The notes under the pieces: model-generated | Databases searched by the model: none | What the model was told of the DNA's origin: nothing | What the model saw: the letters and a program-made list of their open reading frames with translations, nothing else | Part shown: positions 1-48,601 of the stretch, in pieces | How positions within the stretch are numbered: the first letter of the stretch is position 1 | How the letters are laid out: every line of letters starts with the position of its first letter | Translations under genes and position numbers: made by a program | Virus record (IMG/VR): IMGVR_UViG_3300037511_000156 | Location: 1 to 48,601 of that record | From: a virus | Reading direction: 5' to 3' (one strand) | DNA: 48,601 bases

Positions 1-127
1 TGATTGGCCATGTACTCTTCGTCGTTCGCCAGGGTTGGGTTATCCATGATTGTAGCCGGCAGATAGAACCACCGGGCCGGTAGCGTGCCCTTTGACCACG
101 GATCGTAAACGCGTTTCTTCGGCCACA
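1..127. repeat. Terminal direct repeat, copy 1 (identical to 48475..48601); most likely the assembly overlap of a circular contig
   Basis: Bases 1-127 (tgattggccatgtactc...cttcggccaca) recur exactly at 48475-48601. A single reading frame runs through the junction. Confidence 0.95.
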
Positions 128-686
128 ACAGAGTAGGGTTTACGTTGGCCATGATGATCGGCTTCGGCATCGGGTTGATGCCCTGCGCTTCCTGTTCAGG
201 TGTGGGCTCGATCTTCCAGCGGCCAGCGCGTGTAAAGCATACATCAAGCAAACCTTCCTGCAGCTCTTCAATCTGCTCGAGCAAGAAACCGTTTACCTCC
301 AACCCTTTAAACCGGTCAAAGTTCTTGTCTTGGTTGTAGTTCTCGGCCATGAATATGATCCGGGAGCCGTTCGTAAACTCGGCAATGTGGTCCTGCTGGT
401 TGAAATTGGCCAGGAAGTTAGTAGGCACGATCCGTTTGAAAGTCTCGAGTGTAGTGCTTTTTAAAGTCGGGATAGAATCTCGGATGATCACCCATTTCGA
501 CCCGGGGTAGAACTTACAGAGCATGATAGCCGCCGCAATGCAGACGTATGACTTTCCGCCGCCCATCGCCCCGCCGTAACAAAGAAAGGTGTATTTGCCC
601 GAAAAGACCGCCTCTATAAACTCTTGTTGCTTCGGGTAAGCGCTAAATAGGACTTTCGTCTTAGAACTTGAGCTCTTGTCCGCCAA
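1..686 (-). CDS. terL: Terminase large subunit, N-terminal part (continues from 47799..48601 across the circular junction)
   Basis: The minus-strand frame is open from the window edge up to a TTG at 686, with an in-frame TAG just upstream at about 720-722. It encodes ...SGKYTFLCYGGAMGGGKSYVC (Walker A) ...NVNPTLLWPKKRVYDPWSKGTLPARWFYLPATIMDNPTLAN. That sequence is contiguous with the 47799..48521 ORF. Joined length is about 454 aa. Confidence 0.85.
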   Translation of the reverse strand, partial: MADKSSSSKTKVLFSAYPKQQEFIEAVFSGKYTFLCYGGAMGGGKSYVCIAAAIMLCKFYPGSKWVIIRDSIPTLKSTTLETFKRIVPTNFLANFNQQDHIAEFTNGSRIIFMAENYNQDKNFDRFKGLEVNGFLLEQIEELQEGLLDVCFTRAGRWKIEPTPEQEAQGINPMPKPIIMANVNPTLLWPKKRVYDPWSKGTLPARWFYLPATIMDNPTLANDEEYMAN

Positions 687-1134
687 TGTTGAATGATTGC
701 GGGTCGGGTATGGTATGCGCTATCTCTTGTTTATCCTTCCAGCGCTTCGGATCGCGGTTCTTGAGGAAGAATATAGCAGCGGCAGTATTTGGGGCTTCTT
801 CTTTGAAAGCTGTTTTTACACGGGTCTTTGGCTCATAATGCCATGTTCCGTCGCCGTGGTCTATGCGCTCTTCAATGTCTTCGTATACAACTTCTTTTGT
901 GACCAGGCCGTTAGCGCGTTTGTAAAGGCTATGAGCCACATTTGCATCCGCAATCTGCTTACCTTCGGTTAGGGACTCCGAAAATACCGGATGGTCTTTT
1001 TTCCATTCGTTGAGTGTAGACTCCGCTATGTCGAGAGCTAGACTGATTTCGGTATCGGTTAAGCCTAGTAAAGCGAGTTTAAACGCCATTTGAGGGTGAT
1101 AATCCTCTTTGAACTTGCTGGGCCGTCCTGCCAT
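661..1134 (-). CDS. terS: Terminase small subunit (HTH DNA-binding)
   Basis: 157 aa. The N-terminus MAGRPSKFKEDYHPQMAFKLALLGLTDTEISLALDIAESTLNEW is typical of a phage small-terminase HTH. The gene overlaps the terL start and sits directly upstream of it. Confidence 0.75.
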   Translation of the reverse strand: MAGRPSKFKEDYHPQMAFKLALLGLTDTEISLALDIAESTLNEWKKDHPVFSESLTEGKQIADANVAHSLYKRANGLVTKEVVYEDIEERIDHGDGTWHYEPKTRVKTAFKEEAPNTAAAIFFLKNRDPKRWKDKQEIAHTIPDPQSFNIGGQELKF

Positions 1135-1156
1135 AAGGTGTTGCCCCTCCCAGGGC

Positions 1157-1226
1157 CATAAAGAAAAAGCCTGTCTCTGTAGCCAGCGTCTACCTTGCGC
1201 AAGGGACCCAGCTTGAAAAACAGGCT
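1157..1226 (-). terminator. Long-loop hairpin with a U-run on the minus strand, upstream of terS (terminator or regulatory hairpin)
   Basis: AGCCTGT (1168-1174) pairs with ACAGGCT (1220-1226), enclosing an inner CCTTGCGCAAGG palindrome. On the minus strand the stem is followed by TTTTTCTTTAT. Confidence 0.4.
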
Positions 1227-1433
1227 AGTTAAACGATAGAATCTTTGTAAATTCTCATGCCGCGAATATAGTTATTCAAATTTCATATTCAAAATAAAAT
1301 TGACAGCTGTTTTTGGTTTATCGCGCCATCTAATTATTTCTTCGCATACTCATGTACAGAAGGCTCCAGGACTGCACTGGTGTTTCCCATTTTATGTATT
1401 CGAATTCTTTATTACAAGATGAGCATTGTGTTA

Positions 1434-1856
1434 TCATAATTTGTATTCGTTAATACCAATCCTGAAATGGGGTTTAATATCCATTTTTATTAAGTCCCTG
1501 AATCGTTGCGCTGATCCGTCGGCATCACTTAGGTATTTATGGATAAGGCCGTTAGGAAGAATGCCTTCAATTACTCGGCAATGGCACATTACATCGTAGT
1601 AATCTCTATAAGATATTACCTTTTCGCGATCACCTTTGCACAATCGGAGTTCCTGTGAAACCGTGTCTAGTACAGCACAATCATATCCCATATACCAAAT
1701 TTCGCGTATAAAGGCATCTTCGTCAGGTGCTACATTCTCGATGCCGGGCGAATAAAGTATTTTCTGATACATGGATAGGTAGGGTTTTAATCTTGAATAT
1801 GCATTCTCCAGGACATCACCAGATCGACGGTAATGTATAATTCTCCGCTTTGCCAC
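1434..1856 (-). CDS. Hypothetical protein
   Basis: 140-aa ORF. The 70-nt overlap with 1787..1969 disappears if Met29 (position 1772) is the true start. Confidence 0.55.
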   Translation of the reverse strand: MAKRRIIHYRRSGDVLENAYSRLKPYLSMYQKILYSPGIENVAPDEDAFIREIWYMGYDCAVLDTVSQELRLCKGDREKVISYRDYYDVMCHCRVIEGILPNGLIHKYLSDADGSAQRFRDLIKMDIKPHFRIGINEYKL

Positions 1857-1969
1857 CAGAAATGGCCGCTTTCGACGATGTAGCAGTTCCGGATCTCGGA
1901 GCCATCCTTTAGAAGGAGGTCCACATCTTCGCCTTTAGGGACGGGTTGAACGTTTATTGGTATCCACAT
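1787..1969 (-). CDS. Hypothetical small protein
   Basis: 60-aa ORF in the same-strand gene string. No motif recognised with confidence. Confidence 0.45.
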   Translation of the reverse strand: MWIPINVQPVPKGEDVDLLLKDGSEIRNCYIVESGHFWWQSGELYITVDLVMSWRMHIQD

Positions 1970-2027
1970 AAAATGTTACTTTTTGTAATATTAATCGCGA
2001 GAAGTGTGTCCACTTTTTGTTACGAAA

Positions 2028-2246
2028 TCACCAAATTTTAATGTTTTCTGTCTTCCTGATCCAGGCGTCGGGCCAATAAAAAGAAATCATCACGATACCT
2101 GTTTCTTCGCAAAGAAAAGATTCAGCACCCATGAAGGTAGTCTGTGTATACATTTTACTGTGTATACTACTATACAGTGCTTCGGCCATGATCTCGCCGG
2201 CGAATATCAGGAGATACCGCTCGCCTTCTATGGGTTCGTTAGCCAT
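2028..2246 (-). CDS. Hypothetical protein
   Basis: 72-aa ORF tiling with the neighbouring same-strand ORFs. Confidence 0.5.
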   Translation of the reverse strand: MANEPIEGERYLLIFAGEIMAEALYSSIHSKMYTQTTFMGAESFLCEETGIVMISFYWPDAWIRKTENIKIW

Positions 2247-2560
2247 TTGTAGTCAGGTTTAATGGATAAGATCTTATCCATTAATGCATGATCTGATGGA
2301 TTTTCGGGATGTCGCCCGAATTCTTCGAAATAGCTTTTTGTTTCACGCGCCGATAAAACCTTTTGTCCTTTTTCCAGTGTCATGGATATTTCGCCGGATT
2401 TAAATGTCCCCTCTGCGAAATTAGGCCTTGGCTTAGCCTTCTCAATGGCTTCCATTGCGGCCCATAATACCAGGCTAATTACATCCCAGACATTATCAAA
2501 GAATTTCTGATCCGTAAATGGATCGACAGAATATCGGCTTCCGTTTTGAATTACAATCAT
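2228..2560 (-). CDS. Hypothetical protein
   Basis: 110-aa ORF with a short overlap onto the downstream ORF. Confidence 0.6.
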   Translation of the reverse strand: MIVIQNGSRYSVDPFTDQKFFDNVWDVISLVLWAAMEAIEKAKPRPNFAEGTFKSGEISMTLEKGQKVLSARETKSYFEEFGRHPENPSDHALMDKILSIKPDYKWLTNP

Positions 2561-2632
2561 AGTTTTTAAAGGTTAAGGCCCGACGGTTTGCCGGGCCTGG
2601 GGGCGGGTTTAGGATGGGCTGAGCGAATGTTT

Positions 2633-2827
2633 TTAATTCCAGCGATCTTTCGAGAAGGTGTAAATGCCGGTTTCTTTCTTTGGTGATCTGACAACCGGCT
2701 CTACTTCTTCGTCATGGTCTATTTCTTCGGACTTAAACCAGGTCTTGCAAGCGAAAATTATGCCGGCAATGGCCAGGATCAGAAGCGGTACGCCTGCGAG
2801 TGTCATGAGTGCGTAATTAGGATGCAT
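2633..2827 (-). CDS. Small membrane protein
   Basis: 64 aa with one hydrophobic helix (LMTLAGVPLLILAIAGIIFAC). Confidence 0.55.
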   Translation of the reverse strand: MHPNYALMTLAGVPLLILAIAGIIFACKTWFKSEEIDHDEEVEPVVRSPKKETGIYTFSKDRWN

Positions 2828-2853
2828 ATTTCAGGGTTTTATTGTGAATCGTT

Positions 2854-3156
2854 CTATTCCCAGCCTTCGGCTATAGCCAGGGCTTTAGCAATTTCATCGT
2901 CTGATAGGAGCTTACATTTTTGTAGTACCTGTATTGTCAAAAAGCGTTCTTCATCATCGATATCGGAACTGGCTGTGTTGTTCAGAGCATCATCGAGGCA
3001 GCTGTCAACAAGATCTAAATTCCAGTCATCAAAAACCACGTGCGCGTAACCAAACGCGGGATTAATTTCACGTAATCCATTTATCATTTCCGATACTTCG
3101 GTGATGACTGTCGTAACAGGGACATCATTATAATCTGCTCTACAATTTTGACACAT
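2854..3156 (-). CDS. Hypothetical acidic protein
   Basis: 100-aa ORF. It overlaps the upstream HNH ORF end by 17 nt. Confidence 0.55.
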   Translation of the reverse strand: MCQNCRADYNDVPVTTVITEVSEMINGLREINPAFGYAHVVFDDWNLDLVDSCLDDALNNTASSDIDDEERFLTIQVLQKCKLLSDDEIAKALAIAEGWE

Positions 3157-3454
3157 GGCCTAGTTTTTTATTATGAATATCCTGTAAAAACTCCCTTTTG
3201 TCGGCTATATCGCCGTATTCGATGTGGTGCTCCCGGCACAAGGCCATCAAATTCTCGATCACGTCCTTACCCTGTATTCCGCCCATCTTCCTACTGTGTA
3301 TGTGGTGTATGTCCACCGCTCGCGCGCCGCAGATCTCGCAGGGGATGAAATCGGATACGTCATATCCGAAATGCTGCATGTAAATGCGTGTGTGTGCTTT
3401 CAAGAGGTCCGTTTGGGGCTCGAACCCAAATACAGCCGCTGACGCAGCTTGCAT
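3140..3454 (-). CDS. HNH endonuclease (true start probably Met26 at 3379)
   Basis: CEICGARAVDIHHIHSRKMGG...ENLMALCREHH is an HNH motif. The first 25 codons of the listed ORF overlap a tRNA-like structure, so the 3379 start (MQHFGYDV...) is preferred. Confidence 0.8.
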   Translation of the reverse strand: MQAASAAVFGFEPQTDLLKAHTRIYMQHFGYDVSDFIPCEICGARAVDIHHIHSRKMGGIQGKDVIENLMALCREHHIEYGDIADKREFLQDIHNKKLGHVSKL

Positions 3455-3474
3455 GCCACTCTGCCACCGGACCT
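3405..3474 (-). ncRNA. Deviant tRNA-like element A (canonical acceptor, D and T arms; abnormal anticodon arm)
   Basis: Minus strand: AGGTCCG/CGGACCT is a 7-bp acceptor. It is followed by a 3-bp D stem, GCA-GAGTGGCA-TGC, whose loop contains GG. The T arm is TTGGG-TTCGAGC-CCCAA. The anticodon position holds AGCTGC-GTCA-GCGGCT (6 bp plus a tetraloop) instead of 5 bp plus 7 nt. Confidence 0.55.
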
Positions 3475-3523
3475 ACCAATCAATCCAAACTAAATAAGCA
3501 AACTCCCGAAACGTATTATTTAA

Positions 3524-3573
3524 ACGACAGCCGGCAGGTCCAAAACTGTTTTAATCGTTTAACCGGCTGCCGT
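3524..3573 (-). terminator. 11-bp stem, long-loop hairpin after the secreted-protein gene
   Basis: Minus strand ACGGCAGCCGG (3573-3563) pairs with CCGGCTGTCGT (3534-3524). The one G.U pair would be a C.A mismatch on the plus strand. An A/T-rich tract, TTAAATAAT, follows. Confidence 0.45.
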
Positions 3574-3581
3574 TATGACTT

Positions 3582-3932
3582 TTATTCCAAAAATACTTTT
3601 ATGACTCTGCCGTTTATATAGAAAGGCCCTCCGTCTGGCTGCGTTCCGAGGCCGCAAACCTGGTATTGGTCAAGGCATATGTTATCACCGCAGAAATAAC
3701 TACTTCGAGTAGCCCAATCGCTACAGCCCTGAACAAGCATAGGCGAAACTTCAGTGCCATTTTTAAGATCGATGTATTCCGGAGAAAATTCCCGGCCGGC
3801 ATGTTCGTATCTGGCTATTGCCTTTTGTAACCCTGACTCACTTAGTGTCTGCGAGCCTTCGGAAGAACTTTGCGCCTGCGCGCCTACCACAACAAACAAC
3901 CCCACAACGAGAGTTAAAATTAACGTTTTCAC
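3582..3932 (-). CDS. Secreted small protein (signal peptide, 4 Cys)
   Basis: GTG start. The N-terminus is MKTLILTLVVGLFVVVGAQA followed by polar residues. The mature part contains four cysteines. Confidence 0.65.
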   Translation of the reverse strand: MKTLILTLVVGLFVVVGAQAQSSSEGSQTLSESGLQKAIARYEHAGREFSPEYIDLKNGTEVSPMLVQGCSDWATRSSYFCGDNICLDQYQVCGLGTQPDGGPFYINGRVIKVFLE

Positions 3933-3981
3933 GATATTTCAGGCTACTTGTATTCCGCTGCCCGGCGGGTTATGGTTTAAA

Positions 3982-4128
3982 GATGCGAGGCAGGATTCAA
4001 TACCTGCACGCCGTCTATAGTTGGAAAAGGCTTTGATATTGGAGTTCCACATCTCCTGGGGCGGCGTCACTCTGCGGCTAGGCCTGTCTTACTTCTCCAA
4101 CTTTGCGTCTTATTCCGCCACTCGCATC
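3982..4128 (-). ncRNA. tRNA-like module E1 (147 nt)
   Basis: Minus strand, in order:
- 8-bp acceptor GATGCGAG/CTCGCATC, followed by U;
- D arm GCG-GAATAAGA-CGC, resembling a class II tRNA D arm;
- 9-bp helix TTGGAGAAG/CTTTTCCAA with one G.U, capping a 62-nt insert;
- T-like hairpin GCAGG-TATTGAAT-CCTGC. Confidence 0.65.
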
Positions 4129-4140
4129 TTATATCTTAAA

Positions 4141-4293
4141 GGCGCACGGCAGGATTCGATACCTGCATTATTTTTTCAGGTTTTAAGGCCTGGGGTAAAT
4201 AGAACCTTGCCTATTTATTGCTCTATACCACCCCCGGTACCTCTCCGGGTATTTTCGAAAACGGTGGTTGCCTCCTAATCGGCCACGTGCGCC
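4141..4293 (-). ncRNA. tRNA-like module E2 (153 nt), paralog of E1
   Basis: Minus strand, in order:
- 8-bp acceptor GGCGCACG/CGTGCGCC, followed by U;
- D arm GCC-GATTAGGA-GGC;
- helix ACCACC/GGTGGT;
- hairpins CCCGG-AGAGGTA-CCGGG and TAAATAG-GCAAGGTT-CTATTTA;
- T-like hairpin GCAGG-TATCGAAT-CCTGC.
Four acceptor pairs and one D-stem pair covary with E1. Confidence 0.65.
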
Positions 4294-4872
4294 ATTAATT
4301 TCAAATAAAAGGGCGCCTAACGTGTGGCCCATGCGGCATATCCAGGCATTCTAAGCGCTATTTCGGTACCTGTATTTGCTATCCCCGTAGTGCTTTTAGT
4401 TTCAAATTAACCCCCTGACAATCGCCAGGGGGTAAGCTTTCTTGTAAAGCGGACATCAGGTTCTTCGTATAGCCCCTGCAACACTTCCCGATCTCTTATG
4501 AGGTCCACCGGGTAGACCTCGCCGCTGCTTAGTATAGAGTGAACGCGCCCTCACTCACCCTTGCGCTCTGTAAATTGCCTTCGGTATCCAAGGGTATAGA
4601 GTTAAACCTGCCGGCATTCAGAAACCCGTCTTTCCGGTTGTCAACTACAGCCAATCTGTAGCACCTTCGCCTAACTTTATTTACCGGTAGCGCCACTCGG
4701 TATGCACTTAGTTACGTCACAAATGCACGAAATACGCCCTACGCTAACCCGGCAGGTATGGGGATGTTTCACATCTTTGCCATCTCTAACGCTCAGGCCG
4801 CGTTTCTCTGTCTTTCCAGAGTGTCGGCCTATCGGACTTAACGCGTACACGTTTAACCGTCTGGCATGGTCG
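4294..4872 (-). ncRNA. Central ORF-poor, hairpin-dense domain of the structured-RNA locus
   Basis: Many stems are perfect or contain G.U only on the minus strand. Examples:
- AGGCCG..CTCTG-GAAAGA-CAGAG..CGGCCT (about 4793-4830)
- GATGT-GAA-ACATC
- CTACAG-ATTGG-CTGTAG
- GAGTGA-GGGCGCGT-TCACTC (4537-4556)
- GAGGTC-TACCCGGTG-GACCTC (4500-4520)
- CCCCCTG-GCGATTGT-CAGGGGG (4411-4432)
There is also long-range AGGGCGC (4545-4551) / GCGCCCT (4310-4316) complementarity. Confidence 0.45.
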
Positions 4873-4949
4873 TGGAGATCCAGGGAATTGAACCCCGGCG
4901 GGAATTCGCTTTGCGGATTGCGAGGCAAAAACCTTTAACCTTAATCCCC
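4873..4949 (-). ncRNA. tRNA-like module D (77 nt) with a G3.U70 acceptor stem
   Basis: Minus strand, in order:
- acceptor GGGGATT/GATCTCC with G3.U70 and discriminator A;
- no D stem (AAGGTTAAAGGTT is unpaired);
- TTTGC-CTCGCAATCC-GCAAA (10-nt loop);
- GCG-AATTCC-CGC;
- T arm CGGGG-TTCAATT-CCCTG.
The sequence CGACCA follows the discriminator. Confidence 0.6.
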
Positions 4950-4953
4950 ATGT

Positions 4954-4980
4954 GCCCCGGCTATGTTCAGTAACCGGGGC
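4954..4980 (-). ncRNA. 7-bp GC hairpin immediately 5' of module D (part of the structured locus)
   Basis: GCCCCGG (4954-4960) pairs with CCGGGGC (4974-4980), with a 13-nt loop. Further stems with 15-16 nt loops lie at 5002-5028 (AAGCTA/TAGCTT) and 5033-5060 (CCGGAG/CTCCGG). A stem with a 6-nt loop lies at 5101-5116 (GGCCG/CGGCC). Confidence 0.45.
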
Positions 4981-5128
4981 GAACCTTTACATACTACAAG
5001 AAAGCTAGAACCGCCTGTCCTTTAGCTTAGCGCCGGAGAAGACCCTACATCAAACTCCGGCTGTAGCCGTTTATCGATGGCAAAACGCCGCATGCTTAAT
5101 GGCCGCGCGGACGGCCGGAACCCTACTA

Positions 5129-5275
5129 CTAAGATTCTATAAACTTTACGCCGTCTATTTCGACAGCGCTCAGTTTGCCTTCACGGATGAGTTTATAAAC
5201 CCACTCGCGACTCTTCTTTATCTTGTAACTGTAATTCGCAACAGTTAGCAAATTCTTTGTTTCTACCCTTGCCAT
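5129..5275 (-). CDS. Small HTH DNA-binding protein (excisionase/AlpA/MerR-like), 48 aa; below the ORF-track cutoff
   Basis: Manual translation: MARVETKNLLTVANYSYKIKKSREWVYKLIREGKLSAVEIDGVKFIES*. The pattern is typical of Xis-type winged HTH proteins. It is the first gene of the leftward unit. Confidence 0.55.
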   Translation of the reverse strand: MARVETKNLLTVANYSYKIKKSREWVYKLIREGKLSAVEIDGVKFIES

Positions 5276-5455
5276 TTACATGTGCTTTGCGTTTTTTGTT
5301 TCGCGTTAAAGTGATACAAACATAGTCCACAGATTCACACTATGCAAGTGATTCCCAAAAAATATTTTTTAGAATTTATTTTTCAAATATTTTTCAGTCA
5401 GGTATTGACAAGTTCACAGTTATGTATTTACTTTGTTTCATCAACAAAACGAAAT
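5276..5455. promoter_or_regulatory. Divergent AT-rich control region between the leftward and rightward units
   Basis: 180 nt without a credible ORF. TTGACA lies at 5405-5410, followed by TATTTACTTTG at 5425-5435, about 20 nt before the ATG at 5456. T/A runs lie at 5355-5400. Confidence 0.35.
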
Positions 5456-5677
5456 ATGAAAAGAATCAGCACACCTTCGCAAATGAAACCAAAATCAGAA
5501 GGCGAAATTTCACAATTCAAAAAAGTATCACCAGAAGGCAAGATTAGCCAGTACAGTGTGTACCTGCTGGACGGCCAATTCCATTTAGTTCACGGTTTGA
5601 TTTTTCATGTTCGGCAGAACCACACAGTAGCAAAGTCTAATAAAAGTTTCGCGGCAATAGCAAAGGCAATAATCTAA
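5456..5677 (+). CDS. Hypothetical early protein (internal start of the listed 5342..5677 ORF)
   Basis: Met39 starts MKRISTPSQMKPK... The upstream 38 codons are F/I-rich translated promoter-like AT sequence. Confidence 0.55.
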   Translation: MKRISTPSQMKPKSEGEISQFKKVSPEGKISQYSVYLLDGQFHLVHGLIFHVRQNHTVAKSNKSFAAIAKAII

Positions 5678-5682
5678 AAAAC

Positions 5683-5958
5683 ATGAAAACAACATTTGAA
5701 ACAGCACACGGCACGCGCGGGACACAAGCGAAAGAGTTCATGACCTTCTTTGATGACCGCGAGCAGGAGTGTATCGCCATAGTAACATGGGAATATGTGA
5801 CCGGCGCCGAAACCATCGTTACCTCGATAAAAATCAACCCGATCTGCTGGTATCGCATGCTGGAAGCCTCTTTAATAGAGGATGCTTACAACTTCATACG
5901 CGGTCAGTACACACGCGTTTCTTTCGAGACTAAAGGCCAAGTAACCGTAACCAAATAA
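5683..5958 (+). CDS. Hypothetical protein
   Basis: 91-aa ORF, 5 nt after the preceding stop. Confidence 0.6.
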   Translation: MKTTFETAHGTRGTQAKEFMTFFDDREQECIAIVTWEYVTGAETIVTSIKINPICWYRMLEASLIEDAYNFIRGQYTRVSFETKGQVTVTK

Positions 5959-5978
5959 CGCCAGCCGGGAAAGTACCG

Positions 5979-6197
5979 GTGAATGATATGAAACTAAAAC
6001 TTGAGGTATGGTATAGAGGTCAATGGATTGAAGTGTCCGAAGACCAATATCTATCTGCCATTAATAATGGCAAGGAAGGCAGAGGAATGAAAGAAGGCAT
6101 AGAAATAGGCCGTAATTACGGCGCATTTAAAGATAAGACGCCTGAACGCGACGACATAGCCGAAATGCCTCACGGAGATCCTTACAATAGACGGTAG
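5979..6197 (+). CDS. Hypothetical protein
   Basis: 72-aa ORF (GTG at 5979, or ATG at 5988). Confidence 0.55.
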   Translation: MNDMKLKLEVWYRGQWIEVSEDQYLSAINNGKEGRGMKEGIEIGRNYGAFKDKTPERDDIAEMPHGDPYNRR

Positions 6198-6220
6198 AAC
6201 AACAACTGACGAGGCTTTAA
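6197..6220 (+). repeat. Intergenic repeat, copy 1: GAACAACAACTGACGAGGCTTTAA
   Basis: Begins at the TAG stop and ends 8 nt before the ATG at 6229. Near-identical to 6528-6548. Confidence 0.7.
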
Positions 6221-6228
6221 TAACAAAT

Positions 6229-6528
6229 ATGACTCAAATAGATTACGATGCAATGGCCGAAATACTGTCTGAGAACGGTATTACGGCTACAGATGAGAAA
6301 ATCAAAGACATTACTGACCAGTTTATTAACCATAGGCAGTGTTTGTCTGATATGGAATCCGAGCAATTCCGTGGTTCTTTTTCTGAATGTGAATCTTGCA
6401 AAAACTTGAAAGAGCAGATAAAGGATTTACAACATGATCATGATATATACAAGCAATTTGCTAGTAAGAAAGCTGGCGACAGGCCCGTTTTCATACGGGA
6501 TGGTGAGATAATGTTTATCAAGCGATAG
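6229..6528 (+). CDS. Hypothetical protein
   Basis: 99-aa acidic ORF. Confidence 0.6.
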   Translation: MTQIDYDAMAEILSENGITATDEKIKDITDQFINHRQCLSDMESEQFRGSFSECESCKNLKEQIKDLQHDHDIYKQFASKKAGDRPVFIRDGEIMFIKR

Positions 6529-6548
6529 AACAAACTGACGAGGCTTAA
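6528..6548 (+). repeat. Intergenic repeat, copy 2: GAACAAACTGACGAGGCTTAA
   Basis: Same placement as copy 1: it starts in the TAG stop and ends 5 nt before the ATG at 6554. Confidence 0.7.
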
Positions 6549-6553
6549 ATAGC

Positions 6554-6886
6554 ATGAATACACCAAAACCCGACTACATAACGCCAGGCGCTAAGGTAGT
6601 CATGGCGATAGGCGCCAGCAATCGCATATCTGATGCGGGCAAACTTAAAGCCTTGGATGCCATCACAGATATGGTTAAAACCGACTGCATCGACAATAAC
6701 TTTCACGTTAAGGAGGCGGGAACATATAATGGCCTGGAGGTATACGACCAATCTATGCCAGCAGGCTATATATTAGTCGGCATGTTCTGGTTTGATGAGT
6801 CGGAGCTTGGTAAACACTTTTGGTGGCGAATTTACGATTACTTAACTAAAGACTATCAATTTAACAGTAACCCTCACGCTGGATGA
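6554..6886 (+). CDS. Hypothetical protein
   Basis: 110-aa ORF. Confidence 0.6.
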   Translation: MNTPKPDYITPGAKVVMAIGASNRISDAGKLKALDAITDMVKTDCIDNNFHVKEAGTYNGLEVYDQSMPAGYILVGMFWFDESELGKHFWWRIYDYLTKDYQFNSNPHAG

Positions 6887-7038
6887 AAAAGCACCTCACC
6901 GCGTGGGTCCGCCGCGCCGGATCAAAGGAGACGTACACAAAGGTAGCGTTTCCGGATTGTCTGAAGGTATCAGACGTATACGCCGAAGTTGAACGCCTCG
7001 GGCTCGAATTCGACAGCACTGCAATACATTGGGAATAG
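6883..7038 (+). CDS. Hypothetical small protein, 51 aa; below the ORF-track cutoff
   Basis: Manual translation: MKKHLTAWVRRAGSKETYTKVAFPDCLKVSDVYAEVERLGLEFDSTAIHWE*. It has an ATGA start/stop overlap with the upstream gene and fills an otherwise empty 155-nt gap. Confidence 0.5.
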   Translation: MKKHLTAWVRRAGSKETYTKVAFPDCLKVSDVYAEVERLGLEFDSTAIHWE

Positions 7039-7041
7039 ATT

Positions 7042-7371
7042 ATGGAAAAGAAAATGATAATAGTAACTGAATTTGATAAACTCCCACCAATATATGCCAC
7101 ATGGTATGAGTACTGGTTAAGACTCAACGAGTACATCGAAATAGATACTATAGACGTGGTTTTCAGGGATCATCCTCTTCGTGAAGAGACCGGTTACACG
7201 GAATACAAATGTAAATTGGATTTCATAAAGGCCAGGTGCTTCGAAGAAATGCAAAAGGTATGGAAAGATGCAGAGCCTGGACCTGACAGCCACCTAGACT
7301 GGCATGGTATGCCTGTGTATTACTTCTGGAAAGAGATCGATGAAAGATTTAAAATTGGAATAAAATCATGA
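7042..7371 (+). CDS. Hypothetical protein
   Basis: 109-aa ORF. Confidence 0.6.
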   Translation: MEKKMIIVTEFDKLPPIYATWYEYWLRLNEYIEIDTIDVVFRDHPLREETGYTEYKCKLDFIKARCFEEMQKVWKDAEPGPDSHLDWHGMPVYYFWKEIDERFKIGIKS

Positions 7372-7781
7372 CACAATTTAAACACACACCAGGACCTTGG
7401 AGATGGGAGTTGAATAAGCGTGGTAAGGGTATAACACTTTGTGGCGGCCAGCGTAGATTTGATAACTTCGTTATGTCTTTTTCACGTTGGGGTATGGGTG
7501 GCGCCACACCCAATTTCCGTGTACCTCTTAAAGATGATGATTCCTGCGGAATAATGGAAAAGGCGCACACAATGGGCGTAATTGTTAAAGGTCGGGAACA
7601 TCATCAGGATTGGTTTATGGATATCAACCATCCAGATGCTAAATTGATAGCCGCAGCGCCTGATCTTTTGGAAGCATGCATATCAGCCTTAAGCGTCGGA
7701 GAAATTCAATTTGAGTCTTGCGCTTTAAGCAGAGATGTTAAAAATAAATTACAGAAGGCCATTAAAAAAGCTACCGAATGA
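7368..7781 (+). CDS. Hypothetical protein
   Basis: 137-aa ORF with a 4-nt overlap onto its neighbours. Contains HTPGPW...AKLIAAAPDLLEAC. Confidence 0.65.
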   Translation: MTQFKHTPGPWRWELNKRGKGITLCGGQRRFDNFVMSFSRWGMGGATPNFRVPLKDDDSCGIMEKAHTMGVIVKGREHHQDWFMDINHPDAKLIAAAPDLLEACISALSVGEIQFESCALSRDVKNKLQKAIKKATE

Positions 7782-7981
7782 ACATAACATGTTTCAATGC
7801 ACCATCTGCTAGAGTAGAGATCTTACGTGGGAATAAAGCCGGTGTACGCGGATCTATAGAAGGTATTGAGTATGACCGTGAAGGTAGGATAAAGTTCTGG
7901 CTAGTGAGTCCTGATAATAATGGGCCTCGTATAGCCGTTAAGTTCGGAAACACAAAAAGGATTTGGGGGCGAAAACCATGA
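7778..7981 (+). CDS. Hypothetical protein
   Basis: 67-aa ORF with overlapping start and stop. Confidence 0.55.
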   Translation: MNITCFNAPSARVEILRGNKAGVRGSIEGIEYDREGRIKFWLVSPDNNGPRIAVKFGNTKRIWGRKP

Positions 7982-8226
7982 TACCCAAGCTTACCGACTT
8001 CTCTAAAGAGGAATTGAATTGGATAAGAAGGCTTGCAGAACTAGAATGTGCCGTACTGGATGAATTCTGCGGCAACTACGAGGCGGGCGAATACCTGAAA
8101 GTTGGATCAGCACGAGAAGCTTATTCCCAAAAGAGTCTAAATCGTGATTATGCACATCAATGGCTTACCAAGCTAACCGAAGCCATCCAGGAAGTAGAGC
8201 GAAACGAACGAATACAATCAAATTAA
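7978..8226 (+). CDS. Hypothetical protein (ATG at 7978 preferred over the listed 7963 start)
   Basis: ATGA overlap with the upstream stop. Begins MIPKLTDFSKEELNWIRRLAELE... Confidence 0.55.
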   Translation: MIPKLTDFSKEELNWIRRLAELECAVLDEFCGNYEAGEYLKVGSAREAYSQKSLNRDYAHQWLTKLTEAIQEVERNERIQSN

Positions 8227-8228
8227 TC

Positions 8229-8429
8229 ATGGACAAACTTACACAGCAAAAAAGAACGTATTTTGAAATGCAGAAAATGGCAAATATGGATGTAATATTT
8301 GCCGTAAGAACTGATTCGGCTCGTGCATATCTTCGTGATATGATTGCTGCGGCTACACATTTGCCATCAAAAATGGTACAAGAGTTTAATGAAGAGGCTG
8401 TTTTAAACTGTTCTCAAAACCCTTACTAA
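8229..8429 (+). CDS. Hypothetical protein (ATG at 8229 preferred over the listed 8160 start)
   Basis: MDKLTQQKRTYFEMQKM... starts 2 nt after the preceding stop. Confidence 0.5.
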   Translation: MDKLTQQKRTYFEMQKMANMDVIFAVRTDSARAYLRDMIAAATHLPSKMVQEFNEEAVLNCSQNPY

Positions 8430-8437
8430 GCAGTATA

Positions 8438-9352
8438 ATGAGCGAAAACCAATTAACAGTAAAGAATCTATTCGGCCGAGATGAAGTCCGGAACAAGTTT
8501 CAGGAGATGCTCGGCAAGCGCGCCCCGTCATTCATTACGTCGGTCTTGCAGATCGTAGCCTCAAACCAACTATTGGCAAATGCTGAACCAAACAGTATAT
8601 ACCATTCTGCAGCTGTGGCTGCTACGCTTGACCTCCCGCTGAATAACGCCCTCGGATTCGCTTATATAGTGCCTTATAATCAAAAGGATGACAAGGGAGT
8701 TTATCGCCAAGTGGCGCAGTTCCAAATAGGTTACAAGGGGCTAAAACAACTCGCGCTACGGAGCGGGCAATTCAAGATCATGAACGCTACAGATGTGCGT
8801 CAGGGCGAGATTGTTAAGCATGATCGCCTTACCGGAGAGATGCAATTCAAGTGGATTGAAGACGAAAACGAGCGCGATAAGCTGCCGATCATTGGCTTTG
8901 TAAGCTACTTTGAATTGCTGAATGGCTATACTCAGACGTTCTACATGACCGTCAAGAAAATCGAAAAGCATGCAAAGCGATTCAGTAAGACTTATCAGAA
9001 AGGATTCGGCCTATGGAAAGATGATTTCGAATCGATGGCCATGAAGACTGTTACAAAACTTAATCTCGGCAAGAATGCACCCCTGTCAATTGAAATGCAG
9101 AAGGCTATAATATTCGATCAGTCAGTAGTTAAGGACGCCGGAACAGCCGATGTTACTTACGTTGACAACGTGGATGAGGCCGCAGAACAGCTACCCGAAA
9201 ATCCAGAATCATCAAGGTTGTTTGATCTGATCGAAGCGGCTGAGACGGTGGAGGAGCTTGAAGGATACGGTAAGTATCTACAGCAAGATCATTTAGACGC
9301 ATACACGGTAAAGTTGGACGAACTTAAAGCCGCGAAGGATGCCAAAAAATGA
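8438..9352 (+). CDS. recT: RecT-family single-strand annealing protein
   Basis: 304 aa. Contains ...LGFAYIVPYN...QFQIGYKGLKQLALRSGQF..., typical of RecT. Paired with a downstream exonuclease. Confidence 0.8.
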   Translation: MSENQLTVKNLFGRDEVRNKFQEMLGKRAPSFITSVLQIVASNQLLANAEPNSIYHSAAVAATLDLPLNNALGFAYIVPYNQKDDKGVYRQVAQFQIGYKGLKQLALRSGQFKIMNATDVRQGEIVKHDRLTGEMQFKWIEDENERDKLPIIGFVSYFELLNGYTQTFYMTVKKIEKHAKRFSKTYQKGFGLWKDDFESMAMKTVTKLNLGKNAPLSIEMQKAIIFDQSVVKDAGTADVTYVDNVDEAAEQLPENPESSRLFDLIEAAETVEELEGYGKYLQQDHLDAYTVKLDELKAAKDAKK

Positions 9353-10061
9353 TTTTTCAAACTACAAGTTTCGGTGTTCGTCATTAGGTAAACTGATGAC
9401 GGATGCCCGGAGCGGTGGTGGTCTTGGTGAAACTGCCAAGGCTCACTTACTAGAGTGTTGGATTCGTGAACGGTATGGGAGAGACCATGAAATAATATCC
9501 AAGTATATGCAGAAGGGTATAGCGGTCGAAGAAGCAGCCATTACGCAATACTCTTTGCAAAAAAAGAAGTTCTTCAAAAAGAATGTCGACAAGCTTGAAA
9601 ACGAGTTCATTACCGGGACGCCAGATCTGTATACCGGTGAGTCCATCAAAGAAGCAGAAGAAATAATCGACATAAAATCGTCCTGGGATATCTTCACTTT
9701 TTGGGCGAACTTTCATAAGCCCCTAAACAAAGATTACCGGTATCAGCTGTTGGGCTATCAAGCACTATCTAATGCACGTAAATCCAACTTAGCGTATGAA
9801 CTGGTATCAACGCCAAGCAAATTCATTGAAGACGAGATAAACCGAAAAAAATGGGACTGGGGCAACATAGATCCAGAATCAGACCCAAATTTCATGCAAC
9901 TCGTGGACTATATACGATCATCCATGCGGTACGAAGACATCCCCCTATCTGAGAAACTGATTGAGTTCGAAATACCGTGGGATGAAAACGAAGTGGACAA
10001 GATCTATGAACGTTGCAAAGTCGGTCGTAAATTCATGCAAGAACTAGAAAACGCAATATGA
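9339..10061 (+). CDS. PD-(D/E)xK exonuclease (YqaJ/lambda Exo-like recombination partner)
   Basis: 240 aa. TPDL ... EEIIDIKSS matches the PD...(D/E)xK pattern. It overlaps the recT stop. Confidence 0.65.
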   Translation: MPKNDFSNYKFRCSSLGKLMTDARSGGGLGETAKAHLLECWIRERYGRDHEIISKYMQKGIAVEEAAITQYSLQKKKFFKKNVDKLENEFITGTPDLYTGESIKEAEEIIDIKSSWDIFTFWANFHKPLNKDYRYQLLGYQALSNARKSNLAYELVSTPSKFIEDEINRKKWDWGNIDPESDPNFMQLVDYIRSSMRYEDIPLSEKLIEFEIPWDENEVDKIYERCKVGRKFMQELENAI

Positions 10062-10258
10062 AAAAACCGGAACCGCAAACACTGATGATTCTGATGTATC
10101 TACTCACCGGATCAGAATTGACCACGCTGGAGGCGTTTAAGTACTTTGGATGTACACGCCTGGCCGCCCGCATACTCGACCTGCAAAGGAAGGGATTCTA
10201 CATCAAACGAGAGATTGTAAAGCGCGATCAGAAATACGTAACCGCATATTCATTATGA
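10058..10258 (+). CDS. Small winged-helix/HTH protein
   Basis: 66 aa. Contains LTTLEAFKYFGCTRLAARILDLQRKGFYIKRE. Confidence 0.5.
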   Translation: MKKPEPQTLMILMYLLTGSELTTLEAFKYFGCTRLAARILDLQRKGFYIKREIVKRDQKYVTAYSL

Positions 10259-10422
10259 GCAGCGGAAAGCGTCATCCTTACCTTGGTGGTTATGAATTCT
10301 GGAAGAAAAATAAATTCTGGAATACCATAAAGGCACTGTCACCGTCCGGCAAGCATTACTATGAATCTTGGCTTATCGACCTCAAACAGACCGATAAAAC
10401 ATCAAAGCCGAATAATTCATGA
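10255..10422 (+). CDS. Hypothetical small protein (internal start of the listed 10150..10422 ORF)
   Basis: ATGA overlap with the upstream stop. Begins MSSGKRHPYLGGYEFWKK... Confidence 0.45.
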   Translation: MSSGKRHPYLGGYEFWKKNKFWNTIKALSPSGKHYYESWLIDLKQTDKTSKPNNS

Positions 10423-10523
10423 AAGATCCGCACGACCACATATCCGGCATAGTCATCGCGATGGCCGCCGGCCTGATACTAGCTATCGCTTTAGTCACAT
10501 TGTCAACTTTAATTTTTACTTGA
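10419..10523 (+). CDS. 34-aa single-pass membrane peptide; below the ORF-track cutoff
   Basis: Manual translation: MKDPHDHISGIVIAMAAGLILAIALVTLSTLIFT*. ATGA-type overlaps at both ends. Confidence 0.45.
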   Translation: MKDPHDHISGIVIAMAAGLILAIALVTLSTLIFT

Positions 10524-10936
10524 TGATCGTAACCACATTCCTCCTACTATCCGTCCCGCTGGCCGTAGAGCTGCGGGAGGATTACGTGCAAATCGTAAAG
10601 AAAAAGAAAGTCGATGATCATGCCAATGACATGATCGCGCGCAGCATCCTTATTGTGGTCTGTGCGGTACTCGACAGTCTGGCCAATCATGGCGCAATAA
10701 CGTGGCTGCAGCTATTCCAATCGATCCTGATGGGCATTGCCTGGTTTTGGCTGTGGTTTGACTACCTGCTGAACCTTTTCGCTTTCCCGGATCGCGCATT
10801 CTTCAGCCTCGGAACGACATCATGGACCGATCGGAAACTTTCATTCCTACCATGGTACGGAGTTCTATTCGCTAAAATATGGTTTTTCGGCGTCGCAATC
10901 GGGGTATACTACTACTGGGATTTAATCGTAAGCTGA
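10523..10936 (+). CDS. Multi-pass membrane protein (holin candidate; Met55 of the listed 10361..10936 ORF)
   Basis: MIVTTFLLLSVPLAV... has about four hydrophobic segments. Located two genes upstream of the amidase. Confidence 0.55.
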   Translation: MIVTTFLLLSVPLAVELREDYVQIVKKKKVDDHANDMIARSILIVVCAVLDSLANHGAITWLQLFQSILMGIAWFWLWFDYLLNLFAFPDRAFFSLGTTSWTDRKLSFLPWYGVLFAKIWFFGVAIGVYYYWDLIVS

Positions 10937-11115
10937 TGGGAACAATTCGATGTAACATTTGCGATCACGAAAAGGTGCCTCGCATCCACATCCGCCGCCA
11001 CACGCTCATCACCGGCGAGATTCGGGAATACACGTCAACCATCTGGCGGTGCCGAAACTGCGAAAACAAACACAGAAGAGAAAACAGACAATACCATAAA
11101 CGACCAAGAATATGA
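10936..11115 (+). CDS. Small zinc-ribbon protein
   Basis: MGTIRCNICDH...WRCRNCENK gives two CxxC pairs. The start overlaps the upstream stop. Confidence 0.5.
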   Translation: MGTIRCNICDHEKVPRIHIRRHTLITGEIREYTSTIWRCRNCENKHRRENRQYHKRPRI

Positions 11116-11729
11116 AAATCGTACAGAACCTACTACCAGAAGACCAGTATTACCAGCAGGTCACCACGAAGACCATGATCGTACTACATCACACCGTGTC
11201 GCCCGGGCATGACGCTACAGGGGATATAAAATGGTGGCTAAGTACTCCGGATCGCGTCGCAACGCACTGCATAATCACCCAGGACGGCACTATCCACAAG
11301 ACCATCGACAGCAAATACTGGGGGCATCACCTGGGGCTTAAAGAAAGCTACAATATGGCGCTCAATAAGGCCTCGTATTCCATCGAACTGGATAGTCTTG
11401 GCCCGGTGGATAAGGATGGCAATTCGCTCGCATATAAGGGCGTAAAAGCCCGTTCAGGCGTGCAGGAATATACCAACAAGTTCCGCGGGTATCAATATTT
11501 CGAGAAGTACACGCCGGAACAGATAGAAGCAGCCCGAGAACTCATAATTGCGATAGCTCACTCTTACGACATTCCACTGCATTATAATCCGGCGATGTGG
11601 GATGTATCACACGCTGCCTTAGCGGGCGTCCCTGGCGTATGGTCGCACGTATCATTCCGAAAAGACAAATCTGACTGCCACCCTCAGCCTGAGCTTATAG
11701 AAATGCTTAAATCATCATTACAGCCGTGA
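11112..11729 (+). CDS. N-acetylmuramoyl-L-alanine amidase (Amidase_2/PGRP-type endolysin)
   Basis: 205 aa. Contains MIVLHHTVSPGH..., ATHCII... and a C-terminal KSDCHP, matching the zinc-ligand pattern of Amidase_2. Confidence 0.8.
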   Translation: MKIVQNLLPEDQYYQQVTTKTMIVLHHTVSPGHDATGDIKWWLSTPDRVATHCIITQDGTIHKTIDSKYWGHHLGLKESYNMALNKASYSIELDSLGPVDKDGNSLAYKGVKARSGVQEYTNKFRGYQYFEKYTPEQIEAARELIIAIAHSYDIPLHYNPAMWDVSHAALAGVPGVWSHVSFRKDKSDCHPQPELIEMLKSSLQP

Positions 11730-11932
11730 AATTAAAGCACCCAAACAAAGCCGTAAAGATCATTACAGGCCAGCCGGAAGGATACAGGGCAAATTATAGC
11801 TTTGTGTTCAGCGAAAACGTGGAAGATTGGTATATGGGTAAATGTCACTATGCCAACGACCGGACCAAGCTGTATTTTCGTAAGAAAAGGCTGTATAAAA
11901 ATCAGCCTGGTGGATTGCATGCATCGGGTTAA
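11726..11932 (+). CDS. Hypothetical protein
   Basis: 68-aa ORF with a GTG start overlapping the amidase stop. Confidence 0.5.
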   Translation: MKLKHPNKAVKIITGQPEGYRANYSFVFSENVEDWYMGKCHYANDRTKLYFRKKRLYKNQPGGLHASG

Positions 11933-11992
11933 TTGACTATGTTTGCCTTGTGAAAGGATCACAATGCTGTGGCGGCAGAATTATCAATATTC

Positions 11993-12050
11993 AAAATCCC
12001 TCACGGGGGAGGCACCGCCAAAGGCCGAACTCGTGAGGGATTTTTATTTT
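11993..12050 (+). terminator. Rho-independent terminator with a 13-bp stem and 26-nt loop
   Basis: AAAATCCCTCACG (11993-12005) pairs with CGTGAGGGATTTT (12032-12044). TTATTTT follows, directly before the ATG at 12051. Confidence 0.65.
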
Positions 12051-13052
12051 ATGGCAAAAGAGCTACCCTATTTTAAGTTTGAGCCGGGAGCCTGGGACAA
12101 TGGTAATATTCAGATATGCTCTTATAAAGCGCAGGGAGTATTCATAAATATATGCTGTTTATACTGGCAAAGGCTTGGTGATCTTCCCGAGCGATTGATT
12201 TTAGTTAAAATATGCAAGGGCGACATAGAGCCATACAAAGAATTAATTGATCATGGTATTATAAAATCAAAAGACGGTAAAATTGAGATAGATTTTCTTG
12301 ATTCTCAACTTGAGGAGTTCTCAGACCTAAGGCAAAAAAGAGTTGAAGCCGGAAGTAAGGGCGGAAAAAATAGATCTTTATCACCAGAAATAGCTAGAGT
12401 CCAAGGAAGCCAATTTTACGTAATTCATTGCTACAATGATGACGAAGAATTTATAAAAGTGGGTGTAACCTCTGAAAGTATATCAAGACGATTCAGCGGT
12501 AAAATGCCATACAAATATGATATTATTTTTCAGCTGCTAACGGATGATTACTTGTCAATTGAATCAGAGTGTTGCGACAAATTGCGACAATATTCTTACG
12601 TCGCTAAAGAAATTTTCCCTGGATACCTTGAATGCTTTAAAACGGCTTGTATTGACGATTTAAGTGACATTATGAAGCGTCGCAATAGCTTCGCTTTAGC
12701 GACGCCAAAGCTTCGCAATGCTATAAGAGAAGAGAATAGAAGAGAAGAAGAGAAGAAAACTCATTTGATTAAACCTTATGACCGTTCGGATTATTACAAC
12801 GACCCGGCTCAGGCGTTCGACGACATCAAGGCGGATGAACTCTTCGTTGAACGCCTGGTAAGAATAATGCACCAAAGAGGCTTTAGATCATTCACCCCTG
12901 TTCAAATGCTTCACGCTCTTCGAGAATTTTTAACTACAGAAGCCGCCAAACCAGAATTTCCAGACCGAGAGCGGGTAGAGGTCAAAAGCCATTTTACAAA
13001 CTGGATAAGCAAATACTCAGAAAAAGTAGCAAATACCCATGGAAGAATTTAA
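12051..13052 (+). CDS. Replication-associated protein with an embedded T5orf172/GIY-YIG-like segment (Met37 of the listed ORF)
   Basis: N-terminus: MAKELPYFKFEPGAWDNGNIQICSYKAQGVFINICCLYWQR. Middle segment: FYVIHCYNDDEEFIKVGVTSESISRRFSG. The listed upstream 36 codons overlap the terminator hairpin. Confidence 0.5.
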   Translation: MAKELPYFKFEPGAWDNGNIQICSYKAQGVFINICCLYWQRLGDLPERLILVKICKGDIEPYKELIDHGIIKSKDGKIEIDFLDSQLEEFSDLRQKRVEAGSKGGKNRSLSPEIARVQGSQFYVIHCYNDDEEFIKVGVTSESISRRFSGKMPYKYDIIFQLLTDDYLSIESECCDKLRQYSYVAKEIFPGYLECFKTACIDDLSDIMKRRNSFALATPKLRNAIREENRREEEKKTHLIKPYDRSDYYNDPAQAFDDIKADELFVERLVRIMHQRGFRSFTPVQMLHALREFLTTEAAKPEFPDRERVEVKSHFTNWISKYSEKVANTHGRI

Positions 13053-13443
13053 AGATAGTCTTTTGAAATACGTGGAAATCGGGAATGAATTCCGCCGCCG
13101 GCACTTCGAGATAACCACATCGGCCAAAGCCCATAATCGGGTTTGCGAGAATCTGGCGAAGTCACTAGCCAAAGAACGCCCCAGGACACAGGCCGAAATG
13201 GAGCGAAATGGCGAGCTGTCGGATTTCGTCATTAAATGTGCTCAGTTGAACGATCAGGTTTTAGGTATGCTGGACTATACCCACAAGCTTTTGGATGCAA
13301 TACAGGGTGATCTAAAGGCAATAGAGGCCGGCCAGCTTGTAGATAAGCACCGGATGCAGGCTGAAACCATCGCACAACTGCTAAAACAGCGGGATGAATT
13401 AGTAAAAACCATATCCGACCTGAAGAATGAACACCGGGGATAG
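13039..13443 (+). CDS. Hypothetical coiled-coil protein
   Basis: 134-aa ORF rich in E/K/L. Confidence 0.6.
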   Translation: MEEFKDSLLKYVEIGNEFRRRHFEITTSAKAHNRVCENLAKSLAKERPRTQAEMERNGELSDFVIKCAQLNDQVLGMLDYTHKLLDAIQGDLKAIEAGQLVDKHRMQAETIAQLLKQRDELVKTISDLKNEHRG

Positions 13444-14371
13444 AATACGCCAGATCCTGAACAATCCTACTGAGCCCGGGTTTGAGTACATCGCCGATCC
13501 AAAAGATTATGAGCGCGAGGTTTTGAACGGTTTCAAAATGGATATTGCGAAGTATGGTAATAGCTTCGACAGGCATTGCCCGGCAAAGCTTGGCCAGCTG
13601 ACATGCATAATCGGGCATACGAATGTGGGGAAAACCACTTCCATACTATGGTTACTATCTCGGTTAATTCGATCAAAGCGCCGGGTTTTGATCTATTCGG
13701 CTGAAAACCGTATTTCGTCGTTGCATAACCAATTAACGCGATTTGTGTTTGAGACCGGGCAGATAACGCAGGATCATTTAAACGAGATGCGGAAATACCA
13801 CCGGTACATCAAACACGAAAAGCACTTCACATACCGGGATATGTTGAATCAGGCGACCTACTTACTCGATGCCGGATTTGAATTTGATTTCTTCCTAATC
13901 GATCCATACAACGCCCTTCGAATCGATCCAGCATCGAAGATTAACACACACGATTATCATTACCAGGCAGCCGAAGAAATGCGGATATTCACCATAAACA
14001 CGAATAAAAGCATAATGCTAAACTGCCACACCGTAACTGAAGCCCAGCGGGTTAAGCCTGACGCGAACGGACATCGACCCGCACCCATGGACTCAGATGT
14101 TGAGGGCGGCGGTAAATTCCCTAATAAGGCGGATGATACAATCGTCATCCACCGGCAGATAAGCTCGATGATTGAGGGCGAAAAGTTCGTGACGGAAATA
14201 CATGTGCGAAAGGTCCGAAATCAGGAGTTCGGCGGCGAGCCTACGCCATTTAATTCACCTTACCGCATTAGGTACCGTATTGACCGCACTGGATTCGATG
14301 AGTTGACAGGATACGAAGGTCCTAAAGATTATACCACAACGAACTTCTATGAAACTGAACGAGCATTTTAA
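13427..14371 (+). CDS. P-loop ATPase, DnaB/RecA-like (replicative helicase candidate)
   Basis: Walker A is IIGHTNVGKTT. A Walker B-like FFLIDPYNAL is also present. 314 aa. Confidence 0.6.
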   Translation: MNTGDRIRQILNNPTEPGFEYIADPKDYEREVLNGFKMDIAKYGNSFDRHCPAKLGQLTCIIGHTNVGKTTSILWLLSRLIRSKRRVLIYSAENRISSLHNQLTRFVFETGQITQDHLNEMRKYHRYIKHEKHFTYRDMLNQATYLLDAGFEFDFFLIDPYNALRIDPASKINTHDYHYQAAEEMRIFTINTNKSIMLNCHTVTEAQRVKPDANGHRPAPMDSDVEGGGKFPNKADDTIVIHRQISSMIEGEKFVTEIHVRKVRNQEFGGEPTPFNSPYRIRYRIDRTGFDELTGYEGPKDYTTTNFYETERAF

Positions 14372-14382
14372 ACCAAAAACTT

Positions 14383-14715
14383 ATGACAACCGAAGAACTA
14401 CTACCGCACATTAAAGCGCTTACCGAGATTGACTTTGCGAATCTTATGCGCGAACTAAAAACGCATGTACAACTGAATGGAATTTCGCATTGCTTTTCAG
14501 AAGCTGGGTGCCCAACCACTGAATTGGTAGATACACTAGAGTCTGAGTTAGATGATATGACTGATGAAACATTAATTCAGGCCGAAAAACTGAGCACTGC
14601 ATTATTTAATCTTGACGTAGCAAGACTGCGTATAACCGAACTTGAAAATGAGATCGAAGAACTTAAAGGCAACGCTTTACTTAACCAGGCAGAAAACGCC
14701 GCGAGGGGAATATAG
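14383..14715 (+). CDS. Hypothetical acidic coiled-coil protein
   Basis: 110-aa ORF. Confidence 0.6.
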   Translation: MTTEELLPHIKALTEIDFANLMRELKTHVQLNGISHCFSEAGCPTTELVDTLESELDDMTDETLIQAEKLSTALFNLDVARLRITELENEIEELKGNALLNQAENAARGI

Positions 14716-14717
14716 CC

Positions 14718-15419
14718 ATGACCAAAACAGACACATTCATAGGCATATTGGGGTGGATCGCGGCGGCCGTGGTGACAGCGATTCTCCTTATGAACATGCG
14801 GCACCGGAACCAGGACAAAGCCGAGTACCAAAGTATCCTACAGGAAAAGCAGGACAGTATCCGCTACCATCGGTCATCCACCGGCCAGCTGGTAGCGTCA
14901 AAGATGGCAGCCGAGGCCGACCGCGACAAGGTCATTCAGGCGTATGGGCAGGAGCTTGCGGAGATTCGCAAAACATTCGGCATCGAGGCAAAGAACATAC
15001 GGTCGTTCGTTAAAGCTCAATTTGCCGCGCAGGGTTACGGAACTACAATCGTTCGAGATACCGTTTTTATCGACTCTACAGGCATTCAAATTTCGGAGCA
15101 TAGATTTGTACTCGATGACGGATATCTTTCAATGGAGGGCCGTTTCCGTGCGAATTCAGGGCTGTCTTACAAATACTCATACCGTGATTCGATTACCATC
15201 GTGTCACACCTGCAAAAACACGGCCTTTTCAAGCCGCGCCGGCTATACGTCGATGCCGCTTTCGCCAACCCGAACAACAAAATCACCAACTTGCATAACA
15301 TCCAGGTTACCGACTACAAAGATAAGCGATTCGGTATCGGGCCTTACGTTGGATATGACGTACTGAACAATCGCCTGGCCGCCGGAGTTTCTGTTCATTA
15401 CTCTTTAATCCGTTTCTGA
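14718..15419 (+). CDS. Membrane-anchored hypothetical protein
   Basis: 233 aa with an N-terminal helix (FIGILGWIAAAVVTAILLM). It tiles exactly with its neighbours. Confidence 0.6.
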   Translation: MTKTDTFIGILGWIAAAVVTAILLMNMRHRNQDKAEYQSILQEKQDSIRYHRSSTGQLVASKMAAEADRDKVIQAYGQELAEIRKTFGIEAKNIRSFVKAQFAAQGYGTTIVRDTVFIDSTGIQISEHRFVLDDGYLSMEGRFRANSGLSYKYSYRDSITIVSHLQKHGLFKPRRLYVDAAFANPNNKITNLHNIQVTDYKDKRFGIGPYVGYDVLNNRLAAGVSVHYSLIRF

Positions 15420-16159
15420 TGATACAGTTTGGTGATTGCATCGAGCTTATAAAAAATATCCCTACTGGAAGCGTGGACATGATATGCGCTGACTTACCTT
15501 ACGGGACAACTCGAAACAAATGGGATTCGATTATAGACATGAAGCGCTTAGGGCCTGAATATCGCCGTGTAATAAAACCAAATGGTAATATTGTTCTTTT
15601 TGGCTCGGGTATGTTTACAGCCTACATAATGAATGAGCTGTCGGATATATGGCGATATAATTTGATATGGGAGAAAGGAAATGCGACTGGGCATTTAAAC
15701 GCGAGTCGTATGCCGCTTAGAGCTCATGAGGATATAATGGTGTTTTATAAAGAGACTGGTGTATATAATCCCCAAAAGACAACCGGTCACATCAGAAAGA
15801 TTAGCACTGCAGCGCATCGTAAAAATACGAAGCTTTCAACGAATTACGGATCATATAAGCCTAACGGTTACGACAGCACAGAGCGTTTCCCGAGATCGGT
15901 TTTGAAGTTCAAGTCAGACAAGCAAAAATCAAAGCTTCATCCAACACAGAAACCTGTTTCGCTGGTGAGTTACCTGGTGTCTACATACAGTAATCCTGGC
16001 GATACAGTGCTGGATAATTGTGCCGGATCTGGCACGACGGTGATTTCTTGCATTAAGACGGCCAGAAAATGCTTAGCATTCGAAAACGATCCTAACATGT
16101 ACGAAAAGGCTATCCAAAGAATAAACATTGAACTACAACCTAATCAGATTTTGATATGA
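15419..16159 (+). CDS. DNA methyltransferase, beta-class N6-adenine/N4-cytosine type
   Basis: The DPPY-like motif CADLPYG lies near the N-terminus. The AdoMet motif NPGDTVLDNCAGSGTT lies near the C-terminus. No adjacent restriction enzyme was seen. Confidence 0.8.
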   Translation: MIQFGDCIELIKNIPTGSVDMICADLPYGTTRNKWDSIIDMKRLGPEYRRVIKPNGNIVLFGSGMFTAYIMNELSDIWRYNLIWEKGNATGHLNASRMPLRAHEDIMVFYKETGVYNPQKTTGHIRKISTAAHRKNTKLSTNYGSYKPNGYDSTERFPRSVLKFKSDKQKSKLHPTQKPVSLVSYLVSTYSNPGDTVLDNCAGSGTTVISCIKTARKCLAFENDPNMYEKAIQRINIELQPNQILI

Positions 16160-16392
16160 AAAAACTACTATTTATAGCGCTGCTTATGATGGCGTGCGCT
16201 GCAAAACAGGAGGTGCCGAAAGGGCCCACAAAGCTTAACGGATACGTACAGCCGACAGCCGAAGGGACGCTCTACTACCACGAAGAAATTCGCGATGGGA
16301 TGAAGTTTGGAATTTGGATTTATGACGGATACAAAAGCGCATCCATGCAAGTCGTAAACCTCACCAAGGACTCTTTAAACTGCGCGAAATGA
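16156..16392 (+). CDS. Small lipoprotein
   Basis: MKKLLFIALLMMAC is a signal peptide plus a lipobox Cys. Confidence 0.6.
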   Translation: MKKLLFIALLMMACAAKQEVPKGPTKLNGYVQPTAEGTLYYHEEIRDGMKFGIWIYDGYKSASMQVVNLTKDSLNCAK

Positions 16393-16601
16393 GATACTTC
16401 TACATAACGTATGAGCACGCCAATGGATTTGGTTGGTTCCCCTGCACTAACCGAAACGAAAGCTTTCCAAGACTTACAGAACTTCAAAAGAATGCATATA
16501 GTCAGATATCTGGTGCACACGCACCTGATAGCTACAAAGACATTATGATCACCAACATCATCGAGTTAAACGAACAGGACTATAACGACTTTGTAAAATG
16601 A
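16389..16601 (+). CDS. Hypothetical protein
   Basis: 70-aa ORF with overlapping start and stop. Confidence 0.55.
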   Translation: MRYFYITYEHANGFGWFPCTNRNESFPRLTELQKNAYSQISGAHAPDSYKDIMITNIIELNEQDYNDFVK

Positions 16602-16894
16602 CATTAGAAGAAATTAAAGATAAAATTGCCAGCGAAATTATGTGGCATGGCAAATCAGCTGGGTTAAAATGGGACTCGCTTAACCAGAGCGATCATTCAA
16701 GGCTTGTAAATAGAGTCGCAGAATTATACAGGCAAGATCAAACTCAATTTCTTGGTGAGCAAATCGTAAATCAAATTGCGATTATTGTAAAACTTCGAAA
16801 GGCATTGAAAGAAATCAATGAATATACTGTAACTGATGATTTCGATGCTGTATGTGAACTGAAACGAATCGCGCTGGAGGCGCTTGGAGAATGA
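16598..16894 (+). CDS. Hypothetical protein
   Basis: 98-aa ORF. Confidence 0.55.
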   Translation: MTLEEIKDKIASEIMWHGKSAGLKWDSLNQSDHSRLVNRVAELYRQDQTQFLGEQIVNQIAIIVKLRKALKEINEYTVTDDFDAVCELKRIALEALGE

Positions 16895-17250
16895 AAGAAA
16901 TAGGAGATTGTAAAAATGAAGTGGCCAAAAAGTATGGCTATCAATCGTGGAGCGAAATAGACTGGTATGCTGAGGATATGCATAATGTAGATGATTGGCC
17001 ATTAGGAGTTCAATCACTTTATGAACATGAGGCAATCCAGATTTACGCCGATCAGTTCAAGCCTAAGTGGATACCGGTTTCTGAATATGAAGTAGGAATT
17101 TATTCGGAGGTAAGGATAAAGCTTTACGAAGGATCGGAGCTGAACGTATTGGCTCAATCTGATGGCGATTTCTGGTGGGATGTAAAGGACTTATTTATAA
17201 ATCTAGAGTCTGTTGAATTTTTTATGCCATTACCAGATAAACCGGTTTAA
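16891..17250 (+). CDS. Hypothetical protein (last rightward gene)
   Basis: 119-aa ORF. Its stop overlaps the stop of the convergent 17247..17678 gene. Confidence 0.55.
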   Translation: MKEIGDCKNEVAKKYGYQSWSEIDWYAEDMHNVDDWPLGVQSLYEHEAIQIYADQFKPKWIPVSEYEVGIYSEVRIKLYEGSELNVLAQSDGDFWWDVKDLFINLESVEFFMPLPDKPV

Positions 17251-17678
17251 CCGGTTTCATACTCCTTCGTGCCTGGCGTGGCCTGAAACCTATGGTAGCG
17301 TTTTAACCATGCCCGGTTTTGTTCCAACCACCTTTCCGCTGCGGCTAATTTTATATTCATATCGGATTCGATTATCCACGTGAGCTCTGTAATAAGATCG
17401 AGCGTATACCAGTTTTGCCTGGCGTATCGCTCCTTCAAGGGTTTCAATAAACTGTGGGTCATCCGATGAGTAATAACATTTATCAGTCCAACCAGCGAAG
17501 CAGCTGGGCTGATCTCCCCCCGGTGGTTCAGATCGAACATCATCGACTCGAAAGCCTGGCGCTGTGCTTCTATCTGCTCCTTTAACAGGTCTACAGTAGA
17601 TTTCAAACGCCTGATACGTCGTCCTTGCAAGAAATATGCAATCCCGAAGCCAACGAGGAATGCTAATACCACGTTCAT
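17247..17678 (-). CDS. N-terminally anchored coiled-coil protein (spanin-like candidate)
   Basis: MNVVLAFLVGFGIAYFL is followed by RRIRRLKSTVDLLKEQIEAQRQ. It is the last gene of the late unit. Confidence 0.5.
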   Translation of the reverse strand: MNVVLAFLVGFGIAYFLQGRRIRRLKSTVDLLKEQIEAQRQAFESMMFDLNHRGEISPAASLVGLINVITHRMTHSLLKPLKERYARQNWYTLDLITELTWIIESDMNIKLAAAERWLEQNRAWLKRYHRFQATPGTKEYETG

Positions 17679-18106
17679 GTCTTAATTCTAGTACCTCCAT
17701 ATCGAATGTATAAATATTTGGCCGGTATTGCGAATCCGAGGGCCAGGAACTGTAGCGAATGGGCATCAAAACCCGTCCATATGATATCCTGACCGTATCG
17801 CAATACAAAGTCAAAAAGTGCTGCCAACTCTGAAATGGCCAGCACAGTGAATTCAAATTTTAATTTGGGGTATCCTAATCTAAGCGCCGCCCAGCAACAA
17901 AGAAAAGAGAGAAAATCGCCGACATAATGTGCCCAATACGGCAATGGAATAACAGGAGATGATATATTCCCAGTACCGTCCGGCATCGGCGACGCTAACG
18001 GAAACGACATAGAAATATCGCCCGGCACATAGTTGAATATGCACCGGGCGAAAAGCGCGCCCGCGGCGAGCCAGAGAATAATTTTCCGTGTTGACGAACC
18101 GATCAA
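17675..18106 (-). CDS. Multi-pass membrane protein
   Basis: 143 aa with a TTG start and several hydrophobic segments. Confidence 0.55.
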   Translation of the reverse strand: MIGSSTRKIILWLAAGALFARCIFNYVPGDISMSFPLASPMPDGTGNISSPVIPLPYWAHYVGDFLSFLCCWAALRLGYPKLKFEFTVLAISELAALFDFVLRYGQDIIWTGFDAHSLQFLALGFAIPAKYLYIRYGGTRIKT

Positions 18107-18246
18107 GTATTAGGTGGTTTAACCGGTGGCACCGGAGGATTTGGTACTGTAGTGTCATCACCTTGGGTGGTCGCTACGTCATCATCGTCATCATCATTAC
18201 CGCCGGGCCCCTGGGGTCCACGCGGCTTGTCTTTTTGCATGCTCAT
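18103..18246 (-). CDS. 47-aa acidic, proline-rich peptide; below the ORF-track cutoff
   Basis: Manual translation: MSMQKDKPRGPQGPGGNDDDDDDVATTQGDDTTVPNPPVPPVKPPNT*. ATGA overlap with the upstream gene. Confidence 0.4.
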   Translation of the reverse strand: MSMQKDKPRGPQGPGGNDDDDDDVATTQGDDTTVPNPPVPPVKPPNT

Positions 18247-18575
18247 TTGTGGTTATTTATCCTGCTTATCCCGAATAACGCCGTGACTATAGTAGTCACT
18301 ACGCCGACCAAAACTAACAATTCCTTATCAAAGAATATCCATATGAAGATGACATTTGTCAAAATCCAGGCAAAAACAGACGCGAAAAACAGAATAACGA
18401 TGTCTTTCAAGTCTTGCTTGTGGGGCACGCCATCGCCGTCTTCAATACCGCGCTTCAACCAGTGTGCAAATAAAGGATACTTGAGAACGAAATAAAGTAT
18501 TGTTGGCAGTATAGCGCAAATTGTCGCATTAATCATTACCGCAACAATAACCACTACAATTTGTTGCACAATCAT
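18243..18575 (-). CDS. Multi-pass membrane protein (holin-like candidate)
   Basis: 110 aa with three hydrophobic segments. Confidence 0.55.
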   Translation of the reverse strand: MIVQQIVVVIVAVMINATICAILPTILYFVLKYPLFAHWLKRGIEDGDGVPHKQDLKDIVILFFASVFAWILTNVIFIWIFFDKELLVLVGVVTTIVTALFGISRINNHK

Positions 18576-18820
18576 GGCTGCTGAGTCTCTGTTTTGGTTT
18601 CTGTCTCAGTAATAGTTCCAGGATCATGATCGCGCTTGCTGCTGCCAAAGAACGTTGCCACGAGTCCGCTCACGAATGCACCTTCTATGATTCCCAGCAA
18701 ATGAATAAACAATTCTCGGTTATGCTCAGGAACCTCATGGAACGCCAGGACGCCGACCACAAAGAGGAAAACGATGATGACTGAAAATCCCGTTATATAG
18801 TATAGGATATTCGTTCTCAT
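18572..18820 (-). CDS. Two-pass membrane protein (holin-like candidate)
   Basis: 82 aa with two hydrophobic helices and a polar C-terminal tail. Confidence 0.55.
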   Translation of the reverse strand: MRTNILYYITGFSVIIVFLFVVGVLAFHEVPEHNRELFIHLLGIIEGAFVSGLVATFFGSSKRDHDPGTITETETKTETQQP

Positions 18821-21285
18821 AGAGCGGCTATGGCTGTTTTGAAGGTGTTATATCGGGAAATGATATTCGAAATTCCGATCAGCGTCAGCGAGGAATCCAC
18901 TGAAGCAGCACATAAACGGCACGATAACCGGCCGTCAAAATACGACCCGGCCAAAGGTGAACCGGCATTATTAACAGCACCAGAATATAAACTATGCGTC
19001 GGTAGACCTTGAGAGGCCGCATTCGCATCTACGATTCCTGTTGATCCTTGATATAGTGTGGTCGAAGTAGAACCAGACGATGCATTTCGCTTGGCCAGAT
19101 ATAGATTATTTGCACCGAAAGTAGCTATGGCCGCCGTGCTACCGGAGTTACCCGAATTAACACGGAAAAGCACACTCGTTGCCGAAGCCTGAGCGATACC
19201 CATACGAAGAGAAGAGCTGGAGTAAACACCGCCTATAGAGCGGCCTGTACCAGGCGTATCATTGGTAACAACATGCCACCCGAATAAGGCATTGTTGATA
19301 TTATACCGACCAAATCCCATAGTTGACGGTATCCATCCTGTATCTATGTAACTACTAGTCCCATTAAAATCGAATCCAACTTTCGGTACATGCGTAGCTC
19401 CATGATTAACCTCTGTACTCAATCCTTTCCAAGGTCGTAAAGAATTCGCCTCTGTATCCATGCCATAGAACGTAAAATCAGTTACATATTGCCATACATA
19501 ATCTGATATCCATCCATCCACAAGCGTCTGAATTGCGCTGATATATCCGGCAGGAGGGGTCGATGCGAAACGGTCTATAACACCTTGTACGTCGGCGCTA
19601 TACGTGGGGATATAAAATCCATCAGAAAACACCTGATCGCGAGTGATTGCAGCGAAGTCTTCACCGATTATTTTAATCTGTGACCCGGGATAATGTACGT
19701 TGTCGTTAAATCCACCAATGAAATTATAATTATTCATGTCTATCAGGAACGTATCGCCACTGTGCTCGGCCGCGTAGTCAATGACGCCCTGACTAACCGT
19801 TGTCCGGTCCGTCAATGTACCGGCAGACTGGCTTAAATTAACTTTATTCAACACTATGGCGCGTATATTAAGACCATTTGCGCGGAAATAATTAACCAGA
19901 GCGGTAAAATTTGGCTTCCATCCAGCGGCGAATGTGGCATCCTTGCAATCACGTTCATACTGCAGCCAATCCAATATCACGTATGGTTCGTAACCGCGGG
20001 CTACAACATGACTTTGAGCGGCCAAACCAGCATTAAGACCCTGAAGCGCGAGCTCGGCGGTATTTACATTCCAGTCCTGTCTGCCGTCTTCCTGATTAAC
20101 CGGCGCGCCAGAAACAGCCACCTTCGCGATAAATACTGGCTTCTTGAATATGTTCTTCAGCGCTAAGCCCTCGGAAAGTTCTATGCCAAAGAGGTTGCCT
20201 TGGTTATTCGTTCCATAGTCGAGCGTTTCAAATCCATCGTTTGTGGCTCGCTCAATGAAAACTTGATCTATCGGAAATTGCTGCTCAGCAACGGGGACAT
20301 CCGTATTGGTAAAACCTACAGCGTTACTCTGACCAAAAATAAGCTTAAGTATTGCTTGATTTTGGGCTAGATACCGGTCGCTTGTCACGGGTCCAAGTGA
20401 GTTTGACAATTGAGTGGCTGATCCGCCGGTATTGGCCGCAGTAACAGAAACAGTCAAAGATTTGCCTATATCACCAGACGTTACGATATACGTATTTGAA
20501 GTCGCGCCGGATATGTTGACACCATCTCGTTTCCATTGATAGGTATAATTAATAGGCGTAGACCCGCCCCAATTTCCGGATTGAGCGGTTAGCGTATTAC
20601 CTGGCTTAGTTGTTCCTGATATAGTCGGTGGATCAATATTATATGGCAATTCAATAATTGCGCCAGTGCCATTAGATTCAGAATTGGTGGCGCCCCCAGA
20701 ATTGGTAGCAGTAACGATCCCTTTAATAACCTGGCCTTTATCATTTACCGTTAACATATACGTATTTGTAGTAGCGCCAGGAATAGTTATTCCAGACCTC
20801 GTCCAACTATACAAATATGTTATACTGGCCTGAGAAGTCCATGTGCCGTCTGTTAATGACAGAAGATTACCCACGAATTCAGTACCCGATAAAACAGGTG
20901 AGACGGTATTTACCGGAGCTAATGGTAAAATATTGGATGTTGCCGAAGATGTCGCAGGCGTAGATCCGGCCGAGTTTATAGCCGTTACAGTAACGGTGAT
21001 CATTGTATTATAATCCGTTGGCGTTAATAAGTACGTGGAGGCGGTGGCGCCGGATATATTACTCCCGTTTCGCTTCCATTGAAATGTATACGATGAAGGC
21101 ACACCGGACCAATCCCCCTCATTAGCAACCAAAACTGAACCGACTTGCTGAGTGCCCGAAATATTGGGCAAGTTAATATTTGTCGGTGCTGTGGGTGGAG
21201 TCACCGATCCAGTGTTGCCATAAAGGGCATCAAGCCAATACGGTATAGGCTTGCATGTTCCGTAAGGAGCGCAACGTTTCGCCAT
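18817..21285 (-). CDS. Tail fiber / receptor-binding protein: 3 Ig-like repeats, a SASA-type carbohydrate esterase domain and a LamG-like C-terminus
   Basis: 822 aa.
- Three repeats of about 88 aa follow the pattern ISGT..G..L....G.W.......Y.Y.W.R.G..I.GAT..TY.
- LKLIFGQSNAVGF resembles the GQSN catalytic motif of sialate O-acetylesterase-like esterases.
- The C-terminal FDFNGTSSYIDTGW... is LamG-like. Confidence 0.6.
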   Translation of the reverse strand: MAKRCAPYGTCKPIPYWLDALYGNTGSVTPPTAPTNINLPNISGTQQVGSVLVANEGDWSGVPSSYTFQWKRNGSNISGATASTYLLTPTDYNTMITVTVTAINSAGSTPATSSATSNILPLAPVNTVSPVLSGTEFVGNLLSLTDGTWTSQASITYLYSWTRSGITIPGATTNTYMLTVNDKGQVIKGIVTATNSGGATNSESNGTGAIIELPYNIDPPTISGTTKPGNTLTAQSGNWGGSTPINYTYQWKRDGVNISGATSNTYIVTSGDIGKSLTVSVTAANTGGSATQLSNSLGPVTSDRYLAQNQAILKLIFGQSNAVGFTNTDVPVAEQQFPIDQVFIERATNDGFETLDYGTNNQGNLFGIELSEGLALKNIFKKPVFIAKVAVSGAPVNQEDGRQDWNVNTAELALQGLNAGLAAQSHVVARGYEPYVILDWLQYERDCKDATFAAGWKPNFTALVNYFRANGLNIRAIVLNKVNLSQSAGTLTDRTTVSQGVIDYAAEHSGDTFLIDMNNYNFIGGFNDNVHYPGSQIKIIGEDFAAITRDQVFSDGFYIPTYSADVQGVIDRFASTPPAGYISAIQTLVDGWISDYVWQYVTDFTFYGMDTEANSLRPWKGLSTEVNHGATHVPKVGFDFNGTSSYIDTGWIPSTMGFGRYNINNALFGWHVVTNDTPGTGRSIGGVYSSSSLRMGIAQASATSVLFRVNSGNSGSTAAIATFGANNLYLAKRNASSGSTSTTLYQGSTGIVDANAASQGLPTHSLYSGAVNNAGSPLAGSYFDGRLSCRLCAASVDSSLTLIGISNIISRYNTFKTAIAAL
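20386..21168 (-). repeat. Three diverged tandem coding repeats (about 264 nt each) encoding the Ig-like domains of the 822-aa fiber
   Basis: The protein-level repeats cover about aa 40-125, 126-213 and 214-300. Confidence 0.7.
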
Positions 21286-21572
21286 TATACAGTTTTCCTC
21301 ACTGATTTTACTTTACGATCTACCTCGTCTGATCCCTCCTGTCGGGCAGCAGTGGCCTTTTTAAGCTGTACATCTTTTTTCCACAGGGCAATGATTTGTT
21401 GCTTTAGAGCCTCCACAATAAGAGCCTCATCGCTCAAATCTATCTCAGCCGGCTTTTGAATACCCTGCCTCTGAAGCATCGCTTTGCTTTGATTACGAAA
21501 ATGCTGTGCAACAGCGGCAATTATTTCCTCGCGGAACTCGGTCGGCAAGCCTAAAATTTCAATTATATCCAT
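21285..21572 (-). CDS. Hypothetical protein (fiber assembly/linker candidate)
   Basis: 95-aa ORF. Its stop abuts the fiber start. Confidence 0.5.
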   Translation of the reverse strand: MDIIEILGLPTEFREEIIAAVAQHFRNQSKAMLQRQGIQKPAEIDLSDEALIVEALKQQIIALWKKDVQLKKATAARQEGSDEVDRKVKSVRKTV

Positions 21573-21582
21573 GATTTTTTCG

Positions 21583-23331
21583 TTAGGTCATTAAGTATAC
21601 ACCAGAATAAGCCCCGTTAACCGGACGTTTGAATTGATATCCGTCAATGTCCTCTGCAGCGAGAGGATGTGAGGCAATATATGCGCCGCTTACACTCTGA
21701 TAGTTAGGACTGCTCAGAGAGTTTATATTGTAGTCTCCAGCGCTATAACTTTTAAACATAGGCGCCGCAGAACTAGTGGTGATGTAGTTATCAATCACGG
21801 CCTCACTGAGGTTAGGGCTATTCAGTGTGGCATACTGTGTTGTGTCCTTGTTGATAATCACGTTGTCAGCAATGATTAACTTTCGGAATGTTGTCGTGAC
21901 ACCCGAAGTCGCCTTCGCAATATAAAAAGGCACATTGCCAGCTTTTCCGGATGGTGATACGATAGTGTTATGGATAATCTTAACATCTATACTAGATCCG
22001 TCCTGAGCTGTATTCTGCGCTAATCCCAAATAGAAATTACTTTCCATATTCGCCGTTTTGTTGACGAACAAATTGGAAAATATTTCCTGATTGCCGGCAT
22101 GAATTCCAGTATTCATTGAAAGCGTATAGGTTGCGCTGAGGACTTTGTTTCTGAACCAATACACGTTCTTATTGCCCGGATTCAACTGGAATGCATTGCT
22201 GTGGTTGTCGTCCAGCTTAAACCCAGCATCCTCAATAATGCACTCTGAAATCTCACTTTCCCGAGTTAATCCGACCTGAATACCATCCGCGCCGGTACGC
22301 TTGGTGTGCATCCGAAGAATAGTCAAATGGGTTATTGGCGCATACCCTTGATTATCAGTAAACCGTCCGATGTAATTACCCTCACTTAACGTACCCTCTA
22401 CGAAGCAGTCAGTAAAGCTGTGGCCATCAGTGGTGAACCCACTATCATAGTTTAACCCCGCAGTATTCTGAGTGGCGAGTTCTATGCCTGCGCCAAGAAC
22501 CTTTTCGTGCCCATTGCAGTAGATTCTATTGAGCGCGATATTCTTTGCTCCGGCCGCTGCCGATGATCCCCATCCTTCAATGTAAATGATCTGAGCTCCC
22601 GGTGAATTTACATGAAATTCTATACCGTAAGGTATATTCGGATCGCCGCCGCCATCTATAAATAGGTTTTGGCAGCCCAGTGTTATTTTAAGTCCATAAT
22701 TGGAGCCTGTGTGATTGACGACAGCCTTTTGACCTGGTACGTTCTGAATGGTTACCGGCTGGTCTGGGTTATTGCTGACGAATTCTTGCAGCCCAAGCCA
22801 CGCCGACAGGTTCGGCGCGGTACCCTTAACCCCTATCTTATAGTTCGTCATGTTTACGCCAGTTTTGGTGTAATACGTGACTTTCGAGCCACCATTCGCG
22901 CTAAAATCCCATACTTCATTGAATCCTGCCTCTGAGGTTACGCGCGGCGGGGCAACACGTATTTTTTTACTCCGGCGCATAAAGGAATTAGTCCCTTTCG
23001 TGACTATCGCGGTGAGGTATATGAAGAGGTGGCGATTGTTTAAATCTACGGACGTGGTCGGCGTCCAGGAGGCAATATTGCCCGTTCCCGTAAGTAAAAC
23101 CCGCGGCGTCCGACCAGGCATGAGGGAATGTGCATCTTGTATGGCCCATGTTACCGAGTATCCTGTAGGCGGCGTAATACCGAGATTATAGGAAGTGCCC
23201 ACACGCATTTCGTACGCTGGCAAATCAAATTCAATGCCCTCACCTAAACCGTTCGGCGAATTGTCGGGTGGCGTTGGAACCACTGATCTACGGCGTTGCG
23301 ATAAAGATCCTGTAAATTGTATTGGCCTCAT
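21583..23331 (-). CDS. Tailspike-like protein with a probable right-handed beta-helix (pectate-lyase fold)
   Basis: 582 aa. The long central stretch has periodic N/G/I-rich strands: CQNLFIDGGGDPNIPYGIEFHVNS...NIALNRIYCNGHEK...IIEDAGFKLDDNHSNAF. Confidence 0.5.
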   Translation of the reverse strand: MRPIQFTGSLSQRRRSVVPTPPDNSPNGLGEGIEFDLPAYEMRVGTSYNLGITPPTGYSVTWAIQDAHSLMPGRTPRVLLTGTGNIASWTPTTSVDLNNRHLFIYLTAIVTKGTNSFMRRSKKIRVAPPRVTSEAGFNEVWDFSANGGSKVTYYTKTGVNMTNYKIGVKGTAPNLSAWLGLQEFVSNNPDQPVTIQNVPGQKAVVNHTGSNYGLKITLGCQNLFIDGGGDPNIPYGIEFHVNSPGAQIIYIEGWGSSAAAGAKNIALNRIYCNGHEKVLGAGIELATQNTAGLNYDSGFTTDGHSFTDCFVEGTLSEGNYIGRFTDNQGYAPITHLTILRMHTKRTGADGIQVGLTRESEISECIIEDAGFKLDDNHSNAFQLNPGNKNVYWFRNKVLSATYTLSMNTGIHAGNQEIFSNLFVNKTANMESNFYLGLAQNTAQDGSSIDVKIIHNTIVSPSGKAGNVPFYIAKATSGVTTTFRKLIIADNVIINKDTTQYATLNSPNLSEAVIDNYITTSSAAPMFKSYSAGDYNINSLSSPNYQSVSGAYIASHPLAAEDIDGYQFKRPVNGAYSGVYLMT

Positions 23332-23341
23332 ATATAATTTT

Positions 23342-24796
23342 TTAAGGTAATGACGTGCCTATATCCGCACCGGCAGACATGACACCCGAATTATCAGCCG
23401 TAAACCGCCAGTAATGACCATTAGAAGATTTTAATACCAATCCCTTTAAGTCATTATCTATAGCAATATCCCAAGGTGTATAGAAAGCATCAACAAATGA
23501 TATAGCAGTAGTTCCAACGGTTATAGGATTAGGCGTACTTACTTTAAATACCCGCATTCCATTAACCGTACCAGAATTTACGGGAACTCGCGAATTAGAT
23601 TTTACAGATATAGATCCGGAACTATCAAAGTCAGATGCACGCGACAATACAACATTTGGACTTGTGGCTGTCACTTGATATATGCCATTCTGTGATCCAG
23701 TAATTTGATCTTTCAGCAATACTCTTAATCCTAATGTGTTTATGGCTACGCCATCCATAGTAGTTCCGGCATTAGAGGTATTCACATTGGCTGTGCTGGC
23801 CGCAGCGACAGTATCCTTCCATATCGATGCATCAATGCGATCTGAAGCGATAATTCCAGCAGTAGTCTCTGTTGCTAGAGTTTGGCCTCCAACCGTCGGC
23901 GTGGACTGGAAATCGAATATGCCATCTTGTTGATGGACATCACCAAATACTAATATTACTGGATTAAGGGGATCGGATACAGAGTCAAATAAAATAGACA
24001 GATCATTCGCTACATTGGTCAGGAATAATTCATCAGATCCTAAAACAAACTGTTGCGAATAAAACTCAAGTCCTAAAATTCCTGATGGAGCTTGCCCAAA
24101 ATTCATTACAATATCATTCGGACCGCTTATGGTTGACAGACTGTCAGTCAGTACGCCGTCAGTTGATATGACAGCCTGTATCCCGGGTGATGGAACGCCA
24201 ACATCTATTACATTTCCATCAGAATCAGTACCCAGATAAGCATTTGTTAAATTGCTTATCAGTAAATTGTTTATTGCTAATGTCTCATCGACGCCGCTCA
24301 AGGTTATACCAGTTCCTATAATTGCGCTATTGCTTGATTCGTCAATAACATTACCGATGCCCATTATAAAATTGCCTATTGACGAATTTACTCCACTTGC
24401 CGATATCTCGTTGTTATCACCGGCCATCATGTTGAAATTCTTGGTTCCTGTGCCGGTTAATTTATTGTCTCTTCCGAATATAGCGTTATTGCCAGCGATG
24501 CCCTCAGAAAAGTGATCTTCGCCGGCTACAATACCATCGTTAAATATTCCGTTTATGACGTGATTCTCTCCAAAGAATGCAGACCAAGAACTATCTTCTA
24601 CAGAAATATTCTCACCAAATGATAGAGTGTATTTATCGCTATCTAGCTCTAGGCCTTTATCAACCAATAATTCGGAAAAAAGATCGGCTAATAATGTGGA
24701 TGGCGCTTGTCTGTTATCACCTCCTTGTAGGCCGACAATAAAAAAATCATCAAGCGTTGAAGATATGTCGAAATCAGAAAACTTCATTGATCCCAT
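23342..24796 (-). CDS. Tail fiber protein with short G/N-rich repeats
   Basis: 484 aa. Contains repeated x-G-x-N-N/S-x-I/A motifs (GENHVINGIFNDGIVAGEDHFSEGIAGNNAIFGRDNKLTG...). Confidence 0.5.
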   Translation of the reverse strand: MGSMKFSDFDISSTLDDFFIVGLQGGDNRQAPSTLLADLFSELLVDKGLELDSDKYTLSFGENISVEDSSWSAFFGENHVINGIFNDGIVAGEDHFSEGIAGNNAIFGRDNKLTGTGTKNFNMMAGDNNEISASGVNSSIGNFIMGIGNVIDESSNSAIIGTGITLSGVDETLAINNLLISNLTNAYLGTDSDGNVIDVGVPSPGIQAVISTDGVLTDSLSTISGPNDIVMNFGQAPSGILGLEFYSQQFVLGSDELFLTNVANDLSILFDSVSDPLNPVILVFGDVHQQDGIFDFQSTPTVGGQTLATETTAGIIASDRIDASIWKDTVAAASTANVNTSNAGTTMDGVAINTLGLRVLLKDQITGSQNGIYQVTATSPNVVLSRASDFDSSGSISVKSNSRVPVNSGTVNGMRVFKVSTPNPITVGTTAISFVDAFYTPWDIAIDNDLKGLVLKSSNGHYWRFTADNSGVMSAGADIGTSLP

Positions 24797-25164
24797 TACA
24801 ATATTAAACTAACTCCGTGAAACAATATATCTTCTTCTCCGGAAGCATACACGCCTACACATTCATGGTAATACGGCTTTTGCAGAAGATCCATAGACTC
24901 TTTGTCCTGGTTCCACAGCAATACATCAGATGGGCTTGAAACATCTAATATGGTCGTGAATACACCAGTTCCGTGAAGCTTTTCGAACATCCTTAACTCT
25001 ATCTGCACGTAATCATCGAAATATACGGTACCTTCAGGGCAATCTATCGTGAATTCGTAGTTCACAATGGATTTTCCTTTGTAATGCTTTAAATCAAGCC
25101 GGCCGCCTTTATATGTTCTGTAAGCAATCATATTTACACAATACAAATTCAAAAGTATTATCAA
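24796..25164 (-). CDS. Virion-associated hypothetical protein
   Basis: 122-aa ORF in the head-tail gene string. The start is uncertain because of the overlap with 25109..25630. Confidence 0.5.
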   Translation of the reverse strand: MIILLNLYCVNMIAYRTYKGGRLDLKHYKGKSIVNYEFTIDCPEGTVYFDDYVQIELRMFEKLHGTGVFTTILDVSSPSDVLLWNQDKESMDLLQKPYYHECVGVYASGEEDILFHGVSLIL

Positions 25165-25630
25165 AGGATACTACGTTCCACGGTAATCGATGCTTATGAT
25201 ATGAAACATTCGTAAATTCCTCACGCATTATAGCTTCGTGATCTTCATTAAATCCGGAAGGGATGACGTTAATGTATTCAAAACCCGTTAATGTAATAAT
25301 CCCCGGGAATATATTCCGAAGCGCATATTTAAAAGATTCTCCCTTATCTACCTTGTATGCCAGAAAAGTACGCAGCACCGGATTATTCTGTATAGCAATA
25401 CGAAGGCCATAGCTATAATCGTCATTTATGGTATTCGTGTTGGAAATTACACGATGATATACAAGCCCGTCGAAACGATCGTCTATCGCCACTTTTTCGC
25501 GAGTCTGAATAGTTACGGGGTATCGCGAAGTTTCTTTTGACACCAACTCCGCAAGTCCCATAATATTCAACCCAGCGCCAGGAAAGGCATTGCGTATAAG
25601 TTTGTCAATATGGGATGTTATGCGGATCAA
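25109..25630 (-). CDS. Head-tail joining/neck candidate
   Basis: 173-aa ORF. The call rests on position only. Confidence 0.45.
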   Translation of the reverse strand: MIRITSHIDKLIRNAFPGAGLNIMGLAELVSKETSRYPVTIQTREKVAIDDRFDGLVYHRVISNTNTINDDYSYGLRIAIQNNPVLRTFLAYKVDKGESFKYALRNIFPGIITLTGFEYINVIPSGFNEDHEAIMREEFTNVSYHKHRLPWNVVSFDNTFEFVLCKYDCLQNI

Positions 25631-26112
25631 ATTGACGCGATCTTTGTTTCAAGTACTGTGACTAATACCTCCAGCTCGCCATCCGACAAATCAAATATAT
25701 CGCGATCATATTTGTCCTGAAGCCACTGAGACTTGTCGGCATTGTTTTTATTCTGAAATCCGAATCCAAGCGACTGACCACTACCGACAATGCCGTAATC
25801 TTGCATCATTTGATCGGTGTTACGCAAGTTTACAAATCCTGGATTCTTACCGATATCTCGTTTATACTCATCATAACCGCCTTTAAAATAGGTATGCCCA
25901 GTCTGTCGAGCTTGATTCTTTTTCGAAATAGATATCGGGGTCGTGCTATAAACCCCTATCTGCGAGCCATTGCGATCTAATCCCTTTTCAAAAATACGCG
26001 GTTTGTGAACAGCCATGACACTAGTAATCGCCGCGCGCGTGTTCTGCTCGTTCTTAGCGAAAGCAATCACTTTGCCTATAAAATCCGTGATCTCATTTGC
26101 CACGGCCACCAC
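25627..26112 (-). CDS. Head-tail joining/neck candidate
   Basis: 161-aa ORF. The call rests on position only. Confidence 0.45.
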   Translation of the reverse strand: MVAVANEITDFIGKVIAFAKNEQNTRAAITSVMAVHKPRIFEKGLDRNGSQIGVYSTTPISISKKNQARQTGHTYFKGGYDEYKRDIGKNPGFVNLRNTDQMMQDYGIVGSGQSLGFGFQNKNNADKSQWLQDKYDRDIFDLSDGELEVLVTVLETKIASI

Positions 26113-26151
26113 GTTTACCGCCCTTTTTACCTCCGCAGCTGCAATACTTTA

Positions 26152-27102
26152 TCATGGTATGATATTTTTTGTTGACACGATCCCGTTGCATTGAAAACAT
26201 ACCGGATCTTCATAAATTCTTTGCGAGCCGATAGCGTTGTCAAGTTCTCTATCAAACTCAAATTGATATTTACCTTCCATAGACTCGGCATCCTGGAAAG
26301 ACATAGTCGTAAACTCATTCAGCCGATTGCCATACCGGCGCTCATGAATCAATTGTAGACCGCACTGCCACCAGAGGGGCATCTTGAATAGGTTGATGTT
26401 CTCACATAGAAATTTCTCAATGGAACACCGAATGTTAAACTTCACATTTAGGCCGCCACCGTTTACCTGGCGTATTTCGCCATCGCCCCATCCGCAGGAA
26501 AGGGTGCAAAATAATTTATCGTAATAGGCGTATCCTGTATCGTATTCTTTATTATCCGTTTTCCGCAAGCCATACAATAACGAATCATAGCTGATAAACA
26601 ATTGGTTAGTCTCAAAATCACGATCCACGTTTATCGTATTACGGCCAAGCGTGACTTCAGCATCTACTTGATGAAGTAATTCACCAAATTGATCTTCATC
26701 TTTGAATTCAATCACTAATCCCGGACTACTGTAAGGCTCTTCGGCCCATACACCGACTGATATAACATGCAATACGGCGTATTTCGGCATATCGAAGCGA
26801 ATCAATATACCCGAATCTTGCCACGAATCATTAGTATTGGCTTGGAATTGGCTTGTTTCACGTGAAACAAGTTTGTAATCTACATGAAACTGTTTCTGCA
26901 TTCGAGAGGACAGAGCAGATAGCAGCGAATCCCACGCACGTTTATAAATATCAGACCAAAATTCTTTAAAATCCGCTTGCTCTTTTGTAGTGAGTGCGTC
27001 TAAAACGCGAATATCGACCCCTGGAAGGGCCGTAACGTATAAACCGCTACGGCTTTCTCCCAGGAATCGAGATATACCGATATAGTTGTCGAAGCAGGCC
27101 AA
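26152..27102 (-). CDS. Structural hypothetical protein immediately after the capsid candidate
   Basis: 316-aa ORF. Its start abuts the stop of 27103..28350. Confidence 0.5.
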   Translation of the reverse strand: MACFDNYIGISRFLGESRSGLYVTALPGVDIRVLDALTTKEQADFKEFWSDIYKRAWDSLLSALSSRMQKQFHVDYKLVSRETSQFQANTNDSWQDSGILIRFDMPKYAVLHVISVGVWAEEPYSSPGLVIEFKDEDQFGELLHQVDAEVTLGRNTINVDRDFETNQLFISYDSLLYGLRKTDNKEYDTGYAYYDKLFCTLSCGWGDGEIRQVNGGGLNVKFNIRCSIEKFLCENINLFKMPLWWQCGLQLIHERRYGNRLNEFTTMSFQDAESMEGKYQFEFDRELDNAIGSQRIYEDPVCFQCNGIVSTKNIIP

Positions 27103-28350
27103 TTATGCTGCGGTAGCGGTGTAACCGAATACGCCAAGCATTCCAAGCAATGAATCTGCGCAATCCGGCGAAGTGTCCGGAGAATCTCCAGCGCCGTCGC
27201 CAGCGAACGAATCCGCACGGAAAGTATTGAATACTGTCCAATGGAGCGAGTACATCATTTTCCAACTCTTTGTACAGTTGTCAAAATACCAGTCCAAATT
27301 CCAGCTAAAAGGATAGCCGGCAGGATCAGGTACGACGATGTGCATTTCGGTAGGCTGGCGGATGTCAAGGTTTCTGTTTTCATTGAATGTAACCAAGCGC
27401 AGCGCGCCCGGAGCTGTTACAATGAAACGGTTAGAACCCAAAACAGAATTAGCCGATTGATCAAGGTAGAAACGTGAATCGCCATCGACAACTGCTTCTC
27501 CGTAAGGTGTTGCGCTATTACAGCAAGACATTCTGTGGAGTTGAGCGAATTTCTGATAGTTGCCCTGGCCGAAAATTAGCGGCGTGCCGGTGAGCTGGTT
27601 ATTCTGATAATCGAGAATAACATCTCCCCAGTTACCCGGTAGAGGCAGTTGCTGACCACCGCTGGTGGCGAGAAGCTGCACATTTTTGTAGCTACCGGCT
27701 GCAGTGGTTGTTCCGTCCCACTCATAGTTTACGCCGATCTGATTGTCGTATTCAGCCAGTATGTACTGATCGAGTTTTTCTCGGGCAGCGCGAAGATCAT
27801 TAAATCCACGTTCACGCATCCAGGTAGCGGGATCTTTACATAACACTACCATTTCCTCATTGCTGTAAAGACGTACCGGTGTCTTGATACAGTTATCAAT
27901 GGTTACGATGAATGACTTCCGTACAGGTGTCGAGCCAGGATCACAAACTGACTGATCACAGTCGTTAGTAATCTGGCAATCTTTTGTACGCTGATCGTAA
28001 TATACTTTCAGTTGTCCAGTTTTGCGCTCAGAGTCGAAGGATAAGAGAGTTGCATCTACCGCGCCAGCTGTATTCTCTGGCGATGTGATAGCATCGAGAG
28101 CACCTGTCCTTTTCTGAAGATTAAACGCGTAATTTTGCCCAGCTAGGCGGGCAGCCTCTTCTACAATAGGCTCGCAGGCGCCCACGAGATTAACCGGAAA
28201 TATCGGAGCGAAAGCAAAGCCTGTCATCGCAAACGATTTCGCATTTACGAAGTACAGACCACCGATGGATACAGCGCCAAGCGCCACATTTTGCGTAAAA
28301 AATGATGCAATAAGTCCGCTATAAAAAAGCAGCTTGAAAAAAGTTTTCAT
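27103..28350 (-). CDS. Major capsid protein candidate
   Basis: 415 aa, directly downstream of a scaffold-like gene. The call rests on size and position. The N-terminal 40 aa are unusually hydrophobic. Confidence 0.5.
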   Translation of the reverse strand: MKTFFKLLFYSGLIASFFTQNVALGAVSIGGLYFVNAKSFAMTGFAFAPIFPVNLVGACEPIVEEAARLAGQNYAFNLQKRTGALDAITSPENTAGAVDATLLSFDSERKTGQLKVYYDQRTKDCQITNDCDQSVCDPGSTPVRKSFIVTIDNCIKTPVRLYSNEEMVVLCKDPATWMRERGFNDLRAAREKLDQYILAEYDNQIGVNYEWDGTTTAAGSYKNVQLLATSGGQQLPLPGNWGDVILDYQNNQLTGTPLIFGQGNYQKFAQLHRMSCCNSATPYGEAVVDGDSRFYLDQSANSVLGSNRFIVTAPGALRLVTFNENRNLDIRQPTEMHIVVPDPAGYPFSWNLDWYFDNCTKSWKMMYSLHWTVFNTFRADSFAGDGAGDSPDTSPDCADSLLGMLGVFGYTATAA

Positions 28351-28364
28351 TTTGATTTGTTTGG

Positions 28365-29282
28365 TTAAACAACCGCCGTAGACCGGCCTTGCCGCGGTGC
28401 GGTGCCAGTGTCGTTTGTTGGATATGTACGAGTGGTTGTGGTCTGGGTACCATTGTGGGGCGCGCCAGCATTTGATTGCTTTAGGTAGGGCTTAAAAGCC
28501 TCTTCCAGTAAAGAATCGATGGTAACTGGAGTGTTACCGTTAAATCTCGGTGTTGGATTTCCGTCCGCGCCGATAGAAAATACCTGCACGTCTTCTTTCC
28601 CATTGTTTTCTACGAGCTGTAGGATGTTGCTACCCTTCAATTCGCTTAATTTAGCTTTTGTAAGCACTCCTCGGACATCATCCTTATCGAAGTGCTCAGC
28701 AAATGTAAATTTATTTGCCCGCTTTTCCAACTCGCTTTCCAGGCGGAAGTTTTTGTACTTCTGGTCGTACTCACTGGCAATAGTCTTTTCCTTGGTTTTG
28801 TATTCATTTTCCACTTTTGTGAACTTCTCCATGAGCTCGGCGATACTTTGCTCCTTGGCCGCGAGTTGTTTTTTCAATTCCTCGTCGCTCGTGGAAATTT
28901 TCGTTTTCTTTTCGATGATTTTGGGAATTACGTCCCGTAGCGCCTCCAATGTCTTGTATGTATCGGCGACCACTTGACCGCTGGCTGTTGTGCGGGTAAG
29001 TTTTGAAAGCTCAATGGCGGTGTGAGGATCTATTTTATCGATAAGCTCAATCAATCCCTGAACGCGTTCCTCAACCGGGTTTAATATCTGGAATCTCAGT
29101 TTTTTGTTGACATCCGGGTGCGCTATGGCGCGATCCATGGTCATGAAATTGTTTTCGAATTCGGGTACAAGTTCATCGGGGAACTCGCCGTCAGGCAGCG
29201 ATGCGATAAACTTATCGAAATCCGCATTATTGATTTTCGCCTTATCTTTGATAACGCGCGTAAAAAAATCTTGTAGCTTCAT
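28365..29282 (-). CDS. Scaffolding protein candidate
   Basis: 305 aa, K/E-rich and predicted helical. It lies between the head-morphogenesis gene and the capsid candidate. Confidence 0.5.
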   Translation of the reverse strand: MKLQDFFTRVIKDKAKINNADFDKFIASLPDGEFPDELVPEFENNFMTMDRAIAHPDVNKKLRFQILNPVEERVQGLIELIDKIDPHTAIELSKLTRTTASGQVVADTYKTLEALRDVIPKIIEKKTKISTSDEELKKQLAAKEQSIAELMEKFTKVENEYKTKEKTIASEYDQKYKNFRLESELEKRANKFTFAEHFDKDDVRGVLTKAKLSELKGSNILQLVENNGKEDVQVFSIGADGNPTPRFNGNTPVTIDSLLEEAFKPYLKQSNAGAPHNGTQTTTTRTYPTNDTGTAPRQGRSTAVV

Positions 29283-29647
29283 TATTCTGCTGTTTGGGCG
29301 TTTTTGGGACGACCTGGTTTTCTACGGATGGGTGTTTCTTCGGTGCCGGTTTCTTCAACCGTTTCGTTGGACTCTTCTGATTCTTCCTGACCTTGCTCTT
29401 CATCAGCAGTCTGCTGCTGAGTTGCCGCTTGAGCTTCAGCCTTCAATCGTGCATTCTCGCGGCGGAGCTCTTCCATTTCCTGACGTTCCTTTTCTTGGAT
29501 TTCTTTGTCCGTCATTTGCCCGGGGCGAAGAAGAATGTACTTCTTCTGCGCTAGCTCATAAGATCGCCGGTTAATCATTCGGACCAATCCTGTTTCTCGG
29601 TCCTGTACCCGTATTTCATCAATACCGGTTGGTTTTTGTGTAATCAT
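29282..29647 (-). CDS. Hypothetical E/Q-rich protein
   Basis: 121-aa ORF with a coiled-coil-like middle and an acidic tail. Confidence 0.5.
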   Translation of the reverse strand: MITQKPTGIDEIRVQDRETGLVRMINRRSYELAQKKYILLRPGQMTDKEIQEKERQEMEELRRENARLKAEAQAATQQQTADEEQGQEESEESNETVEETGTEETPIRRKPGRPKNAQTAE

Positions 29648-29710
29648 AGATTTTGTGTTTAAAAAATGAGTACCTTTATCTACCTAATAAACAAAAAATA
29701 TAGTAGAGGT

Positions 29711-29741
29711 AAAGATTCCTGGAAGGCGTTCGGGAATCTTT
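29711..29741. terminator. 9-bp hairpin flanked by an A-run and a T-run (bidirectional terminator-like)
   Basis: AAAGATTCC (29711-29719) pairs with GGAATCTTT (29733-29741), followed by TTTTT on the plus strand. It sits immediately 3' of the minus-strand stop at 29744. Confidence 0.4.
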
Positions 29742-29743
29742 TT

Positions 29744-30619
29744 TTATGCCGCAAATCCTAGGTCTCGTGCTCGAATTACCCATTCTTGAGGCACTATTGA
29801 GATATGCACGGGTACTATTTGGTGTACGCAATTATACCCTCCAGCATACGTAAAGATACTACTTTCTGTTGTTAAAGGATTCTTGCCGGTCCAGCTCAGC
29901 GATGCCCATGATTCAATTTCTTTCTGATGGAAATATCCTCCATTCCGATCGGAACAAAATTCTCGGGTTTTATCGATGATACCCCCAACATACCTATACC
30001 ACTCTAATCCCAAATCTTCCACCACGCTAGCCTGGTAGGTTCTTGAATACTGGAAAAGCGTATCACGAAGAATACCTTTCGCATATCGGTAAAGCCGTCC
30101 ATCTGCGTCGGGAGTGCCTTTAATGAAGACATCCAGCTGCTGCTGCATACCGGAAAACGACCCGCCGCCATTAATGTTTTGATTTAGTATCTCGTTCAAT
30201 GGTAGCTTAACCTGTGCTGCGAGACCGTCCTTTAGCAAATAGCTGTTGATTGTATCAACAGTTTGAGCCTGCAGGTCGCGTATAAAAAGCCGGTTTGGCG
30301 CAAAAGCCTTTGATATTGTGGCGAAATACTCTTCGTTCAAGGCATTTACCGCTGAGGCCGCGGTAAGGTTTTTTTCAATGGCGCCTTGATATCCACTTTT
30401 CGAAAGGATTTTATCAAACTTGCCCTTCACCTCGCGTAATATCTTTCGATTGTCGGAGTTTTGCTTAATATAACCATCCGCAGTTAAATCCAATCGGCGC
30501 AGCAGCACCGTAAGTTGATCGTACAAATCACCCTGAATGGCGATAAGTTTTACGCCGAAGGCATCATTAGCATCGAGTAGTAGTTTTTCAATTTGCCTGG
30601 CGAGTTGTTCCGGGGTCAT
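29744..30619 (-). CDS. Head morphogenesis protein (Mu gpF / SPP1 gp7-like)
   Basis: 291 aa. The C-terminal ...TREFCSDRNGGYF...YAGGYNCVHQIVPV is typical of the family. It follows the portal gene. Confidence 0.65.
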   Translation of the reverse strand: MTPEQLARQIEKLLLDANDAFGVKLIAIQGDLYDQLTVLLRRLDLTADGYIKQNSDNRKILREVKGKFDKILSKSGYQGAIEKNLTAASAVNALNEEYFATISKAFAPNRLFIRDLQAQTVDTINSYLLKDGLAAQVKLPLNEILNQNINGGGSFSGMQQQLDVFIKGTPDADGRLYRYAKGILRDTLFQYSRTYQASVVEDLGLEWYRYVGGIIDKTREFCSDRNGGYFHQKEIESWASLSWTGKNPLTTESSIFTYAGGYNCVHQIVPVHISIVPQEWVIRARDLGFAA

Positions 30620-32409
30620 GCAGCCGCTTTAGGATCTACATTCATGACGACCGGATCAATTGCAGGTTCTGCCTTTTTAAGCAGCTCAATGGCGTATGCT
30701 TCAAAAATCCTAACTTGCTCTTGTTTATCGAGCGAAATAAAATCCTTATGCTCTTGCACTGCCCGATCCATAAACGGTTTTAAATTCGAATGAATGGCGC
30801 CATCTGTTTTCAGAATCAGTCCTTCCGCGGTCAACGCCAGGATGTCATCGGTGGTAAATCCTGGTAGCGGATCAAGCGACAACATGGTAATCTGATACTT
30901 TTTCAAATCGGGATTCGTTGTCAGATCGCGCGATAGTATTTCTATCTCTTTGGTTCGTAGGAAATTTCGATCCAATCCGCTGTCTTTCGCCGACTTGTAG
31001 TCATTGATCAACTCGGAACTGCTGGCCACATCGAATTGAGCCGGCTTATTGATTTCCGGTAAGTTTATATCTTCATCATATCGTGTACTGCGCGCCTTCA
31101 CCGAAAACATATACTTATTGATGAAATAGTACTGATTCTGGAAATTCCAGTCAAACACGGCATCTGAGATTGCCGCTAGTGTATCATATTGACCGCTACG
31201 ATCGATTTGTTTGGCAATACCCGATTGGATGGCGCCGACCGTGTCTTCGACCTCCATATTGATAGCCCACATTCCACGGTTTACTTTTTCCCGGGTGCGT
31301 TCCTCCAGCATCTTTGTAGCGTCAGTAGGAATTGTAATGTATCCCACCGGAAGAAGTGCGGATGGCGTGCCCTCCTCTAATTTCTTCCTCGAAAATTGAT
31401 ACGCTCCATAAGGGCTCTTAACTGACCCGTACCCACTGCCTTTACAGCTGGGGCATTCTTGCATAATCTGCTTTCCGTCTTTACCTGGATATTGTAGAGT
31501 GCCGCCAAAGCATCGGTAAGCAATGCCGCCCACTTCTTTAGCGTAATTACATTCCTCAGCCATCTCATACATCTTTGGATGCAAGTGATTGATGTACGCA
31601 CCAAGAAGGTCGGATTCATGGATTACGGCCAGATTCCACTCCGGAAGGGCGGCTCTGTAGAACGATTGCCAGTATACCTCCCCGCTGGGCGCTGTCTTAG
31701 CAATGCCGCGAAGAGGCCAGCACGGGATATCGCCGAAATCTGTCTGGTAAAATGTAATGTCTACTACTGTTATAGATTGGTCCGGTGAATTATACCATGC
31801 CTCAAATTCGCGATACCAGTTTGCGTCGTAATAGGCAAACTTGTACTTCTTAACACGCTCATCTTCGCGCTCTGAAAGAAAGATCAAATAGCATTCATCA
31901 TCGTACCAATACACATTTTCGGATGCATAGATTACGATAATAGGCTCTATCTGCTCAGACTGATTTTTCGGAATAACCCGCGGCTTAACCGCCTGGATCG
32001 CATTAGGATCAACCAGCATTTTCGGAACGGTAACACTCTTGTTGTAGTTGGCCAGTGAGTTGAACTGAGGATAATATTGAAAAGTGTATTTCTCAAGCTT
32101 TTCAATATCCTCGTTTTTCTCCTTCCATCGGATAGAGAAGAGGTTATCGTTAAGCACCTTTTTGGCAATGTCGATCGCTTTTCCGGCGGCTGAAAATGTG
32201 GTTGGCTCATAGTTATCCAGCCGGTATTGCTTCACTTCGGCGTCTTCCCGCGGGCGCGCTCGCTCTAACAAATAAAGAGGCTTGTCGCCCTCCATATGGA
32301 CGGCCATAGCTTCAGCGTGAGCAGTCATTTCCTTATATAAAGGATGTCTCTCGCCATCACGCATGATTGCTTTGAGCTTGTTGGCAAATTCCGGAGTATC
32401 GAAAAGCAT
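30616..32409 (-). CDS. Portal protein candidate
   Basis: 597 aa, directly upstream of and overlapping the MuF-like gene. The call rests on size and synteny. Confidence 0.6.
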   Translation of the reverse strand: MLFDTPEFANKLKAIMRDGERHPLYKEMTAHAEAMAVHMEGDKPLYLLERARPREDAEVKQYRLDNYEPTTFSAAGKAIDIAKKVLNDNLFSIRWKEKNEDIEKLEKYTFQYYPQFNSLANYNKSVTVPKMLVDPNAIQAVKPRVIPKNQSEQIEPIIVIYASENVYWYDDECYLIFLSEREDERVKKYKFAYYDANWYREFEAWYNSPDQSITVVDITFYQTDFGDIPCWPLRGIAKTAPSGEVYWQSFYRAALPEWNLAVIHESDLLGAYINHLHPKMYEMAEECNYAKEVGGIAYRCFGGTLQYPGKDGKQIMQECPSCKGSGYGSVKSPYGAYQFSRKKLEEGTPSALLPVGYITIPTDATKMLEERTREKVNRGMWAINMEVEDTVGAIQSGIAKQIDRSGQYDTLAAISDAVFDWNFQNQYYFINKYMFSVKARSTRYDEDINLPEINKPAQFDVASSSELINDYKSAKDSGLDRNFLRTKEIEILSRDLTTNPDLKKYQITMLSLDPLPGFTTDDILALTAEGLILKTDGAIHSNLKPFMDRAVQEHKDFISLDKQEQVRIFEAYAIELLKKAEPAIDPVVMNVDPKAAA

Positions 32410-32443
32410 AAGTGTAAAAAAGGGGGAAGAAAACCTTCCCCGT

Positions 32444-33019
32444 TTAGTTAGCGAAGATTTCAGCGGGCGCGTAGAAGGGCAGCGCAGGTGTCATATCAGT
32501 AGACCATTTAGCAGAACCACTCCAGCGCTTGCGGCTTTTGATGGACTGTTCAATGTTCTCTGACATATAGTTGCTGACGTTCTTAGCAAAAAATGCCTCA
32601 TATCCTTCGACTTCCGGACTTGATCCCTCGGATTGACCGAAACCAGCCGTAACATACACGAGCTTCCAATTGCGTTTCTTGTTCGAAACGGCAACGAAAT
32701 CGCGGTTTTTCATGATCCCCAGAGCTTCATATACGAGCTCATTGTCGTCACCTGTACGCTCAGTCGGAACAAGGCCAAAACCCTCTTCCTCAACCGGCGT
32801 GCCTGGCGCCTTGCTCCCGCGGGTGTCTTTAATAACCCAAGCTGTCTGCGGGGATGCGTTAATCTGAGAATTCCACCAGTCCGGGTCCTGCAATTGTTCG
32901 ACGGTTGGATCTGCAGTTCCTGGCTGTATTAAGGCTATAGCGATGATGCCGCCGAGTTCTGAACCGCATTCGAGCTGTACATAGTCGGGCTGATTGTCAT
33001 CGCAAAAAACATCTGCCAT
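32444..33019 (-). CDS. Structural protein (tail tube candidate)
   Basis: 191-aa ORF between the tail/baseplate genes and the portal gene. No motif recognised. Confidence 0.4.
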   Translation of the reverse strand: MADVFCDDNQPDYVQLECGSELGGIIAIALIQPGTADPTVEQLQDPDWWNSQINASPQTAWVIKDTRGSKAPGTPVEEEGFGLVPTERTGDDNELVYEALGIMKNRDFVAVSNKKRNWKLVYVTAGFGQSEGSSPEVEGYEAFFAKNVSNYMSENIEQSIKSRKRWSGSAKWSTDMTPALPFYAPAEIFAN

Positions 33020-33088
33020 TTTGATTTACTTTAAAAAATTGAAACCCTGTCTGTTTCCCCTAAGGGACATATTTTTATTACAAAAGCT

Positions 33089-34471
33089 CTAAACATTTCG
33101 CACGATCGTATCTGCCTCTGTAAGCCATACCGAACCTTTTCTGGATTCGTGCATTCGGTTTACGTCGCTGCGCTCATACCCCTCTTCCTTTTTCCACTTT
33201 TTACCTAATATTTCTAGGTTTTTATGAGCAAGAACATATCCCATTTTATTGTGCATATACTCAGGCATATATCCAGTCTCTAAATAACGTTGAGTCTTAA
33301 TTTTGGATGATGTAACCTCAGTTTTGGTGGACAACTCCACCACTTCGACCTCTTCGGTTTGTCTTTGCCTGAAGAATACGGCCGGTATGTAAATAGTAAA
33401 TGTGTCCGCTATGCTAGTATATGAAAGACCATTATAGTCTGTCGGATTTGAGTATTCAATAGTAACAAGCTCGTTTTGGTCATCGGTCGTCTGAATATCA
33501 TCCGTGTGGCCGATCAATGAAGGGCTCGCGCTCTCGTCATTTATATCGAATCGGATGCGTTCACCACACTCAAACCCGGGTGCAGTCAAGAGGTCATAGT
33601 CAGCCGTAAAAATGTATTTTTCATATACAGCTGGAGCCGAATCTATCACGATAAAATCAAAATCTGCTTTAATGGCAAACGTTCCCCCGCCACCCTGTCG
33701 AACGCATGTAAAACCGATATACTGATATGGCTTATCCAGAGTGACAAAAAACATATATGTATGATAAGCATTATCCCGTGGTATACTGCCAGGGCCGCCC
33801 GTAACCGTCAGAATCACATTTTCAATCATGCTATCCATGCCCCAAACGTTCAATCCAATATTATCACCGCCAGAACCGCCGTATGTTGACGCATTCCTAA
33901 GACGAACCGATAATAGGTATGATCCGGCCGGCCAATTTCCGCCCCCTGGCCGAGCAGCCGATAGGTATTTAGTGGCCTCCTTAGCGACGCCTGTGCCGGT
34001 AATGGTTGAATTAGCTGAGGCAGTACCCAAACCACCATCGCTTGCCCATACCCACCCCTGTTGCGTGCTCGCATTTGAACCTGGGAACGACTCCCAGGGA
34101 GTTATTGAACTTGTGAAATTTTCATTCGTGAATTCGAGATTTGGCAGGAGGTTAACCCCCTCCTGTTCAAACGGAATGGTCGATATTTCAGATCCGTCCT
34201 CTGAATGGATTGCAGTGAGGGTATAATTACCGGGGTCTACGTATTGAAATTGGAATTTTACCGGCTTTGAACACAACCAAGGCGCATAAAAGCAGCGCTT
34301 AAAATACCCTGATGGTATACTTTCATTGTGTGTAGCACAATCGCCTTGCCAGACCTGTATGGGTAATGCGTCGCTAAATATCATTACAAACGGACATTGC
34401 TGGATTTGGTTGGTGTCTTCGCACGAGGCGAACATGGTTAAAATCAACGCTAATGTAGCTATTTTTTTCAT
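33089..34471 (-). CDS. Lipoprotein-signal protein with a carbohydrate-binding-like module, in the tail module
   Basis: MKKIATLALILTMFASC is a signal peptide plus lipobox. The central NLEFTNENFTSSITPWESFPG...GWVWASDGG resembles jelly-roll CBM-type domains. Confidence 0.55.
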   Translation of the reverse strand: MKKIATLALILTMFASCEDTNQIQQCPFVMIFSDALPIQVWQGDCATHNESIPSGYFKRCFYAPWLCSKPVKFQFQYVDPGNYTLTAIHSEDGSEISTIPFEQEGVNLLPNLEFTNENFTSSITPWESFPGSNASTQQGWVWASDGGLGTASANSTITGTGVAKEATKYLSAARPGGGNWPAGSYLLSVRLRNASTYGGSGGDNIGLNVWGMDSMIENVILTVTGGPGSIPRDNAYHTYMFFVTLDKPYQYIGFTCVRQGGGGTFAIKADFDFIVIDSAPAVYEKYIFTADYDLLTAPGFECGERIRFDINDESASPSLIGHTDDIQTTDDQNELVTIEYSNPTDYNGLSYTSIADTFTIYIPAVFFRQRQTEEVEVVELSTKTEVTSSKIKTQRYLETGYMPEYMHNKMGYVLAHKNLEILGKKWKKEEGYERSDVNRMHESRKGSVWLTEADTIVRNV

Positions 34472-34483
34472 AAATTGTTAATT

Positions 34484-37126
34484 CTATTCTAATTCCAGAC
34501 ATTCTCCGTCCTCAGATACCAGGTAATCGTTATCCTCGGACAAGATGCTATCATCCCCGCATGGGGCGTCGAAACGTCCAAAGCAGACCGGTTGAGAGAT
34601 CGAGCCGGTAGCTAAATTCAATGAATAAAGCTCTTTGAACCACCCGGTAACAACTGCATACCCCTTGGCAAAGTTATAGTCCAGGACATCAATTAACAAT
34701 TTTACAGGGTTTGAGTCAGTTTGGCTTATGCCTATTGCTTTTTGTGGAGAGGAGTCAATGGCAATAAACTCATCAATTGACATCGGTATACGGATATCGC
34801 GGGCCCTGGTGGATACTGTAATGCAGATATCCGTCACAGGTATGTCCTGCTTTTCTGATAATGGCAAACTGTCGAAAAATGCAGGATCACAGTCAAATTC
34901 ACTCATCTCCGACACCATATCAAAATTGCCTTCTCCGGATTGGAATTTGTACGTAGAGCCAACATATGCCTGTAGTCCGGCATTTATATAGGGTAGCCAT
35001 CGCAGTAAATTACGCGCCGGCGTGAGTCTTAAATTGTACTTAGCCTCTGGACTTGAAATGCCTGTGACCGAAGTAAATCTCTCGTTAAATTCAGGGAAGA
35101 ACGGTATATAGGTTGCGGGTATGGGGTAAAGCCCCTCCGAAGGAATAGGATTTAGAGCAATGATAAATGTATCATTGTCGAACTTATAATCAGAGGTCTT
35201 TTCCAATGTCTGGCGACGAGTAAATTCAATAGCAGCAGACGAAGCCACAAATTTACTTTGGATAACTATTTCTTTTCCGGTTCTCTTAAACCTGGATGCA
35301 TAGACGTGATTCGTTTGTGGATCATCAATGCCTGAAACAGATTCCGATTTCCATTGCTCAAACCCTATAGTTATTTTGTTAAAATTCCTATCCTCGTCAT
35401 ACTCTCTTTCGAATTGCAGATTATAGAAATCTACAGAAGTCGTGGAATCGTCATAGAAATTTTCCTTTTTGTCTACGAATATTTTTTCATCTCCATCTAT
35501 GATTTTTGTACCGAGCCCTAAATTCAAAATAGGATCGAGCCCATTCCACCATTCCATAAATGACATACTGATAGGCTTAATGTCTATATCAAAGCCTCTG
35601 AGTTGAAGCCCGCGCGTTATGAAATAGGGCCAATAGCAGCCATTGGAGGGGTAAGATACGGATGTATAGAAACTGCCCATTAGCTGAGAGTAAAAAGAAT
35701 CATTTTTACCTATAATTCGGTCACAAATAGCGGCGGCGGCATCATGTATTAAGAATCCAGTGGGATATGTGGTCGGATATGAGGTGTTCGCCGTGACATT
35801 TAAATATGACATAGGAGTACCAGGCCCGGGATAAGGCCGCACTTTTTCGTCGTCAAGATCTATCAAAGTCCAAAACACAGGATCACTGGAGAAAGATTCT
35901 AATGATTCGTTTGTCTGCTGCCAATACGTGGCACTATTATTTGTGCCGCCTGTTACATATACAGCCGCGTCTATAAGCTCAAAAACGGTATCTGAATCTG
36001 ACGCCCTGCTCCATGCGCCTGATGCAGTTACATAGATCCCATTTTCATTTAAATTACCTTGGTCCTTTACTAAAACTCTCGACGAACTTGTTAAAGTTCC
36101 ATCGATGGTCTGCTCACCGGATAGCACTATAGCTGATGTCGTTGCAACGGCAACATCTGTTTTCCATTTTCTTCTTTTGGTTCCGAAAAATGTCCATCTA
36201 TCACTGCCGGACGCGGCGAATCCAATTATTATAACTTCTTCGCCTTTATAAAGTGTCAATGTCTTTGATCCTTCATGCTTAACAACTGCATCTGGACCAT
36301 ACGACACAAACGTTCTTGGTATACCCGATCCATTAACAAGTGGCGATGTGTCAGTATACTTCCTTATAAATATTTCAACAGAATTCGCAACCCAATTTGT
36401 AAATAATACCGCACTCTCAGCTCCTATTGAAAATGTATATTCTCCGTCCCAGGGGGCCTGAAATAACCCTACCACAGAAGAATTATCATAGTCAGTAAAT
36501 CCTGGATCTGACCCTATATCTACTTTTACTTCAGATATAGAACTCTTATTAAGATCGTCAATAATCGTCTTATCCCAATTCAGCTGTAATCCGAATCCAA
36601 TTCCAGATGGAAAGGTGGTAGAAAATTCGCGTTCATATTGTCCCTTATATTGGACCACTTGACTACGACCTATTAAGCTACAAGGCGTATATATCGAGCG
36701 CGGATTTCCATCCAAATCGGAAGCCGATAGTAAATTAACTGGAGTATTTATTCTGGATATGAATTTTGCCCATAGATCATTTCGTATGACCGTTGCGCGA
36801 ATCCTTCCATTAGGCATTTGCACCAATGACTCCAAATCCACTTGCCCATCGAACACATTCGTATATGACACTGCATCCAAAGAATAATCTGCAAGAAATT
36901 GCACAATCTCATCAATACCTAGCGCGTCGGCTGATAATAGATAATCATATCCTCCGTTAGCGCTTCCGGTGTCGCCATAGAAAATAAATGATCCGGCGAA
37001 ATATTTTGATAATGAGTGGAATTGTTTATCGCGCTCCATACGGAGTTTGCCATCTTCCCAACCATCTGGCTCACTTATAGTCAATTCTCCGAGAGTAGCG
37101 TTATTTAATCTAAATCTCCAAATCAT
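34484..37126 (-). CDS. Large tail/baseplate protein (distal tail or hub candidate)
   Basis: 880 aa. Its start overlaps the tape measure stop. Confidence 0.5.
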   Translation of the reverse strand: MIWRFRLNNATLGELTISEPDGWEDGKLRMERDKQFHSLSKYFAGSFIFYGDTGSANGGYDYLLSADALGIDEIVQFLADYSLDAVSYTNVFDGQVDLESLVQMPNGRIRATVIRNDLWAKFISRINTPVNLLSASDLDGNPRSIYTPCSLIGRSQVVQYKGQYEREFSTTFPSGIGFGLQLNWDKTIIDDLNKSSISEVKVDIGSDPGFTDYDNSSVVGLFQAPWDGEYTFSIGAESAVLFTNWVANSVEIFIRKYTDTSPLVNGSGIPRTFVSYGPDAVVKHEGSKTLTLYKGEEVIIIGFAASGSDRWTFFGTKRRKWKTDVAVATTSAIVLSGEQTIDGTLTSSSRVLVKDQGNLNENGIYVTASGAWSRASDSDTVFELIDAAVYVTGGTNNSATYWQQTNESLESFSSDPVFWTLIDLDDEKVRPYPGPGTPMSYLNVTANTSYPTTYPTGFLIHDAAAAICDRIIGKNDSFYSQLMGSFYTSVSYPSNGCYWPYFITRGLQLRGFDIDIKPISMSFMEWWNGLDPILNLGLGTKIIDGDEKIFVDKKENFYDDSTTSVDFYNLQFEREYDEDRNFNKITIGFEQWKSESVSGIDDPQTNHVYASRFKRTGKEIVIQSKFVASSAAIEFTRRQTLEKTSDYKFDNDTFIIALNPIPSEGLYPIPATYIPFFPEFNERFTSVTGISSPEAKYNLRLTPARNLLRWLPYINAGLQAYVGSTYKFQSGEGNFDMVSEMSEFDCDPAFFDSLPLSEKQDIPVTDICITVSTRARDIRIPMSIDEFIAIDSSPQKAIGISQTDSNPVKLLIDVLDYNFAKGYAVVTGWFKELYSLNLATGSISQPVCFGRFDAPCGDDSILSEDNDYLVSEDGECLELE

Positions 37127-39933
37127 ATGCTCATAGATTTAGATCGAGCCTTTCTTTTAAAGTTATCAGTGCTTTGTCGAGTTTCGTATAAAACACCGTA
37201 ATCCTTTGCGTAATTTGGTTGTGATTTACGGAGTTCCCGTATTTCATTCACAATCGGCGAAGCATCGAAAGTTTGCCCCACAAATTGACTTCCTCCGGTT
37301 GAACCCCGTACAATTTCTTTCATGACCTCATCATTGAGTTTACCAGCCCTAACAGCTTTGAGAACTTGGAAAGATCCTCTTGTCTCTGCTGCTGTCATTA
37401 CTGATTCACCTTTTGACAGTCTAGCTTGTATAGAATCGCTCGTGGCAGTACCAGGACCTTGCAAATTAATGACGCCTTTGGCGAATCTAGGCTGTTGTTT
37501 ATTGATATTTGCCAATTGTGCGGCCGTCTCTGCTGCTATGGCTATAGAGGCAACTATGGCAGCCGGATATGGCAACGTGGCAAACGCATTAATAACAGCG
37601 GCGGCGCCGTTTATCAATGTAGCCTTACGCTTATATTCTTTATCGGCCTCGAAAGCCTCAAGTCTTAATTTGCGCTCTTTTTTCTGTTCTTGTTGTCTGA
37701 GTCTATCCTTCGCTTGTTCATTGTCGCCTGCATACGCAATCTGCTGATCGTAGTAATCTTTCAACTGCGTTAAACGTTGATCATAGGCATCAGCTTCGGC
37801 CTGTAGGCCGGATGTTATTACATCGGTTATACTGAAGATCCCCGTGCTGATTAGGTCGTTTCTATGCCTTGCAAATTCTTCTGCTATTTTATCCCAGGCA
37901 TCCTCTTTAATATCAGGGACAATCTCTAATACCAGGCCACCAGTAGGCTTACTGTCTGGCCCTATAAACGGAGTGCCTTTAAGTTTTTCACCTACTTTAA
38001 TATTAATGCCTAAATCTATTGCTCCCTCTCCATTTCCAACAGCTTTTAATCTCTCATCAAGACTTTGTTTTAATCTGTCTATGTAATCCTTTGATAATTT
38101 GTCAGCGGAGCCTTTTAAAGCATTCGAATCTTTAGGGAATAAACCTTCGATAATTTTGGTATTATCAAGTTGCTTTCGGATTTCCGAAAACATTTTTGTG
38201 ACAGACTTACCCAGTCCCAATAAGTCGTTTAACTCAGCTTGCGTTTGCTCTAATGCTGCATTGATTTCAAGTATTCGCTCAGGATTATTGGCCTTTTCTT
38301 GCTCTTCTCGCAGTTCCTTTAATTTATCCTGCAGTTTCTGAATAAGTCCCAGCCTTTCCTTGCCGAGGTTTAATAGACGTTGTAGTTCTTTATTCTCTTC
38401 ATCGAGTTCCTTATTAAGTTCAGCAATTTCTTCTTCTGTGGTTGCCTTCGATTGTTCGTCAGTTATAGTCTTTATCAACTCCCGCTGTTTTTCTATAATC
38501 CCTAAGCTTTTTTCTTCTTCCTCATTGACAGCAGTCAATGTTTGAAGCCTAGCACGCAATATCTGCGTAGATTGACTCTCATATAAAGCCTCGTCTTTAC
38601 TGGTCGCTATTATTTTATTCCTTAATTCTATTTGTTTCTCAAGCTCTCTATCACCTAGGATATTTTGCTTAAGTTCTTCCTTCATGGAATTAACAACTTC
38701 CTGCTGTGATTGTATAAACTGCGCTCGGCGAGTCACCAATTCATCAGATCGTTTTATCTCAGCCTCAAGAAGTCGTATTTGCTCTTCTTTGGCTTTATTC
38801 GATATACGTTGTACGAATTCATTTCCGGATATTAAAGCCTGCTGATTACGGAGTCTATCCTCGTATAACTGCGCTACCGTTATTCCTCTATTGTATGCTT
38901 CAAAAAGATCTTTGAATGAATCCGCATAATCTTTCAGTGCATCAACTATGCCAACGTTAGCGAATGTTTTAGAAATCTCTACTCCAAGCTCATGGTATGA
39001 AACTGACAGCTGATCGACCTTAGTAGCTGAGTTTTCCACATAGCCTCCCATTTTCTGCATTTCTTCTTGGGCTATTCTGGCTACAGCGCGCGTTACCTCG
39101 CCTACGCTTTGAGAGGCCAAAGAGGCACCATTGAATTGCTCCTTTAGTCTTACTGCACTGATACCCAAGTTGTCGAGTATCAACAGCGACTTACGACCAA
39201 TACCATTTACTATAGAATTGACTAAATAATCGACCGATACGCCTGTTTGCTGCGCTCGCACGGCGGCAAACTCCAATAATTTAGGCAGTGACTCAACCGC
39301 TATTCCAAGATTTTTAGCCTGCAGAGTGCGCTGCATCAATTCCAGATCTGTGACTGTGCCCCTGGTGGCGCGCCTGAGTTCTCCTAAAAGTATTTCAGCT
39401 TGTGGTATTTGTCTCCTAAATGCTGATCCAACGGTTTCAACAGTTCCTGCAAGTTTAGCTGCTTCTATACCTGACTGCACAATTTCCTTAACAAGCCCTA
39501 CGGCTATAAATGACCGGACCGCGGATACAAGACCTTGCAAACCCTGTATGCCGCTAGTCTGCTGGGCATTAGATTGCTTTTGAGCATCGGTAAGCTTTAG
39601 ATATTGATTTGTAAGACTCTGTATTTCTTTGGATACTGCCTTGTATTCCTGGCTTAGGTCCTTTAGTCGCTTAGTCTCGTTTTTATTGGTTAGGGAGATG
39701 CTCGCAGCTAATTGCTGCTGTTTTATCCTCAGAGCCTCTAATGATGTGCCGTATTGTTTAGCGGATGTACTAGATTGTTGATAGCCCTTTTGGGCAGCAG
39801 CGCCGGTCTGAGTTGACGATTGCCGAAGCTTTTCCGTAGCCGCCTGCGCGGCCTGTGCCGACTGCGCGGCCTTATCCAATTCAGTAGTATTAACACGGTA
39901 GTTAATATTGACAGTGGCGTTTCTTTCGGCCAT
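37123..39933 (-). CDS. Tape measure protein
   Basis: 936 aa, highly helical and Q/E/K/L-rich. A hydrophobic Ala-rich segment lies near the C-terminus (AAAVINAFATLPYPAAIVASIAIAAETAAQ). A frameshifted chaperone pair precedes it. Confidence 0.8.
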   Translation of the reverse strand: MAERNATVNINYRVNTTELDKAAQSAQAAQAATEKLRQSSTQTGAAAQKGYQQSSTSAKQYGTSLEALRIKQQQLAASISLTNKNETKRLKDLSQEYKAVSKEIQSLTNQYLKLTDAQKQSNAQQTSGIQGLQGLVSAVRSFIAVGLVKEIVQSGIEAAKLAGTVETVGSAFRRQIPQAEILLGELRRATRGTVTDLELMQRTLQAKNLGIAVESLPKLLEFAAVRAQQTGVSVDYLVNSIVNGIGRKSLLILDNLGISAVRLKEQFNGASLASQSVGEVTRAVARIAQEEMQKMGGYVENSATKVDQLSVSYHELGVEISKTFANVGIVDALKDYADSFKDLFEAYNRGITVAQLYEDRLRNQQALISGNEFVQRISNKAKEEQIRLLEAEIKRSDELVTRRAQFIQSQQEVVNSMKEELKQNILGDRELEKQIELRNKIIATSKDEALYESQSTQILRARLQTLTAVNEEEEKSLGIIEKQRELIKTITDEQSKATTEEEIAELNKELDEENKELQRLLNLGKERLGLIQKLQDKLKELREEQEKANNPERILEINAALEQTQAELNDLLGLGKSVTKMFSEIRKQLDNTKIIEGLFPKDSNALKGSADKLSKDYIDRLKQSLDERLKAVGNGEGAIDLGINIKVGEKLKGTPFIGPDSKPTGGLVLEIVPDIKEDAWDKIAEEFARHRNDLISTGIFSITDVITSGLQAEADAYDQRLTQLKDYYDQQIAYAGDNEQAKDRLRQQEQKKERKLRLEAFEADKEYKRKATLINGAAAVINAFATLPYPAAIVASIAIAAETAAQLANINKQQPRFAKGVINLQGPGTATSDSIQARLSKGESVMTAAETRGSFQVLKAVRAGKLNDEVMKEIVRGSTGGSQFVGQTFDASPIVNEIRELRKSQPNYAKDYGVLYETRQSTDNFKRKARSKSMSI

Positions 39934-39977
39934 CTACATATGGAAAATGAGACGTAAAAAATGAAAGGTGATGCCGG

Positions 39978-40319
39978 TTAAGGCCATGTTTCGTCGCGAC
40001 TGAATGATTTGCCGGTAGAATTCCGGGCATCCTGACGCTTCTTTAGCGCTAATATACGGAAATAGTAATCGTAAATACTCATCCAGGCCAATTCCCGTGT
40101 CAATATCGGATCGCCATCGGCCATTAGGACAATGGATTCGTCGAACTCTCTGATGTATTCTGATCGGATGACGGCTGCGTCTCGAAGGTCGGAACGTAGA
40201 TCATCTTTTTCATATCGTTCAAATATTCCTGCAAAGATTCGGGCGAGATACTGTTCAGATTGAGTACATCGCTTATAGGACTCGTCAAAAAAAAATCGAG
40301 CGTACCGGAATCGGTCCAA
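39978..40319 (-). CDS. Tail assembly chaperone, -1 frame extension (T part of the G-T fusion)
   Basis: This frame is open from the U9 run to 45 nt upstream of the tape measure start. It is in the -1 frame relative to 40124..40807. Confidence 0.6.
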   Translation of the reverse strand: MDRFRYARFFFDESYKRCTQSEQYLARIFAGIFERYEKDDLRSDLRDAAVIRSEYIREFDESIVLMADGDPILTRELAWMSIYDYYFRILALKKRQDARNSTGKSFSRDETWP

Positions 40320-40807
40320 ACCTGCATTTTGTTCTTAGCGTGGGCCATATCATAGCCACTAAGGTCCTCGGTGTCATCGAAATATGTTACACTGGCCAGG
40401 CGCTTAACTGTCTCAACCTCGAATTCAAGATCTAGCCGGCTTTTGAAGGCATGAACAACTTTCCAGATCTCGCCGAGGTTTATTGAGCCCTTTTTGCCAT
40501 TTAGCTGGTTTTCGATTACCTCTAAATACCCCTTGGCAGTTTTCAGATCAATCCGCAAATCGGCCTCTTTAAGGTAATTCAATACCCATTTGTATCGACC
40601 GGTAGGCATCTGAAACTCCTTTTTGAACCGATAATATTGGACACCGCCGGCTTTGAATGCCTCTTCTACTTGATGCGCAATATCAGGATGATGGCAATTG
40701 CGTACCGGCTTTTTTACGGCTACTGGCGGGTTTACCGGCTTGCGTTTCCGGGGCTTACTTACCGCTTTCTTGATCCTGCTTTTTGTCGTCTTCTTCGGTG
40801 TCTTCAT
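40124..40807 (-). CDS. Tail assembly chaperone (G-like)
   Basis: 227 aa, directly upstream of the tape measure gene. It overlaps a -1 frame ORF at a slippery run. Confidence 0.6.
   Translation of the reverse strand: MKTPKKTTKSRIKKAVSKPRKRKPVNPPVAVKKPVRNCHHPDIAHQVEEAFKAGGVQYYRFKKEFQMPTGRYKWVLNYLKEADLRIDLKTAKGYLEVIENQLNGKKGSINLGEIWKVVHAFKSRLDLEFEVETVKRLASVTYFDDTEDLSGYDMAHAKNKMQVWTDSGTLDFFLTSPISDVLNLNSISPESLQEYLNDMKKMIYVPTFETQPSSDQNTSESSTNPLS
40287..40295 (-). other. Slippery U9 run for programmed -1 ribosomal frameshifting
   Basis: mRNA reads CUC GAU UUU UUU UUG ACG (0 frame: L D F F L T) versus CGA UUU UUU UUU GAC (-1 frame: R F F F D). Confidence 0.6.
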
Positions 40808-41093
40808 TCGAAGGGTATAAAAATTCGATAAGGATGAAATTTAACCCGCAAAGCGCGAGTATGAAAAAAGGGGCGTGCAAAAAGTTAACCCGCGCGATAA
40901 CGCAGGCCGCTACGCCGTATAAGCTGCTCATGCATGCCGGGCATGAGTAAATAGGCTTTGACCAGTATTCCCCGACTGTCCGTTTAATCCATTCGCCGAT
41001 GAAATGGAATACGAAGCGGGGGCTAAGGACGCAGTGAATACCCCATATTACCAGGGCTGTAAGCAATATCAATTTTAAATAGTGCTCGATCAT
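40755..41093 (-). CDS. Multi-pass membrane protein
   Basis: 112 aa with three hydrophobic segments and an acidic C-terminal tail. Confidence 0.55.
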   Translation of the reverse strand: MIEHYLKLILLTALVIWGIHCVLSPRFVFHFIGEWIKRTVGEYWSKPIYSCPACMSSLYGVAACVIARVNFLHAPFFILALCGLNFILIEFLYPSNEDTEEDDKKQDQESGK

Positions 41094-41815
41094 AGGCCTG
41101 CTTTGTTAAGTGCTAATTCTATTTCCCTGGTGTTGTCCAAAAACATTAAGTCAGAATGCGGCCTATTCGAATTGAAGTCGATAAGATCATCCGTTAACTG
41201 TTCTGCAAATTCGGATATATTTTTCGGTTCAGAATGGAACTGACATCCAAATGAAAGGCTTTCATTCTGGCGATACATCTCTACCGGCGAGAAATCATAA
41301 TAATGGATATTGATAACTACTTTCGTACGTTTCAGTATAGGCCAGATTTCGCGGCCCACTTTATCGGTAACAATATTAATATTAAGTTCCTTCTGCAAGT
41401 CTGTTAGAATCCTGCTCCGGCGATCCGATCCGTTGATCCACCCATAAAACAAATAGTCTATATCCTTTTCGTACACGCCAGGCTCCGTAAAGCCTGGTGT
41501 CACAAGCGACATTTTAGGATGTGAGTAGGCCTGCTGATTGTATGCACAGTAATCCCAAACAGCAATGGCGTGCGATAGTATTTTATGGTAGTTAGGATTG
41601 AACCAATGCGTGCCGGCAATCTCTGTCTGAATTACCACGTATTTCTTCGGCAGATTGATAAAGTTGTGCGCGGCAGCGTTGTAGATAATATACGTGTCCG
41701 GATCGCGACGGTCGATCTTATCGACTATCTTCGCGGGCCGGCCCATACCATTTAGCTTGTCGCATAAAATAAGCGCGGCGTGTAGAGTGTGGGGTGGCGT
41801 GAAAATCTTAAACAT
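41090..41815 (-). CDS. Hypothetical protein in the glycosyltransferase cluster
   Basis: 241-aa ORF tiling with the neighbouring GT genes. No motif recognised. Confidence 0.55.
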   Translation of the reverse strand: MFKIFTPPHTLHAALILCDKLNGMGRPAKIVDKIDRRDPDTYIIYNAAAHNFINLPKKYVVIQTEIAGTHWFNPNYHKILSHAIAVWDYCAYNQQAYSHPKMSLVTPGFTEPGVYEKDIDYLFYGWINGSDRRSRILTDLQKELNINIVTDKVGREIWPILKRTKVVINIHYYDFSPVEMYRQNESLSFGCQFHSEPKNISEFAEQLTDDLIDFNSNRPHSDLMFLDNTREIELALNKAGL

Positions 41816-42480
41816 TAATTTTTAAAGTTTGGTGTGCGGCGATGCCAGCCTATGTGGCGTATGCTCGTATCCATTAATGCAACTGCATTGTACCCGATTT
41901 CTTCAGTTCTTCGGGCGCAATCAATCTCGTCGCCATATTCAGATAATCCGTTAGGGAAGAATCGTTTCAAATCGGACATCCGCCGCAAGCCAGGGTTAAG
42001 GCTGAAGCCATTCCAAACGCCCTGGTATCCTTTCATTACCTCTTTAACTTGTATTCCGGATAATGTGTAAGGACGCCTAGACATCGGATGTCGAGTGCAA
42101 TCATGGTCCCGAATCCATACCTGGTGGATGTCTGAATGTTCTTCCAGGATCTTAAAGCTTTTCTCGATGAATCCATGGTTCTTGTAATAAGACCAGTCGT
42201 TTTCGGTCGTGAACACATATTCAGTTTCCACCATATCAAAACAGGCATCTAGCGCAGCGGAATAACCGCGCTTATTTGGAGGACAAAGTATATGGTCAAA
42301 CTTGCCGTAACACATATTTAATATCTGAACATACACATCATCATCTCCAGAATCATCATGGATGATAGTTTTAGCGAACTTATGCGGGCACAGATTCCAA
42401 AAACTCTTTAGCGTCTGATCAAGCAAGTCAAGCCGACCGGAAGACGTTACAACAAGAGTTATGCGGTCGTATATGTTCAT
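41815..42480 (-). CDS. Glycosyltransferase, GT-A fold (family 2-like)
   Basis: ITLVVTSSGRLDLLDQTLKSF ... IIHDDSGDDDV is an N-terminal Rossmann-like strand plus a DxD-type acidic motif. Confidence 0.6.
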   Translation of the reverse strand: MNIYDRITLVVTSSGRLDLLDQTLKSFWNLCPHKFAKTIIHDDSGDDDVYVQILNMCYGKFDHILCPPNKRGYSAALDACFDMVETEYVFTTENDWSYYKNHGFIEKSFKILEEHSDIHQVWIRDHDCTRHPMSRRPYTLSGIQVKEVMKGYQGVWNGFSLNPGLRRMSDLKRFFPNGLSEYGDEIDCARRTEEIGYNAVALMDTSIRHIGWHRRTPNFKN

Positions 42481-43208
42481 CGGCGCCTAAATATTAAAAG
42501 AGTATTTTTAAACCACGATGTATTATCATCCACATTATTAATCCGGGCCATTTTCGTGGCTCGTGGTAAATACATAAAACCACGACGTTCAATTTGTTCT
42601 ATAGAATATTCTTGTGGCCTGGTGTTCACGTGTCCGACCCCTGCCTGTCCCTCCAAGGCCCAAGAAAATATGAGGTGTTCTGTACAATGCGATGTGATGC
42701 TGTCTAAAACGACTTGCTCATACTGCTTATCGATATGCTCGATAACCTCCAGGCAGATCACAGAGCCATTAGCAACTAGCCTGAGCGGCTTTGTAAGGTC
42801 ATGTATAAGCACATTCGGGTGGAGGAAGTTGTTCAACTGGAAGCCTTCCACGCCTGTACATTCAAATCCTGCCTTGGCCAGCTCGGATATATAGAACGCA
42901 CTACCGCAGCCTATGTCAATTACATGCTCGTCTTTCGGCAGATATGCAGACATGAAGGCCGCGAGTTTTGGGCTGTTAGCGTGGTATGTATCGGCCTGCC
43001 ATTGCGACCATATGCCGTTTATTGGTTCTTCTTCCATTATTTTAGGCTTTTTTACTATTGAATTGTAAGCCTTTTTCATGTTTGAAGCAATAGCTTCCCT
43101 TTCGGAGTCTGCATATGGTTTGTATATGCATTCAACGCAATATGGATAACTGGGATAAAAAGTCTTTATCTCTTCACCACATCGCTCACATTTTGCATTC
43201 AATTCCAT
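42477..43208 (-). CDS. Class I SAM-dependent methyltransferase with an N-terminal zinc ribbon
   Basis: CERCGE...CVEC are the zinc-ribbon cysteines. Motif I is VIDIGCGSAFYISELAKAGFECTGVEG. Confidence 0.7.
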   Translation of the reverse strand: MELNAKCERCGEEIKTFYPSYPYCVECIYKPYADSEREAIASNMKKAYNSIVKKPKIMEEEPINGIWSQWQADTYHANSPKLAAFMSAYLPKDEHVIDIGCGSAFYISELAKAGFECTGVEGFQLNNFLHPNVLIHDLTKPLRLVANGSVICLEVIEHIDKQYEQVVLDSITSHCTEHLIFSWALEGQAGVGHVNTRPQEYSIEQIERRGFMYLPRATKMARINNVDDNTSWFKNTLLIFRRR

Positions 43209-43852
43209 TCCAGCACCTTTATTTTTTTATCCTGCGCGTACTGCATGAACAGCCGCTCGCAGACAAAGGTAAGCAAATTATACTGAACTCCATACACACT
43301 TCTTGTGTATCCTGGATCGACGTTTACTTTATTCCATAGCTCTCCCTCCATGAGAATTATTGAAGGCCGGAGCACGGATTCTACAAAGTCCACATAAACC
43401 GACTTCCGGGCGACGAATTGGTTAGCGTAAACGATGTGATCAGGATTAGGATGGTAAAGTATGCCGGTAGCGCGGCAACACGCTTGTATGATCTCGGTAA
43501 TGCCTTTATGGCCATCCTCAGACCATTCCATGAAGTTCCAGCCGCGACCAGCGATGTTATCACCCAGATAGGGTGAATAATTAACCGCCTGGTATTCTCT
43601 CGCGGCCCTGATGCCTCGCATTACGCAAAGATCATCACATTTTGTTTTTCCAGGGAATCTGGGGGAGAATACGCCAACCCAGTCATTCGGGTCAACCTCT
43701 TCCAAATGCTTATCGACAATATCCAAAATGGCATTATTCTCAAATCGATACAACTTGCTTTTGGCTCGGTTGTAATACGGCGTAAACCCGTTTACAGGCT
43801 GCCCGAAGTCACCATAAAGTACTGTGAAAATATTTACCATAGCGGAATACAC
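43199..43852 (-). CDS. Hypothetical protein in the glycosyltransferase cluster
   Basis: 217-aa ORF. No confident motif. Confidence 0.55.
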   Translation of the reverse strand: MYSAMVNIFTVLYGDFGQPVNGFTPYYNRAKSKLYRFENNAILDIVDKHLEEVDPNDWVGVFSPRFPGKTKCDDLCVMRGIRAAREYQAVNYSPYLGDNIAGRGWNFMEWSEDGHKGITEIIQACCRATGILYHPNPDHIVYANQFVARKSVYVDFVESVLRPSIILMEGELWNKVNVDPGYTRSVYGVQYNLLTFVCERLFMQYAQDKKIKVLEWN

Positions 43853-44592
43853 TTAGCGACGTTTTGAGCCCATTCCTGGCGCACCTCGGACTCTTTGTAA
43901 AGATAATGACCTCCGTAGCCTTTTTTAAGATTTGTTTTGCTCAGGCGCGGTTGATAAGCGCGGTTACGGGCTAGTTTTCGCTCAATTCCACCAATGCACC
44001 GGTAATGCATGAGAATAAAATCTTCTTTTCTGGTATAAATAACATTACCGACTGGATCGCATTTGTGAGCGCCCGGGCGATAGTTTATTTCTTTGATCTG
44101 ATCCGGCCTAAACATGATGCACTTTGCATAGTTATCGTATTCGTAACCTGTAGTTATTTCTGAGAAAGTGTCCCGAGGCATTGAATCTGAGTAAACATCC
44201 CAGCCTGTCGGTTTAATGATGGTGCAGAAGGTGTTTTCTAATGCACTCGAAATATCCTTAATGGTGCGGATTCTTATACCTCCATCGTCATTTATTCGAA
44301 ATGAAGGCATTAGAATTTCGTCAGCATCGCAAACGATGACCCAATCCGCTTTAGACTCTTTCCAGCAGTTGTTCTTTATCTGCAGGTATGTCTCGTCGTC
44401 CAGGACGCCAGGTGTACCGTACTTTATTATGTTGCAGCCCATTGCCTCGGCTATCTTGTCGGTGCCGTCGTCGCTGTAGTTATCGAATAGTGTGATAGCG
44501 GCGCCCCACACCTCGCGGTAGTGGTTAATCGTCATCTGGATGATTTCAGCCTCGTTCCAGGCTATTATGAAGGCGTCTATTTTCATGACCAA
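43834..44592 (-). CDS. Glycosyltransferase, GT-A fold (family 2-like)
   Basis: Contains DAFIIAWNEAEII..., LFDNYSDDGTDKIAE... and VIVCDADEIL. Confidence 0.65.
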   Translation of the reverse strand: MVMKIDAFIIAWNEAEIIQMTINHYREVWGAAITLFDNYSDDGTDKIAEAMGCNIIKYGTPGVLDDETYLQIKNNCWKESKADWVIVCDADEILMPSFRINDDGGIRIRTIKDISSALENTFCTIIKPTGWDVYSDSMPRDTFSEITTGYEYDNYAKCIMFRPDQIKEINYRPGAHKCDPVGNVIYTRKEDFILMHYRCIGGIERKLARNRAYQPRLSKTNLKKGYGGHYLYKESEVRQEWAQNVAKCIPLW

Positions 44593-44798
44593 GGCTTATG
44601 TTTTGGCTCTTCATGATGGTTATTAATGATTACAAATCCCATTACCAGGCTTCCGAGCATGGCCACGGTTCCCATTAGATGGCGGATCTCCTTATCCCAG
44701 TGGCGCATGTTAAAGTCGGCGGACAGGAATGTTCCGAAGACGTATGCGAAAGCTAGCGCCGAAAAGACTATGCCGATAAGTTTTGTTGCTATTTTCAT
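44583..44798 (-). CDS. Small two-pass membrane protein
   Basis: 71 aa with two hydrophobic helices. Confidence 0.5.
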   Translation of the reverse strand: MKIATKLIGIVFSALAFAYVFGTFLSADFNMRHWDKEIRHLMGTVAMLGSLVMGFVIINNHHEEPKHKPWS

Positions 44799-45460
44799 GG
44801 TTTGTAAAGTTCTTCTGAGAGTGAGCGGTAAAAATCCAGGGCCATATGGTCCTTGATAAATTTCCCTATGTAATGAAGATTTGGATCTTCGTTCGGCATA
44901 ATCATTTTGTGACCTTTACCAGCGCATAAACCGAGGGAGTGCTTGATGCCTATGGCGCCAGCGTTGACAAACTCTTTATGCTCCCTGATTGTGAAATAAC
45001 CCCATAATTTAATATCCAAGAAAGGGTCTTGCAAATTATTACCTGCGATCGTTGTAAATGGAATATTAGAACGGAATGCTGTTGTAAATAGTGACGCCCG
45101 GCGTGGATGGTGGAACGTCGCAAATGTCCTATTCCGTAGATTATAGTAGACTGTTTCTTCTGAACCTAGTATATTCTTTCTGGACTGCTGCATTGCGTCT
45201 GCGTACGAAGCAAAATAGTCTTCTGGATAGTAATCGTCCTCAATAATAAAACACCACTCCATACCGTCACGAACAGCGTAATTTATGCCCTCATGAACAC
45301 GTTCTACCAGGTCTATTTTGTCACTCAATGGTTTGTGATCGATGTGATATACACGATCCGGCTTCAAAGTCATACGGTATAGCTGTAGAAAGCAGAACTC
45401 CGTAAGCTTTGGCCGGTCGCCGCGGTCGGGGATTATTGCGCAGAAGGTTGTACGGTTCAT
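44795..45460 (-). CDS. Glycosyltransferase-like protein (GT-A fold)
   Basis: Contains FCAIIPDRGDRPKL... and WCFIIEDDYYPEDYF (an acidic DxD-like motif). Confidence 0.55.
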   Translation of the reverse strand: MNRTTFCAIIPDRGDRPKLTEFCFLQLYRMTLKPDRVYHIDHKPLSDKIDLVERVHEGINYAVRDGMEWCFIIEDDYYPEDYFASYADAMQQSRKNILGSEETVYYNLRNRTFATFHHPRRASLFTTAFRSNIPFTTIAGNNLQDPFLDIKLWGYFTIREHKEFVNAGAIGIKHSLGLCAGKGHKMIMPNEDPNLHYIGKFIKDHMALDFYRSLSEELYKP

Positions 45461-45795
45461 TATTTTATTATTCTAACATTGGATTTAAAAAGGCGTTCTT
45501 TAGCCAATTCAATATATGCTCGTGCGCTACGTTCACTTTCAAAACACTGGGCATATATATTATCTTCACGTAATTCTATGGCGCCTGAATCGTACTTAGT
45601 GTATAGATAGTACTGTTTGTATTTAGGGTAAAAATTACCGCTTAAAGGATAGTGCTCAATTGTAAACTCATACCCATTAACAGCATAGTCTTTCGGCGTC
45701 TTATACACGTAAAAAAGATATGCACAGCCAAATCCAACACCAAATGATGAACAGGCTACAATTACTATTAAACCAACAATATCTCCGTTGCTCAT
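45460..45795 (-). CDS. N-terminally anchored membrane protein
   Basis: 111 aa. Contains IVGLIVIVACSSFGVGFGCAYLFYV. Confidence 0.5.
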   Translation of the reverse strand: MSNGDIVGLIVIVACSSFGVGFGCAYLFYVYKTPKDYAVNGYEFTIEHYPLSGNFYPKYKQYYLYTKYDSGAIELREDNIYAQCFESERSARAYIELAKERLFKSNVRIIK

Positions 45796-46349
45796 ATCGT
45801 ATCCATAAATTTTGATAATGCGCTTTCCTTCGTTACTCTGACTTTAACGCCGGCTTGATGGAGTAGTTCGGCGTACCTGGCGTACTTCGACATTTCATGA
45901 TCGCCGGCTTTGGTGCCTCTTCTGTAGATTTTGTGATCATTGAAGTCCACGCCGAAAAGGTTTATTTCCTTTGCTCCGTCGTCTGCCGCGAGCGACATGG
46001 CTACGAAAGGGCTCGTCTTCGACTTGTAGATGAATCCCCGCTGCAGTCTATGGCCATGAAACTCGCGAAGCGTTAGTAATGTTGCGCTCGGGAAATATCC
46101 CTCCCATGCTTTAGGAGCATGCGTAAGAAACTCGCCGGTCTTTGTGGCGGCTATGGTATTAAATCGTTCGGTAGTGAATTGAAAGGGCCCATTTACGACT
46201 ATGAGCTTATCGAATCCCCATCCCCATTTAGCCGCGTCATTGACACCGTAAGTGGTAATATCTCGCTCAAAAGCAAAATAATCGCTCAAAACGCTATTAT
46301 TATACCAGTCTCTAGCGGAATCACCGCACCCAATAATAGCCGCAATCAT
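45792..46349 (-). CDS. Hypothetical protein, possibly a DUF115/MptE-like transferase
   Basis: 185 aa. The N-terminal MIAAIIGCGDSARDW is Rossmann-like. The family assignment is weak. Confidence 0.5.
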   Translation of the reverse strand: MIAAIIGCGDSARDWYNNSVLSDYFAFERDITTYGVNDAAKWGWGFDKLIVVNGPFQFTTERFNTIAATKTGEFLTHAPKAWEGYFPSATLLTLREFHGHRLQRGFIYKSKTSPFVAMSLAADDGAKEINLFGVDFNDHKIYRRGTKAGDHEMSKYARYAELLHQAGVKVRVTKESALSKFMDTI

Positions 46350-46492
46350 TTCGCTTTGGTCTTTTTACAGTCGTTGAAAATAAGTGTCTCGATGTAATTG
46401 TTGAAGCTGCGGCCTTGCTCCTTCCGGCGCTTTTCGGCACAGTCCACAGCTTCTTTCAGGAGGACTAGGTTCTTTCGTATACGATCGCTCAT
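46346..46492 (-). CDS. Ribbon-helix-helix-like small protein, 48 aa; below the ORF-track cutoff
   Basis: Manual translation: MSDRIRKNLVLLKEAVDCAEKRRKEQGRSFNNYIETLIFNDCKKTKAK*. ATGA overlaps at both ends. Confidence 0.45.
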   Translation of the reverse strand: MSDRIRKNLVLLKEAVDCAEKRRKEQGRSFNNYIETLIFNDCKKTKAK

Positions 46493-46722
46493 TTAACCTC
46501 ACCTTTTGCATAAGATTCAACATACCCGAGAATGCCTTGCGTGATCAGTTCGACCACTACTTCCTCACTGTCGCTGTTAGCGTCCCATCCTACGTCGTGA
46601 CGTTTATCCATCGCCTCAGCAGTTCCAAAATACTTCGTGCTGCCGTCCTTTTGCTTTTCATCCCAGGTCTTCAATGTTACCTGGATGCCGTGTATTTCTA
46701 TAGTCTGTGTCTTGGTTGCCAT
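46489..46722 (-). CDS. Hypothetical protein
   Basis: 77-aa ORF. Confidence 0.55.
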   Translation of the reverse strand: MATKTQTIEIHGIQVTLKTWDEKQKDGSTKYFGTAEAMDKRHDVGWDANSDSEEVVVELITQGILGYVESYAKGEVK

Positions 46723-46916
46723 TATGGTTTCAATTTAGGTCTACGCGAAATTAACGCTTCTTTGATCTTTATCCACTCGCCAAACTCGGCCGGCGATAGA
46801 GTTTGTGTGCACATGCGGTCCATTTTTGAAATGACCCATTTTTCGGTGAGCGCGACTGGCCGTGTGAAATCGTCGGGTGTTCTTGTCATATTATTGCTTT
46901 TGTTGTGAGTGTGCAA
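46722..46916 (-). CDS. Hypothetical protein
   Basis: 64-aa ORF. Confidence 0.5.
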   Translation of the reverse strand: MHTHNKSNNMTRTPDDFTRPVALTEKWVISKMDRMCTQTLSPAEFGEWIKIKEALISRRPKLKP

Positions 46917-47116
46917 GACTCAATAAATTTGCGTCGCCCATAATGATTACCGTTTAGCGCATTACTCCATTCGTCAAACGCGCGCCAGCCAAGATATAGC
47001 GTTAGCGATTCTGGGTGCCAATATCTTGCATTTGCATCTGATATTTTTATAGCAGTTATGGTCACGAGATCACCCTCTTTGCTCGGTATAGTTATATGCG
47101 TAATCACAATCCACAC
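46886..47116 (-). CDS. Hypothetical protein
   Basis: 76-aa ORF. Confidence 0.5.
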   Translation of the reverse strand: MWIVITHITIPSKEGDLVTITAIKISDANARYWHPESLTLYLGWRAFDEWSNALNGNHYGRRKFIESCTLTTKAII

Positions 47117-47118
47117 AT

Positions 47119-47409
47119 CTAATCGCTTGAAGATGATCCGGAATCATAAGATGATGAGCTGTCAGAACTACCAGAGTCCCACGAATCAGAAGATCCACCA
47201 CCGGCAGACTCACCACCACCTGGCATATCCGGTTCAAGTTCAGATGAAGGAAATATGTCACGGCACTCGATATTTATATCAGGAATGCTATTACTACAGC
47301 CAAAGGGCAATGTATCCTCATTATTGCAATATGTCATAACACAGTTTTCACATTTCTTGCCTGACCTCCAGGAAGAAAAAAGCTTTCCGCATTCAGTGCA
47401 TTTTTTCAT
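47119..47409 (-). CDS. Zinc-ribbon protein with a Ser/Asp/Gly-rich acidic tail
   Basis: The N-terminus MKKCTECGK...KKCENC gives the zinc-ribbon cysteines. The C-terminus is GGGESAGGGSSDSWDSGSSDSSSSYDSGSSSSD. Confidence 0.55.
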   Translation of the reverse strand: MKKCTECGKLFSSWRSGKKCENCVMTYCNNEDTLPFGCSNSIPDINIECRDIFPSSELEPDMPGGGESAGGGSSDSWDSGSSDSSSSYDSGSSSSD

Positions 47410-47798
47410 ATCGATATTGATAATTTAGCGTCCGGCATTTCTACACACTTGGCGTGGAGTTCTTCAAGCCAAGGTAGAAATTGTTCGTATGTTCCCCAGC
47501 CGTTTTGTGAGTCGTATTTCTTATATTCATATGGGTTAGCCTTCATCGACCTTATTGCCTCAACTAAAGGCTCAATAAGATCTGCAGCTCTTCGGCCGGA
47601 GACTTCCATCCATTTAAGCGACCACAGCATACCTACGCCAGCGGCGTTAGCCATGTTATGAAGGTTATGGGTAATATTAGCCTCAAAACCCTCGTCTATA
47701 GCATCCAATTCAGTTTTGCAGTGCGGGCAAACTGACTTTTTGGTTAGCGTTATATCTAAACTCATACCCAAACATACACAATTTATACACATCTGCAA
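47406..47798 (-). CDS. Hypothetical protein directly downstream of terL
   Basis: 130-aa ORF. Its start abuts the terL stop. Contains a CPHC pair. Confidence 0.55.
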   Translation of the reverse strand: MQMCINCVCLGMSLDITLTKKSVCPHCKTELDAIDEGFEANITHNLHNMANAAGVGMLWSLKWMEVSGRRAADLIEPLVEAIRSMKANPYEYKKYDSQNGWGTYEQFLPWLEELHAKCVEMPDAKLSISI

Positions 47799-48601
47799 CT
47801 ATTGCCGCGCGTACTTTTTCGGATTGGTGATGAATTCTTCGTAGAAAGTGCCTAAAAGGTACCGGAATGTATCGCCGTGGTGCTGGCCTTTGTCTTTGGT
47901 CTTGATAAGGTCTCCAAATTCATCTACCTGCGCGCTGACGATATCCGCAATGGTTTTCTCGCAGTTCTCGGTGATCGTAAATTCAGCGTGTTGCAACACA
48001 GAGTTGCACAATACCCGGGAATCTGTGATATGTAGATTTTGCTTTCTGACCAGTATCGCCCGATCGTGAAGCCGTAGCTTTTCCTGAATAACTCGATAAT
48101 GATTCAAATTGCCGCGTGTAAGGGCATTTCGGTTTCGACCCGTGGCATCGCCGGTTATCTGAATATTACCGGTCCAACGCGGATATTTCGCTGCCACAAC
48201 CTCGCAGACTTCCTCAGAAGATCCGTTATTGATTTCGATCTCGTCGAACGCTGCAGCGCGCCATAAATCCAACTGCTGCCCGATCAGAGCGGTCATAGGC
48301 TCTTTATTAAAGTCGAAAGAGACGGTAATCGGCAGGTGAGGATTCGGCACATAGCTATCCTTCGGACGGACGTGTTTGGCATATCCGAATGAGTAGAAGA
48401 ACGGATTTTCAACCGCAAACGCCGTCCAGTCGCCCAGGATGTTGCGCTTGTACGTTAGTTCCTCGAGCATGGATTGATTGGCCATGTACTCTTCGTCGTT
48501 CGCCAGGGTTGGGTTATCCATGATTGTAGCCGGCAGATAGAACCACCGGGCCGGTAGCGTGCCCTTTGACCACGGATCGTAAACGCGTTTCTTCGGCCAC
48601 A
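47799..48601 (-). CDS. terL: Terminase large subunit, C-terminal (nuclease) part; continues from 128..686 across the junction
   Basis: The frame is open to the window end. ...WPKKRVYDPWSKGTLPARWFYLPATIMDNPTLANDEEY... is contiguous with the N-terminal fragment. The Met at 48521 listed in the ORF track is internal. Confidence 0.85.
   Translation of the reverse strand, partial: WPKKRVYDPWSKGTLPARWFYLPATIMDNPTLANDEEYMANQSMLEELTYKRNILGDWTAFAVENPFFYSFGYAKHVRPKDSYVPNPHLPITVSFDFNKEPMTALIGQQLDLWRAAAFDEIEINNGSSEEVCEVVAAKYPRWTGNIQITGDATGRNRNALTRGNLNHYRVIQEKLRLHDRAILVRKQNLHITDSRVLCNSVLQHAEFTITENCEKTIADIVSAQVDEFGDLIKTKDKGQHHGDTFRYLLGTFYEEFITNPKKYARQ
48475..48601. repeat. Terminal direct repeat, copy 2 (identical to 1..127)
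   Basis: Exact 127-nt identity with the window start. Confidence 0.95.

Follow-up and report, generated by a model that had tools for sequence, protein, structure and literature searches.

What does a phage keep in a stretch of its genome where no protein gene can be recognized? The question is raised by a locus of about 1.15 kb in a virus genome from IMG/VR (record IMGVR_UViG_3300037511_000156), of which the whole stretch analysed, 48,601 nucleotides in length, is called the window in the following. A first-pass annotation had described the locus as free of open reading frames (ORFs) and saturated with hairpins, and had proposed that its minus strand encodes either one large ornate non-coding RNA or an array of tRNA mimics. 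Phage tRNA clusters have been known for some 50 years to contain tRNA-like stable RNAs, namely RNAC and RNAD of phage T4.

Extent, coding content and strand of the locus

The gap itself is real: nowhere else does the window go as far without an ORF of at least 90 amino acids as between positions 3933 and 5341, and neither the short overlapping ORFs within it nor any other part of it has a confident protein homology in Pfam. The 48-aa HTH protein at its upstream boundary (Table 1) matches Pfam HTH_17 weakly (E 0.006, below the cutoff), and an exact-sequence look-up returned a single match, a 1.6-kb contig identical to the window. An identical contig is present in SRR12692973. For the 116-aa protein flanking the locus on the other side, no relatives were found in IMG/VR, and among 50,697 phage records searched by blastn, none matched the locus. 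Relatives of the phage's RecT are scattered over many phyla; solely from TAnnTTTG promoter boxes, we infer a host among the Bacteroidota. One such box, TATGTTTG, is likely the start of a minus-strand transcript running through the locus; TAnnTTTG is the Bacteroidota −7 consensus, and the box is a putative −7 element. The sister phage L090, whose RecT is 99% identical, has TACATTTG at the equivalent position.

The assignment to the minus strand stands as well. All covariance-model matches lie on this strand, and several helices contain G.U pairs, which the plus strand would turn into C.A mismatches, namely the acceptor (G3.U70 and U7.G66) and T stem of module D and an 11-bp helix in E1. Of the claimed saturation with hairpins, a part survives: several segments fold better than their shuffles (z −2.5 for E1, −2.7 for E2, −2.3 for 4396–4650), but minus-strand z-scores are uneven (−0.7 for D), and two segments are unstructured (Table 1).

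At gathering thresholds, Rfam has no match in the whole window. Between 3300 and 5400, at E <= 10 and with permissive filters, it yields only sub-threshold matches to manA and to tmRNA ends, plus noise; GOLLD, ROOL, raiA, HEARO, YrlA and introns, most of which the annotation had suggested looking for, are absent even there.

Table 1. Features of the locus and its surroundings, in the order of the minus strand
Feature	Position	Strand	Basis and remarks
Promoter box TATGTTTG (TAnnTTTG), putative Bacteroidota-type −7	5317..5324	−	Read from sequence; 41 nt upstream of HTH start codon
48-aa HTH gene, upstream locus boundary	5129..5275	−	ORF list; homologous 48-aa ORF in L090
Leader containing the hairpin GCCGGAG...CUCCGGC and, just before D, one of 10 bp (4953–4980)	4950..5128	−	Fold z −1.8 (4950–5099); weak similarity to equivalent L090 segment (nhmmer E 6e-4)
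Module D, degenerate tRNA-Ala-like element	4873..4949	−	Sub-threshold tmRNA-end match; ARAGORN at 80%
Structured segment, closing stem UGCCA/UGGCA around two hairpins	4760..4869	−	Fold z −3.3, reached by 1/200 shuffles; no homologue in any fetched locus except identical contig L126
Spacer without significant structure	4644..4759	−	Fold z −0.3 (4644–4790); not conserved in L090
Conserved non-coding 244-nt block, hairpin series	4400..4643	−	96.7% identical to L090 7016–7258, sharp borders
Unstructured spacer	4294..4399	−	Fold z +1.15 (4294–4400)
E2, anticodon-less tRNA-like family member	4141..4293	−	R1 48.5 bits, E 1e-11, filters off
Inter-module spacer UUUAAGAUAUAA	4129..4140	−	28 nt across spacer 100% identical in L090, where the spacer occurs three times
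E1, same anticodon-less family	3982..4128	−	R1 54.2 bits, E 4e-11 to 4e-13; MFE fold
Trailer, hairpin CCGC-CGGGCA-GCGG (3954–3969)	3933..3981	−	Sequence; conserved in L090; directly upstream of 116-aa secreted-protein gene
Fourth anticodon-less tRNA-like element, outside the locus	3404..3473	−	ARAGORN 'tRNA-???', anticodon 'tc'

E1 and E2 as members of an anticodon-less tRNA-like RNA family

The three tRNA-shaped modules of the first-pass annotation, E1, E2 and D, were recovered on the minus strand at the sites in Table 1, with the 579-nt spacing between D and E2 that it had given. E2 is closed by an acceptor-like stem (4286–4292/4142–4148, with an eighth pair 4293/4141), which is followed by U8-G9, a D arm GCC-GAUUAGGA-GGC (4270–4283), an insert of about 100 nt, U48 and a T arm GCAGG-UAUCGAAU-CCUGC (4149–4166). 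Its 5' part thus reads GCGCACG-UG-GCC-GAUUAGGA-GGC, with the third D-stem pair flipped from G-C to C-G and U at position 15, and its 3' part U-GCAGG-UAUCGAAU-CCUGC-CGUGCGC, with the T arm abutting the 3' acceptor strand; the minimum free energy (MFE) fold reproduces the acceptor, D and T helices. E1 has the same layout (AUGCGAG-UG-GCG-GAAUAAGA-CGC ... U-GCAGG-UAUUGAAU-CCUGC-CUCGCAU), built from an acceptor (4121–4127/3983–3989, eighth pair 4128/3982), U8-G9, a tRNA-Leu-like D arm GCG-GAAUAAGA-CGC (4105–4118), the 11-bp helix at the position of the anticodon arm, U48 and a T arm GCAGG-UAUUGAAU-CCUGC (3990–4007). Both modules show the features by which we delimit the family, that is, a 7-bp closing stem, U8-R9, a 3-bp D stem whose loop has A14 and usually A15, U48 and a 5-bp T stem with the loop UAUCRAAY that abuts the 3' acceptor strand, and both score against R1, a covariance model that was built from 36 IMG/VR sequences and is independent of the window. 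Neither is recognized as a tRNA: the Rfam tRNA model is silent at gathering in the window and at E <= 10 in 3300–5400, and ARAGORN makes no call at default settings. Their inserts were also considered as antisense to genes of the same phage, but contain no complement of 13 nt or more, and 11–12-mers occur at chance level.

The family comprises at least 100 distinct members. Besides a 7-bp covarying acceptor, they have U8, a class-II (tRNA-Leu-like) D arm that matches those of phage tRNA-Leu genes, A14/A15, U48, a T arm with a conserved loop and, in place of the anticodon arm, an insert of 25–200 nt. In the R1 alignment, the acceptor stem is 98% paired, with double changes in 6 of 7 pairs; in another 56 hits aligned to the model, pairing extends to 98.7% of cells, double changes occur at 13 of 15 pairs, and the covariation score is 0.79, compared with 0.20 for shuffled and about 0.1 for slid controls. 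The exact D-arm and T-arm words used for searching produce part of the apparent conservation, but the T stem also covaries in a set anchored on the D arm alone. Likewise, A14 (96/101), A15 (99/101) and U48 (98/99) were not demanded by the selection, whereas U8 (101/101) was. The stem stops at 7–8 bp; 57% of the members have U at N-1, 43% have A at N73, and 10 of 101 carry NCCA after the stem (1.6 expected); ARAGORN calls two of the 101. The inserts are barely more stable than their shuffles (mean z −0.45, control segments −0.16, p 0.03), and a folded 'cargo domain' across the family is therefore not established. Rfam 15 holds no family that matches, and in the open-access literature we found no description; this family of phage RNAs is thus apparently new to the literature, although it may have been described elsewhere.

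Distribution and genomic setting of the family

The family is found almost only in phage sequence. Exact matches in IMG/VR number 85 for the T-arm pattern and 78 for the D-arm pattern, compared with only 15 in 596 Gb of species-representative genomes, and 5,426 complete E. coli genomes have no match. Among cultured coliphages of the phAPEC8 group, 88 records carry the family, which is annotated in none of the 40 records listed. The phages bearing it are assigned to many host phyla. Arrays of two to four copies recur, and for 16 of 101 members a real tRNA is found no more than 300 nt away, invariably on the strand of the member. The phAPEC8 copy is placed inside a tRNA cluster, between tRNA-Asn and tRNA-Thr; the 77-nt copy of this phage group corresponds to 60020–60096 of NC_020079.

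Module D and a fourth element

Module D has an acceptor GGGGAUU/GAUCUCC with G3.U70, the discriminator A73 followed by CGA in place of CCA, a canonical T arm (CGGGG-UUCAAUU-CCCUG, 4881–4897), a weak D arm and an anticodon loop of 8 nt, AUCCGCAA. As a tRNA (RF00005) it is rejected, with no Rfam match at 29 bits or more, the 8-nt loop, and an ARAGORN call, tRNA-?(Arg|Ala) with 'ccgc', at the 80% threshold only and none at default. It is equally rejected as a tmRNA (RF00023): its 21.1 bits (E 5e-6, gathering 47) reflect the tRNA-like ends only, that is, 9 positions at the start and 29 at the end of the model, with 42 nt standing for the 328 positions between, and ARAGORN's tmRNA mode finds nothing. 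Module D scores below 7 bits against R1, and the exact word of its T arm retrieves ordinary tRNAs only; no relatives of D were found. Judging by one or two sequences, it looks like a decayed tRNA-Ala; because of the 8-nt anticodon loop with CCGC, it could also be a tRNA-Ala that reads quadruplets.

The element at 3404–3473 combines a D arm resembling those of phage tRNA-Ser genes (UGGCAGAGUGG..) with a canonical T arm and has a 4-nt loop at the position of the anticodon loop. It has no Rfam tRNA match and, like the 244-nt block described below, scores below 7 bits against R1.

The sister phage, the 244-nt block and long-range pairing

L090 has an equivalent locus between the same flanking genes. 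At the position of D it carries tRNA-Val and tRNA-Met, and it has an 89-aa ORF (6507–6776) and one mini-module that the window lacks; the spacer 4294–4399 retains, at its 5' end (UUGAAACUAAAAGC), what is left of the beginning of this ORF. The acceptor, D and T parts of its E1' and E2' are identical to those of E1 and E2, and their interiors are unrelated. Apart from these module shells, only the 244-nt block is conserved. Read from this comparison, the locus is a patchwork, whose modules have been swapped, inserted and deleted independently between the two phages.

The block ends in a GC-rich 8-bp hairpin (4410–4433) followed by UUAAUUUGAAA. Relative to L090, a 1-nt indel breaks every ORF frame, and G4509-C4493 of the window is replaced by U-A. 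Words from the block, searched in IMG/VR and JGI metagenomes, have matches in L090's contig only, and the covariation evidence is therefore limited to this one compensatory double change; the fold z is −2.3 for the minus and −1.5 for the plus strand. We regard the block as a candidate small RNA or 3'-end module.

The long-range 9-mer pairing that had been noted between 4221–4229 and 4593–4601 is at chance level, as shuffling the region leads one to expect about 2.8 long-range 9-mer inverted repeats. We observed nine, a number reached in 2% of shuffles, an excess due to the closing stems of E1 and E2 and to one 12-mer. The latter, a perfect complement between 4435–4446 and 4995–5006, is not conserved in L090, and the E2 partner of the 9-mer is absent there, the E2 interior being unrelated.

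Comparison with known RNAs

The family resembles class II tRNAs (RF00005), with which it shares the 7-bp acceptor, U8, R9, A14, A15-U48, the 5-bp T stem abutting the 3' acceptor strand and the same-strand placement in tRNA arrays. The D-arm consensus GUGGCGGAAGAUAGACGC is close to the phage tRNA-Leu D arm GUGGUGGAAUUGGUAGACAC, the D arms of E2 and of 3404–3473 resemble those of tRNA-Tyr and tRNA-Ser, and R1 cross-matches, at about 30 bits, a real tRNA of class II length (L166, 1536–1618), which scores 61.6 bits with the Rfam tRNA model. Unlike these tRNAs, the family has the variable insert instead of an anticodon stem-loop, a D loop usually lacking G18G19, and either an 8-nt T loop (UAUCGAAU) or a 7-bp/7-nt UGNRAGY hairpin.

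YrlA and other bacterial Y RNAs (RF02553) are non-coding RNAs that contain a tRNA-like module, but their topology is inverted, with the termini in the Ro-binding stem rather than in the acceptor stem; YrlA does not match at the elements, and no Rsr/Ro gene is conserved nearby. The tRNA-like domain of tmRNA (RF00023) likewise pairs its ends into an acceptor beside a T arm, with non-tRNA sequence between, and tmRNA and tRNA-Ala share G3.U70 and A73 with module D. D, however, has about 80 nt instead of 300–400 and no tag reading frame or pseudoknots, and the E1/E2 family differs from tmRNA in its proper D arm and in having any Watson-Crick pair at 3:70, not G3.U70.

T4 RNAC and RNAD (species 1 and 2) are small stable RNAs of about 120–140 nt that lie in the phage's tRNA cluster, co-oriented with the tRNAs, and RNAC ends in a tRNA-type T arm (CCGGG-UUCGAAU-CCCGG) and a short 3' strand. 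Their function is still unknown (PMC3014915, PMC9697503). No GUGGCGGAAG-type D arm is visible, the closing stem of RNAC is imperfect, and R1 finds nothing at E <= 10 in the T4 tRNA region (L109); homology was not detected, and the resemblance is functional or positional only. Lastly, manA RNAs (RF01745) are phage-associated and follow the same order of closing stem, UG, D-like hairpin, long middle, T-like hairpin and 3' strand. E1 aligns to the manA model end to end, but with 25.9 bits (E 4e-4) against a gathering threshold of 55.2, and E2 and the E1' and E2' of L090 have no match; we therefore reject them as manA RNAs, whose T-like loop is also longer than the family's. The manA RNA has been proposed to be a riboswitch of 5'-UTRs (PMC2864571), a placement for which the family shows no preference.

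A probable cluster of separate small-RNA genes

We consider it probable, at roughly 70%, that the stretch is a co-oriented minus-strand cluster of separate small-RNA genes, a 'tRNA island' of non-decoding tRNA-derived RNAs. The earlier proposal of tRNA mimics fares well in this respect: E1 and E2 are clear family members, and D is tRNA-like in its Ala-type acceptor and canonical T arm. The tRNAs of a phage island would have been replaced by tRNA-derived RNAs that are unable to decode. The cluster would be transcribed from the putative promoter upstream of the HTH gene, and the maturation enzymes of the host would excise the tRNA-like modules, with RNase P acting at the 5' end, and RNase Z or exonucleases as well as the CCA-adding enzyme at the 3' end. 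Stable L-shaped RNAs would result, which would owe their processing and stability to the tRNA shell and any specific activity to the variable insert. The 244-nt block would be a separate conserved structured RNA, as one or two sequences suggest, and the remaining segments would be spacers and gene remnants. The low stability of the inserts counts against this reading, and so do features of the stems. In the window, the closing stems can be extended, to 10 bp in E1 and to 13 with one mismatch in E2, which is unlike ordinary pre-tRNAs. In one class of T arms, moreover, the stem is 7 bp long and thus disrupts the canonical 12-bp stack of acceptor and T stem.

More speculatively, E1, E2 and their relatives may be phage-wide natural 'tRNA scaffolds', matured by the host and possibly aminoacylated, whose exchangeable insert would direct every copy to its own target, such as a host defence or translation factor; we put this forward tentatively. 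The modules would copy tRNA types whose synthetases ignore the anticodon, with E1 appearing Leu-like with A15-U48, E2 and 3404–3473 Ser/Tyr-like, and D Ala-like with G3.U70 and A73.

Other readings must be weighed against the cluster of small-RNA genes. It is conceivable, if rather doubtful, that the modules act only in cis, as 'punctuation' in the shape of tRNAs, at which RNase P or RNase Z would be recruited for cutting the polycistronic phage transcript, or by which the ends of adjacent mRNAs would be protected; the excised RNA would then lack a function, and the inserts would be neutral filler. The hypervariable, weakly structured inserts and the confinement of conservation to the tRNA shell would fit, as would the placement of members: about a quarter start at most 11 nt after an upstream stop codon, a third end at most 60 nt before the next start codon, neighbouring genes are always co-oriented, and no conserved partner protein was found beside family members. 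Yet 100–200 nt of filler would be unexpected in compact phage genomes, the tandem E2-E1 copies of the window and arrays of up to four exceed what punctuation needs, and members within pure tRNA arrays have no mRNA to punctuate. The near-invariant, unusual D and T loops would also go unexplained, because ordinary tRNAs could do the same job. We see only a slim chance that E1 and E2 are cis-regulatory leaders, riboswitch-like and related to the phage-associated manA candidate riboswitches (PMC2864571), that control the secreted-protein gene. E1 does end 50 nt upstream of that gene and shares the element layout of manA, but its score is far below threshold, the sister phage's modules do not match, and their unrelated interiors are hard to square with a ligand pocket. 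Moreover, family members do not favour sites shortly before start codons, the gene downstream of them is not conserved, and some lie between tRNA genes.

The notion of a single large ornate RNA of the GOLLD/ROOL kind, spanning all 1.15 kb, with tRNA-like domains inside it and long-range pairing that joins its parts, is largely refuted. It could draw on the length of the ORF-free stretch, on the segments that fold better than shuffles and on the 12-nt complement, but no Rfam threshold is reached, two segments (z +1.15 and −0.3) are unstructured, neither the chance-level 9-mer nor the 12-mer pairing is conserved, and L090 has parts replaced, inserted and deleted independently, with a protein gene in mid-locus. 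Just as improbable is a reading in which a hypervariable genome region has accumulated gene remnants and the modules are decaying tRNA pseudogenes. Module D, with its extra anticodon-loop base and decayed D arm, the intact tRNAs at its position in L090, the ORF remnant in 4294–4399 and the two unstructured spacers speak for it. For E1 and E2 it is unlikely: the family's members, across many host phyla, retain the same non-canonical loops in the D and T arms, their stems are fully compensated, and a 77-nt copy is kept at 95–100% identity in 88 cultured phage genomes, which indicates purifying selection and not decay.

Implications

The locus leads to a family akin to T4 RNAC and RNAD, but far larger and well defined: its covariation is strong, its tRNA core is clear, its middle can be swapped, and its hosts belong to many bacterial phyla. 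For annotation, it explains 'empty' gaps in phage tRNA islands and merits an Rfam model. The 88 cultured coliphages that carry the family can be grown on E. coli K-12, which makes its expression, processing, charging and phenotype directly testable. Should its members be functional decoys or scaffolds, they would add to phage-host interaction a new layer that rests on the tRNA fold; should they be mere processing signals, phages would use a tRNA punctuation like that of mitochondria.

Genomic context of the locus

The gene-poor stretch between the HTH gene and the secreted-protein gene is a cluster of minus-strand small RNA genes, two of which, the tRNA-shaped modules E1 and E2, are members of a selected family that preserves the tRNA core. 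It lies in a phage genome that also encodes an exonuclease and an HNH endonuclease (see table). The region 3933-5341 is the window's longest stretch devoid of ORFs of at least 90 aa. Between the two flanking genes, the ORF list contains no entry above 88 aa and the short overlapping ORFs have no Pfam match, which bears out the ORF-free stretch described in the first-pass annotation. The second-largest internal stretch by the same measure (7782-8437, 656 nt) lies just upstream of RecT. The ORF list has no complete entry at either end of the window (1-660 and 48522-48601), adjoining the small terminase gene. Probably the window represents a complete, circularly permuted genome whose break falls within one gene, which may be the large terminase.

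On the minus strand, 41 nt upstream of the HTH start, there is a promoter-like box, TATGTTTG (5317-5324), and the sister phage contig L090 has TACATTTG at the equivalent position. Both fit the TAnnTTTG promoter type of Bacteroidota, which leads us to infer that the host belongs to this phylum and that a minus-strand transcript would enter the locus from the HTH gene. Window 4404-5982 is matched at 100% identity by a Logan contig (L126, 1579 bp), which places the same phage in the public sequencing run SRR12692973.

Features of the window and of the corresponding locus in L090 (parts 1 to 8)
Genome	Feature	Coordinates	Strand	Description
Window	Small terminase subunit	661-1134		
Window	Secreted-protein gene	3582-3932	minus	116 aa, flank of the locus
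Window	E1	3982-4128	minus	
Window	E2	4141-4293	minus	
Window	Segment	4644-4759	minus	not structured
Window	Segment	4760-4869	minus	structured (z -3.3 against shuffled sequence); no homologue among the fetched loci except the identical contig L126
Window	Module D	4873-4949	minus	acceptor GGGGAUU/GAUCUCC with G3.U70, then A73
Window	HTH gene	5129-5275	minus	48 aa, flank of the locus
Window	RecT	8438-9352		
L090	1, leader		minus	similar to the window leader
L090	2, tRNA-Val(UAC) and tRNA-Met(CAU)		minus	genuine; at the position of module D
L090	3, 244-nt block		minus	96.7% identical to window 4400-4643, sharp borders
L090	4, other non-coding sequence	6790-7015	minus	extra, about 230 nt; own terminal hairpin and UUUCUUUGAAA
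L090	5, 89-aa ORF	6507-6776	minus	intact
L090	6, E2'		minus	acceptor stem as in E2, different interior, 11-nt T loop
L090	7, mini-module		minus	
L090	8, E1'		minus	acceptor, D and T as in E1; interior unrelated, shorter

Searches against known RNA families

Scanning the whole window with Rfam 15 at gathering thresholds gave no match. When the settings were relaxed for 3300-5400, two matches stood out, both below threshold: manA over 3980-4140 (25.9 bits, threshold 55.2) and tmRNA over 4870-4949 (21.1 bits, threshold 47), where the model covers just the acceptor stem and T arm. GOLLD, ROOL, YrlA, HEARO and introns were absent from this search, leaving the earlier suggestion of a large ornate RNA of the GOLLD or ROOL kind without a match even here.

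Across the whole window, ARAGORN reported a single odd tRNA ('tRNA-???'), outside the locus at 3404-3473 (minus strand). This fourth anticodon-less tRNA-like element, which has no Rfam tRNA match, combines a tRNA-Ser-like D arm and a canonical T arm (UUGGG-UUCGAGC-CCCAA) with a 4-nt loop in place of the anticodon loop, and lies just upstream of the HNH endonuclease gene (3140-3454, minus strand, ATG at 3454). This gene was compared with its L090 homologue (MKPWTRIYMQHF...); it probably starts at a TTG near 3392 instead of the ATG, and would then not overlap the element.

A family of tRNA-like RNAs without anticodon arm

E1 and E2 are paralogues. Their common T-arm word has exact matches in 85 IMG/VR contigs, and nearly all of these carry a 7-nt complement of the 3' flank 60-240 nt upstream, directly followed by U-G and the D arm GGCGGAAG(A)UAGACGC. 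A second collection, anchored on the D arm alone, comprised 78 contigs, about 65 of them new. Among the 36 sequences underlying the covariance model R1, the acceptor stem is 98% paired; since members were gathered by exact words and a pairing requirement, the percentages paired, here and in the further matches below, and the invariance of the anchoring arms are partly built in. Double changes, seen in six of seven pairs, and features outside the anchoring arm are free of this selection effect. In 56 further model-aligned matches, 98.7% of cells are paired, 13 of 15 pairs show double changes, and the covariation score is 0.79, compared with 0.20 for shuffles and about 0.1 for slid controls. R1, built without any window sequence, scores E1 at 54.2 and E2 at 48.5 bits, and finds nothing else above 7 bits across 3300-5300. 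The notion of an array of tRNA mimics thus stands. Folded thermodynamically on their own, E1 and E2 each recover the acceptor, D and T helices.

The 101 distinct members measure 68-246 nt (median 124). The core of tRNAs is marked by the U8-A14 pair, the 15-48 Levitt pair and a 7-bp acceptor stem, and these hallmarks are the features of the family: A14 is found in 96 and A15 in 99 of 101 members, the position immediately before the T stem (U48) is U in 98 of 99, and the closing stem does not extend past 7-8 bp. N-1 is U in 57% and N73 is A in 43%; NCCA follows the stem in 10 of 101 members, where about 1.6 are expected (roughly 1e-5 by our own Poisson estimate). The D arm, a class-II type, is almost that of the phage tRNA-Leu genes on the same contigs, while the anticodon arm is replaced by a 25-200 nt insert of unrelated sequence. 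The 3' hairpin occurs as class A (5-bp stem, loop UAUCRAAY) or class B (7-bp stem, loop UGNRAGY, fitting the general T-loop consensus), and both stems covary. Class B accounts for 19 of 101 members (L128-L193, IMG/VR) and has the class A D arm; a third variant, with an 11-nt loop, is found in E2' of L090.

Family members are co-oriented with neighbouring genes; they show no preference for the site just upstream of a start codon, and no recurrent partner protein was found beside them. For sixteen of 101, a real tRNA is encoded no more than 300 nt away, in every case on the strand of the member itself. Like E2-E1 in the window, copies are repeatedly grouped into arrays of two to four; on viral contigs such arrays are seen in L186 (6518-7851), L140 (8240-8509), L135, L144, L163 and L166, sometimes with real tRNAs interleaved. 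Among species-representative genomes of bacteria and archaea (596 Gb), only 15 matches to the T-arm word occur, from many phyla and mostly on MAG contigs. Coliphage phAPEC8 harbors a 77-nt member (R1, 49.6 bits) between tRNA-Asn and tRNA-Thr. Among cultured phages, 88 records contain this copy with 95-100% identity, and in the 40 of them that are listed it is never annotated; a search of 5,426 complete E. coli genomes found no match to it. An Rfam scan of 36 member loci (E <= 1) placed no family on the elements except in L055, the most tRNA-like member, and we found no published description of the family in the open-access literature.

Modularity of the locus

In L090, an IMG/VR contig whose RecT is 99% identical to that of the window, the locus lies between homologues of both flanking genes. 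As its parts are replaced independently in a near-identical genome, a single co-folding RNA is excluded, and with it the large ornate RNA. The proposed long-range 9-mer pairing is no more than chance would give, and L090 lacks the partner in E2. A perfect 12-nt inverted repeat (4435-4446/4995-5006, 548 nt apart; about 0.04 expected by chance, by our own estimate) joins the 244-nt block to the leader; this pairing is not conserved in L090, where the leader arm is absent.

The 12-nt spacer UUUAAGAUAUAA is kept between structured modules in both phages (window 4129-4140; L090 about 6193-6204, 6268-6279 and the spacer between). A hairpin followed by UUnnUUUGAAA is repeated at module ends (window 4399-4433 and 4295-4330). 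Spacer and hairpin ends could be processing or termination signals. Window 4294-4399 starts with the first 14 nt (UUGAAACUAAAAGC, 4385-4399) of the L090 89-aa ORF, the only part retained, and is otherwise unstructured (z +1.15); it is therefore a gene remnant, and 4385-4399 a deletion scar.

The 244-nt block is non-coding, since a 1-nt indel breaks every frame. Its z-score is -2.3 on the minus and -1.5 on the plus strand, it shows one compensatory double change between window and L090, and at its end a GC-rich hairpin precedes UUAAUUUGAAA. Beyond these two phages, it was not found in IMG/VR, JGI metagenomes or the fetched loci.

Module D has a canonical T arm, a weak D arm and an anticodon stem closed by the 8-nt loop AUCCGCAA (4911-4918, minus strand). 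For ARAGORN to call it, stringency must be lowered to 80%, and the call is then tRNA-?(Arg|Ala) 'ccgc'. G3.U70 is the alanine identity pair of alanyl-tRNA synthetase, and the four loop bases CCGC contain the alanine anticodon CGC, so both point to alanine. We read module D as a putative tRNA-Ala(CGC) derivative with one extra loop base: probably a decaying gene, that is, a one-base insertion pseudogene, and less likely a candidate decoder of the quadruplet GCGG.

Comparison with known systems and proposed function

The family is derived from class-II tRNAs and works like a tRNA body, yet its members fall outside the tRNAs in a membership test. They share the end-to-end tRNA-like topology of tmRNA but lack a coding part. 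T4 RNAC and RNAD are analogous, although no homology to the family was detected; their roles are still unknown (PMC3014915, PMC9697503). manA resembles the family in layout only: the element order of its consensus (RF01745) is the same, with a closing stem, UG, a D-like hairpin and a T-like hairpin abutting the 3' strand. As a lead only, this 'riboswitch candidate' may itself have a tRNA-like fold.

The first-pass observation was largely right. The tRNA-shaped modules might serve purely in cis, as processing or punctuation sites; this is the main rival explanation, because the inserts fold only marginally more stably than shuffled sequence and are no more complementary to the phage's own genome than expected by chance. 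Under the reading we prefer, the cluster would be co-transcribed from the HTH promoter, and RNase P, together with RNase Z or exonucleases, would excise the modules, as suggested by U-1, the 7-bp stem, the T arm, the enrichment of encoded CCA and the residence in tRNA arrays. The excised modules would then accumulate as stable L-shaped RNAs, in which the insert may carry the specific function.

Follow-up and report, generated by a model that had tools for sequence, protein, structure and literature searches.

Two adjacent elements on the minus strand of a viral stretch of DNA (the window, 48,601 nt), here called E2 and E1, belong to a large, unannotated, essentially phage-borne family of unknown function. 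We show here the fold of these elements and its covariation, their ancestry in tRNA-Leu, their restriction to phages, and the combination of a conserved frame with an exchangeable insert.

Anatomy of the paired elements

The features of the pair, all on the minus strand, are as follows.

4141 to 4293, minus strand: E2 gene, a predicted anticodon-less tRNA-like RNA (sequence, fold, structural descriptor and family model R1)
4293, minus strand: E2 G-1; acceptor-like helix of 7 bp, 4292-4286 with 4148-4142; C73 at 4141
4293-4286 and 4148-4141, minus strand: the E2 terminal helix strands, GGCGCACG and CGUGCGCC (direct reading)
4270 to 4285, minus strand: E2 U8-G9 (UG at 4285-4284) and D-like arm (sequence, fold and R1)
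4283-4270, minus strand: the E2 D arm itself, GCC-GAUUAGGA-GGC, with GG retained in the loop
4167 to 4269, minus strand: E2 variable insert where a tRNA would have its anticodon and variable arms, with the 10-nt palindrome UUUUCGAAAA inside; unconserved in the orthologues of loci L209 and L210
4149 to 4166, minus strand: E2 T-like arm, GCAGG-UAUCGAAU-CCUGC (5 bp, 8-nt loop), directly adjacent to the terminal-helix 3' strand
4140-4136, minus strand: E2 trailer, UUUAA
4129 to 4140, minus strand: A/U-rich linker of 12 nt between E2 and E1, UUUAAGAUAUAA, a cassette separator kept in related phages and a putative 3'-processing site
3982 to 4128, minus strand: E1 gene, a predicted anticodon-less tRNA-like RNA (sequence, fold, descriptor, R1 and a weak manA match)
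4128, minus strand: E1 G-1; acceptor-like helix of 7 bp, 4127-4121 with 3989-3983; C73 at 3982
4128-4121 and 3989-3982, minus strand: the E1 terminal helix strands, GAUGCGAG and CUCGCAUC (direct reading)
4105 to 4120, minus strand: E1 U8-G9 (UG at 4120-4119) and D-like arm (sequence and fold)
4118-4105, minus strand: the E1 D arm itself, GCG-GAAUAAGA-CGC
4008 to 4104, minus strand: E1 variable insert (fold; orthologue interiors unrelated), with a long helix, AGUUGGAGAAG/CUUUUCCAACU, that starts 2 nt past the D stem in the fold
3990 to 4007, minus strand: E1 T-like arm, GCAGG-UAUUGAAU-CCUGC
3977 to 3981, minus strand: E1 trailer, UUUAA

Read from the sequence, the two terminal helices differ at positions 2, 3, 6 and 7. 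Every difference is compensated, as the original prediction stated, and so is the single change in the D stem (G-C to C-G). Unconstrained RNAfold recovered the terminal helix, the D hairpin and the T-like hairpin in both E1 and E2 (z = -2.25 and -3.84, respectively). The 18-nt hairpin pattern occurs twice, against 0.15 occurrences expected. A structural descriptor (7-bp helix, U, 3-bp D hairpin and adjacent T hairpin) matched only E1 and E2 in the whole window, and shuffled windows averaged 0.4 matches.

ARAGORN at default thresholds made no call at E1 or E2. The Rfam models for tRNA (RF00005), tRNA-Sec and tmRNA gave no match at either element at E <= 10, and no match to the tmRNA or YrlA models was found there. 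At an 80% threshold with introns allowed, ARAGORN can be forced into Leu(aag) and Ser(cga) models, the D and anticodon stems of which are mispaired. By the standards of tRNA, the 7-bp acceptor is present in both elements, with an extra G-1:C73 pair. The T arm has the 5-bp stem and closing G-C pair but not the 7-nt loop; the 8-nt loop originally described (UAUYGAAU in E1 and E2) is correct. Neither fold contains a 5-bp anticodon stem topped by a 7-nt loop, and CCA is not encoded in either element. Because there is no ARAGORN or Rfam call and no anticodon arm, we conclude that E1 and E2 are not tRNAs. The candidate of an ordinary or intron-containing tRNA was rejected on ARAGORN (default, intron and relaxed) and Rfam (gathering and E-value thresholds) results, which disposes of one alternative that would have overturned the prediction.

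A phage-borne family and its tRNA-Leu ancestry

The family was recovered from about 190 viral contigs, and its carriers are phages across many host phyla. The 18-mer of the T hairpin is found at 105 viral loci and has 24 matches in 596 Gb of genomes, with about nine complete elements. Complete elements are rare in bacterial genomes; some nine among the representative genomes of 185,579 species rule out a dispersed host DNA repeat, the other alternative that had been named. Our search of the literature on the motif sequences and on phage tRNA-like RNAs found no account of this family. A family covariance model (R1), trained without the window and thus without E1 and E2, scored E1 at 53.5 bits (E 6.8e-17) and E2 at 44.3 bits (E 7.5e-14), bearing out their description as two paralogous tRNA-like modules.

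Selection on base pairing, first proposed from the two copies alone, is confirmed by covariation across the family. Among 83 pairs of D motif and T hairpin chosen on motif alone (an uncurated set), the acceptor was paired at 7/7 positions in 61 and at 6/7 in 10, and a control that used another element's 3' strand as partner gave 1/83. We also aligned 56 cores, curated from 74. Pairing in the acceptor reaches 96.2% here, and double changes are seen at 7/7 pairs; the T stem is 100% paired with 4/5 pairs covarying and an invariant closing G-C, and the D stem is 100% paired; slid controls gave 35-46%. The acceptor helix uses all four Watson-Crick pair types over about 60 distinct frames. In its inner columns G.U pairs are far commoner than other non-Watson-Crick cells, which points to an RNA made from this strand.

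The reading of an 8-bp acceptor holds only in part. In E1 and E2 the eighth pair (-1:73) is genuine, and most of their orthologues have it too (the L209 orthologue of E1, E1', has A73), but it is paired in only about 59% of the family; in a count of 71 members, 43 are paired against 30 expected by chance. The acceptor is better described as 7 bp plus an optional -1:73 pair; the parallels with tRNA-His and tRNA-Sec that were originally drawn from the extra pair are by analogy only. Family members have U at -1 in 56%, G1:C72 in 55% and A73 in 42%, N73-CCA is encoded in 8 of 71, and their 3' trailers are rich in A/U and poor in G. Many otherwise unrelated contigs keep the derived 8-nt T loop. The replacement of the anticodon arm by non-homologous inserts, inferred originally for E1 and E2, generalises to the family, in which inserts range from about 20 to 250 nt. 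In the smallest members (about 70 nt), the middle is only a 3-bp mini-hairpin, and an anticodon arm would not fit.

R1 also recognises bona fide tRNA-Leu genes (27-46 bits), in line with the class II (Leu-type) D arm that had been proposed. D loops in the family form a gradient from GAAGAUAGA to the canonical GAAUUGGUAGA. At locus L173, an element and the adjacent tRNA-Leu(AAG) called by ARAGORN have the 5' 26 nt, the T stem and the 3' strand in common; what sets the element apart is one inserted A in its T loop and about 85 nt of insert. Shared with class II tRNA-Leu are the 7-bp acceptor, U8, the D arm (UGGCGGAA..UAGACGC), the 5-bp T stem with a closing pair like G53-C61, the 12-bp acceptor/T stack, the commonest states U at -1, G1:C72 and A73, A/U-rich trailers and occurrence in tandem arrays. 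Unlike tRNA-Leu, family elements have no anticodon stem-loop or regular variable arm (inserts of 20-250 nt stand there instead), their T loop is 8 nt with an extra A following the first U, their D loop is usually 2-3 nt shorter and without GG, and ARAGORN and Rfam RF00005 do not call them. The links to tRNA-Leu and to the manA motif (see below) were missing from the original prediction.

Orthologues, genomic setting and related RNAs

No close relative of the phage was found among GenBank phages by DNA or by the protein of the 582-aa ORF (21583-23331), and none was found in IMG/VR through the neighbouring 116-aa protein. Three homologues of the 116-aa protein were identified in a large protein database, with contig DNA for two, of which L209 was informative; L210 was found via a 23-nt pattern scan of metagenomes. 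In the E1 orthologues of L209 and L210 the linker, acceptor, UG-GCGGAA and T arm are identical, whereas the interiors (about 195 nt and 135 nt, respectively) are unrelated. T loops are 9 nt in the E1 orthologues of both loci and 11 nt in the L210 orthologue of E2, and the L209 orthologue of E2 is missing its T hairpin altogether. A hairpin is inserted in the D loop of E1' and of one L173 element. The 8-nt internal hairpin loops, originally listed among the systematic features, sit in inserts that are unconserved among orthologues and cannot be retained as such. Many family inserts are only slightly more structured than shuffles (median z about -1), so that to call them an 'effector payload' may be too strong. 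No antisense target of the inserts was found in the phage genome; the sole match (15 nt) involves the T-arm/acceptor 3' segment and is probably chance.

In the coliphage phAPEC8 an unannotated element lies between tRNA-Asn and tRNA-Thr, with 6-nt spacers. It occupies roughly positions 60019-60096 of JX561091, which predicts an RNA of about 78 nt. Tandem arrays are common in the family. Most members are solitary, with a tRNA within 500 nt in only 8 of 70, versus about 6% at random positions, and this count rules out an obligate association with tRNA arrays. In about half of the members (31 of 71) an ORF starts within 50 nt (12-50 nt downstream), and some have a Shine-Dalgarno sequence 10-20 nt past the 3' strand. 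The GTG of ORF 3932-3582 is 49 nt past the end of E1. A common downstream regulon is ruled out, as the downstream ORFs are unrelated; they include genes that we take, from their sequences alone, to encode ThyX, RusA and an intein-containing polymerase subunit, and many small ORFs. We identified no convincing sigma-70 promoter or intrinsic terminator flanking E2-E1, and no promoter upstream of E2.

Against the Rfam model of the manA motif (RF01745), E1 scored 25.9 bits (E 4e-4), below the gathering score of 55.2; a genuine manA RNA scored 96.6 bits, and E2 had no match. The cmscan alignment of E1 runs over model positions 1-192, with the middle regions skipped as local ends. No manA match was found in 19 family loci or in the L209 orthologue, and R1 did not match a genuine manA RNA even with filters off. 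We reject manA membership, since the match is sub-threshold, restricted to E1 and unreproduced in these loci or in the reciprocal R1 search, and keep manA only as an architectural relative. Both are phage-borne. In both, UG follows the terminal helix, GAAUAA occurs in the D-like arm, the middle is multi-helix, and the P1 3' strand is directly preceded by a 5-bp hairpin whose loop reads UAU...AAU. Both occur solitary upstream of ORFs, in tandem or within a tRNA array; the S-CREM1 manA RNA is flanked by tRNA-Leu and tRNA-Asn, from which 1 and 0 nt separate it. manA differs in its conserved 5-bp GGGAG/CUCCC helix, in a 2-bp D-like stem with an obligatory internal hairpin, in the 11-nt loop of its terminal hairpin (8 nt in E1), and in its conserved middle helices, whereas the interiors of E1 and E2 are unconserved. 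The motif was classed as cis-regulatory (Weinberg et al., 2010; PMC2864571). By cryo-EM, manA RNAs have a conserved core and variable peripheral helices and form multimers; the assemblies are decamers and 60-mers, known only through cryo-EM (bioRxiv 10.64898/2026.07.01.735769).

T4 rnaC and rnaD, YrlA and mascRNA resemble the family as non-decoding RNAs that borrow tRNA architecture, but they have no sequence relationship to it and none has a hypervariable insert within a conserved tRNA-Leu frame. T4 rnaC and rnaD close the tRNA cluster of that phage, and rnaC terminates in a canonical T arm; R1 found no match at the T4 locus. YrlA and mascRNA are substrates of tRNA-processing enzymes. YrlA differs further in its permuted topology, the RNA ending at the anticodon-stem position, and mascRNA is eukaryotic. 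In the engineered 'tRNA scaffold', a payload replacing the anticodon arm yields a stable, correctly processed RNA in E. coli. As in the family, the acceptor, D and T frame of the scaffold is intact, and foreign RNA stands where the anticodon arm would be. It is, however, a laboratory construct, of which the family would be the natural counterpart if the inferred processing and stabilisation occur.

Possible functions and significance

With confidence only a little better than even, we favour the explanation that E1 and E2 are tRNA-Leu-derived scaffold RNAs matured by tRNA-processing enzymes; their expression, processing and function are inferred. The family itself derives from class II tRNA-Leu genes. 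It has kept the top half (a 7-bp acceptor-like helix on a 5-bp T-like stem, 12 bp together, with U8 and a Leu-type D arm) and a T-like loop with one extra nucleotide (UAUCGAAU in E2), with lineage-specific inserts taking the place of the anticodon and variable arms. We infer minus-strand transcription of the pair, with the small secreted-protein, HNH and terminase genes following. Excision would be by host tRNA-maturation enzymes: RNase P would act at the 5' end, and either RNase Z or RNase E together with trimming at the A/U-rich UUUAA. Stable RNAs some 150 nt long are the predicted products. The tRNA frame may be a scaffold for processing and stability or a handle for tRNA-binding proteins, and the variable insert a lineage-specific effector, the action of which is unknown. 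Against this explanation, RNase P or RNase Z might recognise an RNA with an 8-nt T loop and a reduced D loop poorly, the proximity of about half of the members to an ORF also fits a cis-acting role, and most members are solitary rather than in tRNA arrays. The lack of an identified promoter upstream of E2, the weak structure of many inserts and the missing T hairpin in the L209 orthologue of E2 count against it as well.

A cis-acting mRNA element (a riboswitch-like 5'-UTR regulator of the kind proposed for manA, RNase P/Z 'punctuation' that uncouples cistrons, or a structured 5' cap that stabilises the mRNA downstream) is a real possibility, although an unlikely one. The 49-nt distance from E1 to the GTG, the ORF starts and Shine-Dalgarno sequences seen in the family, the lack of nearby tRNAs for most members and the cis-regulatory classification of manA (PMC2864571) would all suit it. 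However, the downstream genes are mutually unrelated, members occur within tRNA arrays and in tandem without an intervening ORF, and a ligand pocket would need conservation exactly in the variable region. In L209, moreover, a further ORF intervenes between E1' and the 116-aa gene, the own leader of which is conserved. We consider it quite unlikely that the elements are decoys, in which a mimic of the tRNA top half titrates or blocks a toxin directed at phages, or an enzyme of the host, that acts on the acceptor/T-arm or elbow of tRNAs (such as toxins that modify the CCA end or cleave the acceptor, or enzymes of processing or modification). This proposal is purely inferential, no defence or anti-defence gene is linked in the loci examined, and the variable inserts are left unexplained. 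Nevertheless, the conserved parts are only those recognised independently of the anticodon, the elements are restricted to phages, of many host phyla, their rapid turnover and tandem arrays are as in an arms race, and the smallest members barely exceed the frame.

Self-assembly as in manA, with a conserved core presenting variable helices that form kissing-loop oligomers or cages, is distinctly improbable. E1 matches RF01745 across the whole model, the architecture from P1 and UG through the D-like arm to the T-like hairpin is held in common, and intermediates exist (the D-loop hairpins of E1' and L173, and the 9- and 11-nt T loops). The S-CREM1 manA RNA directly follows tRNA-Leu, manA combines a conserved core and variable peripheral helices with multimers (bioRxiv 10.64898/2026.07.01.735769), and E2 contains a palindrome. 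But E1 is far under the gathering score, E2, the 19 family loci and L209 are unmatched, R1 misses genuine manA, and there is no loop-loop (kissing) complementarity of at least 8 nt between E1 and E2. We hold it very unlikely indeed that these are aminoacylatable tRNA-like RNAs, with G-1 kept on RNase P cleavage and CCA added, E1 and E2 charged with His and the A73 members with Leu, acting as amino-acid donors or synthetase sinks outside decoding. G-1:C73 is kept in E1 and E2 despite four other helix changes, 8-bp microhelices with this pair are HisRS substrates, a subset of members encodes A73 and ACCA, and E. coli tRNA-Leu is still leucylated without its anticodon and variable arms (PMC9976931). 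Set against this, the family as a whole does not conserve the -1:73 pair (the L209 orthologue of E1 has A73) and no CCA is encoded in E1 or E2. G18G19 is lost from most family D loops (including that of E1; E2 keeps GG), and this loss and the extra T-loop base affect tertiary contacts needed for leucylation. To non-functional origins (tRNA pseudogenes in decay, true tRNAs with introns, or a repeat or recombination site at the DNA level) we give almost no credence. Identical termini with differing interiors in three related phages could reflect recombination at DNA boundaries, and ARAGORN models can be forced. Yet those models are mispaired, covariation is pervasive, with four Watson-Crick pair types in about 60 distinct frames, the derived T loop persists in many unrelated contigs, the smallest members are too small for an anticodon arm, and host genomes nearly lack the elements.

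The favoured scaffold explanation can be extended, tentatively and well short of even confidence when its parts are taken jointly, to a class of gutted tRNA-Leu RNAs in phages of many bacterial phyla. Their frame would provide universal processing and stability, their inserts would be swapped like cassettes as anti-defence decoys or self-assembling RNAs, and cyanophage manA would be the same invention and not a riboswitch.

The usual explanations for tRNA genes in phages are codon usage and evasion of defences that cleave tRNAs. The family is a parallel, apparently common lineage of phage 'tRNA genes' incapable of decoding, which standard annotators miss and for which there is no Rfam family. 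Through its resemblance to manA, which was recently shown to form RNA cages, the family suggests how that orphan motif may have evolved, and the 'riboswitch' label of manA is worth revisiting. Coliphages of the phAPEC8 group are cultured, tractable carriers in which expression, processing, partners and phenotype are directly testable. A conserved frame with a variable insert is a natural version of the engineered tRNA scaffold, and this design may be a general route by which phages deliver small structured RNAs.

Tandem tRNA-like elements in a phage genome

The window is a phage genome, and E1 and E2, the paired tRNA-like modules considered here, lie on its minus strand within a coding-free island of about 1.2 kb (5128->3935). 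A 48-aa ORF is located upstream of this island, and genes for a secreted 116-aa protein, HNH and terminase are located downstream.

Features of the window
661-1134, minus strand: terS
3140-3454, minus strand: HNH gene
4128->3982, minus strand: E1 (sequence, fold)
4293->4141, minus strand: E2 (sequence, fold)
4949->4873, minus strand: degenerate 77-nt tRNA-like element in the same island as E1 and E2 (G3:U70, A73, T arm CGGGG-UUCAAUU-CCCUG)
8438-9352, plus strand: RecT
47799-48521, minus strand: terL fragment

E2 and E1 are separated by a 12-nt spacer, UUUAAGAUAUAA. Each has an 8-bp terminal helix (GGCGCACG/CGUGCGCC in E2, GAUGCGAG/CUCGCAUC in E1) followed by UG, a small 3-bp D-like hairpin (GCC-GAUUAGGA-GGC in E2, GCG-GAAUAAGA-CGC in E1), and a middle of about 100 nt for which no alignment between the two was found. 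The hairpin GCAGG-UAU(C/U)GAAU-CCUGC abuts the 3' strand of the terminal helix, and a UUUAA trailer follows. As claimed in the original prediction, compensatory changes accompany all four differences in the terminal helix and the single one in the small hairpin. Unconstrained folding recovered the three frame helices (acceptor-like helix, D-like and T-like arms) of both elements. Within the window, E1 and E2 are the only sites of the 18-nt hairpin pattern (0.15 occurrences expected), and a structural descriptor matched only these two elements in 48.6 kb, compared to an average of 0.4 in shuffled windows. The layout, folds, pattern counts and descriptor thus confirm the tandem modules, and the earlier interpretation of them was essentially right.

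Standard RNA detectors did not account for these elements. ARAGORN made no call at the E1 or E2 positions, and Rfam at gathering thresholds returned nothing across the whole window. At E<=10, the sole Rfam match on the elements was of E1 to manA (motif RF01745; 25.9 bits, gathering threshold 55.2, E 4e-4). E2 had no Rfam match at this cutoff, and neither element was matched by the tRNA, tRNA-Sec or tmRNA models. That these might be ordinary intron-containing tRNA genes had been named as a possible refutation. ARAGORN yields such models ("Leu(aag) + 57-nt intron" and "Ser(cga) + 71-nt intron") only when the threshold is set to 80% and introns of up to 300 nt are permitted; their D and anticodon stems are mispaired, and several plainly spurious calls appear alongside. 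Given only mispaired models and no Rfam tRNA match, this refutation fails. E1 and E2 are neither tRNAs nor Rfam members. Elsewhere, ARAGORN called a "tRNA-???" with a 2-base anticodon (3404-3473, minus strand) inside the HNH endonuclease ORF (3140-3454), probably a false positive.

Just upstream of E2 is a non-coding block of about 245 nt (4398-4643, minus strand; GUGACAACCGGAAAGACGGG...CCCCCUGGCGAUUGUCAGGGGGUUAAUUUGAAA), a candidate second structured RNA. It is ~97% identical to positions 4290->4050 of L210, one of two contigs from relatives of the window phage (the other is L209), and the flanks differ. The block has one compensatory double change (GAGGUC..GACCUC vs GAUGUC..GACAUC) and ends with a terminator-like hairpin, also found in L209; no credible Rfam match was obtained (chance-level lncRNA only). 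The degenerate element at 4949->4873 scores only 18 bits with the Rfam tRNA model and is called by ARAGORN only at the 80% threshold. At the equivalent place upstream of the conserved block, genuine tRNA-Met(CAU) and tRNA-Val genes are present in L210, and a further tRNA-like RNA, with a CCA end, is present in L209. In each of the three phages, the motif UU(A/U)AUUUGAAA(C/U)UAA recurs where modules of the non-coding island meet. No sigma-70 match was obtained for it; it could be a promoter of the phage or mark the boundaries in some other way.

Sites of the boundary motif
Window: 4294-4312
Window: 4393-4410
L209: 150-165
L210: 3795-3815
L210: 4045-4065

An exact 15-nt match to the E1 3' segment ATTGAATCCTGCCTC occurs at 22918-22932 (plus strand), inside ORF 21583-23331 (~0.014 expected by chance), with neither a hairpin nor further similarity around it.

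A large family with a constant frame and unrelated inserts

The exact hairpin GCAGGTATNGAATCCTGC was found at 105 IMG/VR loci. In most of these, the 7-8 nt that come directly after the hairpin pair with a stretch lying 40-300 nt upstream, which is itself followed by UGGCGGAAGAUAGACGC or a near variant. The D-arm string UGGCGGAAGAUAGACGC alone retrieved 88 loci with 3' arms of two kinds: the same hairpin type with covarying stems (Type A), and a second kind (Type B), e.g., GCAAGGG-UGAAAGU-CCCUUGC. Type B relatives occur among the retrieved loci L106-L179 (e.g., L135 7038-7151, L158 6052-6196, L109 2757-2896). Their 5' half is the same as in Type A (acceptor strand plus UGGCGGAAGAUAGACGC); the 3' arm has a 6-7-bp stem and a UGARAGU-type loop, giving a coaxial stack longer than that of tRNA.

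When D motifs and T hairpins were picked by motif and proximity only, blind to pairing (83 pairs), the acceptor strands paired at 7/7 positions in 61 cases and at 6/7 in 10, compared to 1/83 when the 3' strand was swapped for that of another element. Pair counts over 56 curated, aligned frames demonstrate the fold. Pairing reaches 96.2% in the acceptor-like helix, where every one of the seven positions shows double changes, and 100% in both the D stem and the T-like stem; in the latter, four of five pairs covary and the closing G-C is invariant. Partners slid by 1-3 columns are 35-46% paired. In the inner helix columns, G.U pairs are far more numerous than other mismatches, which is evidence for an RNA made from this strand and against a DNA palindrome. 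The 8-bp acceptor originally proposed holds for E1 and E2, where the eighth pair is present, but not family-wide, as -1:73 pairs in only 59% (43/71 members, vs 30 expected from base frequencies).

A covariance model of the family (R1), built from 22 members with differing acceptor sequences and without the window, matched E1 at 53.5 bits (E 6.8e-17) and full-length E2 at 44.3 bits (E 7.5e-14) with filters off. E1 and E2 are members of a large family. Only two of its 77 unique Type A elements are called as tRNAs by ARAGORN, the family is not represented by any Rfam 15 model, and literature searches by motif sequence and by topic did not find it described.

Orthologues were identified in L209, reached via a homologue of the downstream 116-aa protein, and in L210, reached via a 23-nt pattern scan. 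In the E1 orthologues the linker, acceptor strand, UG-GCGGAA, T arm, 3' strand and UUUAAA are identical, whereas the interiors (97, ~150 and ~85 nt in the window, L209 and L210) cannot be aligned. The T loops are UAUUGAAU (window), UAUAUGAAU (L209) and UAUACGAAU (L210), and L209 has a hairpin inserted in the D loop. The E2 orthologues retain the helix; in L210 the T-like stem carries a loop of 11 nt, and in L209 no T hairpin was found. We thus observe a constant frame carrying unrelated inserts: the frame is strongly constrained, and the insert either varies freely or is diversifying. Compared to shuffles, the inserts show only a modest excess of structure (median z ~-1). Because another ORF intervenes between the E1 orthologue and the 116-aa gene in L209, and that gene retains its own conserved leader, E1 is not tied to it. 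Both relatives have an extra cassette, and UUUAAGAUAUAA separates all cassettes; the L210 copy is closed by a 7-bp helix, AAACACG/CGUGUUU.

Extra cassette between E2 and E1 (UUUAAGAUAUAA linker on both sides; without tRNA-like D and T features)
L209 563-668, minus strand
L210 3240-3310, minus strand

Relationship to tRNA-Leu and to manA

Ancestry from tRNA-Leu is evident. R1 matches bona fide tRNA-Leu genes of phage S-CREM1 (30.2 bits) and of L132, L151, L167 and L173 (27-46 bits); beyond Leu, the only isotype it reached was tRNA-Arg, with two genes at 18.3 and 32.2 bits. Compared to tRNA-Leu, the family T loop is one base longer (GGUAUCGAAUCC vs GGU-UCAAGUCC) and the D loop is ~2 nt shorter, with a gradient across the family from GAAGAUAGA to the canonical tRNA-Leu GAAUUGGUAGA. 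The L173 element (7262-7402) and the adjacent tRNA-Leu(AAG) (6610-6696, ARAGORN) have the first 26 nt, T stem and 3' strand in common; the element has one A inserted in the T loop and an ~85-nt insert where its neighbor, whose own anticodon stem is weak, has anticodon and variable arms. Elements in L132 and L167 likewise adjoin tRNA-Leu(AAG). Given the cross-matches, the D-loop gradient, this near-copy and the tRNA-Leu neighbors, duplication of phage tRNA-Leu genes is the most likely origin of the family.

Other traits also resemble those of tRNA genes. U occurs at -1 in 56%, G1:C72 in 55% and A73 in 42% of members, and N73-CCA is encoded in 8/71. The five bases 3' of the helix are A/U-rich (1-11% G). 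The acceptor plus T stack is 12 bp regardless of total length (~60 to 330 nt). Elements are often arranged in tandem: a pair in L121 is separated by just 1 nt, and R1 matches five or six times in each of L173 and L151, counting tRNA-Leu genes. Most members are solitary, with a tRNA within 500 nt in only 8/70, vs 6% for random positions. For about half, an ORF lies no more than 50 nt downstream; these ORFs are mutually unrelated.

The alternative that these elements are manA RNAs was rejected, as membership fails in both directions. The manA consensus comprises P1, UG, a D-like arm (GAAUAA plus an internal hairpin), middle helices, a further stem and a terminal hairpin (GugGG-UAuacAguAAU-CCcaC) that abuts the P1 3' strand; this layout is the class II cloverleaf topology. 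In S-CREM1, manA is flanked by tRNA-Leu (1-nt spacer) and tRNA-Asn (no spacer), and in P-SSM2 and P-SSM4 it comes after an ORF and a TATAAT-like box. Kinship is suggested by these parallels in layout and setting, the weak E1 match and intermediate forms, although we regard shared ancestry as only a tentative and rather doubtful possibility. manA was proposed as a riboswitch candidate (Weinberg et al., PMC2864571). A July 2026 preprint that makes no mention of tRNA reports that manA RNAs use kissing loops on their variable peripheral helices to build decamers and 60-mer cages (bioRxiv 10.64898/2026.07.01.735769). The family consists of tRNA-like, manA-like RNAs not previously described in the literature searched.

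Carriers and possible function

The hairpin has 100% matches in about 88 GenBank phages belonging to the phAPEC8 group. In phAPEC8 itself, an unannotated 78-nt element (JX561091, ~60019-60096; R1 34 bits) lies between tRNA-Asn and tRNA-Thr with 6-nt spacers. The tRNA array of this phage (retrieved as L207) has long unannotated gaps (1727-2055, 2142-2268, 2610-2925, 3000-3097) that may contain further non-canonical tRNA-like RNAs; at ~1962-2051 we noted a tRNA-like GGAAGGG...GGGAG-UUCGACU-CUCCC-UCCUUCC-GCCA. Viral contig L031 (1048-2030) has a family element preceded, in order, by a weak YrlA-like match (32 bits), a tRNA and a full tmRNA (118.7 bits). The family is largely restricted to phages: across one genome per species (185,579 species), the 18-mer was found at only 24 loci, near chance level. 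Approximately nine of these are complete elements, including those in Petrimonas, Dysgonomonas, Dyadobacter, Brocadia and Acidobacteria, and plausibly represent prophages or mis-binned phage contigs.

Aminoacylation of most members is unlikely, because loss of G18G19 and the extra T-loop base touch contacts required for leucylation, and position 73 is C in both E1 and E2. Their G-1:C73 would in principle permit histidylation, but this pair is not conserved across the family. The best-supported reading of the E1/E2 family is a tRNA-Leu-derived scaffold RNA. We infer that it is transcribed and processed by RNase P and RNase Z/E, and that the frame may supply stability and recognition by tRNA-maturation enzymes; the insert varies on this constant frame, and any effector role for it is likewise inferred. 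A cultured coliphage carries a family member, which gives the finding high follow-up value.

Follow-up and report, generated by a model that had tools for sequence, protein, structure and literature searches.

Can a sequence that keeps the acceptor stem and the T arm of an alanine tRNA, and whose lower half departs from the cloverleaf, still act as a tRNA, or is it a tmRNA-like molecule, a relic or a coincidence? The question is raised by a 77-nt tRNA-like element on the minus strand of the IMG/VR virus record IMGVR_UViG_3300037511_000156. We analysed positions 1 to 48,601 of this record, and this whole stretch of 48,601 nt is called the window below. The element (4873..4949, minus strand) has its G1 at 4949 and its discriminator A at 4873, and an element position p corresponds to the window coordinate 4950-p. 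Our answer is that the element, which lies in the genome of a soil phage where the closest relative has an ordinary tRNA gene in the same slot, probably derives from a tRNA-Ala, does not decode and represents no novel type of machine.

The top half of the element is regular. The 5' strand of the acceptor, GGGGAUU (4943..4949, minus strand), forms 7/7 pairs with GAUCUCC (4880-4874), which together with the discriminator A4873 makes up the 3' part of the arm (4873..4880, minus strand), and the third pair is the G.U that corresponds to G3.U70 of alanine tRNAs. The T arm, CGGGG-UUCAAUU-CCCUG (4881..4897, minus strand), has a 5-bp stem that includes one G.U pair, a 7-nt loop and G53-C61, and it is placed with high posterior probability by the Rfam tmRNA model and by two further covariance models, R1 and R2, which are introduced below. 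No more than 45 nt separate the acceptor 5' strand from the T arm. They consist of a 13-nt linker, AAGGUUAAAGGUU (4930..4942, minus strand), with two GG doublets and no convincing D stem; a hairpin, UUUGC-(CUCGCAAUCC)-GCAAA (4910..4929, minus strand), with a 10-nt loop, which is likely to be the homologue of the anticodon arm; and a small hairpin, GCG-AAUUCC-CGC (4898..4909, minus strand), which stands at the position of the variable arm and is retained in the constrained MFE structure. The variable region measures 8-12 nt. On the 5' side, a 7-bp GC hairpin, GCCCCGG/CCGGGGC (4954..4980, minus strand), ends 4 nt (ACAU, 4953-4950) before G1. The original prediction had described a tRNA-like module with an alanine-type G3.U70 acceptor and a discriminator A, a canonical T arm with a 7-nt loop, two further hairpins and the GC hairpin upstream, and all of these are found in the sequence as described.

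In the middle 45 nt, several weak folds compete and none of them is dominant. The fold of the original prediction has an energy of -20.8 kcal/mol, one containing a D-like stem of 4 bp (AGGU/GCCU) -20.2 kcal/mol, the cloverleaf that ARAGORN produces at a lowered threshold -15.3 kcal/mol (the least stable fold tested), and the MFE structure -24.5 kcal/mol. We took a D arm to be a stem of 3-4 bp that starts two nucleotides past the acceptor stem and carries GG in its loop. The AGGU/GCCU stem follows a 1-nt linker, and the anticodon hairpin is destroyed in that fold; R1 forces a D stem, GGUU/UUGC, that includes non-standard pairs; and the D stem of ARAGORN, GU.A/U.GC, follows a 3-nt linker. The earlier statement that this region cannot form a D stem is thus true inside the fold for which it was made, but alternative weak D-like stems exist in other folds. 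The anticodon arm also departs from the usual 5-bp stem and 7-nt loop, with either a 10-nt loop on 5 bp or an 8-nt loop on 4 bp and an A.A. The folding energy of the whole element is unexceptional (z = -0.48); since the validated DS6A element likewise gives z = -0.72, folding-energy z-scores are uninformative here.

How often would such a top half arise by chance? We scanned with a strict pattern that requires 7/7 pairs in the acceptor, 5/5 in the T stem, G53-C61 and a 7-nt T loop. The element was its sole match on both strands of the window, and over 19 related loci its single other match was a true tRNA. In 400 simulated windows, drawn from a first-order Markov chain with the base-to-base transition frequencies of the window, the mean number of matches per window was 0.0175 when the loop had to be UUCRANN and 0.12 when this demand was relaxed. 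The element also exceeds background in three covariance models (Rfam tmRNA, R1 and R2). The top Rfam family is tmRNA (RF00023), which gives the element 21.1 bits (E = 9.4e-6 for a search of 4 kb) where the gathering score is 47, and whose alignment is limited to the acceptor and T arm; an Rfam search at gathering thresholds returned nothing for the element. R1, a tRNA covariance model built for this analysis, gives 18.8 bits (E = 0.002) over a background of at most 11 bits, while phage tRNAs score 44-77 bits and tRNA-Ala genes 44-67. R2, built from 23 phage tag-less RNAs that contain only the tRNA-like domain (TLD-only mini-tmRNAs of the DS6A type), gives 29.0 bits (E = 4e-4), a score that is not above the range of ordinary tRNA-Ala genes (25-44); members score 45-78 and DS6A itself 48. 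Both R1 and R2 pass over the hairpin at 4910..4929 as a local insertion. Judged by these two models, with 18.8 and 29.0 bits set against the ranges of true members, the element is in neither the tRNA nor the TLD-only mini-tmRNA family.

The dedicated gene finder leads to a similar picture. ARAGORN called no tRNA at the element at its default or at a 90% threshold, and its tmRNA mode, run at default, gave nothing there. At an 85% threshold, it yields a cloverleaf with an 8-nt anticodon loop, the 4-base anticodon CCGC, U33 and A37, and it yields three evident false positives in the window too; the cloverleaf is possible only with a U.U pair within its D stem and an A.A as the closing pair of the anticodon stem, and its linker measures 3 nt and its variable loop 8 nt. 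A permuted or two-piece tmRNA was also considered and rejected, ARAGORN returning only junk, at a 70% threshold. In other words, neither ARAGORN nor Rfam makes a standard call at the element. The original prediction held that this is not a tmRNA, which agrees with the absence of a tag frame and with an Rfam score far below the gathering value. It also held that this is not a decoding tRNA; no standard tool calls a canonical decoding tRNA here, but an anticodon loop that lies in register had been overlooked.

This loop is the heptamer CUCGCAA (4918..4924, minus strand), situated directly 3' of the 5-bp stem of the 10-nt-loop hairpin. It has the canonical 7-nt pattern of C32, U33, the alanine anticodon CGC, A37 and A38, followed by three extra loop bases, UCC (4917-4915, minus strand), and the calculated chance of finding it in register is about 1/256. 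When query positions 58-81 (the T loop, the 3' strand of the T stem and the 3' strand of the acceptor minus its last base) were searched by blastn, the best short matches were annotated phage tRNA-Ala genes, over 24 nt at 92-96% identity. Alanine is thus indicated by three independent signals: G3.U70 with A73, the in-register CUCGCAA with its CGC, and the blastn matches to tRNA-Ala. Because the element has an alanine anticodon loop in register and a 3' part that is nearest to phage tRNA-Ala genes, its origin would most simply be a tRNA-Ala(CGC) gene. A rationale of codon supply for such a tRNA was rejected, as GCG makes up 22% of the alanine codons and is not specially frequent.

The genomic position of the element was compared with the only related phage type that has the same RNA island, represented by L001 (= L156) and L157. 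The island of the L001 type contains a canonical tRNA-Val (60.2 bits in R1) and a canonical tRNA-Met (51.5 bits in R1). Upstream of the tRNA-Met, at a distance of 4 nt, is a hairpin homologous to that at 4980-4954, together with ACAUG; between L001 and the window, 7/7 pairs of this hairpin are kept, with one double change from C-G to U-A and two changes from G-C to G.U. The tRNA-Val is also preceded by a GC hairpin, in this case followed by ACAC, and the trailer CGA follows it as well. These comparisons bear on the 3' end of the element, where the trailer is CGACCA (4867..4872, minus strand) and there is no CCA immediately 3' of the discriminator. The original prediction had suggested that the acceptor could gain three pairs; the CAU/ACG pairing is possible, with one A.C mismatch, and leaves ACCA at 4870-4867, but an encoded ACCA is unsupported by the tRNAs of L001. 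Because the ACAUG leader also stands before the canonical tRNA-Met of L001, and the CGA trailer also after its tRNA-Val, the ACCA is probably coincidental, and we rejected a 10-bp acceptor helix with an encoded ACCA.

From one relative to the next, the tRNA slots of this island change quickly. The tRNA-Val has been lost in the window, and a second tRNA-like gene of the same operon (3402-3473, minus strand), which we regard as a sibling of the element, has a minihelix-like hairpin as its counterpart in L001. In the sibling, the acceptor and the T arm are kept and the anticodon loop is 6 nt long; it scores 23.4 bits in R1. The leftward unit to which the element belongs starts with a 48-aa ORF (5129..5275, minus strand) that has a weak match to HTH_17 and a syntenic ORF in L001. 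The consensus of the Bacteroidota-type -7 promoter element is TAnnTTTG; TAtgTTTG at 5317..5324 (minus strand) is a candidate element of this type for the leftward unit, and L001 has TAcaTTTG at the equivalent position. Gene callers run on three independent assemblies called no gene across the stretch of the element, and a 78-aa ORF that overlaps it had no homologue among 5.8 billion proteins.

Diverged copies were sought by several routes. All other copies of the element that were retrieved are 100% identical, and exact and gapped DNA patterns detected no diverged copy in IMG/VR, the JGI metagenomes or the GTDB genomes. A 14-mer from the loop of the element gave random matches only; a conserved neighbouring block of 244 nt was found in the L001 contig alone; and a search with RecT variants led only to contigs of the L001 type. 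For the flanking 116-aa protein, relatives were at no locus in the GTDB genomes and, in IMG/VR, only in the L001 contig. Homologues of the 48-aa HTH protein occurred only in other genomic contexts, and those of the 116-aa protein, together with variants of a 111-aa ORF, yielded only 100%-identical copies, short contigs or unrelated contexts. One of the variants of the 116-aa protein, 95% identical to it, is encoded on a contig of 2,759 bp in the JGI sample 3300045391, and the layout of this contig predicts that it spans the element.

The anatomy, position, model scores and alanine-type features given above are observed. The reading of them that we prefer, with a probability of roughly one half, is that a tRNA-Ala(CGC) derivative sits in a tRNA slot and gives rise to a tRNA-like RNA that is processed and does not decode, and that may be alanylatable. 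The slot would belong to an island of non-coding RNAs with which a long leftward operon begins. The top half, namely the 7-bp acceptor with G3.U70 and A73 and the 5-bp T stem with its UUCAAUU loop, would have survived, and the lower half would have been rearranged, with a missing or very weak D arm, an anticodon loop of 10 nt (or 8 nt) and an enlarged variable region. The element may be co-transcribed with the 48-aa HTH gene upstream of it. RNase P would then cut between U4950 and G4949, 4 nt past the conserved hairpin; this cleavage is a prediction that fits the arrangement of a hairpin and 4 nt upstream, the same as that of true tRNAs in L001. After the cut, the upstream RNA would keep the hairpin at its 3' end, which could be protective, and host enzymes would presumably trim the CGA... 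trailer and add CCA. The minihelix of acceptor and T arm is a plausible substrate of AlaRS. Since its body appears unable to display an anticodon in the usual geometry, the RNA is most likely non-decoding, and its retained role, if it has any, may be that of a cleavable tRNA-shaped punctuation mark or of a small alanine-accepting RNA.

The main rival is a decaying tRNA-Ala(CGC) pseudogene with indels in the D, anticodon and variable regions and no selected function, its intact top half being due to luck or to a recent origin. We consider this somewhat unlikely. The R1 score lies far under that of real tRNAs, the middle region has no dominant fold, the tRNA slots of the island turn over quickly, GCG is not specially frequent and the gene at 3402-3473 also has a defective anticodon loop, all of which speaks for decay; neutral decay would require about 3-5 indel events, all in the middle, and we estimate the chance that all of them miss the top half at about 0.07-0.2. 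On the other hand, the top half has 12/12 pairs and retains the T-loop consensus, G3.U70 and A73, every lesion being in the lower half, the sibling shows the same kept-top pattern, and dead sequence is rarely kept for long in phage genomes. A bolder idea is that the element and its sibling are together a selected, aminoacylatable mimic of tRNA that does not decode and is distinct from both tRNA and TLD-only RNAs. It would be an RNA accepting alanine with which the phage disturbs translation or quality control in the host, by way of SmpB, AlaRS, EF-Tu or a defence that targets tRNAs; this idea, with which we group a tRNA-Ala that reads quadruplets, is rather improbable. Quadruplet reading in particular was rejected, the genome scan having found no in-frame GCG-G site that links two long open frames. 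It recurs in the proposal of a functional decoding tRNA-Ala with a non-canonical core, which would either be D-armless or read GCG, or GCGG with a +1 frameshift, through the 8-nt CCGC loop. The identity elements for alanine are present, the ARAGORN cloverleaf at 85% has U33, CCGC and A37, and natural 8-nt anticodon loops exist, as in the yeast mitochondrial tRNA-Thr(UAG) (PMC7609411). We nevertheless find a decoding tRNA quite improbable, because that cloverleaf appears beside three evident false calls, is the least stable fold tested and needs the mismatches, linker and variable loop listed above, because ARAGORN makes no call at default and R1 skips the anticodon arm, and because GCG usage is unremarkable and a frameshift site is missing.

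An analogue of the TLD-only mini-tmRNAs, that is, a DS6A-like, anticodon-free domain of the alanine type that acts by binding SmpB and/or entering stalled ribosomes, or by titrating SmpB against the trans-translation of the host, we take to be improbable. It is favoured by tmRNA being the best Rfam family, by the R2 E-value, by a size and layout resembling those of DS6A, by the frequency of such RNAs in viral contigs, sometimes in tRNA clusters, and by the precedent of a TLD-only RNA reported to inhibit tmRNA (PMC4131195, PMC11915505). However, the R2 score is at the level of an ordinary tRNA-Ala, the element has neither the conserved D-loop analogue of the GGUUUCGAC type nor the GGAC that would precede the T arm, no single stable H2 hairpin is formed, contrary to all members that were folded, and the in-register anticodon loop points to tRNA, not tmRNA, ancestry. 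On the first three of these grounds we rejected membership of the TLD-only family. Very improbable, finally, is that no RNA gene exists here, the resemblance being due to chance or to an attP core that duplicates the 3' end of a tRNA-Ala or tmRNA gene of the host. The rate of the strict pattern in simulated windows is above zero, and phages often integrate at the 3' ends of tRNA or tmRNA genes and carry a matching segment (e.g., Ms6). The element, however, is on the strand that is transcribed, its distance from the conserved hairpin is exactly that of a tRNA in L001, and it has the alanine anticodon heptamer too. The attP core was rejected, as both acceptor strands are present and not the 3' part alone, no integrase was seen among the ORFs scanned, and the 24 nt from the T arm (minus the first stem base) to the discriminator were matched exactly in none of 185,579 species genomes.

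If the element is a mere relic of a tRNA-Ala, it has little importance and would illustrate the fast turnover of phage tRNA slots and the existence of genes that standard detectors miss. If the top half is selected, it would be a second, independent case, after the DS6A-type mini-tmRNAs, of phages retaining alanine-type tRNA tops without decoding.

Among known systems, the processed tRNA-Ala derivative that we prefer has its closest counterparts in phage tRNA-Ala genes, such as the tRNA-Ala(UGC) of Felixounavirus EcoM2 and the tRNA-Ala of Streptomyces phage WRightOn. Like the element, these have a GGGG... acceptor with G3.U70 and A73, a UUCAAUU T loop, a 3' end in ...AUCUCCA, a place in a phage tRNA slot and an alanine anticodon (CGC in the element) in the context YU-NNN-RA. 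The element differs from them in the absence of a proper D arm, in an anticodon loop of 10 nt (or 8 nt) against 7, in a variable region of 8-12 nt against 4-5, and in its R1 score of 18.8 bits against 44-67. In its sub-threshold fold, it shares an 8-nt loop, U33 and a purine at 37 with tRNAs that have enlarged loops (frameshift suppressors and the yeast mitochondrial tRNA-Thr(UAG)), but those are otherwise normal cloverleaves, whereas here the D arm is defective as well, the anticodon stem contains a mismatch and the variable region is odd. A tRNA-shaped module within a longer transcript, as we propose here, is found in the t-elements of plant mitochondria, in the mascRNA of MALAT1 and in the stable RNAs of the phage T4 tRNA cluster. 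In the t-element and mascRNA type, RNase P and 3' processing enzymes excise the module and set the ends of the neighbouring RNAs. Those cases and that of T4 rest on mapped RNA ends, and the processing proposed here on predicted signals; this comparison draws partly on PMC1920247.

The TLD-only elements and the element studied here have in common an alanine-type acceptor, a canonical T arm, the lack of a usable anticodon and a phage origin, and the general layout is similar, at 75-83 nt in the family (80 nt in DS6A) and 77 nt here. Their trailers often start with C (CGA, CUA or CAA) and encode no CCA; CGA, the trailer of the element, occurs in 8/51 phage TLD-only elements. The members have a conserved A.UGGUUUCGAC D-loop analogue, a GGAC 5' of the T arm and, in those folded, a single stable H2 hairpin of 8-11 bp with an inner UAAARCC mini-hairpin. 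In the corresponding places, the element has AAGGUUAAAGG, CCCGC and two or three mini-hairpins of 2-4 bp only; its matches to TLD-only motifs are limited to the GG of the linker and the C adjoining the T stem, and it bears a remnant of an anticodon loop that the family does not have. The tmRNA flavour that the original prediction saw in the linker is not supported, since AAGGUUAAAGGUU is unlike the D-loop analogue of tmRNA and the R2 score falls within the range of tRNA-Ala. DS6A is the only phage TLD-only case named in our limited literature search, but the family is common in the viral contigs of IMG/VR, with 48 R2 matches of at least 44.8 bits in 100 loci, and 11/51 elements lie within 1 kb of a tRNA. 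Taken with this common family, the element, if our reading of a retained top half is true, would suggest that phages have repeatedly evolved non-decoding, alanine-accepting mimics of tRNA, for which SmpB, AlaRS, EF-Tu and RNase P are candidate targets.

Each feature that had been described for the tRNA-like element (window 4873-4949, minus strand) was recovered when the sequence was re-read. A strict scanner requiring 7/7 acceptor pairs, 5/5 T-stem pairs, G53-C61, and a tRNA-type 7-nt loop finds the element as its sole match on both strands of the window, and in 19 related loci the only other match is a genuine tRNA-Val. In windows simulated from the window's transition frequencies by a first-order Markov chain, strict matches with a UUCRANN loop number 0.0175 per window. 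A 4-kb search with the Rfam tmRNA model also picks up the acceptor stem and T arm, at E = 9.4e-6. Because of this uniqueness, the low simulated rate, and the E value, the tRNA-shaped top half (acceptor stem plus T arm) is not a chance pattern. The folding-energy z-score of -0.48 is uninformative, since the validated element of mycobacteriophage DS6A, an 80-nt tmRNA reduced to its alanine-type tRNA-like domain (TLD-only) with neither tag nor anticodon, gives -0.72.

The original prediction also held that the element is neither a tmRNA nor a decoding tRNA, and the standard tools call neither. At its default threshold and at 90%, ARAGORN makes no call, whether introns are allowed or not and also when run in mitochondrial or tmRNA mode, and Rfam at gathering thresholds reports nothing in the whole window. 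Lowering the threshold to 85% makes ARAGORN draw a cloverleaf, tRNA-?(Arg|Ala), whose anticodon loop is 8 nt long (CCGC), whose D stem is mismatched, and which contains an A.A pair; three evident false positives appear in the window at this setting. In a relaxed Rfam search, tmRNA is the best family (21.1 bits vs. a gathering score of 47), with nothing aligned beyond the T arm and both strands of the acceptor stem.

Two covariance models were built for comparison: R1 from 36 class-I tRNAs of two unrelated phages, and R2 from 23 of the DS6A-like elements found in IMG/VR. On R1, independent phage tRNAs score 44-77 bits, including tRNA-Val (60.2 bits) and tRNA-Met (51.5 bits) of the related phage L001, and the TLD-only RNAs score 17-32 bits; the element reaches 18.8 bits with its anticodon arm skipped, over a background of at most 11 bits. 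On R2, DS6A scores 48 bits, independent members 51-78 bits, and all members including the training set 45-78 bits; the element scores 29.0 bits, and only its acceptor stem and T arm align with high confidence. Taken together, the two scores place the element outside both the tRNAs and the TLD-only RNAs. The tmRNA flavour that had been proposed is not supported: the D-loop-analogue motif A.UGGUUUCGAC is absent, and 29.0 bits lies within the range of 25-44 bits that ordinary tRNA-Ala genes attain from their Ala-type top half alone.

Three independent features of the sequence point to alanine: G3.U70 with A73; short blastn matches that cover the T loop, reach into the 3' strand of the acceptor, and fall in annotated phage tRNA-Ala genes; and the 10-nt loop of the UUUGC/GCAAA hairpin, which opens with CUCGCAA, that is, C32, U33, anticodon CGC, A37, and A38, followed by three extra bases, UCC. 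By our own calculation, an in-register Y-U-NGC-R-N heptamer has a chance of about 1/256. Because a tmRNA-derived element would have no reason to carry CUCGCAA, we take the hairpin as the homologue of an anticodon arm and the whole as a tRNA-Ala(CGC) in rearranged form. The original interpretation is partly supported: it holds for a tRNA-like top half outside the reach of standard calls, is not borne out in its tmRNA affinity, and missed the alanine heptamer. The middle 45 nt have no dominant fold, with three cloverleaf-like alternatives at -20.8, -20.2, and -15.3 kcal/mol (minimum free energy, -24.5).

The element lies in a stretch of about 1.2 kb free of ORFs, between a 48-aa HTH ORF upstream (5275-5129, minus) and a 116-aa signal-peptide ORF downstream (3932-3582, minus), past which a long leftward operon continues. 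The recorded gene calls of three independent assemblies place nothing in this stretch, and a protein search found no homologue of a 78-aa ORF overlapping the element. In L001, a shared leader is followed by a hairpin, ACAC, and tRNA-Val, then by a hairpin, ACAU, and tRNA-Met. The second hairpin is homologous to window 4980-4954, and all seven pairs are preserved across one C-G to U-A double change and two changes from G-C to G.U. The ACAUG that follows is identical, and the start of the element coincides exactly with that of tRNA-Met in L001; in the window the slot for tRNA-Val is empty. The element thus shares its ACAUG leader with L001 tRNA-Met and a CGA trailer with L001 tRNA-Val, so the 10-bp helix and encoded ACCA originally envisaged are probably coincidental. 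In this island, a GC-rich hairpin and then exactly 4 nt (ACAC or ACAU) lie 5' of every tRNA or tRNA-like gene (window 5032-5061 and 4954-4980, minus; L001 7538-7569 and ~7385-7415), and the hairpin at 5032-5061 is retained though its tRNA-Val is gone. The element would be transcribed and cut out by RNase P like its neighbours' tRNAs, leaving the upstream RNA with a 3' hairpin; hairpin plus 4 nt may be a 3'-end stabiliser made by this cleavage.

The only default ARAGORN call in the window, tRNA-?(Asp|SeC)(tc) at 3404-3473 (minus), marks a second tRNA-like gene at 3402-3473 (minus), just upstream of the HNH ORF. Its acceptor stem and T arm are good, its anticodon loop is 6 nt, and it scores 23.4 bits on R1. 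It is absent from locus L147, and in L001 its place is taken by a hairpin that by eye resembles an acceptor-T minihelix. Both tRNA-like genes thus have a damaged decoding half and an intact top half, which hints at selection on that half, although the events are too few to be statistically compelling.

We put at roughly one in two the reading that the element is a tRNA-Ala-derived, non-decoding tRNA-like RNA, which would still be processed, and possibly alanylated, via its top half. The main rival, a functionless pseudogene, is possible if doubtful. No diverged copy of the element was found in IMG/VR, JGI metagenomes, or GTDB genomes by DNA patterns and neighbouring proteins. An antagonist of SmpB or tmRNA like the DS6A element is unlikely, as the motifs and model score speak against it. 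A decoding tRNA with an enlarged loop is quite unlikely in view of the weak fold, a genome in which no GCGG frameshift site was found, and ordinary GCG usage. A chance resemblance or an attachment-site core is very unlikely. The element is probably an aberrant phage tRNA-like gene, unusual but an ordinary kind of thing.

At ~48.6 kb, the window represents a phage genome that is complete or nearly so. It encodes RecT, a DnaB-like helicase, a DNA methylase, an amidase, a portal protein, tail proteins, and an HNH nuclease; the ORFs scanned included no integrase, and no GenBank phage matched its DNA. Logan assemblies of four sequencing runs contain stretches of 1-3 kb across the element at 100% identity, and five JGI contigs, the longest 48,649 bp, carry many proteins identical to the window's. 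JGI sample 3300027119 and an ENA soil metagenome yielded the related phage type (L001 and L157), which has 99% RecT identity to the window but is mosaic in the region of the element. In both phages, TAnnTTTG motifs (window 5317-5324, minus; L001 ~7826-7833, minus) precede the leftward HTH gene, resembling the Bacteroidota -7 promoter consensus, which suggests a Bacteroidota host. Window 4644-4872 (minus), ~230 nt, has no L001 counterpart, ORF, or Rfam match. The adjoining 244-nt block (window 4400-4643, minus; L001 7016-7258) is 96.7% identical between the phages, with flanks mosaic or ~75-85% identical; a high degree of structure is predicted for it, including one compensatory pair (G-C to U-A), and it closes with a terminator-like hairpin. 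The block matches no Rfam family and is likely an unknown non-coding RNA. Window 3980-4140 (minus) gives a sub-threshold manA RNA match (25.9 bits vs. a gathering score of 55.2), and T-arm-like hairpins GCAGGUAUYGAAUCCUGC and the sequence UUUAAGAUAUAAGAUGCGAGUGGCGGAA are repeated near 4149-4166 and 3990-4007; similar pieces occur in L001 and locus L148. Most descriptions of manA RNAs concern T4-like cyanophages and sequences from marine metagenomes, but the relatives of this phage are from soil (L157, the ENA soil metagenome).

On present evidence the element is of modest interest, and the apparent abundance of TLD-only mini-tmRNAs in viral contigs is the more interesting by-product. Several viral contigs also carry tRNAs with Ala-type acceptors whose anticodons ARAGORN reads as either 4-base (GCUA, CAAG) or non-Ala (ACU or UGA 'Ser', AUG 'His'), as at L190:331-406(-), L245:9189-9267(+), L169/L236, L269, and L210; where checked, their tRNA-model scores are ~50 bits or higher, and they are possible natural recoding or suppressor tRNAs. 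The viral contig L014, with a RecT distantly related to that of the window, has an ARAGORN permuted (two-piece) tmRNA gene at 2159-2565 (minus) with tag GTQINVDFAAGRKLAA*. Scanning IMG/VR for over-long Ala-type tRNA-like genes yielded at least 51 distinct elements of 75-79 nt for which ARAGORN makes no tRNA call, the majority being DS6A-like (for example L176:7634-7712(-), L231:1927-2005(+), and L173:3031-3107(+)); 11 of the 51 listed lie within 1 kb of tRNA genes. Among the matches listed, R2 gives 48 at 44.8 bits or more in 100 loci. In the literature found, DS6A is the sole phage case mentioned, and such tag-less RNAs are apparently common in viral contigs. The DS6A element itself (L158 28478-28557, plus) scores 43.2 bits on Rfam tmRNA, with the D-loop analogue and helix H2 aligned. 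Unlike the element studied here, the TLD-only family has both the A.UGGUUUCGAC motif and GGAC before the T arm, and a single stable H2 hairpin, whose helix covaries richly among the IMG/VR members.

Follow-up and report, generated by a model that had tools for sequence, protein, structure and literature searches.

We lean towards regarding positions 4294-4872 of the phage DNA analysed here (the window, 48,601 nt in length) as a slot for variable cargo within a phage RNA island and not as one folded RNA domain. In the window, this slot would appear to harbour two motif-led RNA units, followed by a terminator-like hairpin. In a preliminary description the same stretch had been taken for a single 579-nt domain on the minus strand. 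All sequences quoted there were recovered in place on that strand, and the view of the region as a minus-strand, non-coding and hairpin-rich one was borne out. The single domain had to be given up, because comparison with relatives resolves 4294-4872 into at least five segments with separate histories, and related phages carry unrelated sequence, real tRNA genes or a mere ~50 nt in the same slot.

Read on the minus strand throughout, the region opens with a spacer (4829-4872) behind a tRNA-like minihelix; this spacer contains a small hairpin (AACGUGUACGCGUU) and has no homolog in any relative. Then follow the first copy of a leader-hairpin motif (4803-4828; CGACAC-UCUG-GAAAGA-CAGA-GAA), the body of RNA unit 1 (4646-4802), present in this phage only, a degenerate second motif copy (4622-4645; UUGACAA-CCG-GAAAGA-CGG-GUUUC) and the body of RNA unit 2 (4434-4621), a conserved core within a block (4400-4643) common to the relative L001. 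An invariant terminator-like hairpin with its tail comes next (4398-4433; ACCCCCUGGCGAUUGUCAGGGGGUUAAUUUGAAAC), and a lineage-specific spacer (spacer C, 4299-4397) lies between this closing hairpin and module m1. The tRNA-like minihelix (4870-4949) is located directly upstream of the slot. Its fold comprises a 7-bp acceptor stem including G3:U70, a canonical T arm and A73; no tRNA was detected in 3933-5128 by ARAGORN or RF00005. On the other side of the slot, two tandem modules that are manA-like as well as tRNA-like occupy 3975-4298, namely m1 (4298-4136; module E2 of the preliminary description) and m2 (4140-3975). The closing helix of m1/m2 covaries between the two modules, and their 3' hairpin was seen in 86 IMG/VR contig stretches, with covarying acceptor-like helices.

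Transcription of the island would proceed on the minus strand, probably from an early promoter at about 5324. The element TAnnTTTG (TATGTTTG, 5317-5324), which we take to be a Bacteroidota-type promoter, lies upstream of a 48-aa helix-turn-helix gene (5275-5129, minus strand). It is the sole consensus promoter element of its type on the minus strand of the island, and TAnnTTTGTAT is found at the equivalent place in the relatives L001 and L118 (one per island in the three genomes). Inside the slot there is no TAnnTTTG that could serve the units as an internal promoter. According to our proposal, the transcript would run from the small regulator gene through the conserved module A, a tRNA-like element and the cargo slot to the invariant terminator-like hairpin, and from there through a second variable stretch and the tRNA-like, manA-like modules m1/m2 into the downstream genes.

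The mosaic structure of the region is seen in three relatives. Of the region, L001 has only 4400-4643, and L118 and L127 have no more than the hairpin 4398-4433. Searches with the neighbouring genes found few relatives (two to three proteins each); they led to L118 and L127, and two other matches to neighbouring genes have coding genes in place of the island. At the position of the minihelix, L001 encodes tRNA-Val and tRNA-Met, with the shared block ~48 nt after tRNA-Met, and L118 and L127 carry other tRNA-like elements. The slot content amounts to ~150 nt in L118 and ~50 nt in L127, of unrelated sequence. Spacer C has no homolog in the relatives: its place is taken by ~240 nt of different sequence and an ORF of 89 aa in L001, by a BubE-family gene in L127 and by a possible 27-aa ORF in L118. 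The order of module A, tRNA-like element, hairpin, m1 and m2 is the same in the relatives.

At least eight clean stem-loops had been reported for the region, and this number holds. Counting as perfect hairpins those with a stem of at least 5 Watson-Crick pairs and a loop of 3-10 nt, we obtained eight non-overlapping ones in 579 nt versus 3.16±1.50 in dinucleotide shuffles (0 of 300 reached eight). Four hairpins have stems of at least 6 pairs, versus 0.81 in shuffles, with 1 of 300 reaching four. Across the genome, 579-nt intervals contain on average 3.7±1.8 such hairpins, and only 4 of 249 reach eight; hairpin density is elevated along the entire island. The excess of stems thus stood up to the shuffle control, whereas the 579 nt taken together fold only modestly better than shuffles (z = -1.83 for the minus and -1.19 for the plus strand). 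By segment, z amounts to -1.67 (4867-4644), -1.83 (4643-4400) and +1.23 (4399-4299), and to -3.2 for the ~1.2 kb of the island (5128-3975).

That a leader motif occurs twice in the region, once at the beginning of each unit, is a new result. The motif consists of a UGRCA flank on the 5' side and a covarying stem of 5 bp, whose GAAAGA loop is closed by G-C. Copy 1 (4828-4803) has all of these features, except for a C instead of U in the flank; it is nested in a GGCCG/CGGCC stem, and 22-23 nt of it are identical in six unrelated IMG/VR contigs. In copy 2 (4645-4622), flank and loop are present, with only three pairs adjoining the loop; by our own estimate, the chance expectation for its pattern is ~5e-5 on the minus strand of the island. 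The block in common with L001 has its 5' edge at this copy, the homology starting at TGACAACC. In an alignment of 22 motif instances, copy 1 among them, 99.1% of the cells are paired and four of five pairs show compensatory changes, the inner three pairs being required by the search pattern, so that only the outer two represent free evidence. The covariation score was 0.649, a value that none of 500 shuffles reached, versus 0.161.

In unrelated phage contigs, the motif is positioned 5-8 nt upstream of four tRNA 5' ends and 4 nt upstream of tRNA-like elements, always co-oriented with the tRNAs. Of the 20 instances that come from neither the window nor L001, six have a tRNA or tRNA-like element beginning 4-8 nt downstream. 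Three contigs contain tandem motif arrays, and in two crAss-like phages the motif is found inside a long unannotated stretch. In the crAss-like cr272_1, an array of four motifs starts ~10 nt after a RAGATH-1 hammerhead (73.2 bits). The sequence after both copies in the window is not tRNA-like according to ARAGORN and Rfam models; the identifiable followers of the motif elsewhere (six instances) are tRNAs or tRNA-like elements, unlike both units of the window. A search of the literature gave no match to the motif sequence.

Unit 1 (4828-4646) is unique to this phage. It contains the hairpins 4804-4788, 4775-4763 and 4661-4645, and its body has no homolog in L001, L118, L127 or ~120 other loci. 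Unit 2 (4645-4434), shared with one relative, includes two ACUCUAUAC boxes, the helix GAAGUG/CGCUUU and two hairpins, GAGUGA-GGGCGCGU-UCACUC and GAGGUCUAC-CCG-GUGGACCUC. The block 4400-4643, which includes unit 2, is 96.7% identical to L001 7016-7258 and thereby the best-conserved stretch between both genomes, with 72-91% identity elsewhere (91% in the RecT gene region). Two of the eight differences are compensatory (G4518:C4502 to U:A), and in the helix GAAGUG/CGCUUU the pair U4483·G4450 is U-A in L001; one difference is at the base of the closing hairpin and the remainder fall in predicted linkers. The G·U pairs of unit 2 favour the minus strand. By a rough estimate the single compensatory pair corresponds to p ~0.01, which is thin evidence. 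With two genomes to compare, the high identity of unit 2 could stem from recent transfer and not from selection.

Unit 2 is not present in L118 or L127. When three exact 18-21-mers from unit 2 and a 21-mer from the closing hairpin were searched in IMG/VR, with one further scan each of the metagenome and genome collections, the only true match was L001; five further exact-pattern matches were discarded as chance hits within coding regions (e.g. a DTEGNLQ peptide and uvrA). Searches with nhmmer and blastn of all segments against ~1.2 Mb of loci added no further homologs of unit 1, unit 2 or spacer C, and GenBank phages had no match to 3900-5300. Paralogy between units, for example between unit 2 and an L001-specific module, was likewise considered and rejected, the similarity not exceeding that of shuffles. 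Conservation in related genomes is thus partial: it extends to 4400-4643 in L001 and to the closing hairpin, the sole part of the region found in all four lineages; the rest has no homolog in these relatives.

A lack of homologs for unit 1 and spacer C, among GenBank phages and the compared loci, is also what a decaying remnant would show, i.e. leftover tRNA genes or acquired DNA whose hairpins have no present function. The modest folding z of units 1 and 2, and none for spacer C, as well as the intact tRNAs that L001 has at the same place, where the window has none, agree with this. We nevertheless consider such a remnant unlikely, since 4400-4643 is the best-conserved DNA relative to L001 (96.7% versus 72-91%), the substitutions in unit 2 fit an RNA structure, similarity to tRNA is undetectable in the slot and the hairpin excess is significant.

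One homology breakpoint coincides exactly with the leader motif (4643-4645) and another immediately follows the invariant hairpin (4400); the breaks in Logan assemblies of this phage, at 4404 and 4963, are located at module edges. As the phage encodes RecT, these boundaries raise the question if the region consists of DNA-level cassettes, with hairpins serving as ssDNA recombination sites (attC-like or IS200-like) or as RecT micro-homologies and with passenger DNA between them that has no RNA function; a folded DNA site would likewise show a covarying stem and a fixed loop. This is rather improbable in our opinion. Integrases and transposases are absent among the scanned ORFs, and the compensatory change in the unit 2 helix is unconnected with the boundaries. 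The motif, moreover, is co-oriented with tRNAs at a fixed distance of 4-8 nt from their 5' ends, which points to a role in RNA or transcription. An attP or integration site was rejected as well, given that no integrase is found among the scanned ORFs and that the tRNA-like elements have both halves. Under the cargo-slot reading, the short invariant hairpins could double as micro-homologies for the swapping of cassettes between phages.

The long-range contacts that were to hold the region together proved not to be real, as did the large domain itself. One of them was a GGGCGC/GCGCCC closing helix or pseudoknot, another the pairing of the ACUCUAUAC boxes with GGUAUAGAG in E2. Both are at chance level: 39% of shuffles contain a direct repeat that is exact over 9 nt or more, and 4.7% a hairpin loop whose perfect 7-nt complement lies elsewhere in the sequence, with a corrected expectation of ~0.25 because those shuffles hold ~5-fold fewer hairpins. 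In L001, the GAGUGA hairpin and both boxes are intact, but the partners are missing: GUAUAGAG occurs nowhere in 20.9 kb of L001, and GCGCCCU is not found within 12 kb of its island. In the window, GCGCCCU sits in the unstructured, lineage-specific spacer 4399-4299. A further helix between module A (5006-4995) and 4446-4435, perfect over 12 bp in the window, was discarded, as the complement is not kept in L001 or L118 and duplexes between strands of different genomes have energies at least as favourable as those within one genome. As possible antisense targets in the rest of the phage, only chance-level 10-12-mers came up.

The loss of this 12-bp complement in L001 and L118 and the absence of the long-range pairing partners from L001 also bear on the idea of a GOLLD- or ROOL-like island, encoding a single giant ornate RNA (5128-3975, ~1.2 kb) in which the 579 nt would be the central domain or a variable linker. 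Several observations would agree with such an RNA, namely the location of the island where relatives have tRNAs, its richness in hairpins throughout, the folding z over the whole 1.2 kb and the module order kept in relatives. In GOLLD, too, a conserved 3' region is joined to a variable 5' one, tRNAs are sometimes found within the linker, and tRNA islands are often adjacent (PMC12286853). Apart from the missing pairings, however, GOLLD and ROOL gave no match at E<=10, protein genes are inserted within the island (the BubE-family gene of L127, the 89-aa ORF of L001) and a terminator-like hairpin stands in its middle, so that we judge one giant RNA to be quite improbable.

This closing hairpin (4433-4410) has 10 pairs and a folding energy of -19.5 kcal/mol (z = -4.85). 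Together with its tail it is identical at 36/36 positions in L118, 33/33 in L127 and 35/36 in L001. The tail (UUAAUUUG) contains a weak U-tract that stays below the rule of 5 U in 8, and the consensus terminator scan does not call the hairpin on the minus strand. The earlier suggestion that CCCCCUG...CAGGGGG is a terminator or attenuator thus gains from the strong fold and the conservation in four lineages, but not from the U-tract or the scan. Our comparison supports a hairpin that behaves as conserved punctuation or as a terminator element; that neither stem nor loop varies would be less expected of a plain terminator than of a site recognised by its sequence, or of recent spread. It might stop or attenuate transcription and protect the 3' end.

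The hairpin directly ends unit 2, a CAGGGG at 4478-4473 repeats its 3' strand and could sequester the 5' strand CCCCUG, and the whole lies in an early operon, downstream of the conserved promoter element. Unit 2 might then be a riboswitch-like cis sensor or attenuator that controls termination ahead of m1, m2 and the downstream genes. We regard this as very unlikely: the identical hairpin stands behind unrelated or very short sequence in L118 and L127, showing that it does not need unit 2, riboswitch families gave no match, and the predicted folds of the nascent transcript involve generic GC-rich pairing only. Unrecognised small proteins, or genes in an alternative genetic code, can practically be dismissed despite ORFs of 55 and 83 aa on the minus and 40 and 78 aa on the plus strand, since the ORFs of the region have no Pfam or PHROG match, the JGI and Logan gene callers call no gene here, none of the window/L001 substitutions within the two longest small ORFs (33 and 32 aa) is synonymous, ORF starts lie outside the conserved block and the late genes are normal with table 11.

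For the cargo slot that we favour, the leader hairpin would be recognised by a conserved factor and either define the 5' end of the following unit or stabilise it, and the units would build up as stable small RNAs acting in trans on the host. As a tentative extension, which may well not hold, UGRCA-stem-GAAAGA-stem could be an undescribed, widespread punctuation signal of phage RNA islands, by which a conserved factor sets or protects the 5' end of a following tRNA, manA-type element or orphan cargo; unit 2 would then be a new functional small RNA on an exchangeable cassette. Enigmatic RNAs are known from phage tRNA islands, among them GOLLD, ROOL and the stable RNAs of T4, and the present locus presents the island as modular, with fixed punctuation (leader and closing hairpin) and swappable cargo. 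If the leader hairpin is a processing, start or stability signal common to tRNAs and cargo across phages, it would explain how these RNAs are produced. The motif would then provide a handle for new phage RNAs, to be looked for downstream of it.

As to known families, the preliminary description recognised no core motif of RNase P, tmRNA or riboswitches and no group II intron domain V motif. Our result agrees with it: for 4294-4872, Rfam gave no match at the gathering score and no meaningful match at E<=10. The covariance models of GOLLD (RF01998) and ROOL (RF03087) were unmatched at the gathering score over the whole window and at E<=10 over 3500-5700. No model of a riboswitch or cis-regulatory aptamer matched either. 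The tmRNA model (RF00023) reaches 21.1 bits at 4870-4949 versus a gathering score of 47, and this similarity is limited to the tRNA-like ends: ~42 nt stand where the model has ~328 nt. ARAGORN reported no tmRNA. The manA model (RF01745) scores 25.9 bits (3980-4140) and 24.2 bits versus a gathering score of 55.2, without a match within 4294-4872. Modules m1/m2 resemble manA in three features (closing helix, GUGGCGGAAUAA junction, 3' hairpin); unlike manA, this family has the look of a tRNA, to judge from an acceptor-like helix and a segment similar to a class II D arm.

The closing hairpin is comparable to intrinsic terminators in its form, with the tail following it, and in its location in an early operon, but its U-tract is too weak for the consensus scan and its loop is invariant. 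The boxB hairpins of lambda nut sites have a 5-bp stem and a purine-rich GAAAA or GAAGA loop, and the leader motif likewise combines a 5-bp stem with a purine-rich loop, GAAAGA. In contrast to nut sites, the motif occurs in tandem arrays and at a fixed distance from tRNA 5' ends; we identified no N-like protein. With its array next to the RAGATH-1 hammerhead (RF03152) in cr272_1, the motif also recalls ribozyme-rich non-coding regions of phages, although it is too small for a known self-cleaving class, and models of self-cleaving ribozymes (hammerhead, twister, HDV-like etc.) had no match in the window.

The tRNA cluster of phage T4 holds two stable RNAs, species 1 and 2 (RNA C and D), which are small structured RNAs thought to be matured from a common precursor; we know of no function assigned to them. 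The host phylum differs from that of T4 and processing in the window would be by analogy, but here, too, small structured RNAs are predicted next to phage tRNA genes, a likeness from which no relation in sequence is expected. A GOLLD-type context, i.e. a phage with adjoining tRNA genes, exists by virtue of the tRNAs in L001, and this context is not specific to GOLLD. Like GOLLD and ROOL, the region is phage-encoded, non-coding, hairpin-rich and situated among or beside tRNA genes (PMC12286853, PMC5737381). Unlike them, it consists of exchangeable pieces instead of one conserved fold, and protein genes break up the island in relatives.

Family searches of this 48.6-kb phage-like genome (JGI 3300037473 contig Ga0400235_0000028) identified genes for RecT, a DnaB-like helicase, a DNA methylase and an amidase, as well as a long run of large ORFs that matched no family and are probably the structural genes. 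A 48-aa helix-turn-helix gene (5275-5129) lies on the minus strand; next come ~1.2 kb without a credible gene (5128-3933), then a 116-aa ORF and a gene for an HNH endonuclease. The segment studied here (4294-4872) occupies the centre of these ~1.2 kb; public gene callers called no gene in the region, and none of its ORFs matched Pfam or PHROGs. ARAGORN called a tRNA at 3404-3473 (minus strand), with a 2-base anticodon and an undetermined type; this call, which shares positions with the 5' end of the HNH gene (3140-3454), is probably false. Both window ends match overlapping targets in the related IMG/VR contig L001 (1-735 to 1974-2708, 47760-48599 to 1259-2098), which suggests a terminal repeat of ~125 nt, as in a circular or circularly permuted genome.

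The preliminary description presented the segment as one 579-nt domain with at least eight clean stem-loops. All sequences quoted there were found at their positions, and we counted eight hairpins with at least five perfect pairs, while 300 dinucleotide shuffles gave 3.16±1.50 and never reached eight; for hairpins with at least six pairs the values were 4 versus 0.81. Eight hairpins were reached in 4 of 249 same-size windows of this genome, and hairpin density is high across six consecutive windows at the whole island and nowhere else. Whereas stem counts thus exceeded those of the shuffle control, folding energy was less impressive (z = -1.83 for the minus and -1.19 for the plus strand; -1.67, -1.83 and +1.23 for the individual pieces). 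Rfam revealed no family at gathering score in the whole window, and the segment is a member of none. Permissive thresholds gave two matches only, both outside the segment: a weak one to manA (3980-4140, 25.9 bits) and one to the tRNA-like ends of tmRNA (4870-4949, 21.1 bits).

Three independent relatives of the island came from exact-pattern scans of IMG/VR, metagenome and genome collections and from protein searches with its neighbouring genes: L001, L118 (a 50-kb Logan contig) and L127 (a 2.2-kb JGI contig). The remaining exact-pattern matches were chance hits within coding regions. All islands share one order of parts: first small gene, module A, tRNA-like minihelix, variable slot, hairpin block CCCCCUGGCGAUUGUCAGGGG(G/U)UUAAUUUGAAA, second variable stretch, two manA-like modules, a conserved element and the 116-aa ORF; the L127 contig begins within the minihelix, so that the first two parts lie outside it. 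The slot, which matches the segment under study, differs in each lineage, with ~440 nt in the window, ~48 nt plus a shared block in L001, ~150 nt of unrelated sequence in L118 and ~50 nt in L127. Its only shared part is 4400-4643, common to the window and L001 at 96.7% identity, the top value between both genomes (RecT region, 91% at the DNA level, with 99% identical protein). Therefore, the 579 nt are neither one evolutionary nor one structural unit. Independent Logan assemblies of the window's own phage (SRR12692973, SRR12692950) stop exactly at the module edges 4404 and 4963, suggesting co-existing variants that differ between these positions. The second variable stretch holds protein genes in L001 and L127. 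Small protein genes lie between the RNA modules of these two islands (an 89-aa ORF at L001 6507-6776, minus strand; a BubE-family gene and an 85-aa gene at L127 168-458 and 895-1152), so its cargo can be protein-coding as well as RNA.

Read along the minus strand, the segment consists of a spacer after the tRNA-like element (4872-4829), a first leader hairpin (4828-4803) with the body of unit 1 (4802-4646), found in this phage only, a second leader hairpin (4645-4622) with the body of unit 2 (4621-4434), common to L001, the invariant closing hairpin (4433-4398) and a lineage-specific spacer (4397-4299); module m1 begins at 4298. The closing-hairpin block is unchanged over 33-36 nt in both L118 and L127, with a single base difference in L001. 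In L127 it is kept despite a neighbouring 116-aa protein of only 51% identity. The block shared with L001 shows eight differences, all of them amino-acid-changing where they fall within its two longest small ORFs (33 and 32 aa). One pair is compensatory (G4518:C4502 to U:A, hairpin GAGGUCUAC-CCG-GUGGACCUC), and U4483.G4450 becomes U-A in helix GAAGUG/CGCUUU, a change that breaks a competing small hairpin (4450-4436); one difference lies at the base of the closing hairpin and the others in predicted linkers. Read from the opposite strand, the G.U pairs of these helices would turn into A.C mismatches, which favours the minus strand as the RNA strand. The substitution pattern points to a structured RNA, a thin case with two sequences compared.

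The leader hairpin also occurs outside this island. Six unrelated IMG/VR contigs contain a 20-mer taken from the hairpin at 4821-4806, with identity extending to 22-23 bases, and 22 relaxed instances from all fetched loci share an invariant, G-C-closed GAAAGA loop and a conserved UGRCA 5' flank. The 5-bp stem covaries (e.g. CUCUG/CAGAG, CAGAG/CUCUG, GCCGG/CCGGC, GCUUG/CGAGC). With the inner three pairs imposed by the search pattern and the outer two free, 99.1% of cells are paired, four of five pairs show compensatory changes, and the covariation score is 0.649 versus 0.161 in shuffles (0/500), collapsing in slid registers; for the free outer pairs alone, 40 of 41 cells are paired, with several pair types. 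Motif and tRNA genes run in the same direction; the motif ends 5-8 nt upstream of the tRNA 5' ends (tRNA-Arg(TCT) in two contigs, tRNA-Glu(TTC) and tRNA-Leu(TAA) in a third), and 4 nt upstream of manA-like tRNA-like elements in L034 and L099. Copies in tandem, 114-305 nt apart, occur in the loci L130 and L131 and in the crAss-like phage cr272_1 (L135; NC_055903.1). In the latter (1179-1635), an unannotated stretch of 1.5 kb holds a RAGATH-1 hammerhead ribozyme (73.2 bits) and, starting ~10 nt after it, four motifs with a spacing of 114-124 nt. The crAss-like phage cr273_1 (L136) has two copies, arranged alike, within a 2-kb unannotated stretch. No Rfam family covers the motif, nor was its sequence found in a literature search. 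Of the window's two copies, both on the island's strand, that at 4828-4803 is full and that at 4645-4622 is degenerate (UUGACAA-CCG-GAAAGA-CGG), its start coinciding exactly with the onset of L001 homology.

tRNA-like elements flank the segment on either side. Modules m1 (4298-4136) and m2 (4140-3975), both on the minus strand, are manA matches below threshold. Exact copies of their 3' hairpin, GCAGGUAU(N1-2)GAAUCCUGCC, are present in 86 IMG/VR contig stretches. Of 73 distinct elements (loci L030-L114), 61 are closed by an acceptor-like helix of 7 bp that is perfect and covaries throughout; its 5' strand is followed by UGGCGGAAG(A)UAGACGC, which resembles the D arm of class II tRNAs. These elements, 68-400 nt long and many within tRNA arrays, are called tRNA by neither ARAGORN nor Rfam; they appear to form a large family of tRNA-like RNAs, with manA perhaps one of its branches. 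Upstream, the minihelix 4949-4870 (minus strand) has a 7-bp acceptor stem with G3:U70, the alanine identity pair, A73 and a canonical T loop, and is devoid of normal D or anticodon arms. Its positional counterpart in L118 (4798-4722) retains G3:U70; L127 has a different tRNA-like element there (4-80), and L001 a real tRNA-Val and tRNA-Met. A phage contig with a related RecT (L014) carries a complete one-piece tmRNA gene (2159-2565, tag GTQINVDFAAGRKLAA) on the strand opposite to RecT and upstream of it, a placement similar to the island's. Directly upstream of the 116-aa ORF, element AACCCGCCGGGCAGCGGAAUACAAGUAGCCUGAAA (3972-3937, minus strand) is 95-100% identical across all relatives (L118, L127 and the further locus L128), even where the ORF drops to 51%. 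A long local hairpin, GGCCACACGUUAGGCGCC...GGCGCACGUGGCC (4330-4280, minus strand), includes the 5' strand of the m1 closing helix and would therefore compete with m1 folding; its 5' half is absent from L001, L118 and L127.

Of the long-range contacts proposed earlier, none withstood comparison. A repeat of at least 9 nt is present in 39% of shuffles, and a loop with a distant 7-nt complement has an expectation of ~0.25 after allowing for hairpin number. In L001 the GAGUGA-GGGCGCGU-UCACUC hairpin and the two ACUCUAUAC boxes show no change; the GUAUAGAG with which the boxes were said to pair is missing from its 20.9 kb, and its sole GCGCCCU, the partner in the GGGCGC/GCGCCC contact, is 12 kb distant. 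The window's GCGCCCU sits within an unstructured, lineage-specific spacer (4399-4299). A helix between module A and 4446-4435, a perfect 12-bp complement in the window, is not preserved in the relatives. No conserved long-range helix was found between window and relatives, and the 579-nt domain breaks up into pieces that differ by lineage.

In three genomes the first gene is preceded by TAnnTTTGTAT, which we take to be a housekeeping promoter of Bacteroidota type; it is the sole such element on each island's strand, except for one within module m1 of L118; the host is thus probably a member of that phylum. The island would be transcribed as part of an early leftward operon. Leader hairpins may fix or protect the 5' end of each RNA behind them, as they would at the tRNAs they precede elsewhere, and the invariant hairpin may end or attenuate the transcript and cap its 3' end, so that units 1 and 2 could accumulate as small stable RNAs. 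No target complementarity to the region was found elsewhere in the phage; action of the units in trans on a host component is a guess. The short invariant sequences and the phage RecT are an obvious candidate route for cassette exchange, which would explain the homology breakpoints. Unit 1 and the spacers may alternatively be decaying remnants or belong to a cassette system that works at the DNA level only; both readings fit unit 2 less well. That unit 2 is a sensor controlling the closing hairpin is unlikely, because this hairpin is kept in relatives without unit 2. One giant RNA whose linker varies, as it does in GOLLD (PMC12286853), is improbable given the protein genes inside the relatives' islands, the terminator-like hairpin in the centre and the lack of a conserved long-range helix.

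The 579-nt domain as first described should accordingly be downgraded, the points of interest being the leader motif and the modular island. In kind, the region resembles the orphan structured RNAs of phage tRNA islands. Its modular layout with a fixed closing hairpin appears to be a new feature, as does a leader motif common to tRNAs, tRNA-like elements and orphan cargo of unrelated phages.
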